DNA of 63,795 nt, filler included, from Rhabdomonas costata (Eukaryota), in NCBI GenBank assembly GCA_019059605.1. It is 44 parts of 44 records of this genome, joined end to end, with 100 filler letters (N's around TTAATTAATTAA, not from the genome) between each part and the next. Parts side by side here need not be neighbours in the genome. Positions count along the whole stretch, not along the records: positions 24,696 to 26,048 come from JAHMHO010018465.1; 43 more parts are not named here. One strand, written 5' to 3'. The position numbers were made by a program, and so were the translations under genes. This document shows, in pieces, positions 1-63,795 of the stretch. The stretch's first letter is position 1. Every line of letters starts with the position of its first letter. Below the pieces are notes generated by a model. It had not been told where the DNA came from, did not search any database, and saw only the letters and a list, made by a program, of their open reading frames with translations.

Positions 1-1352
1 GTTGTGTTGTAGAAGTAATTAGATGTTGCCGTAGAAAAGGAGTCTTGGACCTCTCCCCTGGGGTTTTGTTTTGTTGCTTCCTTCTTGTTGTGTCCTTCTT
101 GTTTCCTATTCTTCATTTTCCTCCGAACTCCCACTCTCACTGTGTTGGTTCCTTGTTAGCCTCTGGAATTTCTTGTTCCGGTTTCAGTCATTGATGACGA
201 ACCTGAAAATAGGTAAGGGGAATTGCTTGGGCATCTTTATATCAATGTTGCGGTCGCGGGGTCCGGATTGAACTCACGGAAGCCTTCCCTGAACCCTGAA
301 CATAGAACTGCACCGCCTTGGTCAACTTCAAAAGACAGCACAAACCATTTTTCCAGCAAAGCACCTCAGCTGCGGGTTTTCCAGGAAGCAGCAAAAGGAA
401 AGAGCTCCAGCAGGAGGGGTGACTGCATCACGGGAGTTTCTTCGCTCAATGGAAAATGATACCCCAGTCCAATGAGAAAGAGTTCATTGGAAAGCGCGGA
501 AAGGGTCAGAGTGGGGGTGCGAACGTGGTGTGGTCGTTGTGAATGTGTGTGTGTGCAGGTTTTGCCTGAGGTATGGGGGCAGAGGAAGAGGCGCTGGTGT
601 GGGACTTGGCCGAGGCCGTGGCAGCGGAGAGGTTGGGGCTGTGGTAGAGCTTCAGGGCCGCGGGGAGAGCGCCTGCGGAGCGGGCCCACAGCCACGGGGG
701 AGCCTCGCCCCGCACAATCACCGCCGTCGAGCCCATCCCCACACCAACCACAACCACAGAGACCTGACAGTACAATCCATAAACATACAACAAAACAGAG
801 AACCATTAAAAAGCAATAAAAGCGAGGAAGACAATTCTCTGAATGCTCTACCTAGGGAAGAAGAAACTGGATCCAGAAGGAGACTTGCACCTGAAATGCA
901 TCCTTTGCGAAGAAGTTTACAGGGATGCGGGAATTTCCAATTCACATGCGCTGTGACGGGCTCTGTGGAACAGATAATCTTTGGGCAGCACAGGATTTTC
1001 AAAAGACTCCTGTAAAAAAAATTTCCTACATTTTGGCGCGTCTTTCCGAACATTCGAACATTCCGCAGTTATCCGAATGCGCGTGACGACGCTTTCAGCG
1101 CACAGTGCCATGGAAAAAGCTATTTGGCCAACTGCATCGGAAATGGAGAGAGACCTAGACATCCATTGCGCACAAAAACCTTCTGGAAAAGTTACATAAC
1201 AGGTACTCAGCTTCGATTTAAAACTGGGTTCATATTAGTCGTGGGCGGCTCATGTACGTGCCCGGACATAAACCGCCGACGGCTCGGCATCCTAAGAACA
1301 TCTAAACACACAAACAAACACACACATCACAGTCGAATTTGAACCACACAAA

Positions 1353-1452
1353 NNNNNNNNNNNNNNNNNNNNNNNNNNNNNNNNNNNNNNNNNNNNTTAA
1401 TTAATTAANNNNNNNNNNNNNNNNNNNNNNNNNNNNNNNNNNNNNNNNNNNN
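1353..1452. other. Artificial contig spacer N44-TTAATTAATTAA-N44 (first of about 43, recurring roughly every 1452 bp)
   Basis: The same N-flanked TTAATTAATTAA, with stops in all six frames, recurs at near-constant spacing, and the flanking sequences are unrelated. Confidence 0.98.
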
Positions 1453-1538
1453 TGTTTTTGTGCTTTCCGACTGGACCCGATCAGGTTTTAGAGAAGAAAG
1501 AAGAACCTCTTTTCAGACTGTCATATGATGCCCCATAG

Positions 1539-2301
1539 GAGTTCCGCCTCGTCGTGGAAGAAGTACCTGATTCGGCTGATGTATGACAAGGGGCTGTTCA
1601 TGGTGTACCCGAACTTTCGCAACCGCAGCGTACTGTGCACGAATCACTTCCTAAAAGGTCATGTGCTCTGTCATGCACGCTTTCCTCCGCCGTAGTGCCT
1701 CCGTACTGCCGTAGTGTATGGCATTTGTGAATCATTAACAGAGGCTACCTACTTGTGTGGAAGCCTTAATGCTCACTCAGTAGCTGAGGGTGTCATTCGG
1801 AGGAATGCGAGTGCTGTGCATCTCCTTAGCCAATAGCAAAGATGAGGCCGAAAGCAAACATGCCGACAGCAAAGTTGTTACTTTCTTATCTTTGCGTCCC
1901 AGATCCTGTTCGGTTTGGAAAATTGTGCCACCCGGACGTGGGATGTTTACCCAGCTTGGCCGTGCGTGCTTTTGTGCCTACCAGCATGTGGCGAGTAGAT
2001 ACGCGGCTTTCCTCATGTCTTTGCATTGCTCGCGGGTTGGAGATTTCTGAATCCGCTGCAGGTTGATTCCCTTCCTTCCCTCACAGGGGAGCACCGCCTG
2101 CCCGACGCCCGTCTCTATGAGCTTCCTCTGCTTTACCCGGAAGACGCCGTGGGCTCCTTTCCCTTCGCCATGCCAGAGCTGTCTTCCCTGGCCGTGCTGG
2201 ACGTGCAGGCCCGGCCTGTGACTGGGGGGCTGGCGGGGCTTCCCAACGCCGCGGCAGAATACCACCCCAGGGCTTTCCGCGCTCCAGAGCACCAGGGCTA
2301 G
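1539..2301 (+). CDS. 3' part of a GT2-like glycosyltransferase (two exons, 1539-1657 and 2087-2301)
   Basis: The spliced product is SSASSWKKYLIRLMYDKGLFMVYPNFRNRSVLCTNHFLKG/EHRLPDARLYELPLL...*. It resembles the SWKK..I..MY..G....YPNF....STNH..G.H motif of plant/fungal GT2-like proteins. AG/GT borders are phase-compatible. Confidence 0.6.
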
Positions 2302-3083
2302 GCCATGGATTCTATGGCAGAGAGCCTGCCGCCGTTTCGATCTTTGGCGGTGCGACCACAGCGTCCCCGAGTCGGGGCAGAGCTCATCTGCGGAGATTCG
2401 GATTCACGATCGAGCCCGTGTTTCGATCGCCGTTCTGGGCGTGACAGACATAACAGACAGCATTTCGCTGTATATGCACCAGAACTGCAGCCTACTCACT
2501 CACGCGGATAGGGTGCGCTTCTTGCTGCAGCGCTTCAGAAAAGCAACGTGGTTACTACTGCGGTTACTACCTTTTGACGTTGGACTTGAAACTGTGCTGT
2601 ACAGGGCATATTGGTGCGGGTGCTACTGGCATGACAACCCTTCGAAAGAGTGAGAGGGCCGAGGTTCCTTCCCGTTTTTACCGGCCTTCAGGCTTCACTT
2701 GCCCGCTTTCCGTTGTTCTGCAACTTCAACTTCAGCATTTTGGGGTCGTGGCTACACGAGTGCACGCTCGCAGAGCGGTTTGGTGTGGGCCACGACCCCA
2801 AAAACNNNNNNNNNNNNNNNNNNNNNNNNNNNNNNNNNNNNNNNNNNNNTTAATTAATTAANNNNNNNNNNNNNNNNNNNNNNNNNNNNNNNNNNNNNNN
2901 NNNNNGTTTTTTTTGCCTTGGGCTGTTTTTTTTTCGGCCTGCTTGGGTTTTGATAATAGAAAGAACAGTGTGCTGACACACCCCTGCACGCCGGTGTGCA
3001 AGCAATGATTTTTAACTTTTGTTTCAAGAGCTTTTGGGTGCTTAAGAAGACAGTTATATACGGAAGAGAGCGAGAGGGCATAC

Positions 3084-3475
3084 GTCCATCAGCACCAGGT
3101 CGAAGGGCTCTGGAGCTGCGGAGCGGGCCGCTCGTAGAGCCTCTGCGCCGTTACTCGCGGAGTGCACTTCGGTGAAGCCCATCTGTGCCAGCTTCAACGA
3201 GATCACCCTCCGGTTGAGCTCTGCGCAAAACGAGAGCAAAGGATACAAGAGGCAGGGTGTGCCCTAACCACCCAAAAAATTGGACACGGCCAGCAGGCGC
3301 ACGACAGGAAAGAAGAGGCAGAAACGCCAAAAGACAAACAGGTCGCAATACCCCGGGCATACCAACGTCGTCTACAACCAAGACTTTCATCTTCTTGACG
3401 AAGTCACCGAGGCTGCGCTCTCCAGTTGAATCGAGCGGCAGCCTCCCAAAGCAACCCGCGGAAGAATCGCTTTTG
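3084..3475 (-). CDS. Two-component response-regulator receiver domain (exons 3475-3363 and 3220-3084), partial
   Basis: The spliced product is MKVLVVDDVELNRRVISLKLAQMGFTEVHSASNGAEALRAARSAAPEPFDLVLMD, a typical REC domain up to the phospho-acceptor Asp. Both donors are GTATGC and the phases match. Confidence 0.9.
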
Positions 3476-4451
3476 CTATGAAAAATATCAAGAGAAAGCC
3501 CTCAGCTGCAACCTGCACAACCTACTTTTGAAAACTCGGCCACTGATGACAACAGAGATCCGGACCACCGGTGTAAAAAAAAGCAGATCGAATTGAGACT
3601 GTGTGTCAACACGATACGCAGCCAGCCCCCCCCCCTTCAACTGCATGACACCATCGAAACTTTCTGAGACACTGAACACTGAGGGCAATTCTGAACAGTG
3701 AGTCAGGTGCTAATAAAGCCTTTTTTGCTCTTTAAGACGGGAAGGTTTTCTATTACCTGAGAACTATCCCACCGGGACCCGCCACCCTTGTGAAGAAATC
3801 AACTTCACTCACAAGGCAAAACCGATTTGTACATAAGGGAAGGGCCAAACAGTTTCCTACTTGCAAATAATACGGACAGAACAGTAAGCAATACAAGGCG
3901 TGCTCGTAAAGGCCGCAGCCGGTGACGTCATAGAAGCCCCCTGGCCTCCTGAATCAGTGCAGTACAGCTGCTCAGCTGCGCTGCAAAGGCATCGTTAGGA
4001 AGAGCCTTGGACAGCTCGAGACAGTGATCCATCTGAAGCGGAGGACGGCAGGGACGGCGGGATAGGGAAGCAGCGTCAACAAAACAGCCAAACCCGCGGA
4101 AAACAGAGAGTGAAGAGTTGTCATAAAAATAGACAAAGCATGGGCGCTGCGCGCCGACAATGGGCAGGGGTGATGAAGGGAGAATCGCGAATGACTCACC
4201 TTCGGGCATTGTCGGCGCGCAGCGCCCATGCTTTGTCTATTTTTATGACAACACCACANNNNNNNNNNNNNNNNNNNNNNNNNNNNNNNNNNNNNNNNNN
4301 NNTTAATTAATTAANNNNNNNNNNNNNNNNNNNNNNNNNNNNNNNNNNNNNNNNNNNNGGTGTGTGGGGGGGGTGCTGGGCGGGGAAGTTTTTGTGGGCT
4401 TCATTGCCGGCTGGACACTGTTATTGTTATTGGTTAGTTATTATTGATTCA

Positions 4452-5408
<957 letters not shown>

Positions 5409-6219
5409 TTATTCTACGGGTGTACCAATATCCATGGGTTACACATTTCTGTAAATAGTTACCCGGAGGGTCCATCAGAGCAGCCGGAATGGAATGCTCA
5501 GCCCGCCCAACTGCATACTCGCACCCACACACAGGAACACAGGTGCGGAGGTGGAAGACAAGCCATCACCCTTTGTAGCTCTCACCTGGAGGACCCTCAC
5601 TCAGTCCTGCAAACACCCCACACCCCACCCCATCATCACGCAATTCCAAACAGCTCCAAGAATGTCCCAGGCAAATCACTCGGGCACTGGGCCCACCCCC
5701 TTTTCTCGCCANNNNNNNNNNNNNNNNNNNNNNNNNNNNNNNNNNNNNNNNNNNNTTAATTAATTAANNNNNNNNNNNNNNNNNNNNNNNNNNNNNNNNN
5801 NNNNNNNNNNNTTTGTGTGTGGGTGAACAAATGGAAGCCTCAGAACGTTCCCCTGACCCACTCGACGGACGAAGCATTTTGCGTCAAATAAACACAGAGA
5901 GGATATGCAGTTTCCGGAGCTGTTTCTGGACCCCCCCCCCTCGGAGGGGGGGTGTTCCATTGCCGCATGATGGGAAACAAAATTCGGGTTAACAATTATG
6001 CCACTGCGGTGGGCAATGGTGCTATACTTCTGGTTTGGCGGAGAACGTTCTTTTGATTATCAGGGTGCGTTCAACACTGTCCTGGCGCAATTTTGATTAT
6101 TTCCGGTATACTTGCTGGTCGCTTCTGATTGTGTACACTCTCCTCAATGTGTGCTTGCGCTAACGGTTTGCCATCCACTTCAGGCGGCACTTTGGACGAG
6201 AACCTTCCCGAAGGTCTTC

Positions 6220-6700
6220 TCAACGGTAAGACCCTGAGGTCTCCCACCGCATCTGGTGCGCTATCACGCTTGCCATTTGGGAGGCTCCTGAGCCCCGAAA
6301 ACACCGTCCCAGGACCCGAGCGAAGGGAAAGCGTGCAGGCGCTCTCCGCAGCCCCAACTCGCTCTCACAGTCAGTCCTCTTCGGGGATGATGAAGGAAGT
6401 AGGAAAAAGGACCACTCCTAGTTCTCCCCCAATTGCATGAATTTGCGCATGTCTTCTGGGGAGGGGGGTAGGAGTCTCCACGTTTCCACATTATTGTGCA
6501 CCCGCCTATTTCCGCTGCATCGGTGAGAAAATTGCACGTTTTTTTTTCCCGTTTCGAAAGCCAAGCCAACTCCAGCTGTGTAATTCCACTTCCTCTGTGT
6601 CCCTGTGCCACCTCAAGACTGATGAAGTTAGATAGTCTCAGTCGGGTTTCTTCTGCACTTCGAACCTGTCCATGGGGCATCAGCTTCTCCCATTCCTGGG
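6220..6700 (-). mobile_element. Degenerate tyrosine recombinase (DIRS/Ngaro/VIPER-like or Crypton-like relic)
   Basis: Across frameshifts the minus strand gives, in order, RLRLSNFISL (box I Arg), LSKR (Lys), LSLRSG (HxxR-like) and VIAHQMRWETSGSY (RW..S..Y). Stops and frameshifts are present and there is no intron pattern. Confidence 0.45.
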
Positions 6701-6889
6701 ATTCTGACACGATTGTAACGGCAGGTCGAAGAGCGATGGGTTTTTTTTTCGGAGAAGAGCCGTGGAGAGGGTGTGGCAGGGTGAGGTTTTGTCTGTTGCT
6801 GTTTTGGGAACGCGCATTGCTTCCCATCTTGTGCTTTGCTCGTTGTGACATGTACAGTCATGCACCGTGCGCCTTGCCGTTACCGCCCA

Positions 6890-6920
6890 ATCCACGATCC
6901 ACGATCCACGATCCACGATC
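6890..6920 (+). repeat. (ATCCACG)n tandem repeat, about 4.5 copies
   Basis: atccacgatccacgatccacgatccacgatc is visible directly. Confidence 0.9.
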
Positions 6921-7621
6921 CATCCGTGATTCGCTGAATCTCTAATCTCGCGAACCCAAGGCCGAGGCTCCCCGAGTGGGGACCAACCCTGGCTTCTCTT
7001 TCTTTTTGTCAAGGCAAGGACCCGCTGTGCGATGTCTCGGGGCTAAACAGCGTGGTGCATCGCAGTGGCATATTTGTAGGTCCGACGCGATTGAGCCTTG
7101 ACACACCAGTCCTCTGTACCGGTACACGTGTATTCTTTTTATTCTCCTGATACAACCACCACCCNNNNNNNNNNNNNNNNNNNNNNNNNNNNNNNNNNNN
7201 NNNNNNNNTTAATTAATTAANNNNNNNNNNNNNNNNNNNNNNNNNNNNNNNNNNNNNNNNNNNNGCTCCTTAATTGATCTGTGCAGGATTAACGCGGGTG
7301 GTTTGGGTTATGGCTGAGGATGCAGAGTCGCCTTGCACTCCCGAAAGGTTAGCTGATAACTCAACTAGTGCAAGACAAAATTTATTGAAATGGCAATCTG
7401 TGGAGATATACAATGAGAAGCATTTTCCAATTACGAAGCGACCGAAGTGGAAGATACAGCATGCCGTACGTCAAAATTCCGTGTGATGTAGGCTTCGGTG
7501 TCGATCACTTCTGCAGTTAGCTGCTCTGAAACACCATGAAAGGCTCCAAACCGAACCAAACCGATTCAAACCAACATTAACCTCGCACACTCCACTCCAG
7601 TTGTAGAACAACGCGCACGTG

Positions 7622-7812
7622 TGTGTCTCAATGTACTACATCAATTGCGCCACCAGATCACACTTCTTGACGTGGTAGTCCATAATTCCGTGGTTGAACA
7701 ACAAGATGTTCACATTCCATTGGTAGTCGGGATCAACCCATGACAAACCACTGTGCGTGGTTATTGCAAACGCCATAAGCTCATTGTCTACTGCTGCAAT
7801 AACCACATCTTC
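7622..7812 (-). pseudogene. Trimeric dUTPase pseudogene fragment
   Basis: The minus frame reads ...AITTHSGLSWVDPDYQWNVNILLFNHGIMDYHVKKCDLVAQLM*YIET, matching decayed motifs II (RSGL), III (IDxDYRG) and IV (GDRIAQL). It has an internal deletion and a TAG at 7636-7638. Confidence 0.7.
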
Positions 7813-10800
7813 TGCAATGGTCAGTTAAAAACCTGCGGCTAGTGTGGTGCTTCGTCGTGGCAGAACATCACTGATGCTGACACATTTCACCAGAAGAGTT
7901 TCCGCCTCTGGCAATGAAACCTTGCATCCTCATAGGTTCCAAGCACGAGAGTAGTTGACTCAAGCTCCACACACCGTTAATTTACGTCAGGATTGCGCAT
8001 GGGCTCAATGGCATTTGGTTACTGGTTATGTGCATTTTCAGAAGGAGGAATGTAGTATGGGAGACATGGTACGGAACTCCCAATTGCTTTTGCAACAGGA
8101 ACACAAGTGAGCTTCTTTCACGTCCTGTTCTGAACTGTTACTCAGTTATTCAAATGGTTGAATTGATGAAGAAAAAGATAGCCCAACACAATTGAAAGAG
8201 GAGTTTCACACGAAAAGAAAGCCTATTTCGCTTGCAAATGAACATTGTCCGTCAGTCAGTGTATTCCCACTCGCGACCTTTACCTGAATATGTCTCTGGA
8301 TTCGTAGGCAACATCCCGCGGTCACGAAAACTGGGCGGACAAATGTTATCACGCGCCTCTGTGGTCACAGAACTGAAAAAACGTGTTCCGTTGGAACCGC
8401 ATCGTATGATCTAACATGAAATCCGCAGTCAAAGTCTGCTTATCGGCGGCTTATCAACCTGAATGTGCACTGGTATGGTGGTCTAAGGCTCTCCGCGCGC
8501 CAAACGTCGGTCATTTTTCTGCATTGTGGCATCCACAAACTAAGCTCCTGGTACCTAGTGCGTCCTCTACACAAGTAACAAGCGTTCCCGCACTTACAAA
8601 GCGTGGCACAAAACCCCNNNNNNNNNNNNNNNNNNNNNNNNNNNNNNNNNNNNNNNNNNNNTTAATTAATTAANNNNNNNNNNNNNNNNNNNNNNNNNNN
8701 NNNNNNNNNNNNNNNNNGTTTTGTGGGTTCTGCCATATTTGCCCCCCCCCCCTCAAGACCTGGCATGTGTCAATTTAACTTAAGCTGGGCTGACCGTTTG
8801 GAGCCCTCGCATGGTAGGGTGCTTTGAGTTGGGTTTGCTACGACGCAAGGGTCATTTTGGTTCTGCTTTAAGTTCTTTATGACTTAGCCTCACTGCACAG
8901 ACCAAAATTAGGCTCTGGAATGTTGCTAAGGTGCACAGGTATGGTTGGTGCAGCGAGAGGACGGACAAAAAAACGTCACTACGGGGGGTAGCGTTAAGGA
9001 CTGCTCGCAGGGCGTCTGGTCCACCGTGCACTGGTTGGAGGTTCAGGGGTGTAATGAGGAGAGAGGGCCGGTCGCCGTTTTACGATGGCTGGCTGGTTTG
9101 TCTCCCTGTGCTTTCGTGGCGTGCAGACCTTCCTAGACCCTCGCAGTGATCAGTACGAGATGGTTGTGCGGGAGCTCCGCGACATCGCCGCCAAGGAGCG
9201 CGTGCTGAACCGTCGCACCAAGCGAGCCCAGCAGCGCTCTGGTCTCTTCTCCTCACCCCCCACACACATACTCCATCCGACAAAACTTGGACACACTCCT
9301 GTCATACTCTCTGACTTGGGGGCAGTAGGCCGTGCAACGCCCCTTGTGCTCCCACTCTCTCGCCATGGCCTTTCCCCCCCGGGCAGCCACGGAGACCCGT
9401 AGTCCAGAAGCCGTGCATTTAATCTCCTTTCCCAGTCGCCAAGCTTCGGTAGGAAATGCAGTTGACCTTTTTTTTCTCGCTCGATTGGGTCTCTCTTGAG
9501 AGAGGTTTGCAGGGGTAGTGGGACAGGTGGAGGGTGAACTGGGAATGAAAATCATTCGTCCATTTCTTGGGACGTGTGAGTGACAGTGAGTGAAACTGCT
9601 TTTGACTGGTTTGCTTTGCCCTTTCCCGCTCAGCGGATCCCAAGAAGGGTGGCCCGGGCGCTGCAGTGCGGCCGTCTTCCGCGACGGTAGCCTCGCCCTC
9701 AGCACAGTCTCCTTCCAGTCAGAAGGTCCTTCGTTCGATCGCTATCTTGTTCTCTGGGAACCGATTGGATCGTTACAGCAAACCGACAGGGAACCTGACT
9801 TTCCTGAATCCCCACCCCCCTATTTTTCTTTTTGTACCGCATTTCTGTACGAAGTCTTGACGCTGCATTGATGGTCGTGTTCCAAAGCGGAAACCTGAAA
9901 TTTTTGCCACTTTATTTACTGTTCCTGTGCTTCAGCCTTCTGATGGGTCAGAATCTGGTGCATCGTATGGTGAGGAGAGATCATTTGTCCTGTGCCTCGG
10001 CTTCCCCAAATGCAGACACTCCTTTTTCGTCCTCCGCCCCCGCCTTCTGCAGGCTGTGGACCCCACACACNNNNNNNNNNNNNNNNNNNNNNNNNNNNNN
10101 NNNNNNNNNNNNNNTTAATTAATTAANNNNNNNNNNNNNNNNNNNNNNNNNNNNNNNNNNNNNNNNNNNNTTCGTCGGGTTCCTCCCCGCCCCGAGGGGA
10201 CACCACCACAACGTCCTCCACCACCTCCACCCCGGGCACCGGGGGCGAGGACCGCGCTGTCGCCCCGCTGCCAACCAGCGACGCCATTGACCGGTTGGAG
10301 GCCTCTCTTCGGCTGGAGAGGTGGCTTCAGTTCTGTCCTTCTCTTGTGCTTTTCGTGGTTGTTCTTGCTGATGTTGATCATGATTGTTAATGGTGCTGCA
10401 ATTGGACCGATCCTTCATTACCACCAGTCTGTGATGGAGCACGGGGGCCAGAACAGGCGCGCACATGGGGGTCTTGATGCCCGGCAGGTCACTAGCAGGG
10501 TGTAGATGGCGCAATGGTGAGGTGCTGTTTGAAGATGTTGCTGTTGGTTATCTTTCTAGCGCCGTCGAGCTCCTGAACTTGGGGGCCTGAAGGCGCCCAG
10601 AGAATGGCTGGAGGAGGAGTCCTTCGTCCTTTCGGTCTTTTCCGACGAGATTACGTGGAACCAGAGCGAGAGGGAGAGAGAGAGGTTGAAAACGCTGCAG
10701 GGGGTTACGTCATGGCACACGAAAACATCTCTGCTCGCTAACGAAGACATCCTGCACACGTGCGCACACAACGGGACGGCGGAAGCAGTGAAACGTCAAA

Positions 10801-10920
10801 ATTTATCTGACAGTTCATCCAATCCACACAGACACACACCTTTAACCCTGTCAGCCGATCACTCTGCGATCACTACTAGCCAGTGGGACGACATCCAGTG
10901 CGCTTTGCGCCTGACTTTAG

Positions 10921-11038
10921 GCTTCGGATGGAGAACGTGTCGAAGGAGAAGAAGACTGCGGAGCAGCAGCTGAAGGCTAAGGAGAAGGAGCTGGAGAAGG
11001 CCCTGGCTGAGCTGGAGGAGATTCGCACGGAAACGGGG
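10921..11038 (+). CDS. Coiled-coil protein exon, hypothetical
   Basis: LRMENVSKEKKTAEQQLKAKEKELEKALAELEEIRTETG has high GC3 and is bounded by CTGACTTTAG and GT. Confidence 0.6.
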
Positions 11039-11867
11039 TGGAGCCGAGCCCACACCACCAGCCGCGCGCCCTTCAAGGCAGCTCGCCTGAACCGCCCCCT
11101 TCATCTGTTCCGTTTTTTTCGCATAAAGGCGAATGAACGTCTCGCTAGTGGTTTAGCCTCTCCAGAAGGATTTTGGAAAATGGAACGTACGGGAGGAAAA
11201 CACATCGCAAAAGTCCTTCGGCGACTGTAGTGAACTGTCCCCTCCTCTCGCCACTACATCGGCCGCGAAAAGAGAGCCTCTGCCAGCGAATAGAAGGTTT
11301 TCACCACTTGGAGGTCCATAGCAGCTTCTTCATGCCAAGTCAGGGGGCTGTTTATGTGGAGAGTTGGTATAAAAACGTGCGGGTATTCAGGTGTCGGGAC
11401 AAGCCAAAACTGCAACTTTTTCACAACTACTGTTCCACTGGCAAGGGATGGGGGAATGGGGAGGCCATGTGTGCAGCCCACTCGCAGGTGTGAAAAAGTT
11501 GCAGTTTTGGCTTGCCCCAACCCNNNNNNNNNNNNNNNNNNNNNNNNNNNNNNNNNNNNNNNNNNNNTTAATTAATTAANNNNNNNNNNNNNNNNNNNNN
11601 NNNNNNNNNNNNNNNNNNNNNNNTTGTGTGTGTGCGCCTGAATGACACTCCATTTCATTAAGGCGCACAAACAGAACAAACGGGGAAGAACTCTTCTCTG
11701 ATAAGCCGCAAATTGTCCCCTTGAAGAGTTACGGTTTGTTTTGCTCATGACGTTACCGTTTGCTGCATAACTTCCCACGTGGGCGCGCGTCATGTACTGC
11801 ATCCAAACCACAGCTGGAAAAGAAAAAGAACTACGCGTGCGCCTGTAGCCGGTCTCACACACGGCAT

Positions 11868-12242
11868 TCACAGAGACGTGGTGCGAACAGGTCTAAGGGG
11901 TGGCAATGAGTGACCTGGGGGACATGGCGGACACGGTGGACAAAAAGGGAAGCGCCGCCCCAATGGCCCAGCTAAGGGACCGCACATCGGCCCTCCAAGC
12001 GGCCCATCCAGTATCCCGCGAAAAGGCCCACACATTGGCCCACGAAAGGGACCGCACATCGGCCCCTCGAGGGGTCCATTTATGGGCCCACCGAAAGGCC
12101 CGCACATGGGCCCGCCCATCGGGCCACCCATGGGTCCTCGAAAAGGCCCACCACATGATCCACTGACGAAGCCCCCGCCTAGGGGCGAAAATGGCGTGAT
12201 TTCGTTTCCCCCTGGGCAAGGGTCTAAAAGATCAGGCATCAT
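11868..12242 (-). CDS. Gly-Pro-Met-Cys tetrapeptide-repeat protein (12-bp periodic repeat at about 11964-12155)
   Basis: The 124-aa ORF has about 16 GPxx units (GPMC, GPFR, GPMG) followed by CPPCPPCPPG. GGNCC recurs every 12 bp. Confidence 0.45.
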   Translation of the reverse strand: MMPDLLDPCPGGNEITPFSPLGGGFVSGSCGGPFRGPMGGPMGGPMCGPFGGPINGPLEGPMCGPFRGPMCGPFRGILDGPLGGPMCGPLAGPLGRRFPFCPPCPPCPPGHSLPPLRPVRTTSL

Positions 12243-13076
12243 GGGTCCGACGTGTCCTGCTAACGAGGAGGTGAAGAGGTCAGTTGACTCACAACAAAAA
12301 CGTGTTGAAACGCCTGAGCAGTGGTCGATGGGCTTTGCCTTGGTGCATACATGCCTCGGGTGCTCGGCAGTGAGAATTCAATGCGAGTTAAGGATAATCC
12401 AAATGAAGCACCTTTTGGCTTGGTGGCCCTGTAAATTAAAACAAACATTCGGCCTTGGAAGTGAGTTACTGAGTGTTACTGACCCAACACAAGCGGCATG
12501 TATGCTGCAGTGACACAAAACCCGGTAGATCTATCAGAATCGAAGCAGGCAGGAAAGGGGCGAGAGGGTGCGGAGGAGCCCGTGGGAAAAGCGGATGGCG
12601 GCGAGTTTCGGGAGGACAGCGTAGGAGGTGCGGGGTTGGGGGAAGGGAAGCAGCTTGAGTCCCGTCCAGAAGGGCCGGCTAAAAAGCCCGCCGGGGGCAG
12701 CCCTGTGCGTGGCGGAAGGGGGGAGGAGATACAGGGGTCCTGGGCACGTTCCGAAGGTCCACGAGGCTGGGCGCCGAGGTCAAGCAGCAAATGGGCAGGA
12801 GGTGCAGATGGCGACGGCGAGTATGTAGCACTCGTGGCTTCACGCTGAACGTTAGAGAGCGCGTCAAATTGAGTGCAAGGGCATTTTATTACTGTGAAAC
12901 TTTCACATGCCCGAAAGTACATAAACGGTGGGATGGTCTTGAGCACTATTAGAATTCACCACCTTCCACACACAAANNNNNNNNNNNNNNNNNNNNNNNN
13001 NNNNNNNNNNNNNNNNNNNNTTAATTAATTAANNNNNNNNNNNNNNNNNNNNNNNNNNNNNNNNNNNNNNNNNNNN

Positions 13077-14420
13077 CCATCACACCGCTCCCGAAGCTCT
13101 TCGCCTTTCCTGTAAGGTCCCTTGTTTCTATCTCTGGAATCCCGCTCTTGGTGCGCTTTACGGACTTGCCAAGAACGGCTCCATACAAACGTCTGGTCAA
13201 CATTGCAAACCGAAAACGCGTTGTACAGCAATATCTGCAAAGATGGTGGGAGGCTTTATTAATGTGTTTATCGCCAATCCAATTGCTTATTTTGCGAGCA
13301 TTCGCCACTGAAAGTGTCACAAACTGCGCGTATGCCTGCTGCAAAAAGGGCGCCGACAGCTGTACGTGGGGATTTGTGAGTCAAAAGCCTCACATGCACG
13401 CGCAATGGACTATTTCAGGTTGACTGGCTTGGGTCTTCCACCACATTGCGCTGGAGGTAGGGGTCCAGTGCTTCGATCATGTTCACACTCATCGCTGTGT
13501 AAAACTGTGCTTGGATGAACATCATGTAGTTTTGAGCAACCAAATGAAACTTCGGCAAGTTGCCCTTAAAAATTCAGAGCTCAGGAGTCTCCACTAACAG
13601 CTTAAACTCATTATGGCAGGAACTTGGCTTGAGCTCCTTGAAAAACAAATCCCATGTGTCGAACCGATTGTCACGATGGAACAGCCGGATTACATGTTTT
13701 CACATAGCAATGATGGGGAGTCTGGAAACTTTCGCTGATACTTGCGCACCTGGCACTTGACTGCCCAAGCCCCAGATTCTCCGTGTTACCCTTGTATCCG
13801 GTTAAATGAGGATTATTTTCACGCAACTTGAGGAAGGTGCCCGCAGCGACGGAGTCGCAATTTGCTGAATGCGGGCAAACTTTTCCTGAGCCTGCCGCAT
13901 CTTTCTGCATGTTCTTCACGTTGGTTGACGTATTATTTCGTCTGTCACTTGTGGGTATCCAATCATCTTATCACTAATGAGCTAACCACGAGATGCAAAT
14001 AACCACCTGTTACTAAAAATATTGATGGGAAAGCAAGCAAGCAGTGGTAAACCCTCCAGGCAAACTTGTTGTGCGGAGATCCACACAAAACCTTTAAAAA
14101 GAATGCCGTGAAAACCATGTGTTGTTGGACTATGACAATTCCACCGCCATAATTTGCACCACTGATGCAGCGGTTTTTTCCTACAGAACTTGTTACCTTT
14201 AATGCGGCTTAAAAAACAACGCCCCACAGGATTTCTCAATTCCTGGCACTTCCCCCGCTACCTCAGCACTTCAGCAAAAGCAATAAGTTTCCACTTTTAA
14301 AGCAAGCATGCCGGATAAAATGACTTTACTTTTCCCAAATTCCTGGTTAACATAAGGTAGGTTTGGGCAACCAAATGGAACTTCGGCAAGTTGATTTTAA
14401 AACCTCAGCGCTCAGTAACC
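13077..14420 (-). pseudogene. Degenerate intronless coding relic with an internal duplicated segment, probably from a mobile element
   Basis: Protein-like stretches (e.g. HVIRLFHRDNRFDTWDLFFKELK...L*IFKGNLPKFHLVAQNYMM) are broken by stops and frameshifts. A ~50-bp diverged direct repeat lies at about 13536-13586 and 14367-14416. Confidence 0.35.
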
Positions 14421-15989
14421 ACCCCCCCCNNNNNNNNNNNNNNNNNNNNNNNNNNNNNNNNNNNNNNNNNNNNTTAATTAATTAANNNNNNNNNNNNNNN
14501 NNNNNNNNNNNNNNNNNNNNNNNNNNNNNGGGGGGTGTGAGTAATGGCTTCGTGGATGTGTAGGTTTGTAACGTTCCGGGACCAGAGACGGCCGCCGCCG
14601 CTCTGGGTTGGTATTTGTGTGGGTTGGTGGTGTGTCGTGTTGTGTTGTGTGGGTGGGTGTTGTATTGTGTTGTGCGTGTGTTGCTCTGCCTTTCTGTCCG
14701 CGAGTGTCTTCTGGCGCTGTGGGGGGTTTTCTTTTAGTGAAACCTCCCGTGCTGTAGTGTGACATCATGTGAGATGCACACAGAATGCCATCTCTGGTCG
14801 TTGTTCCCGATTCTTCGTGCGCTCACCTTGCGCACTCAGGTGTTTAGTTAGTTTTTGGGTGACGTTTTCTATTCAGTCGGTTGCTTTTTTTTTGGCGTTG
14901 GTGTTTAGGGCAGTGATAAACGGTCCCAGCGGAAACAAACATATTTACAATTTTGATAGACCCACACGCCATCTTTCCTGCTGAGCCGCCTCCTTTGGAG
15001 GCGCAGCGGGCTGCCCTCCATGTCAGCAGCAGATGTTTCCTCTACCAGCGTTTACCAGCAGCCAGCAGTTGATGGGGTTCTAGCCCGCTTCCCCATACCT
15101 ATAAAAAGAAACTGATTTAACATGCATTGGTACAGTTTACGTTACCCTCTTCTAGTTTAATATACAAAACCGGTTACCGTTACTGCCCCCTCAACGTCAA
15201 TTTGGCCGAGTGGTTGCGTTTCACTTGACCGTCCTTTTCTTTCTTTGCCTTGTAATGTTACACAGCCATATCCACAACTCTCTTATGTCTTCAAATACGG
15301 CTCCCATGCGGCTTCCCTTTTGGGGATGACTAGATTTATCTTTCTGAGTGTCTGAGTGAGCAGAGTCCAATTCCCCCCTTCCTCCTTCGTGTACACACCG
15401 ACACGCAACCTAACATCTGTGTTGTCTGCTGAGCGGAATGCATACCCGCCTGCAGCGAAGAAATTCTCCTTCTGCCAATCGGCGGGGGTGTAGTTCGACC
15501 ATGCTCTTGTGGACGATTTGTGCGGTTTGCTTGGATTTCGTAATGGTCCATCTTTCCATCCACTGGTCAATCTTTCTACATTCCGGTCCTCTCGTCATGT
15601 GATGTGCTGCAAAGCGTAGGCACTTTTTTCTGTTCCGTTCATATTTCGTACAAAACACCCACTGAAGGCCATTTAATTCTAAGCCCCGCACGTGCATCGC
15701 CTCCTCATCCCCTGCAAAGCGTCAAGTGAAATTCCTTGGTTCAACGCAAGCAGAACCATAAAACCCAGGAAATCATCACACTTAAACACGTATGTGTTAG
15801 ACATGCGTTTGACGTCTGACGTTTCACGTGTAACACCCATCTAACGCCCGTAAGACGCCACCCCCCCCCAAACACACCACNNNNNNNNNNNNNNNNNNNN
15901 NNNNNNNNNNNNNNNNNNNNNNNNTTAATTAATTAANNNNNNNNNNNNNNNNNNNNNNNNNNNNNNNNNNNNNNNNNNNNTTTGGGGGA

Positions 15990-17051
15990 AGGCCCACATG
16001 GAGATGTGGGCCTTCCTCCAGTCCGCAAAAACGGCGCGAACAAGGGCAGGGATACCCTCCTCCCCTCCGCGGCCTCGGCGGCGCCCGTTGCCTCCCATGC
16101 TGTTGGCACTGCTGAGCTGCCGGGCCAGCTTGGTCAGCACCTCGGGCACGATGGCGGGCACGCTGGACCCACCCCGACCCACCACGCCACGACGCGGTGG
16201 CTCTTTGTGCTTTGTGAGTTTGTTTTGCTGTCGTGTACTTGCTTATTGGAGTTTGTTGGTGATCAAGGGCATAGAAAAGGCTTACCGCTCCTGTTTCTTC
16301 AATCGTTGCCCACCCAAGGTGACTTTGGCTTTGTCGAACTGTACGGTTGGCACTGGAAGTCGATTATCAACTGTGTGGCTGCTGAAACAAAGCCCATCTC
16401 CAGGAAGCCAAATGGAAGGCACCTGTGAGGGAAAGCTCGGGCAATGGCCCCGAGCCCGGCACACCCGGCGAGCCGAAGGCTGCCTCCACTCCCCACTGGG
16501 GAGCACGGAGCCCCACTGCTCCGGGAGCGGCACCATTGCTGTATGGAAAGGAAATAAGGGCCGTCGAGCGTCTGCAGACACCCGCTCGGCTCTAAACCAC
16601 TAAATCAACTCACTTTTTCAACCACAAACATGGACCCACCCCAAAGACACCGACAGCGCAGCCCTCCCGCCCGCTCGAGGGGCCGGCGGCGAAAACAATA
16701 GAAACCCAGCAGCAACATGTCATTCGAAATAGGTCGAGCAAACCAGCATCGCCATGGGTCGAACGCACCTTACAGTGAGTTGGAGGGGAGGAAAGGGACA
16801 TAGTGGATGGACAAAGATGACACAACAGAAATTACAAAAAGGAATCCGGCCATATACTTGTGAGCAGAAAGGACAGCAGACAAGACAGGGGAGGGGTAAT
16901 ACCTCGAACTTCGTTTTGAGCTCAGCCACGGTGGCCTCCGAGCTGAGCTGCACTAGCAGCGAGACCACACTGCTGGCCTCTTCGCGCACTTCGGCCCTGG
17001 GGTCGCCCAACTGCGAGCACCCCAGCTCCAGCAGAGCCGTGAAGGACTTCT
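15990..17051 (-). CDS. PSME4: Proteasome activator PA200/Blm10, C-terminal region (exons 17051-16903, 16538-16423 and 16162-~15990)
   Basis: LGDPRAEVREEASSVVSLLVQ...RLAGCAGLGAIARAFPHSVPAIVPEVLTKLARQL...LVRAVFADWRKAHISMW matches the PA200 C-terminal pattern (EVRE.A..TLSGL; RHAGVLGL....P..VP; FRRTH.D.W). The introns are phase-compatible GT-AG. Confidence 0.8.
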
Positions 17052-18313
17052 CTGCACGTCATACCCCCCGCCGTAAATCACTTCCCAAAAAACGCACACT
17101 ACCGAGATCACCTCAGGCATATTCAGTTCTACAGCTCCGCAAGAGACCTTGAACGCTTGAAAAAAAAAACAAGACAACGGATACGAGCGTAACTATTGTC
17201 CCGTCCCACAGCCACTATCCGCAAGACCTTGACCTCTCCTGAAGCAAAACGACTCGGCCAAAAATGCGCTTTCCTGGCTTGTTCCAGCCAAAAATGCGCT
17301 TTCCTGGCTTGTTCCAGCACCTGCCCAACAAAANNNNNNNNNNNNNNNNNNNNNNNNNNNNNNNNNNNNNNNNNNNNTTAATTAATTAANNNNNNNNNNN
17401 NNNNNNNNNNNNNNNNNNNNNNNNNNNNNNNNNTGGTGGGAACTATGCTGGGAACTATAAAACCATGTGGTCGGGTTTCTAGGCACATTTGTCTTTCCAC
17501 CAGACTATCTTGCTGAATCAAAAAATCAATTCTGCTCTTTTTGGATAGTTTTTTCCTTTTGTTTAGTTATTCTGGAATTTCAAAGCGTTGTGACTTGGTG
17601 GCATTGAGAGTTCTGGTGTGCAATGCGATAAGCAAGCACAAGTACAAGCACAAGCAAAGGGGCCCTTCCTCAGCAGCTCTTCAACTTTTGTGTGCTGTGG
17701 CAGGCCAACAAATTGCCTTTGAGACCTTTATTTTATTTTTATTTTATTATCGGTGCGAGTGCGAGAGTGGGAGAATGCAGCGGGGCTCCATCTTTGGGAT
17801 GTGCAGGATGGGTGTGCAGACGTTGAGATTCCCCGGCTGGTCTGTCAGCTCACTGCAGGTCCTTCTCCACCCGAATGAACGTGGTTGTTGACGCGTCCGG
17901 TCTCCTCTTTTATTTCCACCTCTTCCAAAGCGTGATTGCATATTTACTGTGCCTTGCTTTGTCGACTATTGCCTCTTCAATGTCAACCAAAGAGGTGGAC
18001 GTGGCCACCCCAGACCCTGCCCAGGACCCATAAACAGAAAGCTGAAAATTTAAGTGGATATGGGCTGGAAGGTGCAGGGCGTTGCCACGATACCAATACC
18101 CGCATGGTTGGACAAAAGCGCGATGGAAGGCCCCATGTTTGCCCTGGGTTTGCTCCCTCAGTTGGCGGAGCCGGCCACTGCTGCATCAGTCAGTCAGTAT
18201 TATGGGCAGCATGGTACTGTGCGGCAGGGGGGAACGGGTACTGTAGAGTACTTACGTTTCACGTTTCGGGGGGCGGGGTGTTTGCTAAGAAAAAACCCTG
18301 TGTGTGCCTGCAG

Positions 18314-18453
18314 GGTGCGCTTCGGTGTGGGGTGGTCAAGCTTACCGCCAGCCAGCGCCGGTGGCTGGACACCAGCGTGATCCTGCGGCCTCCGGAGCGC
18401 ACGGACTGGGTATGCCGGTCCTGTGGAGCCCACAACGCCGGCGGGACGAACAG
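18314..18453 (+). CDS. Exon encoding the start of a RanBP2-type zinc finger
   Basis: ...PPERTDWVCRSCGAHNAGGTN carries the W-x-C-x2-C-x3-N signature and has CAG/GT borders. Confidence 0.6.
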
Positions 18454-19376
18454 GTTCTACTCTGCGCGTTTGGGTGAGGCAGAGAGCGGGGGTATTCGTC
18501 TTATTCACAAATTTCTCGGACGTCTCTGGCTTCGTTGGATGTCTCTTTGGGGGTTTAGAGAGATGATGCAAGGGGACTATTTCCGAGAACGCTTTTACTG
18601 CCCCTTTTACTGCCACTCCTTCAACCTGTTACCAGGAATAACGATTTCAGTTGTGGATCTCCCAATTAAACACGCCGTTACAAGTCTCAACTTTATGTTC
18701 CCCCCTTCCGGCCCTTCCCGCTGCCGTGACCTGGCCTCCGCCCCTAAACCAACTCTGTCCCAACCGTGCGTTGCCCAACAACAACCNNNNNNNNNNNNNN
18801 NNNNNNNNNNNNNNNNNNNNNNNNNNNNNNTTAATTAATTAANNNNNNNNNNNNNNNNNNNNNNNNNNNNNNNNNNNNNNNNNNNNTTTTTTGGTTACGA
18901 TGCAATTTTCCTTCCCTGGGGTCGCTCCTAGTCCGCCCCCTTCGGCCGCTTTGCATCAACATAAATGCAGTCTCACTCATGCGGGGGGCTCCCAATGGAG
19001 GGTTTTCGTTAAACTGTGTTTGCTTTTCTCAATGGTTTAAGGTGAAGTAAAGGGTCAGATGAACCAAGTCAGATCTCCCTGAACGCGCATTTATGACTGC
19101 TCTGAGGCCACCACCTCTCTCTCTTCTATGCAAGTAACGCCGGCGAATACTGGTCCGTTGATGAGCTGTGACGAGCGAGAGGGCCAGCATCAGCAGCAGC
19201 ATCACGTTAGGGCCGCATAGTGAGCTAAAACCGTTGCCTGGGGCGCCTGAATGTCGTGATACAAGAAGAGGGGATAACAATGGTTTGCTTTCTATGCCCC
19301 CCCCCCGCTTCGCAGAGCTTTGCTTTTTGAAAGAGAATGGCCAACACGCTGCACACCCCTTGAGCGGTTCGCGCAG

Positions 19377-19521
19377 GCCCTGGTGGCGCAGCAGCCCGAC
19401 GTCTTCCACGCGGTGCTGCGGGAAAGGCTGGAGAGGGAGTCCCGCACCGTGTGCAAGGGCGCCAAGGCCTCCGCCCTGCATGGGAAGGAGGGCAACTTCT
19501 ACGACCGGCGCCAGAAGCTCG
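19377..19521 (+). CDS. Hypothetical protein exon
   Basis: High-GC3 frame ALVAQQPDVFHAVLRERLERESRTVCKGAKASALHGKEGNFYDRRQKL between CAG and GT. Confidence 0.5.
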
Positions 19522-21139
19522 GTGACAGGGGCGGAGGATCCCAAAACTGTCCTCTGCTTTCTGGTGTCGGGCTGGGTGGTGCGCAAAGAAAAAGCCGATG
19601 CTAATGGAAACGAATGCATAGTGAAAGGGAGCACTGCGAACGAAGAGCGGGTTTTGCTTCGGGGGGACCAGTTGCTGGTCTACTCTGAATTAATCGGTGC
19701 GATTCTTGTGTGTGGGCTGGAGACAGAAACCGGCCGCACTTGAGACTGTGGTGCACTGCCTGTGATGTGCAGGTTTGTTTCACTGACGATGTTCCCTTCC
19801 GTTCTTTTCCGTCCTCTTCACTTCACGAGCAAAAAATCCGACCCCAGCTGGTTTTTTGGCAAAATAGAAGGAAAAAGGAGAAGTATGGTGATGCCATGGG
19901 AGTAAACGTGATGTTGACAAGATGCTAGGTTGTGTGGTCCGCAGCATTCCGTCCTCAACCCTGTGTCCTGTACTCCCTGTCGATCACGAAAAACTCCGCT
20001 GCAGTCGTTGCTAGAAAAGCGTCTCCCTTCTTCCCACTTCGACCCACCCTTCAGCTTCCACACAAGCTCCTAACCTCACTTCCTGTTGCATGTAATAGAT
20101 TTGCATCATGCTTTCGCCTCGGGAACCCATTAGCACATATGATGAAACCTTATTCCTGTTCTCAGCCAGTAGTCGTGCTTGAGGTGGATTTCAATCCCCA
20201 GAACGTGGTCCCTTCCCCTCCTCTCCCCGTTGAACCCAGNNNNNNNNNNNNNNNNNNNNNNNNNNNNNNNNNNNNNNNNNNNNTTAATTAATTAANNNNN
20301 NNNNNNNNNNNNNNNNNNNNNNNNNNNNNNNNNNNNNNNTTTTTGTGGTTTTTCAGAGGAAGAAGGATGCATCCACAGTGTTTTTCAGAGTTTTTACATG
20401 TGAAAGTGACGAGGAGGCCGAGATTTCAGAATATTTTCACAGACAAGGCCTCAGCGGATGCAGACGGAGAAGACAAACAGCGGCAGCTTGAAATGTGATG
20501 TCCCTTCTTTTGTCTAGGATTTCAAATTTTACGTTAGGTGTTGAATAAATCCAAAAAGTCGTCAGGTCGCTTTGTTTTCCAGAGTGTTTTTCTCGTTAAT
20601 TTTGCCTTTTGTTGCTACAGAGGTGCCATAAAAGAACCACAGCAGAGCCGCAGGCCAGAGACGAGCGGAGACCAGGAGGGCCATGCAGAGTGTACAGAGG
20701 GCGTTGGGTTTGCAGAGCGTGAGGGTGGGAACGCTGCAGAGTTACACAGGACAGGGTGTGTGTGTGTGCAGTCGTGTGCCCATTCCACATCCTTCGCTTT
20801 GTGTGGGAGATAGTGGAAAGGGATAAGCGGCGAGACGCGCCCGGCGTAACCCCTCCACATCCAAGAAGGTGTGAGCCATAATGCCAGACAATTCTACACC
20901 ACCTGTGTCCAGAGCATCCCCCCCACAGTCACACGTGCATCTCACCCACACCCTTGTCATTTGTAGAAGCTGTGCCATCAAAGGTTTCCAGATTCCAGAC
21001 CGGCTTGATGAATGCAAGTTGTCGAAGCCCCTTTTTCAAAAAGGCGACGCTCGAGGAAAGCAGCTCCAAAGAGACACCTGAAATTGAAGAATGGAATCCA
21101 CGGTCTAGGTGCGAGTCACCTAAGTAAGTCGAGGCATAG

Positions 21140-21620
21140 CCCACATTGTGCAAGCAAGGTCAAGATACAGTCCAACTGGAGCATGATCCAGAGGCATCAC
21201 CACCTCCAGCGGTAGGAGCCACGTAAGTGTTACAGCAATATCGTTGGAGTGTGACACGTGGCAGCAGATGGATAAGTCGATAAAGCCCTGTGCGGACGAG
21301 GAGCGCAGATCTGTGTTGGAGTACCACGTATCACTTTGTGACACGTGGTAACAGAGGAAGTGTACGACCTAATTTGGGCGCAGTGGGCAGTGAATGAATC
21401 CAGTGACACGTGGTGCAGATTGATTCCAGGGTGCACCAGGAAAAGATCCAACTTCAAATTTTCAGATCCTGCGAGAAGGGCCTGTGTGGAATAACCACCT
21501 ACAGAGTGCGGGTAAGTTTCAGAGTTCGGTAGCAGGCGACCGAGTCCACAGAGTTCAGGGGACGATTGATTTAGGAGGGGTCGAGTTCATCTCATCCAGC
21601 CCCTGTGTGGAGGTCAGCCC
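21140..21620 (-). mobile_element. Degenerate apurinic-endonuclease (APE) domain of a non-LTR retrotransposon
   Basis: The minus strand gives LDEMNSTP (GDFN-like), DLFLVHP, then TWYSN...FIDL...PLDHAPVGLYL (TW...ID...SDH.PV), in the expected order with frameshifts. Confidence 0.45.
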
Positions 21621-21890
21621 AATTACAGAGGTGGGTTCCGATTTGATGTCAGGAAATACGCCACCTCCAAAGCCTAGCGCAACCCCCACCCNNNNNNNNN
21701 NNNNNNNNNNNNNNNNNNNNNNNNNNNNNNNNNNNTTAATTAATTAANNNNNNNNNNNNNNNNNNNNNNNNNNNNNNNNNNNNNNNNNNNNTTTTTTTTT
21801 GTTTCAATTCGAACATCGGTACCAGAGCCTTTCGACTCTGACAAGCGACTGCTTTCGTTCGGGTTGACGATGCCAATCTCGTCACCACAG

Positions 21891-23022
21891 TGCCGGTTCT
21901 TGGGTGCTTTGGGGTGGGACAGTCCGAAGACGGCCGAGGACCTCGCCGGAGGTAAGCCCAAGAAGAAGGACAAGGCCCCTGCGGCAGCCAAGGAGCCCAA
22001 GGCAGCCCCGAAGGCCCCCAAGGCCGTCCCCACAGACTCTGCCGCGCAGGCCGAGGCGGAGCAGCGCCAGCGGCTTTCCCAGGTCTTCCGGGCCTGTGCT
22101 CTGATCTTAGTACGCATCAATTCGGAGCATAACTCCGCTGCAGATTCCTGCAGAACAGACCCTGCGCCTCTATTTGTTGTCCTCTTGTCTTGCTGAGGGA
22201 ATGCACAGGGAATAACACCTAACTTCCAGGAGTGAAGTTGATATGTTGGGAATTTTTGGGGTCAACCCTTTGATGGATTTGTGGAGCTGAGAGAGGGAGA
22301 GCCTTCCACATAGCTTCTACGATCCCCATAATTGAGAATTGAGAGTATCCGGTTCAACCCGACCACCTGCGCGACCACTCATTCCACATTCCATCACCCA
22401 AGAGAGCAAAATACAAAGTCACTGGCAAAACCAAAGATATGGATGACCAGAAAGACGACCCAAAGGATGAGGGAGAAGCCTGTTCCGCAATTCGTGCGCA
22501 CAAGAATCAGCATCCTCCTCCTCTCTCCGGCTGCCCATCACTGCTGTATTCTCCTTGAAAAGTATGCCCTCTCTCTCAGGCTGTCTCCGCCGTGCGTGGG
22601 AGCTTTCTGTTCTCTCTGCCCCGGAAGGAAATCCAGAGCTTGCAGCAGGACGCCCGGGAGGGCGCCATCCCCGATGAGGTCTTTTCTCCCCCCACTGAAC
22701 CGAATTGAACTCACCTCATCACACAGCTCCTCCAGCGCGAGTCGACCCTGGGAAGATTTGGGGGCTCTGTTCCGTTCCCCCCTTGCACAGTTTGTCCTCT
22801 GTCTATCATCGCTTTTGGTGCTTGCGTTTTCATCGCCTTTGCATTTGTAAAGATTGGCATGTTTTTGACTGTGGGCACTCCCTCTGATATGTGATGATAT
22901 ACCACTGATCACCATCGCAGGGCCAGGTCGTTGAAGTTGGGGGCTGGATCCGCACAATCCGCCAGCAGGCGGCAGTGAACTTCGTGGAGCTGAACGACGG
23001 CTCCACCCCGGAGTCCTTGCAG
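21891..23022 (+). CDS. Asparaginyl-tRNA synthetase, N-terminal region with a Lys/Ala/Pro-rich linker and the start of the OB fold
   Basis: Exon 22921-23022 reads GQVVEVGGWIRTIRQQAAVNFVELNDGSTPESLQ, the AsnRS anticodon-binding motif GW.RT.R.....F..LNDGS....LQ. Upstream high-GC exons lie at 21891-22082 and about 22580-22678; their joining is not fully resolved. Confidence 0.8.
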
Positions 23023-23377
23023 GTTTCCTTTGCCCCACTATATGCTCTCTTCCCCCATGATCATTGTGGGTAACCGCCGATTGTCTCAGGGTTGCGACCG
23101 TGCACTTATGTCTGTCTTCCCTTCCCTCTTCCACCCCCACCCCNNNNNNNNNNNNNNNNNNNNNNNNNNNNNNNNNNNNNNNNNNNNTTAATTAATTAAN
23201 NNNNNNNNNNNNNNNNNNNNNNNNNNNNNNNNNNNNNNNNNNNTGTGTGGGTTCAATTACCTGCAGGTCGGATGAGTTGCTGTGATACCGCGGTGCAAAG
23301 CGGGGGAAGGGGATAAAGGGTGCAGCGGTGGGTCGAATGAAGGGCTGCCAAAAAAGCGTTGGAGGGACTGTGCACAC

Positions 23378-23593
23378 TTTGCGGTTGCTGACGTCATCGA
23401 TGCCCTGCAGGCTGGTGGTGGGGCGGAAGGAGATTGAGGCTTGGCCGCCCACGGAGAGCGCGAACGTGCTGGCCCACTGCGAGATCAGCGAGGACACCAG
23501 CGAGCTGCCGCTGCTGCGGAGCGTTAGCCCAGAGGCCCCTTCCCCAAGGAGGAGCACGGCGAAGAGAAACACAGGCAACATCCCCACAGCCAT
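23378..23593 (-). CDS. First exon of a secreted or receptor protein with a PstS-like periplasmic-binding domain
   Basis: A signal peptide (MAVGMLPVFLFAVLLLGEGASG) is followed by LTLRSSGSSLVSSLISQWASTF...ISFRPTTSLQGIDDV, resembling the PstS N-terminus (G.GSS...PL...WA..Y......Y...GS..GI). The donor is GTGTGC. Confidence 0.65.
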
Positions 23594-24697
23594 ACCACCG
23601 TCGTAGCGTGAGGGAAGGAGAAGTGCTGGAAGGCTGGAAGATGGAGGGGGTGTGGAGATGTTGATTAAGAATTAGAACTTAGGTACTCTGAAGTGAGGTC
23701 AAAGGAGTAAAAGAGTAAAATGGAGCAGGGAAGGCTGAACAAAGGCTGAGCAAATTGAGAAAACCATGCGTACCTACCCACCCAATCAACTTTCACCTGA
23801 TTTCCCAACCACACCACACGGTAAACCTCCCAGGACTGCGCCCGTGAGTGCCCCATCTGCTGTTTGGGAGAGGTGGGCGAGTGCATCCAAAGCGGGGAGG
23901 GGGTGCCCTGTCAAGTGGCACCCCGTGGCACGTGTGCGCGTGCGTGTTCCATAATAATTCTGAAAAGAAGGGGCCGAAAGGACCTTGGGATGCTGGCTTT
24001 GATGGACCGACCCAAATCGTTTGATGGACCCAGGGCACCGAAGACAGAGAAGACTGCACTGGCGTCTCGTTGTCAACAAAATCGTTATGCGCGTTCTGCT
24101 TGAATTGCTACCGAGAGCACTTCACAAGTTCAAGAGTCCTGTCCTCCTTGCCTGCGGCAATCGGATATTTGTGTTATGCATCTCTGGAAATTTCCCTGGG
24201 GATGCACTGGGGATGAGCACAGGACCTCAGAAGGGGTCAGGAGGCGACAAACAGACATCCAAATGGGAAGTACGTATCCAGCGACCTCTGCTATTTGTGA
24301 CCTGGAGAAGTATTTAGTGTTAGCTTACGTTTACCTTTGAAGGCTGAATAACAAGAAACACCCGCACCAGCTCTGCGTGTATATAGAGTTCGCCGCTCCA
24401 ACGAACGGGGGCAGGGGAACAGATGAAGCAGTGCCGTGAGGGAAGACAAAAGCAAAATGAATGAATGAAAAAGATGAGGAAAAAGGAGAACCGGTTGACG
24501 CAATGGAAAAGGGGAGGAAAGGATTGGGAACGTCCCATTTGGATGTCTGTTTGTCGCCTCCTGACCCCTTCTGAGGTCCTGTGCTCAACCCCAACNNNNN
24601 NNNNNNNNNNNNNNNNNNNNNNNNNNNNNNNNNNNNNNNTTAATTAATTAANNNNNNNNNNNNNNNNNNNNNNNNNNNNNNNNNNNNNNNNNNNNTT

Positions 24698-25054
24698 GTG
24701 GTGTTAGCGTTGGTGTCATGCGTAGTACTTGGGCTTATGGTGTGTTTATGCGCTTCTTGTGTGGTTGATGGGCTGAGGGTGTGGGCTGAGGGTGTGGTTG
24801 GAGCGTCTGTGTGTTGCAATGGCTGTATGGTGCTTGGTGTGTGGATGCTGTGTCTGGGGTTCTGGGGTTCATGGTTTGTGTGTTTCTGTGTCAAGGGCTG
24901 TAGTGTGCTTGTTGTGTGAGGGGCTGTTGGTGTTGGCTTGGGTGCTTGGGGGCTTTGTGTCAGGATGTTGGGGGTTGAGGTGTGAGGGGTTCGTGAGGCT
25001 AAGGGTATCAGCATGACTATGAGTGAAGAATGCAGTAACTCAGCATGACTGTAG
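24698..25054 (+). CDS. G/T-skewed hydrophobic frame, open to TAG only if TGA=Trp; possible divergent mitochondrial membrane-protein gene piece
   Basis: The frame is rich in Val/Leu/Gly/Cys/Trp. In-frame TGAs lie at 24917, 24983 and 25046 and the first TAG at 25052. GLRVWAEGVVGASV is loosely similar to the atp6 motif GIRLFANMMAGHSL, but it overlaps a 13-bp tandem duplication. Confidence 0.3.
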
Positions 25055-25127
25055 AAGAAGAAACCCAGGGATGCCAGAACCCTTCCATCTCAACCCTGCT
25101 TCGTTGCTCAGGCTAAGGGTGTATTCT

Positions 25128-26040
25128 ACTACGCATGGCTCGCTTACGCACCCATGCTTCGTACTTACCTTCTAAGTCTAAACCTCTACCGGTATTCCCT
25201 GCATGGCTTCGCCCGGTCGGAGCATCCTGTAACCATCCTTATGGTGGTGGAAGGATGCGAAGAGACAGGTATAGGCATTTGGGGTTCTTGCTGTCGTCGG
25301 GATTCACTGCGTTCATCCCTCCTCCTAAATGCGTTGTTCGGTCTCTCCACCGCCATAAGGCGCATACGAGACCTCAGGGTGATACAGAATACTCTCCTTG
25401 TCACTCACTCGCTGCGCTCGTTCGTTCCTAACCCCAAGCCTCGTCGCTGCTGCTCCTCGACTTGGGGGCACGTAGGGTAAGAAAGAAAGAGAGAAAGATG
25501 CTAAAGGGTGTATTTTATGTTTATGCCGGTCGTCACTCCTTGCGTCGTTCCTCCCTACGTGTTGAACTCAAAGGGTAGTGCCTTCTGTCGTCGCTCCACC
25601 CCCATAAGGGGCTTACGCTCCTCCTACCTCCCTCCCTCACCATCCTCGCTACGCTCGTATGGTGGGGAGTGAGGGTAGGGAAGATGGGAGGCTGACCCGA
25701 GGAACCGAGGGGCATGCCGACAGTGGAATACTCTGCTGGTCGTCAGGATGCTCACTGCGTTCGCATCCTTCCTCCTAGATGCATGGTTCGTCACTCCACC
25801 GCTTCGCGGTTCCGTTCCTCACATCATGACTGTATTCTGTATTCTGTCTCTCGTCACTCACTGCGTTCGTTCCTCGTTCCTAGGTCGTCACAATCGCTCG
25901 TTGCACTCATGTTCCTCCTGCTCTTGGTCGTCACAATCGCTACGCTCATGTTCCTCCTTGTATAGTCGTCACACTCGTCGCTGCGCTCCTCCTGTTCCTC
26001 CGGCTCACAATCGACTCTCACTACGCGTTGCTTCGTTCGT
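25128..26040 (-). repeat. Array of at least 12 DNA hairpins with GNA/GNNA loops and tandem G.A mismatches
   Basis: Plus-strand units read TCGTC...TCCTC. Their reverse complements fold as GA-G-GA-stem-GA-AC/GC-GNA-GT/GC-GA-stem-GA-C-GA. Confidence 0.85.
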
Positions 26041-29000
26041 GTCTCATGNNNNNNNNNNNNNNNNNNNNNNNNNNNNNNNNNNNNNNNNNNNNTTAATTAA
26101 TTAANNNNNNNNNNNNNNNNNNNNNNNNNNNNNNNNNNNNNNNNNNNNTCTCAGGTGCTTTGTGAATTTCGGGAACTAGGAGGAGCGGTGGAGTGCGTTA
26201 CTGCAAAGGAAAGGAAGGTGCCGAGGCACCTGAAGGGAGGACCTTTTTTGGGGGGTATCGTGTAACGAGTTATGCCGCCTCATACGTGCACCATTGAACT
26301 TTTCGAGATCAGCCGGACGACCACGAATAAGAATCAAGGAACCATTGTAAATAGCCCAGTCCTCGATCTGCTATCACGAGGTCTCAGACACTACTCCGCC
26401 CCCCCTCTCTCTTCCTCGTGTATTCGTCACCTACAGCAAAGGCGAGTGCTATACTGCCTCCCTTCGAAGTGCTGCAGAACCAAAAGACTAAGAAGTTGTG
26501 AAATGCGAAGAGAGACGTTCACTGCGGTGGCGACCGCAGCATTTCCCACGTAAAGACAAACGGGAGCAGAACACCGGAGGAAGGAGAAAGGCAAAGGTTC
26601 ACAAGCACAGCAAAAGCACAGCAAAAACAGCTCTAATCATCAAATTGAGAGAGCGAGAGAGAAAGAGGAGATGATATGGGATGCTCGGAATGACTACTGC
26701 GCCGAAGGTGTAATTTTTTCGGGTGATTCCGTGATTGCATTGATCATTTGAAGCGAATTGTCAATTCAGTAACCGCCTTTTTATTGAGAAGGTAGGTAAA
26801 GATAGAGTTTAAACACAGCCATGTGGTATGGTGCAGTTCTGAATTTACGGTGTAACGTACTTTAGCTCATTTTAAGCACAAAAAATTGACCCGTTCGAGC
26901 AAAGCAGTGGCTCCGAAGTCGTCTGAGGTTCAGGTCAGCCAAATCCAATAAAACACCTTGGGAGAAAGTCTTTGTGCCCCCTCCCAGGTCAGGAATTTAT
27001 GTGCAATGTATGAAGGCACCTAGGAACTCGGACCGCAGAGCGGCCCAAGACGGTCCAGAAAAAACGCTCACATTCAAGCTCATCCCCTCCTAACACCCTG
27101 CAAATGACTGTGCATGTGCACCACAACCCAACCCCCTGCAATGGTTCTATTGGAATCCCCAGTAGATTTCTTTTGAGTTGGAGTGGTAAGAGTATGCCAC
27201 TATGTTCTACTGAACATTGCGAAAGAAACTCCGTACTCCTGCAGTGAAACGTATCCCTCCCGTTCCCTGGCCTCCATTGCAGGGAAAAATGCGAAGCTCG
27301 ACGTTGCTGAAGAGGGGAACGGCAAAGGGGCAGCTGCACGGTCAAGGCACCCCTGAAGCACATAGGTCACAGACCGACAGTGGTGCCACTGTGCCAAACC
27401 ACCACCGGAAAGGGCACAAAAGAAAGTCCAGCACAAGCAGAGAAGGGCAACAACCTAACGCGCACAAGAACGCATCCGGCACAAGCCTCTCAGAAAAAAC
27501 NNNNNNNNNNNNNNNNNNNNNNNNNNNNNNNNNNNNNNNNNNNNTTAATTAATTAANNNNNNNNNNNNNNNNNNNNNNNNNNNNNNNNNNNNNNNNNNNN
27601 CAGAAAAAGATGATGGTGTTTACTACCAACATTTTTAGTGCACGTATCGTCGTGTCCTCTTTTTCCCGTCACTGGCGTTTTTTGGATTCTCGATGATGAA
27701 TTTTCAACCCCGCAAGCATTGATTTTCGAAATTACACCTCGTATCGAGTTCACATCTAACCCAGCATTCATTAAAATTTCATTGGGGTTTAAATTATTCA
27801 ATTATTTAAGGTGCGAAGGTCAGCCGCCGCCGCCGCGGCTGCGTGTTTTTGTTTTCCGTGATTTTCCGAAATTTTGCGAAAAAACATCGAATGAAATAAA
27901 TTGATCACCTCCATAAGTCACTGTAAGCCCTTTCATAATGAGTATACTTCCCTTCTCATTTCAACCCCTTTCCGTCGTTTCGGTCATTCGGTCATTCGAT
28001 TGCAGTGGTTTGAAGTGGTTTGCTTCGCATCTGGTGTGACCCCTTCCTACTTTTCATCGCCACAGCCACACTGCCGACTTCGCAAGCTTTTGTTCTACCA
28101 TGTTCTACCATGTTGTTGTGAACATCGCTGCGTTCTCGTTTTCTGTTTTTTATGCCGTTTTTCCAGAGCCCCACTCTCTGGAAGTCTATATGTTCTGCCT
28201 TGTAGTGGGCTCTTCTTCTTTGAGTGTCTCGTCGTTGTCTCTGTGTGGATTCCCACCATCCAGACAAATTTCAAAAAAGTCTTTTTCAAGCCAATTTCCT
28301 TTGGAAGGGAGAACTTTCAACTTTTCAACTTTTTCTTCTGACCCATGGTTCATCTCGCCAGTAGGGGGAGCTGCACTCCTTCAAGATGGGAGTGCGCTGC
28401 ACGTGAATTTGTGCAAATGTAACGGTCACTAAATTCGCCATCTAGCGTGTATATATAGGCTGGAGATCTTGTAGGTTTTACTTAAAGTCGCTTCTTCGTC
28501 AAGATGGACGCGCTGCAAGCCAATAAAATTGTGAAGGAGTTCAAGGCAAACCACAACAAGAACACGCCTGATAGGTTTATATTTTTGTATTCAGGTGCAT
28601 TTTTACAGTACGTACAGCAATCGCAACTCAGTCAATTTATATTTACGATCAAGATGGGAAGTTGCAAAGTAAGTGGGAATGTCATGGTAGGTACTTTGTA
28701 CAATCACGGCGCTTCAGTTAACACAAGAAGAGACTTCGGAAGAAACTCGTTGATAAATCAACAGTGCGCGCTTGCGCCTTCAAGCGATAATTGCTGGGGG
28801 GGTTATAATTTGCAAAAGTTGTTTTGGGGATCTAATGAAAGCTAATGAAATGCCCGTCGTTAGCTTGCCTGACACGCTTGGAGGATGCTAGCGACAAAAA
28901 AATTTGAAGCTTGCCCTTTTCCAATTTGATTTGTCTTTTCGCCAACCCCCCCNNNNNNNNNNNNNNNNNNNNNNNNNNNNNNNNNNNNNNNNNNNNTTAA

Positions 29001-29489
29001 TTAATTAANNNNNNNNNNNNNNNNNNNNNNNNNNNNNNNNNNNNNNNNNNNNTTTTTTGGGAGAATGGGTGAGTATCTTGGGGCGTTGCTATCACTTCGC
29101 AGCGGCCGCCACAAAGTATCAGCTAAGGTAAGCGCCGGTCGTTTTCCACACCGAAATTTGCCTACGATATTGAATATGCTAAACTGGACGCCGCTCCTGC
29201 GCATACGTGGGGGCTGGGGACACGACACCTGCGTCGCACATGCAACAAACATGTAGACCCTGAGAAATTCATAGCCAAAAAATCTCTGACCCATGCCAAT
29301 CATCAAGCCCTCCACACTCTTGTACCGGGACGGTGGGTACGAAACTGAAGCAGTTCTTAACCTGCTCCTCCTGACCTTTCACAGGCCTTTGGGGAACCCC
29401 CCCCCCAGAGTATTAAAAAATTCAAAGACGACGGGCGTTCACTCAAAAACGCGGCAAGCACTCCAAAAGAACAAGAAGCGAGCCACGGA

Positions 29490-29848
29490 AAGGGGGGGTG
29501 GGAGTTAAACCCACGCAGAGGCGGCCTTGGACGGAACGCAGAGTCCGCTCGCAGCACAAAGCTCAGGCTGGTGCCGTCCGTGGTGCCCTCCCGGGAGAAG
29601 GCCCCGCTGGCCCAGCTGGCCGACCTCAGCAGGGCGGGGTTCCACCGCAGCTCCTCCGCCAGGTCGTCCTCGTCGCCATCCGCGGCAACGGGGCCCGTGG
29701 GAGCGGAGACCGGCGAGAGCACCTGCTGGGCAAGCAGGGTGCCCAGGCCTACAGGGACCAGGGACTCCTCCACAGCGATCACCAGCTGGGGCCATCGCGT
29801 GCGTGTCAGGGTCCACGTCGACACCTGCATCCACATAGACACGAGCTG
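29490..29848 (-). CDS. Hypothetical protein exon
   Basis: High-GC3 frame LVSMWMQVSTWTLTRTRWPQLVIAVEESL...DEDDLAEELRWNPALLRS... follows a CAG acceptor. The 3' boundary is uncertain. Confidence 0.5.
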
Positions 29849-32370
29849 ACCCCCATCACCGAAGTGCTTTAGAAGACGGGGATAAATGGAAGCTGAAACA
29901 AGAAGGCAGCGCAGGAGCACATGTGGTGCGAGAAACCCTACTTCGCAAAAAAAAAGTGCCACTCTTCGGATGGCACAAATGCTCGGAACACGGACCTCGT
30001 GCCCATTTCATGGCTTGCTGAAAGGGCTAGGGAACCTTGGCCCTTACAAAAACGCACGGAAGCTGCATGCAAAATGAGCGACGAGCGGAGGCAACCAGCG
30101 GCTAGCACGCCGCAGAGGCACAGACGCGGACACAGACAAGCCATACCGAAACGGACTCGCTGCGGACAGGGTTGATGCTCACAACCTCATCGGCCCCGCA
30201 TTCGCTAAGCATACTCGAGGACTGGGCGCGTACCGACATTGTGAGGAAATCGGGAAAGTTGTCCTCTCTGGAGGGAAGTGGAAAACCCCGAAGTACGCAC
30301 CGGTTTTCGAGGACAGTGCAACAACACAGATTTCTTCGGAGATACGCACCCCGCCATATGAGGTCTTTATGAGCAAATAGAATCAGGTCATAATTGGCCG
30401 TGCTNNNNNNNNNNNNNNNNNNNNNNNNNNNNNNNNNNNNNNNNNNNNTTAATTAATTAANNNNNNNNNNNNNNNNNNNNNNNNNNNNNNNNNNNNNNNN
30501 NNNNGGGTTGTTTTTTCTTGCTTTTCCACGCATTTCTTTTCTTTTCTTTTGCCCCAGGCGGGCGGAGATGACATAGCGATTCTACCCATCACCACCACCA
30601 CACGCTTTCTCGTTTTCCTCACCCCCTGAAATGACACGAGTGTTGGGTGGAGTGGGGTGGTGCAATGTGTCACAGTTTAAATGGAACTGAAACACAATGG
30701 ATGGAAATGGAAAACCATCACCACACACAAAACTCTTTCGAGTGTCGCGCAGGATTGTACGAAAAAACAATTTACAAACAAAAAAACAGAAGACCCACTT
30801 ACAGCGAGAGAGGCATGAATAGAGTGCGTGCGAAGAGGAGATTTCACAAGGGAAGGGAAGGGAAAGAACAGAGCATGGGAGGAATGAACGAGAGAGAGAG
30901 GGGAGAAGGTGTTCGCAAAAACAAACCAGAGGGAGGGCGAAGGATGGGGAAAGGAAGAGGGAAGAGGGATGGCTATAAGGAAGAAAAATTACGGTCAAAG
31001 ACTGGAAATGAAGGGAACGATGGTACGGGATGGGATTTCGGACAGAGTTCTTGAATAATTCGAGAAGAGCGGAAACAAGTTGGAGAGAGAGGTGTGTGTG
31101 AGAGGGGGGATGCGGAATGCTTGGGTTTGCAGCCGCCCCAGAGGCCATTTAAAGGCGTTGTTTGGGTGTTTTTGAGCCCATTCTGTGTTCGTGTGTGTGT
31201 GTGTTAGTTGTGTGTATTTGTGTGCACCATGGTGGACTCGGTTGTGCCCGGGATTATTGGTGGGCTAAACTCAAACTTGAAAGGCAGGTTACGCACTTCG
31301 TCATCGATGCCGGTTGAGGCACCCCACAGCCCGTGGAAGGCCCAGGCAGGGGACATGGAGAAGGTGGACAGCACTTGGGGTTTGAGGATCGAGGACCTGG
31401 GTAGGGCAATGGAGCCCGGAGAGCCATTTTCCGGTGGCGCCCAATGATGGCCAACAAGAAGCCACTGCCCACTCCGGAGCCAATGACCTCCGACCAGAAG
31501 TTGAATGAGCAAGTGGGGTTCGCGAGCTGGGTGCACAGGGCGCTTTCGTGCCCTGTGCACGACGTGAAATCCATGCGGGGCCACGCACGCCGCGACCTAC
31601 GAGGCGGTAAAACACGCTGGACCTTCAGATAAAAACAACCCCCTGTTCAACTCCGCGAAAGGATGCCAATCTATCCACACAAACCAGTGTTTATGTATGT
31701 GCAAAGACGCCAGCCGCGAAGCGACAAGACATGACGGGCGACTGTCTGTGCAATGAGGAAAGACAGACGACGAGAGAGCTGCGAAAAACAATCCCTGAAA
31801 GGTTTTCCATGGTCATGGTTCGGCAATAGTTCGGCTGTGGCACCCCCCCCCACCCCNNNNNNNNNNNNNNNNNNNNNNNNNNNNNNNNNNNNNNNNNNNN
31901 TTAATTAATTAANNNNNNNNNNNNNNNNNNNNNNNNNNNNNNNNNNNNNNNNNNNNTGTGGGTGTTGCAGTATATACAGTGGTGTTCATATGAGGGCGGT
32001 GATTGTTTTTTGTTTAGTGATTTGGAGTAGGAATATTTGAACACTGGACTTGTTTGACTTGCTTCGTTCCCATCTTCGTTTCAAAGGAGTAGGAATACGT
32101 TGCACACTGTGACTTTATAATCACTGTTTTTCTCTTCATTGGCCGTTCTTTTCTTCCTTTCTGTCTCCTCAGGTGAAGTGGAAGTCCTTTTTGCGAGTAT
32201 TTTCGCCGAGGTGTGCTAGGTTTGTGCTAGTTTTTTTTTATGTGTGTGAGGTGTGCGGTGTTAAATGAATCTTCCGTTGCCTAGCTTCTCTGTATGAGCT
32301 TCAGGAGTGCCTTCAACTTCAGGCTCTCTCCAACTTTTTTTTTTGCTTCTTTCCGCCCTCTAAGGTGCAG

Positions 32371-32878
32371 GACAAGATTCCTACCACCGCACGAGAGGCG
32401 GGGGAGCGCCTGTCGGACTTGCTGCTGGGCCACGAGGATGTCGGAGTGGAGCAGGCGAGTGCTTGCCGTGCCTGTCCAGGAAATGAGGAGCTGGGGCTGA
32501 TAGCGTCAACGGACATATGTAGGAACGTGAAAAAACGTGACATGAGCTATTCGAAGACACCCCACGCCGCGTCAGTTTAGGCACTGTCTTCCTTCCGCAA
32601 AGGGTGGTCATTTTGATTTCATCCTGCATGCGGTTGCCATGGAGTGCACGTTTCTCACGGTCTCCTTGCCGTCGCTGAGTGGTCGGGGTTGGTCGCAGGA
32701 GGAGTTCCCGGCGTTTTTCACTGGGCTAGTGGAGGACCTGGAGGAGCTGCTGCGGCCCGCTGAGGACACAGAGGGCGGGGACCTGGAGGATGGCTGCTGT
32801 GTGATGTGCGAGCGCCCGATGCCTCTCACCCTGCACCACCTGTACCCGAAATCCGTCCACGACGAGCTCCGGAAGAAG
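32371..32878 (+). CDS. HNH-endonuclease-like (YisB-type) protein (exons 32371-32454 and 32699-32878)
   Basis: CVMCERPMPLTLHHLYPKSVH fits the CxxCER...LT.HHL.P motif. The exons join in phase only through a GC-AG intron with donor GCGAGT. Confidence 0.7.
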
Positions 32879-33422
32879 GTCTGTAGTGCGGCGCCGCTGC
32901 TTAATGTTTGATCTTTTGTGATTTCTTGGGAGCTAAATGCACAAGAGGCATACAAAGCAATGTGCGAGGATGAGCCATTGCTGTACTTGACCAGGAACAT
33001 TGACCAGGTTGACCAGGAACATTCCATCTTTTTCTTCTTCTTATTTAGTTTCTTCTTCCCTGCTCTCCCGCTCAGTCTCCATTGATCTACTTCGCATTTC
33101 AAGACCCAACCACGCATTTTCAGGTTTCAATTTTCAGTCCAAGGTCGCGAGGAAAACAGAATAGTGGTGGTTCACAAAGAAGTATCAATGGACTGAGAGA
33201 GCAGCACCACTCCACCCAGCATTCAGCGCAAACACACACTGTTCTAGTCTTACCAAGAAGAAAACAAGGAGAACAACAAAAGACAGACTCTTGAGATGCA
33301 CAACNNNNNNNNNNNNNNNNNNNNNNNNNNNNNNNNNNNNNNNNNNNNTTAATTAATTAANNNNNNNNNNNNNNNNNNNNNNNNNNNNNNNNNNNNNNNN
33401 NNNNGGTTGTGGGGAGCGATAC

Positions 33423-34385
33423 CTCGGCCGTGGCAGCCTGGGCTTGAGCTTGCAGAGTGCTTGTTTTCGCATTGGCTTGGCGCAGCTCATTTTGCAGGCC
33501 AAGTTTCTTCGCACCAAGAAAGGCGTTGACCTGGGAAAGGCTCTCAAGCTGACAACACATCAATGAGGAGCAAAAGGGGGGGGGTAGGGGGCACAAAAGC
33601 ACCTGCCACTGCGTCCTGGCACGATGTGAAGGTATTTAAGTCAAGGAAGGAATCTCAACAGGGAAAAGCCGAAGCAGGCCAGAGGGTCACGAGCAGTGGG
33701 AGTCCGGAAACTCTGCGTGGTCGGTCCTTGCGCCCTCAGGCCGGCACCCACTCGTGAACCTTGGCGGCTCTTCCTTTTTTATCTTTTGCCACTTTCCCCA
33801 GCGCAGTGGAGGGTTTATCGACGGCACCCACAACGCATGTACAAAAAACCCACTTGCCTCTATCTCCGCGAAAGGGGGCCTACGCAAATGGCTCTTAGCC
33901 TGCTGCCCACCATCATCACATTTAAGAACACATGTTTACCGGCCATAAGTCAACCAAACAGTGCACCCCGCTGCCATATTCATGCCGGGGGTTCATCAGC
34001 CGTCCATGGGCACAGCAAGATTATGAAGCTCTAAAAAAGATGAGCTAACACCATGTGGACGTGGACTTCGTATTCACGCAAACCAAATACGACGATGCGT
34101 CCGCAAACCTGGGCAGCGGTGGCAGCCTGCTGCTCCTCTGCAGCCTTTCGCTGAGTTTCCAGACTCCGCTCGCTCAGCTCTGCGGCCTCCTGCAGCTCCC
34201 GAAGCTGCAGTTGCATAACTTCACGCTCGGCGTTGGCCTTTGCCAGACCGCCTTGGGCCTGCACGAGGGCCTCCTCAAGGGCTGCACTGCGGTTGGCTTC
34301 GTGGTGGAGCTGCTGGTCCAGTTTGCTGAGTGACGAGGAGCTGGCAGCCAGCTCGTCGTCCTTCCGGCGGAGAAGTTTGGTAAGC
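33423..34385 (-). CDS. Long coiled-coil protein (exons about 34385-34089 and 33529-33423)
   Basis: LTKLLRRKDDELAASSSSLSKLDQQLHHEANRSAALEEAL...LETQRKAAEEQQ and VNAFLGAKKLGLQNELRQANAKTSTLQAQAQAATAE both have AG/GT borders. Confidence 0.65.
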
Positions 34386-35633
34386 TGAAGAAAAACAATG
34401 CAGAGAACCGCTGTGCAGAAGTCGAATCGGCGTCGGGCCAACTGTAAAGCCCCCTCTGACCAATAATCAGGTGACGGTTTTTGCCAAAGTAGCAGTGGCA
34501 GACCAGAATAGGTTACAAATCCATGCAGTTGGCATCGGCTATTCTTTTTGGGAAAGACTCGCGATTCTCTGGGCCAGTCCCATTGGGGCTCAACGTCATT
34601 CTCTGTCCCTCCCCTGCCTTGAAGGGTTGGTGTCCCCCTGGGGAACTTCGACCGATGGTTACGCGGGACTGGTGCGAGTACTCTGGAGTACTCTTCATGG
34701 GTGCCCCAACCTCCGCGCTCGTACAGCTCAGTTGACCTGCAGGTTCCCCACACAACNNNNNNNNNNNNNNNNNNNNNNNNNNNNNNNNNNNNNNNNNNNN
34801 TTAATTAATTAANNNNNNNNNNNNNNNNNNNNNNNNNNNNNNNNNNNNNNNNNNNNTTTGTGGTTTCGTAGTCAACTCTTGCAAAATTAGAGTTTCAGCA
34901 AAAAATCCCACTTTTGACATGACCCCCCCAAAATAAGACTTCAGGGATTGAGGTGACGAGAAATCCCTCCCGCCCCTTTCTCTAGCGAACAGAAATGGGG
35001 GCAGAAGAAATCACGGTGTTCTGTGTTCTTCACCTTCTCAACAAAGAAGTCCACGGGGAACGTTGAACAGCAACCGCAAGCTGTTGGCGCAGACTGAACT
35101 TGCAGGCTACAAAAAACCACTACTTTCACATAGTAGCGGAAAGCTTCACTACATGTAATGCAAAGAGTACAGAGAGAAAGCCAGAAGAAGAGGCTTTCCG
35201 GCTCGCAAATCACAAATATTAATTCTCGAAAAGCCAGGATTCCGAAGGACGGAAAATTTGTGCTTCGGTAGAATCTGGAGATGACAAAACCCGAAAACAT
35301 TCCTCGTTATCAAGGTCTCTACCTCACCGTACTCCTCTCCTCAACAGGAGAAGAAAGAGCATCACGGGAAGGAAGGATTCGCATGGTACACGCCCCAAAA
35401 ACACAAGAAAAGTAGATTACACCAGGCAGAACTACCTGTGTGGGCCCATATACTTACCTCTCGTATCAGCGAGAGACAGAGAGAGGGGCAAGAGCCACAG
35501 CGAATGGAAATGCATGCGAATCCCTGCAGTGGTATACCCAAAAAAGACACCACAGCAAATTGCCAATACCGAAAAAAGAGTGAAACATAGCCAGCAGCCC
35601 TACCCGTCATCTTCCTTTTCCTTTGTTTCTGGC

Positions 35634-36206
35634 TTAGCAGAAACCGCCATCCCTTCTTTTTAACTCCATGAGTTCCCCCAACCAACCTAAAACCAGATCG
35701 GAGCCATTGGTTTTGGAAATCACAGCTGCAACCACCTCAAGGTTCTCCTCAGCTCCCCGGGCGACAAGCTCCCCTCCCTCTTCCGCTGCGGCAAAGTACG
35801 CACCCTGGAACGCAGCACAACCCAGAAGCACTTTTCCTTTGCCCTTGTCGTACTTTAGAGAAAAATTGCCATACTCTGAGGAATAGCAGCCCTCCAGGGA
35901 GGAGAGAAACTCCCTTGCCTTGCCGTCATCCCGCATCTGCGCAAGGCGCCGGGCAAGATAGGCCTTCAAGCCTTCCCCCTCTATCCTCGCAAGATCGCGG
36001 GCACTGCCCACATCCACCGGAGCGCTGGGAAACCAAAGCTCAGCCAGGCGCCTGACCACAGCGGTGTGAAAGCTGAATGGACCATTCGAAAGAATCACGG
36101 CGCCAACCTTCTTCGTGGGGAAGAAGAAAAGATGAGAGGTAAAGCCAAAATTGCCACCTCCATGGTGAACAGTCTTCAGTTTCCAGAGGCCTTCCCCGAC
36201 GGCAAA
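35634..36206 (-). CDS. Beta-lactamase-family (AmpC/class C-like) serine hydrolase, C-terminal part, intronless
   Basis: The frame is open from the contig end: ...KTVHHGGGNFGFTSHLFFFPTKKVGAVILSNGP... matches the HGG...GF.S.....P....G.VIL.N motif and continues about 150 aa to a stop. Confidence 0.75.
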   Translation of the reverse strand, partial: FAVGEGLWKLKTVHHGGGNFGFTSHLFFFPTKKVGAVILSNGPFSFHTAVVRRLAELWFPSAPVDVGSARDLARIEGEGLKAYLARRLAQMRDDGKAREFLSSLEGCYSSEYGNFSLKYDKGKGKVLLGCAAFQGAYFAAAEEGGELVARGAEENLEVVAAVISKTNGSDLVLGWLGELMELKRRDGGFC

Positions 36207-37889
36207 CCNNNNNNNNNNNNNNNNNNNNNNNNNNNNNNNNNNNNNNNNNNNNTTAATTAATTAANNNNNNNNNNNNNNNNNNNNNNNNNNNNNNNNNNNN
36301 NNNNNNNNTCTTATGTTCTCCCAGGCTCAGGGTTGCTCAGAGATGTGCAATAAGCGGCTCACTGGAACTGCTTGCATTCCTCCCCAATTATGTCAAGTAT
36401 TCTGCCGTAGCATGCTGCCACCGCTGAGATTTGGTGGATCTGGGCGTCTTGCGCTCTTGTGGCTGAATGAACTGCATTGGGCCGTCAGTTTGTTGTTGTT
36501 GTTGTTGTGGTGGTGGTGGTGTTCAGGCATTCCGAAGGGTCAGCTGGGTTGTAGAGGATGTTGTGAGGGAAGGAGAGGGAAATGGGGCATGATTTGTGGG
36601 CGCTACAGGAGCTTTCTCCAAAGTGCCCCTGCGCCGGGGTGGATCTGCTGGGGTTTCTGGAGACCCACGAGGCTCACAGCCGGGAACTGCTGGAACTGGC
36701 CGTGCACTACGCGTGGCAGTCCATTTCTCAGGTCTTATTCTTATTTTTTTATTTGGAAAACAACTGCCCACATAAACGTGCCGGAGGGGTACTGTGGCCC
36801 AATTTTTTCACGCAGCTCATCAAGACTTTTAGGCATCTGTGGTAATGCTCTTTTTTCGTGTGCGGCTTTGAATATCTTCTGTCTGTGAACCCGCCCCGTT
36901 CCCCTTGGGGCGGGTAACAATTTGCCGGGAAGGGTGTGACGGCTCTTTCTCATTGCGTTTCCAAAGCGCGCAACATCAATGCCCTCCTACCGCTGTTGTT
37001 TCACTATATGCAAAGAGAACGACTGCAGATGGTGGCGTTGGAGTTTTTTCTGGTAGTAGTTTCAGCTGCAATGAGAAAAGATTCATCTACTTGAAACAGG
37101 CAACCTACCTCCCCCACCACCACCACCAAAAAAATAACAATATAAAGTCATTTCGAGAATGCTAGCATGTTTTACCTCACCGTTTTAAAGTAATTCTGGT
37201 TGGCCTGCTTTCTGTCACCGCTGGTAAACGTTACCACTTTCCCCCCCCCCCAGCTTCCATTGAGCCTTTGATTGTAGGGGGATGTGCACTTGAGTCCTGA
37301 TGTGGGGCGCATCGCTTTAGTCAGTCCTGTGCAGCAATTGACTCCCCCGTGACTCCCGTGGACAATTGGGGTGAAGAATGAAGAGAAGAGAGAGATACGG
37401 GTGCTTGGGCGGAGATTTTCGCTCTGCTGGATGCCCTTGCGCTGTAATTATGATAGGAAGGATATGGCAGGATGCGCAATCCGGAGCTTGTCCCCTTGAC
37501 ATATCTTTGACTGCATTTGGGCCCTGCATTTGGGCATGCCTATTTCTTTCTTCGACGCCGTGCGGGAAGGGGTCAATTTGACGTGGCTGTATGACGATAT
37601 ATGCTTTTTTTTGCCGTCCTTAATATCAGGAGCTGACCCAACACAGGACGACAAAAAACANNNNNNNNNNNNNNNNNNNNNNNNNNNNNNNNNNNNNNNN
37701 NNNNTTAATTAATTAANNNNNNNNNNNNNNNNNNNNNNNNNNNNNNNNNNNNNNNNNNNNTGTCGGAAGGAAATGCGCCTGTGAGTGTTTCCTGATGAAC
37801 TTGGGTGGGTGAGTTGGGTGCCGTTTTTAAACCAGGAAAACACCCCTGCTTTCTAACAATTGCCCACATTTTTGCTGACAGTGGTTGGA

Positions 37890-39052
37890 CGATATCTTAG
37901 AATGGTGTGCTTTCTGCTGTTGGGGTTTAAGGTGAGCTGTAGATTTGGCGACATCTGAGGAATGGCCTTGTCTCATCGCACATCACACCTCTTGGTTGCT
38001 GGGTGTCTGGCTGCTCGTGCTCCTGCGTGTATGTGTTTTTTCTCGATTTTTTTTCTTCCTTTTTTGTCATCATCGTTTGCAGGCACTATGTCATTGAGGG
38101 CCCTCCTGGAACCCCGTACAGCGGTGGGCAGTACCATGGAAAAATCAAGTTTCCTCCTGACTACCCATTTCAGCCTCCCAGCATTTACATGATCACGCCA
38201 AATGTGTGTGAATCGGAGCGTTTCCTCTGCTCACTCTTCAATTTTCGCTCTCCGCACCTTTTTCGACGTCCTTTCAACACAGGGGCGGTTCCAGACGAAT
38301 ACCCGGCTTTGCTTGTCAATGTCTGATTTCCACCCTGCAAGTGCGTGACCGTAAACACAACACAACACAAACGCAACTGAGTTCTTGGTTCTCTCAATTT
38401 GGTTTCCTTGCTATGTCTCACACCAGTTGTGGCAACACCATGATATGGTGATTGCTCGTATTTTTGGTTCTCTGGGTGGCTCTGACAGCACCTGTTTTTT
38501 TTGTACTTGTCAATTTGCAGATCCTTTCCAGATCAACTTGCAAATTTTTTCCAGGGGCCATTCCGTCCCCCGCTCCTCCATCCGTAATGGAGAGTCAAAG
38601 TAAAATGTTTTCCCCAACTGAAGCGTCACCCATTTTTTGGACGGCATCTTTCTTACGTTATCTGGTTGAGTCAGCCCTGGAATCAATCGAAGGCTCGGAC
38701 GACGTGGTAATATGTTGGCGCATCTTGCGAATCTGATGCCAACGTTTCCTTCGTTCCAAGGTTCCTTGAGTTTTATTGTCAGGAATGTAGCGTTCGGTTT
38801 GAGCGTCCGCTTTTTCCCGTCGCAGCGTGGAATCCCCTGTGGAGCCTGAGCAGTATTCTAACGGGGCTGCTGTCTTTTATGCTGGAAAGCAGCGAAACCG
38901 TCGGAAGCGTGACCACGGTATGCCGTTTTCCCGGAGAATTTTTCTGTCCCCCAACCTCTCCCGTTCATTCGTTTGCCTGTCTTTGGTCGCAGAGCGACGA
39001 GGTCAAGCGTCGACTTGCTCTTGAAAGTCGAGCGTTCAACGTTAAGGACAAA
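37890..39052 (+). CDS. UBC6: Ubiquitin-conjugating enzyme Ubc6/UBE2J (exons ...-37904, 38083-38203, 38283-38340, 38826-38917, 38993-39052)
   Basis: The spliced product [92 protein letters not shown] includes the catalytic Cys. All junctions are GT-AG and in phase. Confidence 0.95.
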
Positions 39053-40666
39053 GTGTGTGCAGCAAAGCTTTGTTTTTCCCGACACACCCGGTGCACGCCA
39101 GGACCCCCAACACNNNNNNNNNNNNNNNNNNNNNNNNNNNNNNNNNNNNNNNNNNNNTTAATTAATTAANNNNNNNNNNNNNNNNNNNNNNNNNNNNNNN
39201 NNNNNNNNNNNNNGGTGTGGGTGGTCCCGACGGCCACTGGTCCTGAGTTACCCCGAGGCCTGGCGGAAGCATTGTGTCCGGGGTGACGCTGATCTCAGAA
39301 AGCTCGAGGGAGGCCCTTCGGTGCCCTACGCCGAGGTTCCGTGACACTGTTCCCGGAAATTTCCATTGGATTCTTTTTCAGTTTTGTTCTATTCGAAACC
39401 AGTTAAATTTCGTCATCTTTTGCCATGAATCCATTGCCAAAAAGAAAAAGAGGTGCGTTGTACTGTGATCTGTCCTAGGTAGGGCGACGCAGACCTCAGT
39501 CTGTTCTGTTTTCGGGCTTTCCCGGGGTTGCCAGGTTTCGCGCAGCACAGCCCGCCAACTGCTGCAACGCTCTGGCGCAGAAATTGGAGTGGAGAAGCTC
39601 GCCCGGGTCCTCGCCATGGCTGATGTGAAGTGGGCGGTGCGTCCCCCGGACTCTTCCCTCGAACCTTCATGGGCCTCCGCTTAAAAACCCCGATCCCTTC
39701 CCCATCCCACCCTGCCCTCCGCACTGTACCATGTGTCCACCACGCTGCCATGTTGCACTGCACGTTGCTGTTGGAAGCTCTGGAAACCTCTCGCCGTCAT
39801 CCTCTGACATTCCTGTCAATGGGTACAATTTCTGCCCGGGGCTTGGAGCAGTCTCTCGATTCTCAGAAGAAGCGGGGAATCTCTCGCTCCATTTTGTGTT
39901 TTGTTTCTTCGTGTTGGTTATTTTCTGCTGTAAATTGTGAGCTGTTTTTTTTTGGAAGGCTGCGGTGGTTTCTCTCCTGTGAATGAATACCGTTTGCGAG
40001 GTTTTGGTGCTTTTGATGTGCTCTTTATGAGGAAGCATAAAGTTCGGACTGCCTCATGCACAGACCTGCCACAATACCGTCGCGCTTCCATCAAAGTATT
40101 AGTACGAAAAGTACGAAAAGTATTAGAACGACGGCGGCATCTCTCTGAATCGTACCGCTTTCACACTGCCTCTGTGCGGTTTTGTATCACTGCTTGCCAT
40201 GAATGAGAGAGCAAACAAATCAGTTAATTGCACATCCCTCACCATCAGGGTTTTCCAGAATTGAGCGTTCTCAACGAAATCGAAGAGCCCATGCCCACGG
40301 TATACAGAGGCAACTCGGCAATTGGGGAAAACCACGGAGTGGAGAGCCCCGTGGGGACGAAGAACTCCGGCTTCGCCATTTTTCCAACATCACCATCATC
40401 CCCTGTCAACATAACCCCTTTGCACTCGCCCCCAAAATGTCCTTCCCTATTCCCGCTTCTCTTTGTGCACCTGAGCATGCGTCTTCCGTCTACGGATTTT
40501 TGATAAGCAGATTCTCGAACTATCTTACAGCGTAAATTTTCTGGCCAGCATCCCACCACCACCGANNNNNNNNNNNNNNNNNNNNNNNNNNNNNNNNNNN
40601 NNNNNNNNNTTAATTAATTAANNNNNNNNNNNNNNNNNNNNNNNNNNNNNNNNNNNNNNNNNNNNG

Positions 40667-41134
40667 GGGGTCTGGGGCTTCGTTTCGGTGCTGTCGTACG
40701 TTCAATACTATGCGCTGGCGCTGTACAGCGAGAACGGGGCGGTGCTGGGGGCGACCTTCCGGAACAACGACCAGCTCCGAGTTTGGCTCGACGGGACCCT
40801 AGTGATCTCCCGGGATGTTTGGGACAACAATGTCGATCAGACGGCTACGCTGTCCGTGGCCCCTGGCTGGCACCAGCTGCTGGTGAAAATCCAGGACCAC
40901 ACCGGAAGCGGACACCTCCGGCTTGCCCTGCAGAGCCTGCAAGGGGAGCCCGTGAAGTGGGGCTACCGGCTGCCCTTCCGGTGTGGACCGCCGAATCCAT
41001 GCCAGAACGGGGGCGTGTGCGTGCGCTCGCAGTGTCTGTGCACGGGAACGTACAGTGGGGAATTCTGCGAGGCGGGGTTCTTGTGGGGTGAGCAGTTTCA
41101 GAACATGAGAGTGGCCCTCCTGTACATGCCGTAA
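40667..41134 (+). CDS. C-terminal part of an extracellular protein with a PA14-like beta domain plus an EGF-like domain
   Basis: NNDQLRVWLDGTLVI...LSVAPGWHQLLVKI is PA14-like. CGPPNPCQNGGVCVRSQCLCTGTYSGEFCE has six-Cys EGF spacing. Confidence 0.75.
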   Translation, partial: GVWGFVSVLSYVQYYALALYSENGAVLGATFRNNDQLRVWLDGTLVISRDVWDNNVDQTATLSVAPGWHQLLVKIQDHTGSGHLRLALQSLQGEPVKWGYRLPFRCGPPNPCQNGGVCVRSQCLCTGTYSGEFCEAGFLWGEQFQNMRVALLYMP

Positions 41135-41896
41135 CCTCTCTCCCCTCCCTGGAACCGTTGTGTGTGCCAGTCTCTCCGCGGCTGGTTCACAGTCCTCGCT
41201 CACCCTCTGTTATTGCATCTCGAACTGCACTGGCCTGCTGTGATGGGAAAGCATCTGTGGGTTTGCCCACTTTCCGAGGAGTGTGACCCTTTTCGGTGCG
41301 ATGGGGGTCCATTTGCTGTTGGGCATTTGCTTTTGCATGGTTCCTTCTGCCCTTGCACTTGAGACCTTGGGTCCCAGTGTACACTAATTGAGGTGGAGGT
41401 TTCACTCCGTGCCGCTTCTTCTGCTTGGGTCCTTCTGTTTCGCCACATTACCATCACCTTCTGCAGAAATGAGCAATTTGTGCATTTATTTCCAATATTT
41501 TTGGTTGTTCGGGTGGTTTCAATTTTCTCTCTCGCATCCTTTCGGCATACCTGAATAACGATGGCGATGAGTGCGCGTGGTCGCACTGACCGAAATATGG
41601 CAGAAGACTGGAGTTGCCCTTCCCATTTGCTGCGCAACTTTTGCATTTGCATCGCATCACACCATTCAGCAAATCGGCATTTGATGGTGGCTTCCGTTTC
41701 TCTTCAGAGGACAGTCCTTTTTGTTTGGGAACAGTCATTTTTGTTGGCAAGAACTTCCCTTCTGCCGTGCAATTCTTTGGAAACGCGGTTGGGTCCCACC
41801 AGAGACGGTGATGACTAGTACGTACTCGACGGCATTGCTGCGGCAGTGAGCTTTTGCTCAAATTGCGAAGGTGTAGCCCCCTGCACTTCCGGCGGG

Positions 41897-42007
41897 ATGG
41901 GGCTGAAGGTGCTGGCTCTGGGTGCAGGCCGGGACGTGGGGCGGAGCTGCGTATTGGTGAGCATCGGGGGCCGCACGCTGATGTTCGACTGCGGCGTGCA
42001 CATGGGA
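41897..42007 (+). CDS. INTS11: Integrator subunit 11 / CPSF3L beta-CASP nuclease, N-terminus
   Basis: [37 protein letters not shown]. The D-VGRSC and HMG residues match INTS11 rather than CPSF73 (E-VGRSC, HPG/A). Confidence 0.8.
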
Positions 42008-43566
42008 ACCCACCCAANNNNNNNNNNNNNNNNNNNNNNNNNNNNNNNNNNNNNNNNNNNNTTAATTAATTAANNNNNNNNNNNNNNNNNNNNNNNNNNN
42101 NNNNNNNNNNNNNNNNNTTTTTTCCCTGCTTGTGTTTTGTTTTTTAGTCAAAAAGAAGTTTAGTCGCCATTTTAGGGTCATTTTAGGGTCGCACTGCTTG
42201 CGCACGGGGACAATACAGAAAGTGGTTTGAAGATGGTCTTGTGGATGTCTCCGACGTTGGGCTGACCCATCGCCATGTGGCATGGTTCCCGTTGTTTTTT
42301 CCGACGCGAAGTAAATTGTACTTCTGCTTCCTTTTTGTTCTTTATCACAACCTCTCGACGCGCATCCCTTTTTCTTTGGGTTGTTTGCTCCCCTGCTGCG
42401 CGCGGGTACCTTGTGTGCAGGTATCCCCTCCCCTCAATTCTGAGACTGCAGGGCTCCCTTCTTTGCACATTAAGGAGATCGTATAGTTCTCTGTTCCTGC
42501 CTTTTGCTCATGCAAAGCCAGCTGCATCACCACCTCAGCACACTGTGCATTTCTGTCCTAACAGCAGTGTACCTGAGCTGAGCCACCTTTGTACGCGTGC
42601 TGGCTTCCCTGCTTCGCACCCAGCCGAGGCGCGCAATGCGTGCTCCTCGACCTTGTGGAATGGCACAGAGGCCTTCCAGTTTGCTCTCCCCTCACAGACA
42701 GGGCGTGCTTTTTCTGACGGTTCTCGTTCCGACGTGTTCCTTCGAACTCCTCTCCTTTTGTTTGCAATGTCTTTCTAATCCAAAGACGGACAGGCGGAGT
42801 TTAGGGATTTGTTGACACCCTTTCCAGCACAATGTATCCTCTGCCTTCATGATTTCCCTCACATGTTCATCCCTCCCTTACTCTGTTTTTAAGTCATTCG
42901 TAGACCGTGCTTCGACTAGATGACACCAGAGCGAGCTCTTCGCTCGTGCCTTCACATTTGGTGGGAAGCGTTTTCGGCACCTCTTCGCCGCACTTCCTTC
43001 CGTTTTGTTCATTTCTCGGCAGTATCCTTTCTCGGCAACGGGCCTCATCCATCTCGAGTGCCCAGTGAATTCCAGTGCACAGTCTGTTTTGTTGCTTGCG
43101 TTGTTCTCTGTTGCCTCTTTTGCCTCTTCATCTGTTGCCTCTTCCTCCCGTGCCGGTCATCTTCTTACCCGTCCCTTCAGTTTTTTGGAGTTACAGGAAT
43201 TTTTCTCGATACGCTGACCCAGCATTTTCAGAACCTCCCAGGAGAGTGTCTGCGGCGCCCTTTGCAGGCTGCAAGACAGGCGGAGGAGCCTCTTTTTGGG
43301 GGCTCCCCCACCCACTGCACACCGGACGTTCCCAAATGCCAACGTAACCGTGTGCTTTCTTATTTGTTCCTTTTTTTCCTGTTCTGTTCTCCCTCCCCAG
43401 CGCATCCACTGTAGAGGCCAGCAGAGTTCACCCGAGGTAACGTGGATTACCTCCCCAACCCCCACANNNNNNNNNNNNNNNNNNNNNNNNNNNNNNNNNN
43501 NNNNNNNNNNTTAATTAATTAANNNNNNNNNNNNNNNNNNNNNNNNNNNNNNNNNNNNNNNNNNNN

Positions 43567-43616
43567 ACCCAGGTATCCCCTTGCCTTTTCCGGAGAAGGC
43601 AAGGGGATACCTGGGT
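43567..43616. repeat. Perfect 21-bp inverted repeat (hairpin) at the contig start
   Basis: ACCCAGGTATCCCCTTGCCTT-ttccggag-AAGGCAAGGGGATACCTGGGT. Confidence 0.9.
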
Positions 43617-44405
43617 AGGGCTCCATGCGGCCCACCTTCCAATCGTCCACAGTGCGGTAGCTCCCGCGACCCCATACGAGGTCCTCAAACTGCCCCAAAG
43701 GGAGGCCCACAGGGGATTCCCTTGCGGCATCGCAGCACTCTTTGAAGGAGAAAACTCGGTCCGCGGGAGGGGGGGAAAGGAAACAAGGACCCTGCAGGGC
43801 AGGGGCAGAGGAGGCATCGGAGCAGTGGCGTAGCTTTCTCAGACCTTCGGCCTTTCTTTAATTTTAGTTAAAACTAATTTACCATTTAACCGTCCCCCCC
43901 CAAAATAGTACTCGTTAAGAGCATCCATGCGAAGGAAGAAAAATTAAGCTGATGTGAAAAGACAAGGGTCGCAAACACACAACTCTCAAAAAGGTGCTTT
44001 GCGTTTCTGCTGACTGGAACAGCATTCCACATTCTCACACAGAAGACAGAACCGATTTTCGGATTCGTATTACATTTCGGAAAAAAAAACCGGTTGGCTT
44101 TTCAAAAGGCAGCTGAAAAGATGTGCACTTTTTCGGTCCACATAGCTTTTCCTTCTGTCGTATGAGCCTACTGTTTTCAACTTCTCTGAACTAATTTTTT
44201 ATGTGTGCTCGACCTTTGGCGAGCAGGGAGTGAGTGGAAGCCAAACCGATATAGGGATTTTCAGACACCCGGGGTCACCAGGTGCCGAAGGTTATTACAT
44301 CTCTTTCGGTTGTTTTCTTTTGCGGTTTTTCTTTCTGCTTCACATCTTCTTAACGAACACCTTCTGTCCGACCCTGGCTCTATTCCGTTTTGCTTCTATC
44401 GAACC

Positions 44406-44714
44406 TTAACTTGCAAACCACTGCGCCGGAGCGTCCACTTCCCAACACCCCCTATTTTGCTGCTCGTCCAGAAGCATGTCCGGGAGGTGGTTGTAGAACA
44501 TTCGCACCATCTCCACCCCGTCTACGTGGTGCAGCTCAAACCCAATGTGCGCGGCAAAGCGGGGGATGGGCCAGTCCCTCACCCCAAAGTGGGAGAGCAG
44601 GGCCATCAGCGTGGTGTCGTGAGCAGAGAACAGCGCAAAGGAAAGGGTGGGGTCGCGCAGGATTTCCACAATAGTTTTCGGAAGAAGCCCCGCTGCCTCC
44701 CGAGCGATGGCCTT
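44406..44714 (-). CDS. Histidine acid phosphatase (branch 2), C-terminal exon
   Basis: FALFSAHDTTLMALLSHFG....PRFAAHIGFELH......VRMFYN contains the catalytic HD motif. The acceptor is TTTCAG. Confidence 0.85.
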   Translation of the reverse strand, partial: KAIAREAAGLLPKTIVEILRDPTLSFALFSAHDTTLMALLSHFGVRDWPIPRFAAHIGFELHHVDGVEMVRMFYNHLPDMLLDEQQNRGCWEVDAPAQWFAS

Positions 44715-47700
44715 CTGAAACACTGGGGAACAGCCCTGTTCCGAAAAGAAAGAGCAAGAAGCGAATGAAGAAGAACTGGACGGGGGGTGGGGGTAGCCGT
44801 GGAAACCGCCGTCAACCGTCCGAAGTGGTGAACGTAACAAGCTGTTGCCACAACCGTTACAAGGTGCTATCACATTGCGAACGAGCGAATTACCGCTTTT
44901 AATCACTCCCACAAAAANNNNNNNNNNNNNNNNNNNNNNNNNNNNNNNNNNNNNNNNNNNNTTAATTAATTAANNNNNNNNNNNNNNNNNNNNNNNNNNN
45001 NNNNNNNNNNNNNNNNNATGTGGTTGTGGAGGTGACTGCTGCTGCTCCGACCGCGGCGTTGTGGACGAATATGACATCTCCCGAGCGCAGGCCAAGCTGA
45101 CCAACGGGAGCGTGCCCGTTGAGGACCTTGGTTCAGAAGAAAACTCCTCCAAAACCCTTTGAGAAAGAACGATTCAGTGTTCATGATGAACATATGCCCT
45201 CGGATACGCCTTCCGTTCGGTTCGGACCTTCACTAGTAAAGAAGGCCGGGCAACGACGCGCCCAGTGTGGGGTAATCTCATCGCCCGACTCCCACTGTTG
45301 CCGAAGCTTGCCGCTGTCCACGGAAAAGGGGTTGATAGTGTTCCTCTCGAGACAGGGACCCCCCACCCTCTAACTAAGCAACCGGGGGGAGGAGTGCTAT
45401 GTGCTACACGCCGTGCAAGTGCCATTCGTATTCCTTCTTCTAGTGAAGCGCCGAACACAGTACAAGACGGATTACATACCCGCGGACCCCCGGCCTGGGT
45501 TTTATGACACCCATTTCGGAGAAGCACGATGAGGAGGAGGAGGGCAGTGGGCTTGCTTGCTTCTTCGATTGATAATGCTTTGATGGAATTTTTGAGTGGA
45601 GCCAAAGACGAGGACTCGAAAACGCCTTCCCAAAGTTCCCAAAGATTTCACGGGGCGGTGGAGAAAGGAAAAAAGACCTTGCCCTTGCTCACCAGCACTG
45701 TAGTGGCGCAAGCAATGCCGCGGCTGTACAGCTCCGTGGCAGGGGAGCGCTGTGAGGGCAGCACGACCTCGAACTCCACCCCTCCGGCAACCTGCGGTTG
45801 CGATGGAACAGAGCAAAGACAGGTCAGTACGAAAGCCTGACCAACAGCCACCACTCACACGCCGCATCTCAGTTATGGAAGTGGAGAAGTGGAGATCACC
45901 TACCAGTTCCGGTTAAACAAGTAAGGGGGGGGGGTGACCCTGACCCTGTTTGATTGTACGAACACAAGAGTGGACAGTGGCTGGTGTCTCTGTGTACATC
46001 CATTTGTGGTCCCGTGAGTGCAGCCGGGCGGTTGCCACTGTGCTTTGATTTATGGGCAAATCCAGGAAGGGGTGGGAAGGCAGCGGCAGGTGGGCTAGTG
46101 ACCCGATGGTGTGTCCAGCCAAGGGACTTGCTCCCGCCCCCTCCCCCGACTTCAATGACATGACGATGCTATTTTAAAAAGAAAAATGTCACCATTGCAG
46201 TGGAGTGGTGGCTACCACTACGTCACCTCCCTTCCTTCCCTCAGGAGAATAAATAGCCACCGGCACCACCTTGAACACAAGACTGGTGTACTCCTGCTTC
46301 TTGCCGACCACAAAGATAGTTTTGCCTGGGTCCAGCTTCAGCGAGGCCATCAAAGTACTCACCCCCAAANNNNNNNNNNNNNNNNNNNNNNNNNNNNNNN
46401 NNNNNNNNNNNNNTTAATTAATTAANNNNNNNNNNNNNNNNNNNNNNNNNNNNNNNNNNNNNNNNNNNNCTACCTACGTAGTATCGTACATGTCACTACT
46501 GTGGCAATGGTTGGCACTTCATCATAGAATTGTACTAATTCAAAAAATTAAAGATCAATAAAATCACAGATGTTATGGTATCTTGTCTATTAATTGTAGA
46601 GACTAGTGTTTCATGCACCACTTCTTCACAGTATCATACACGCAGTCACGTAGTGGCTCATGCAGTAGTATGATGCAAAGAGAAATGGCACCGCAGGTGT
46701 GTGGACCATGTTGGCATCACTGAGTCCATCATTACTTGCTGATGGTACGTATGGATTATCGAGGTACGAGGTCACCAGTAGTAGAGTGGATGGTGCCGTA
46801 AATGTCACGTAACACATTATGGTGTGGAGGGGCCTGACCCACCACTCATCTGTAGCATGCGACACTGATGTAGCATAAGGCCAGCATACACACACCACTA
46901 CTGCACACTTCACTACCTCCATCTGGGTGTATGGGTGTGTACGCCACTGGCAGATGGGTGGTATGGTGATCATACACGACAGAGGACATGATGGCTACCG
47001 GTAGTTAGAAGGTAACGTAGTGGGCGCATGCGTAATAGTATCTCATTTCTCTTTCTTGGTATTCAATTCTTCATATTTTGCTCTGAATATTTGCTCGGAG
47101 CCTTACATTTAGAGGTTGTGCATCCCACATTAGCATCAACACATATGCAATTTCCTGAATCAACAATTTTCCCAAGGCTGGTACCATCCATCTCGTTTGG
47201 TTTTGTGTTTAGCCAATGTGAGTATACATTTTTCAGCAGGTTGTTTAAGGTTTTTCTTTCTTTTTTGTGGTTCGGATTCTGGATTTCCATCTCAGTGTTG
47301 GAATTTCGTGAGTCAATTCTTTGATTGGTGTTGGAGATATGAGTTCATGTCTCTGGTTGTTTGATGGTGGTTGGTTATTTGGATTCTGTGTCTTGGTTCT
47401 GGGTTTGAAGGAGGGGTTTCTGTTTTTGGGTTGGAGTAGTTGGAGTTGGAGTTTTTAGGTTTCGGTATTTGCTTTCTGCGTTCGTGGTCCATGATGTCTT
47501 TCGGGATATCAAATCTGAGATGGTGATGAGAATGAATCAAGCAACAGTGACTTCGTCAGTTAACTATAAGTGTAGTTGTGTGAAATGGGACTCCTGAGTA
47601 ACCACATCAAAGCTTATCCAGGCACTTGAAGGATTTAACGCAATGTCATCTGGATAGCAAGCGACAACTACTGTAACCTAATGGTGACAGAGACATGGCA

Positions 47701-49378
47701 CCCATGTAATACTGACCTAGCTTGAGATACGACAATTCACTTTAGTATTCATGAATTACTTCCACAGATTTCCCCCTTATCCCGTCTCCAGCCCCAACCC
47801 GCCTCAATTACGCCACATAAANNNNNNNNNNNNNNNNNNNNNNNNNNNNNNNNNNNNNNNNNNNNTTAATTAATTAANNNNNNNNNNNNNNNNNNNNNNN
47901 NNNNNNNNNNNNNNNNNNNNNTCTGCCTTGGCACCTGGTGTTGCCTCCAGTCAAGGCGCCCTGGAGACTCCTCCGGTTCACGTTGGACGGACTTTCAGGG
48001 TTTGCAGTCCTGCTCTTTTCCAACATTTCCGCTTCAGCCCCAGGGCGCGTTGTCGCTCAGATTTGTCTGCATCTCACTTGAAATGGGTCAGAGAACGGCC
48101 TGCAGCGGTTTCGCAAAAGGAGAGCAGAAGGTGGAGTCAAAAGAGTATGAACACTTAGCACACCTTGATTTGCATTGAACCCCAGCTTTTTCATCATTCT
48201 GCTTCCAGCTTCCCAAGTCCTTGAACGCCTGAACTGGTGCTTTGATGTTTTGGGGTTCTGAATTATGGACTCCTTTGAGTCCAGGTTGACGTTTTGACAA
48301 GCCGAAAAACTTTCAAGCAGAGCAAATACATGTGTCAGTAATAGCCGCAGATGACCGGAAGCCTTTCTCAGATGAGCTGCTTAACAGAATCCTAAGGCCA
48401 CCGTGTGTGGACTGTTTGCTAAGAACCCGAATATGGACGTTTGAATTTCCCGTTTAAAGAACTTTTCCAAGCCGCCCTTTCCCATGGGATTTTTCTGTTT
48501 CGGGGTTCTTTTCCCCGTTTGCTCCCATAGGAGCGAATTTCAAACACGAGAGCAAAGCAATCAAATCACTTGTTGGGAGTGGGGTGAATGGAAGCGCCGA
48601 GGAGGTACGTCTTGTTTCGCTTCGTTTTGGTACCGGGTGCGTGTATGAGCCCACCTTGTGCTCGCAGTTTCTTCGCGGACTTTTGCTTTTTCTTTTTGCG
48701 CAGAGTGTGCGCGAGTCGCCTTTGCCGAGGCCCCAAGGTGATCTGCGTCGTTGCCTGCTCTCGTACAGCTTCGCGGTGTTGTTCAATCTGGTGAAGAAGC
48801 CCGAGTGCAGGTCTCTGACTGAGCGCCACAGTTCGCACTTTCAGTTTGTACAGTAGTGCATGCAGCACAGCATATGATTGCCCTTTAGCCCTTGAGGATG
48901 TGGATGAATTGTGAGTAATACCCTAAGCAGATCGTGAGTATCAAGTATTTATTCCATTGCGTATGCGATAGCCAGGCATCTGAGCGCTTACTGAGTGTAA
49001 TCATTGATGCCTGCTTCTCCATGTCTGTCACCAGGGTTGCTCTTCTGATGCACCAGCAGTTCCTTCCCGCACTGCTCGGCACGCTGGGCGCCCCGAGCTT
49101 CTTCCACAGCCACTTCCCCGCGCTGCACATCTTTGCAGTGCTAGTGCACAAGGCAGAGCTTCCGCCGCACTACACCACAGTTTTCTGGGCCCACTTGCAG
49201 GTAAGTGGTTTCCCGACGATCCAGCAAACCACATGAGACGGCCACGACCCCCCCCCCCCAAACACACCCACAANNNNNNNNNNNNNNNNNNNNNNNNNNN
49301 NNNNNNNNNNNNNNNNNTTAATTAATTAANNNNNNNNNNNNNNNNNNNNNNNNNNNNNNNNNNNNNNNNNNNNGGGTT

Positions 49379-50585
49379 GTGCTTCCCTGGGAAGAAGGCC
49401 CGTCCCAAGCCGACCCTGGGGCCCCCGGGGTCGGGGTTTCGACCAAGCCTGCGCCGGCTGTGCTGCAGGCCATGGTGAGGTTGGGGCTACTGGATCGCTG
49501 CGTGGAGGTCTTGGGGGAGGTGGCCAGCCACACCCCGGTGCGGAGTGGCGCTGCACTCAGAAGGTTCGCAGTGCAAAGGAGCTAAGTTTCCTCCCAAGAA
49601 AGTTGTCAAAGGACTGGACGGTGGGAAGAGGTACCCCAGTGTGTTGGGGTCTTATGGAAACGGTGGGGTTCCTCCCTCTTTTGTCCGTTCTATTAGTTTT
49701 CTAAGCTAAGGGCCCCAGGACTCCACATGTGCATGAGCCACTATACCCTGGACCCGAGTAGCCACAGTGAAGAATTTATACAAAAAGTATATGGCATAGC
49801 TTTACTACTGTACTCCCCCAAAAGTGGGAACACGTGCAAGGCTTCCGAACCCCCTTTATGCTGTTTATTGGAAATCCTGAAGCATGCAAAGTTTACCATT
49901 TTTAATGGAACAAGAGGATATTTGCATATGTTTTGTTCGTTTGCTGAATGATTTACTTTCTGCCAACTGATCCAGTTATGCATGACTTTGGTTACCTGAA
50001 CCTTTCTGGTTTTCCGTCAGAGCCCATGTCTCCCTGTCAATTTCGATTTCTTTGGAGCACTCATTTTTCTTTTGTGCCACTGTTCTGCGTGGAGGACTGT
50101 TGACGCAGACATCACACTGACTGCTTTTGTTTTCGCTGATGTGTAATCCAGTGCAGTGTTTGCGTATTCCACTTGTTTTTGGTGGGTCGTTTCCATTAGT
50201 CACGCCGTACTGTGCTTCCTCGCGGCGGTTTCCATGACCGCCGACGGCCAGGCGACCCTGGCTCGCACCCAAGACTTCCTCCCGGTGATCTTGCAGCTTC
50301 TCCAAGCTCTGTGGAAAGCCCCTCCCGTAGCTCCTCCAGCCGCTTCAGGCCGTGAACCGGTGGAATGTGCAGAGACTATCGAGGGGGACCCCGAGCTGGG
50401 GCCGGCGGCTCGGGGCTGGGACCGAGGGGAGGTGTCCGTCGATTCGGCCCTGGGGCGAGCCCGAGAGGTTGCGCTGCTGGTTGTGCGCAACGTCTGTGCG
50501 CTGCAGACCAACAAACCACACTTGGCAATGCAAACTGGGCTGCACACCCTGACAGCAATCATGGGCGTGCTGCAGCACAAGGCCG
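49379..50585 (+). CDS. ARM-repeat protein resembling the rotatin C-terminus (exons ...-49563 and 50200-50585)
   Basis: LLVVRNVCALQTNKPHL resembles the rotatin segment LLILHNVCFSPANKPKIL, and SMTADGQATL precedes it. The AG|T junction is in phase. Confidence 0.55.

Positions 50586-63795: not shown

Follow-up and report, generated by a model that had tools for sequence, protein, structure and literature searches.

Known Mini-Hairpins, Fold-Back Satellites and Palindrome Arrays

DNA chemistry treats tandem sheared G.A pairs and GNA mini-hairpins as textbook curiosities, and to our knowledge they have few natural sites: some priming signals of phages and plasmids, and simple satellites. In Bacteria, REP/BIME arrays consist of short imperfect palindromes clustered in gene-free DNA and spread by duplication. 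An organellar counterpart is provided by the repetitive hairpin-forming elements of sponge mitochondria, as presented in PMC2800124, while the natural sites given for the mini-hairpins in PMC13037366 are the complementary-strand origin of phage G4, the ssiA signal of a broad-host-range plasmid and the early promoters of phage N4. Human satellite III, made of ATGGA repeats, is described in PMC11014236 as an example of purine-strand fold-back in centromeric and pericentromeric satellites.

The locus analyzed here, an array of about 16 hairpins within 0.9 kb of a Rhabdomonas costata contig, has tips identical in form to the DNA mini-hairpins d(GCGNAGC) and d(GCGNNAGC), with a C:G closing pair in both, and, as at the phage and plasmid sites reported in PMC13037366, a single strand is needed for them to fold. 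However, those sites hold one or few hairpins and belong to replicons with a known single-stranded phase, whereas the array contig is probably eukaryotic and has no visible replicon genes; moreover, the array hairpins extend down through 2-4 tandem GA/GA blocks, unlike the phage and plasmid ones. With the fold-back satellites, as far as these are covered in PMC11014236, the array shares a purine-rich strand folding through sheared G.A pairs (predicted in the array), a non-coding and repetitive nature, and a pyrimidine complement for which this fold is not available. The satellites consist of simple units of 5-12 nt repeated head to tail, whereas the array lacks an array-wide period, and its units measure 28-43 nt and have distinct interiors, defined loops and compensatory changes. 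The REP/BIME and organellar hairpin elements resemble the array in being clusters of palindromes in gene-free DNA spread by duplication; they are, however, essentially Watson-Crick and fold on either strand, while the array has systematic GA/GA mismatches, its minus strand folds better by 1.6-7.1 kcal/mol per unit, and neither an associated transposase nor an organelle gene can be seen.

Two further classes were considered and rejected. The nonconventional introns of euglenids, characterized in PMC12501133 by paired triplets in the arrangement N3-CDG ... CH'G-N5-6 followed by a purine, do not match, since the outer pairs of the units are G:C alternating with GA/GA, rather than CDG/CH'G, and flanking exons are missing; integron attC-like sites are excluded by the absence of cassettes and by units lying 30-100 nt apart. 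No description of such an array was found in the open-access literature searched.

The Array Contig and Its Hairpins

The window, that is the whole stretch of 63,795 nucleotides analyzed, consists of 44 joined contigs of about 1.35 kb each, bounded by N/TTAATTAATTAA joiners, and the evidence base for the array is one of these 1.35-kb contigs. The window also contains a helicase exon, whose best named match is from Euglena gracilis (85% identity), a 190-aa exon without a homologue, and a retroelement-like frame for which the protein atlas gave no decisive match. The main features of the array contig are the following.

24696-26048, no strand: whole contig, non-coding, 1353 bp, GC 0.54
24696-24995, plus strand: G+T-rich, A-poor tract, defined by composition
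24770-24792: single G-quadruplex-type motif within the G+T-rich tract
25125-26048, minus strand: hairpin array, located on the purine-rich strand, whose first 300 nt have about 70% A+G

In the standard code no long reading frame is present on the contig, the longest stop-to-stop stretch being 141 aa, and each of the six frames contains 8-22 stop codons. Every frame opens when TGA is read as W and TAG as Y, a euglenid mitochondrial code; the four long frames obtained in this way had no Pfam match, and with stops in all standard frames the coding reading was rejected. The initial annotation had inferred an organellar or extrachromosomal molecule; this found no support. No organelle gene piece was recognized under either code on this contig, whose 1353 bp are too short to show neighbours. 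The tRNA search found none, rRNA is missing from the array contig, and a blastn comparison with phages and plasmids was negative. Rfam at the gathering score had no match in the whole window; in E-value mode only chance microRNA-like matches appeared, the best (E = 0.11) on a long plain hairpin.

On the hairpin strand, the complement of the G+T-rich tract is C+A-rich with about 10% G, and thus has little pairing capacity. Tracts of similar composition occur on 3 of the 43 other contigs, which weakly favors an origin of the array contig from the same nuclear genome. The array would be placed on a chromosome, probably that of a euglenid, although the contig may derive from a virus or from contamination by another organism.

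The four hairpin sequences quoted in the initial annotation are all present as written on the minus strand. About 16 hairpins were counted, by eye and by folding, between 25125 and 26003. They are given below, with energies and z-scores from RNA parameters where they are cited individually.

25125-25165, minus strand: hairpin with GCGTAAGC tip, 5-bp stem and purine-flanked GAA/GTA triples; -15.6 kcal/mol, z -3.8
25205-25213, minus strand: isolated GGC[GAA]GCC mini-hairpin
25222-25262, both strands fold: Watson-Crick hairpin with X and Y module pieces inverted (I2, I4, I5)
25293-25325, minus strand: unit Y of module A, 3 GA/GA blocks, 5-bp stem, loop GCA; -11.1 kcal/mol, z -3.3
25338-25374, minus strand: unit X of module A, plain Watson-Crick base GGTCTC/GAGACC; folds on both strands
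25400-25428, minus strand: unit with 4-nt period, (GAAC)2GAGC [GCA] GCGA(GTGA)2, 3 GA/GA blocks
25432-25467, minus strand: zipper with 2 GA/GA blocks, clamped in an 8-9 bp Watson-Crick stem; -20.7 kcal/mol, z -5.5
25528-25555, minus strand: unit with 3 GA/GA blocks, loop GCAA; -7.9 kcal/mol, z -3.7
25587-25624, minus strand: unit X of module C, base GGAGGAGC...GCGACGAC around CCCC[TTAT]GGGG, alternative GCGTAAGC mini-hairpin possible; -15.5 kcal/mol, z -2.9
25617-25694, minus strand: long Watson-Crick hairpin with a pyrimidine-rich and a purine-rich arm, zipper-module tip GAGCGTAGCGA
25736-25778, minus strand: unit Y of module B, 3 GA/GA blocks, 7-bp Watson-Crick stem, loop GCA; -15.7 kcal/mol, z -4.0
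25786-25822, minus strand: unit with GCGAAGC mini-hairpin tip, 5-bp stem, GGA/GGA triple and 2 GA/GA blocks; -10.5 kcal/mol, z -2.9
25846-25880, minus strand: unit with 4 GA/GA blocks, tip GAACGCAGTGA, loop GCA, one A.A mismatch
25884-25918, minus strand: unit with GGAGGA...GACGAC base and irregular interior
25927-25957, minus strand: unit with tip GAGCGTAGCGA, loop GTA, one T.T mismatch
25965-26001, minus strand: nested unit, outer base GGAGGAAC...GTGACGAC, inner GGAGGA-GC[GCA]GC-GACGA, one G.G mismatch

The units that the initial annotation had listed near 25432 and 25645 do carry zipper tips, but clamped inside ordinary Watson-Crick stems. The repeat families D1 and D2 extend to 26013, and the array probably continues beyond the end of the contig, which cuts a repeat copy.

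Motif Counts and Strand Bias

The purine-rich minus strand has the sequence potential to pair through tandem G.A, presumably of sheared type. In a strict search, hairpins had to be free of further defects and to combine four or more Watson-Crick pairs with two or more tandem 5'-GA/GA blocks and a loop of 3-5 nt. Seven hairpins qualified, each of them on the minus strand of contig 24696-26048; neither its plus strand nor any of the 86 strands from the remaining 43 contigs yielded one. When the minus strand of 25280-26048 was shuffled 500 times with preservation of dinucleotides, 486 shuffles yielded no match and 14 yielded one. The array pattern is thus real and far beyond chance. All 19 non-Watson-Crick blocks of the seven hairpins are 5'-GA/GA and, when each of the 16 dinucleotides was used in turn as the block on this contig, only GA produced matches, together with its mirror TC on the opposite strand. 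AG/AG blocks were absent from both the strict and the relaxed search, though AG is nearly as frequent on the minus strand as GA (99 vs 111).

With up to two defects allowed, the relaxed search returned 10 matches on the minus strand of the array contig and one on the plus strand; the other 86 contig-strands had seven in total, none of them related in sequence. Two sequence patterns are likewise concentrated on this strand: the base GGAGGA-N6-36-GACGAC has seven matches in the window (0.20 expected), 7/7 on the minus strand of the array contig, and the tip pattern GARCGNAGYGA has eight (0.34 expected), seven of them on the array contig and all seven on its minus strand. As anticipated by the initial annotation, an ordinary inverted-repeat search reported only eight long-range pairs and missed the zipper hairpins. 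A double-stranded palindromic operator was rejected by inspection, as the reverse complementarity of the two arms breaks down at the GA positions.

Modules and Compensatory Changes

Besides sharing the 11-nt tip and the GGAGGA...GACGAC base, each in seven copies, the units are arranged in duplicated modules of about 115 nt with two hairpins each.

25284-25400, minus strand: module A, spacer with AGAATAC-type motif, hairpin X, spacer, hairpin Y; aligned with module B, repeats D4, D7, D11, D18
25730-25850, minus strand: module B, paralogue of A by alignment
25575-25640, minus strand: partial module C, third copy of hairpin X, repeat D4

Pairing is kept where the paralogues differ. From module A to module B the stem of hairpin Y changes from GGGAT/ATCCC to AGGATGC/GCATCCT, corresponding to one double change of G:C to A:T and to the insertion of GC on both arms; in hairpin X, GCC/GGC is replaced by CCC/GGG between paralogous modules, and its base, Watson-Crick in module A (GGTCTC/GAGACC), is a GA zipper in the module B paralogue. 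At the tip, the second pair reads A:T in three copies and G:C in four, with a mismatch in 0/7. These compensatory differences, observed across three paralogous modules, point to a maintained single-strand fold, and selection would presumably act on the pairing. The units had been viewed as different sequences sharing one fold; pairing is indeed preserved through compensatory changes, but the units are not independent, being diverged copies with common tip and base modules, so that part of the "conserved fold" reflects common descent. The arms of neighbouring units can also pair with each other, as in the relaxed match 25985-25938. The seven small arrays that Tandem Repeats Finder reported have periods of 4-26 and do not exceed 58 bp; none of them extends across the hairpins and, with no array-wide period, a simple tandem repeat was rejected.

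Loops and Folding Energy

In DNA, sheared tandem G.A is best accommodated by pyrimidine-GA-purine flanks; these are found on both arms in 7/19 of the GA blocks, the flanks of the remaining 12/19 being mixed. Loop candidates, defined by at least two closing pairs and a GNA triloop, are closed on the array strand by C:G in ten cases and by G:C in one, while on the 86 other strands the two closures are balanced (118 C:G vs 109 G:C, or 1.37 C:G per strand). GCGNAGC occurs six times on the minus strand of the contig and never on the plus strand, with a total of 39 on the other 86 contig-strands; for GCGNNAGC the corresponding figures are two, none and 33. The minus-strand tips comprise two copies each of GCGAAGC, GCGCAGC, GCGTAGC and GCGTAAGC. 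The tandem GA/GA blocks and GNA loops described in the initial annotation are thus both borne out. In a hand tally, 9/16 loops are GNA, 3/16 four-base G..A, 2/16 TTAT and 2/16 of other kinds; the excess of three-base GNA loops over four-base ones fits DNA better than RNA. Among the published measurements, d(GCA) loops are reported to gain about 3 kcal/mol from C:G closure (PMC3201870), and the melting temperatures given in PMC13037366 are 76.5 C for d(GCGAAGC) and 39 C for r(GCGAAAGC).

RNA parameters, which score tandem GA, made the minus strand the more stable in 13/13 units, by 1.6 to 7.1 kcal/mol, and z-scores below -2 were obtained for 8/13 units on the minus strand vs 3/13 on the plus strand. 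Under these rules most of the 13 units have the zipper fold as their structure of lowest energy; the values range from -5.5 to -20.7 kcal/mol, with the exception of a single weak unit at -1.7 kcal/mol, and z-scores go down to -5.5. The 769-nt region as a whole has a z-score of -2.76 on the minus strand, with 0/20 shuffles as good, vs -0.72 and 4/20 on the plus strand. The array is strand-specific, as initially proposed; stretch 25222-25262, containing inverted module pieces, folds on both strands. The standard DNA nearest-neighbour model, which assigns mini-hairpin motifs no special stability, gave the six pure zipper units minimum free energies of 0 to -2.4 kcal/mol, with z from -0.56 to +2.12; since this model is blind to the fold, the stability claimed for DNA is based on the published melting of short model oligomers.

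Look-Alikes in Other Genomes

Pattern searches, together with blastn against phages and plasmids, found no sequence relatives of the array, and the base-motif patterns had only single, chance-like matches in viral, metagenome and prokaryote collections. The strict finder, applied to 144 base-motif loci (1.23 Mb; loci L145-L160 excluded), gave 44 matches, at most two per locus-strand and no array. The 11-nt tip module (GA, 2 bp, GNA, 2 bp, GA) recurs in haloarchaea, Bacteroidetes, Anaerolineae and viral contigs, where the hairpins lie in gene-free DNA and are often tandem. Examples are given by locus and position.

L399, 2360-2600
L366, 4150-4360
L354, 1333-1424
L344, 7160-7340
L216, 1700-2250

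In haloarchaea, bacteria and viral contigs most of these tips stand on a single GA/GA block with an ordinary stem below; 51/792 of the tips found elsewhere lie inside a strict zipper hairpin, and their density reaches at most 5 per kb, vs 10 in 0.9 kb in the array. There is no sequence likeness beyond the tip, so that convergence or physics would account for the resemblance, rather than a demonstrated kinship.

Possible Origin and Role

The array is proposed to be a non-coding repeat, grown by duplication of a two-hairpin module of about 115 nt, whose purine-rich minus strand would have been kept foldable into a row of small hairpins, each alternating short Watson-Crick runs with tandem 5'-GA/GA mismatches of presumed sheared type and capped by a C(GNA)G tip. 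Once replication or transcription opens the duplex, the purine strand would snap into hairpins, while the pyrimidine strand, lacking the fold, would remain extended, and the two strands would be marked differently. Such a strand-specific signal could be a landing, priming or pausing site; alternatively, the array might be a device holding an opened or RNA-hybridised region open. The "replication or priming region" of the initial annotation is consequently one reading among several, and its "mobile hairpin element" and "nuclease protection" gained no specific support. Use of the fold as single-stranded DNA is put forward tentatively, with a confidence that stops short of even; the limited number of GA blocks with the optimal flanks on both arms (7/19) and the failure of the standard DNA model to recover the fold weigh against it.

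A role of the fold in RNA is held to be somewhat less likely. The minus strand would be transcribed into a purine-rich, U-poor non-coding RNA, or into part of a long intron or UTR, forming successive hairpins with internal loops of tandem G.A and GNA/GNRA caps, followed by an unstructured C+A-rich tail, that might act as a protein platform or scaffold. Only RNA energy rules recover the zipper fold in most units, three loops are of the GNRA type (GCAA and twice GUAA), TTTT is absent from the minus strand of the whole contig, and the 300 nt downstream on the same strand are G-poor and could not pair. Furthermore, a transcript is single-stranded by nature, chromosomal DNA only briefly so, and RNA hairpins are heavily used in the nonconventional introns of the probable host group, according to the account in PMC12501133. 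On the other hand, the Rfam search yielded no family at the gathering score and only chance matches in E-value mode, no promoter or processing signal was identified, GNA three-base loops outnumber G..A four-base loops 9 to 3 by the hand tally, whereas triloops gain nothing under RNA rules, and by the data of PMC13037366 the melting temperature of the mini-hairpin is about 37 C lower as RNA than as DNA. That the contig is part of a molecule of an organelle, episome or virus whose replication passes through a single-stranded phase, with the array as its origin or priming region, seems improbable. Similar tips do occur at the G4 origin, ssiA and the N4 promoters, as listed in PMC13037366; euglenid rDNA is extrachromosomal, as stated in PMC9082867, and lies on circles; and viral contig L216 has a looser, similar cluster in gene-free AT-rich DNA. 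However, gene pieces, rRNA and tRNA are all absent from the contig and, at blastn sensitivity, it has no phage or plasmid match; its GC of 0.54 and the G+T-rich tracts on 3/43 other contigs make it similar to the rest of the assembly, and the known priming signals consist of one or few hairpins, vs about 16 here.

The fold could also be functionless, the array being a complex satellite-like repeat with a hairpin potential arising as a by-product of duplication, inversion and conversion of purine-rich motifs. The repeated tip and base, each in seven copies, the duplicated modules of about 115 nt, the stretch with inverted module pieces, the pairing between arms of neighbouring units, and a short contig ending inside a repeat, as happens with collapsed repeats, are all compatible with such an origin. 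Duplication and inversion, however, yield Watson-Crick palindromes that fold on both strands; they leave unexplained why GA faces GA in 19/19 blocks, the lack of AG/AG and the C:G closure of the GNA loops. The paired changes on both arms between paralogues, the shuffles with at most one match and the absence of an array-wide period also speak against a mere by-product, which is considered quite unlikely.

Significance

A natural array of 0.9 kb that joins G.A pairs and GNA tips in a regular, one-strand grammar, preserved through compensatory changes, would differ from the sites known for these motifs, and would be evidence that cells exploit DNA (or RNA) hairpins with non-Watson-Crick pairs as designed signals more extensively than is known. 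Both palindrome finders and the standard DNA folding model miss such elements, which thus fall into a blind spot, and the array sequences represent ready-made oligonucleotides for melting, NMR and protein pull-down. A bolder and clearly unlikely extension is that the array represents the most elaborate case so far of a cross-domain class of strand-marking DNA elements, made of one-strand rows of GA zippers with C(GNA)G tips that hold a region open once the duplex opens, and to which the simpler haloarchaeal, bacterial and viral arrays would be related in mechanism. Under this extension, on a euglenid chromosome or episome the folded purine strand could, for instance, stabilize the R-loop of a purine-rich transcript, or else the pyrimidine strand might be exposed as a priming template. 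Those simpler arrays suggest that more is to be found.

The hairpin array and its controls

The array of hairpins on the minus strand is confined to a single contig (24696-26048) of the 44 that compose the window of 63,795 bases; these contigs are 1348-1355 bp each, are separated by N runs and a stop-codon linker, and do not represent one locus. Since a repeat copy is cut by the contig end at 26048, the array probably continues beyond it. From 25125 to 26003, folding and inspection revealed some 16 hairpins; an inverted-repeat tool lists none of them, as had been anticipated in the initial annotation, and the four units quoted there are present as written.

The hairpins were counted with a custom finder, which grows outward from a loop of 3-5 nt and allows either a Watson-Crick pair or a GA/GA block, that is, 5'-GA facing 5'-GA in the stem. 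Under the strict rule (a minimum of 4 pairs and 2 GA/GA blocks, and zero other defects), the finder returned seven hairpins, every one of them on the minus strand of the array contig. Neither the plus strand of that contig nor any of the 86 strands contributed by the other 43 yielded a hairpin, which agrees with the earlier statement that the other contigs hold nothing similar. Dinucleotide-preserving shuffles of the region (n=500), the comparison proposed at that stage, never exceeded one strict match (0 in 486, 1 in 14), against the seven observed. With up to two defects allowed, the finder returned 10 hairpins on the minus strand and 1 on the plus strand, and 7 in total on the other 86 strands, these being unrelated low scorers without GNA (three-base) loops. 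In 144 unrelated public loci (1.23 Mb), which had been chosen for carrying the base motif of the array, 44 strict matches were found, both strands summed, with a maximum of 2 per locus-strand. When GA was swapped for each of the other 15 dinucleotides, no match was found in the contig except the trivial TC mirror; AG/AG blocks, the orientation that stacks poorly, were absent even under relaxed rules, and AG is nearly as frequent as GA on the minus strand (99 vs 111).

Downstream of the hairpins the array strand is C+A-rich, with a G content of about 10% (24995 to 24696). Read on the plus strand, this tract is G+T-rich and A-poor; comparable tracts occur on 3 of the 43 other contigs (14530-15880, 46470-47821 and 53732-55083). 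The contig also carries a G-quadruplex-type motif (24770-24792, plus), not exceptional among the 12 in the window (four runs of at least three G, loops of 1-7 nt). Eukaryotic exons are present on other contigs. A DEAH-box Prp43/DHX15-type helicase exon with AG|GT borders (4767-5090, minus) has as its best named full-coverage relative, among the 120 matches listed, a Euglena gracilis RNA helicase (85% identity); an MMETSP transcript also reaches 85%, and an unnamed ENA protein 84%. This exon, the only clue to the organism, makes a euglenid the probable source of the assembly, though not one represented by its protein in the collection searched. A 193-aa open frame (59945-60526, plus) bears a Cys/His motif of the kind usual in proteins associated with retroelements; its closest atlas clusters are unnamed eukaryotic proteins, and in one weaker cluster 42% of the members carry zf-RVT. 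An exon-like frame of 190 aa, placed where a contig ends (35637-36206, minus), resembles a C-terminal serine hydrolase segment, and no homologue was found among longer proteins.

Organization of units and modules

The base GGAGGA...GACGAC, in which G:C pairs alternate with GA/GA, is common to seven units (0.20 expected). Seven also have in common an 11-nt tip, in which a GNA loop is closed by two pairs and GA stands on each side of this short stem (0.34 expected). The tip variants are GAACGCAGTGA (3 copies), GAGCGCAGCGA (2) and GAGCGTAGCGA (2); the second pair, either A:T or G:C, is intact in all seven, while it is mismatched in the eighth tip-pattern match of the window, located on another contig. 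The units had been described as different sequences with one fold: their interiors, from tip to base, indeed vary in sequence and length, but the units are related through the shared base and tip. Among GNA mini-hairpins with two closing pairs, C:G closure prevails on the array strand (10, against 1 with G:C), the background on the 86 strands being 118 C:G and 109 G:C; GCGNAGC occurs six times on the minus strand and never on the plus strand.

A higher-order module of about 115 nt comprises a spacer, hairpin X, a second spacer and hairpin Y.

Paralogous modules of the array
25400 to 25284, minus strand: module A, aligned throughout with module B
25850 to 25730, minus strand: module B, aligned throughout with module A
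25640 to 25575, minus strand: third hairpin X (module C)

The arms of hairpin Y are GGGAT/ATCCC in A and AGGATGC/GCATCCT in B, a double change from G:C to A:T plus a GC inserted on both arms; for hairpin X, GCC/GGC in A corresponds to CCC/GGG in C. At its base, X has plain Watson-Crick pairs in A (GGTCTC/GAGACC) and a GA zipper in B. On this sequence comparison, the zipper base and the paired arm changes indicate that GA/GA positions act like paired positions, exchangeable for ordinary pairs. There are irregularities: pairing is also possible between arms of adjacent units, and 25222-25262 contains module pieces in reversed orientation.

Folding energies

With the RNA parameter set, which scores tandem G.A, the zipper fold is the predicted minimum-energy structure for most units. 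In all 13 units the minus strand is the more stable, the difference being 1.6-7.1 kcal/mol, and this result, together with the strict counts on the two strands, agrees with the one-strand folding first proposed. Values of z below -2 were reached by 8 of 13 units on the minus strand vs 3 of 13 on the plus strand, and for the 769-nt region z is -2.76 and -0.72, respectively. Under standard DNA parameters, six pure zipper units gave MFE of 0 to -2.4 kcal/mol and z of -0.56 to +2.12, no better than shuffles; as modelled, this is the opposite of supportive for a DNA fold. The standard DNA model lacks terms for both sheared G.A and GNA loops, and the case for stability as DNA therefore rests on literature measurements: the melting temperature is 76.5 C for d(GCGAAGC) and 39 C for r(GCGAAAGC) (PMC13037366), and closure by C:G stabilises d(GCA) by about 3 kcal/mol (PMC3201870).

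Known systems and looser analogues

Mini-hairpins, tandem sheared G.A pairs and the fold-backs of purine-strand satellites, human satellite III among them (PMC11014236), are known examples of this chemistry. A genomic object of a probable eukaryote with about 16 composite hairpins densely in a row and a regular grammar was not found described in the open-access literature searched; the weight of the finding is limited by its coming from one short contig. The base motif, run against collections of viral, metagenome and prokaryote sequences, gave isolated matches only. Pattern scans also returned public loci (L-numbers) with analogues looser than the array.

Looser analogues in public loci
L399 (chromosome of L327, Salinarchaeum laminariae), 2360-2600, plus strand: gene-free, two copies of a 119-nt repeat
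L366 (uncultured Halobacteriales), 4150-4360, minus strand: intergenic row of GA-zipper hairpins with GNA loops
L354 (uncultured Halobacteriales), 1333-1424, plus strand: intergenic row of GA-zipper hairpins with GNA loops
L216 (viral contig), 1700-2250, minus strand: GC-rich GA-tipped mini-hairpins scattered in AT-rich gene-free DNA
L322 (Anaerolineae), 1780-2080, minus strand: head-to-tail array, unit with tip module, period about 45 nt
L337 (MAG chromosome), 3280-3600, plus strand: head-to-tail array, unit with tip module, period 86 nt
L344 (Bacteroidetes), 7100-7400, plus strand: head-to-tail array, unit with tip module, period about 43 nt

Each Salinarchaeum repeat copy has three hairpins, in each of which a 6-bp stem is followed by a single GA/GA block, then 2 bp and a GNA loop; their tip module is that of the array. 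A tRNA-Ser gene lies about 300 nt off (2904-2989, minus), and the whole chromosome has 285 tip modules vs 142 for a reversed-pattern control. The tip pattern returned 120 prokaryote loci, and at least 10 of these are from haloarchaea. An Nre-family gene and a glucose/sorbosone dehydrogenase gene flank the L366 row, which is on the sense strand of each, and one L354 hairpin combines 3 GA blocks with 9 Watson-Crick pairs. L216 shows 5 relaxed matches within 1 kb and an OTKONC RNA (RF03053) at 454-623. The three head-to-tail arrays have no Rfam match at gathering score.

Nature and possible role of the array

Coding in the standard code was rejected for the contig, and a simple tandem repeat was rejected for the array, which has neither an Rfam match nor a tRNA. 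A nonconventional intron was also rejected, the N3-CDG...CH'G-N5-6 signature (PMC12501133) and exons being absent. The proposed placement on an organelle or episome gained no support, with no Pfam match in four long frames read in a euglenid mitochondrial code (TGA=W, TAG=Y; PMC8219788) and no blastn similarity of the contig to any phage or plasmid, and it appears improbable. A functionless complex satellite is equally doubtful. Duplication and composition alone do not readily account for four features, namely blocks exclusively in GA/GA orientation, GNA tips closed by C:G, restriction to one strand and paired changes from one paralogue to another, and because of these we regard the single-strand fold as probably maintained.

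The fold may be used as DNA, the reading that we tentatively prefer: three-base GNA loops, the optimum for DNA and not for RNA, dominate (9 of 16 by hand tally, vs 3 four-base G..A loops). Use as RNA is somewhat less likely; transcripts are single-stranded in any case, the RNA model recovers the fold, and euglenids, the probable host group, make wide use of RNA hairpins. If the fold serves as DNA, the purine strand would lock into hairpins once the duplex opens, and its pyrimidine partner would remain extended; the resulting strand-specific mark may serve for priming, pausing or protein loading or, alternatively, the hairpins may keep an opened or RNA-hybridised region open.
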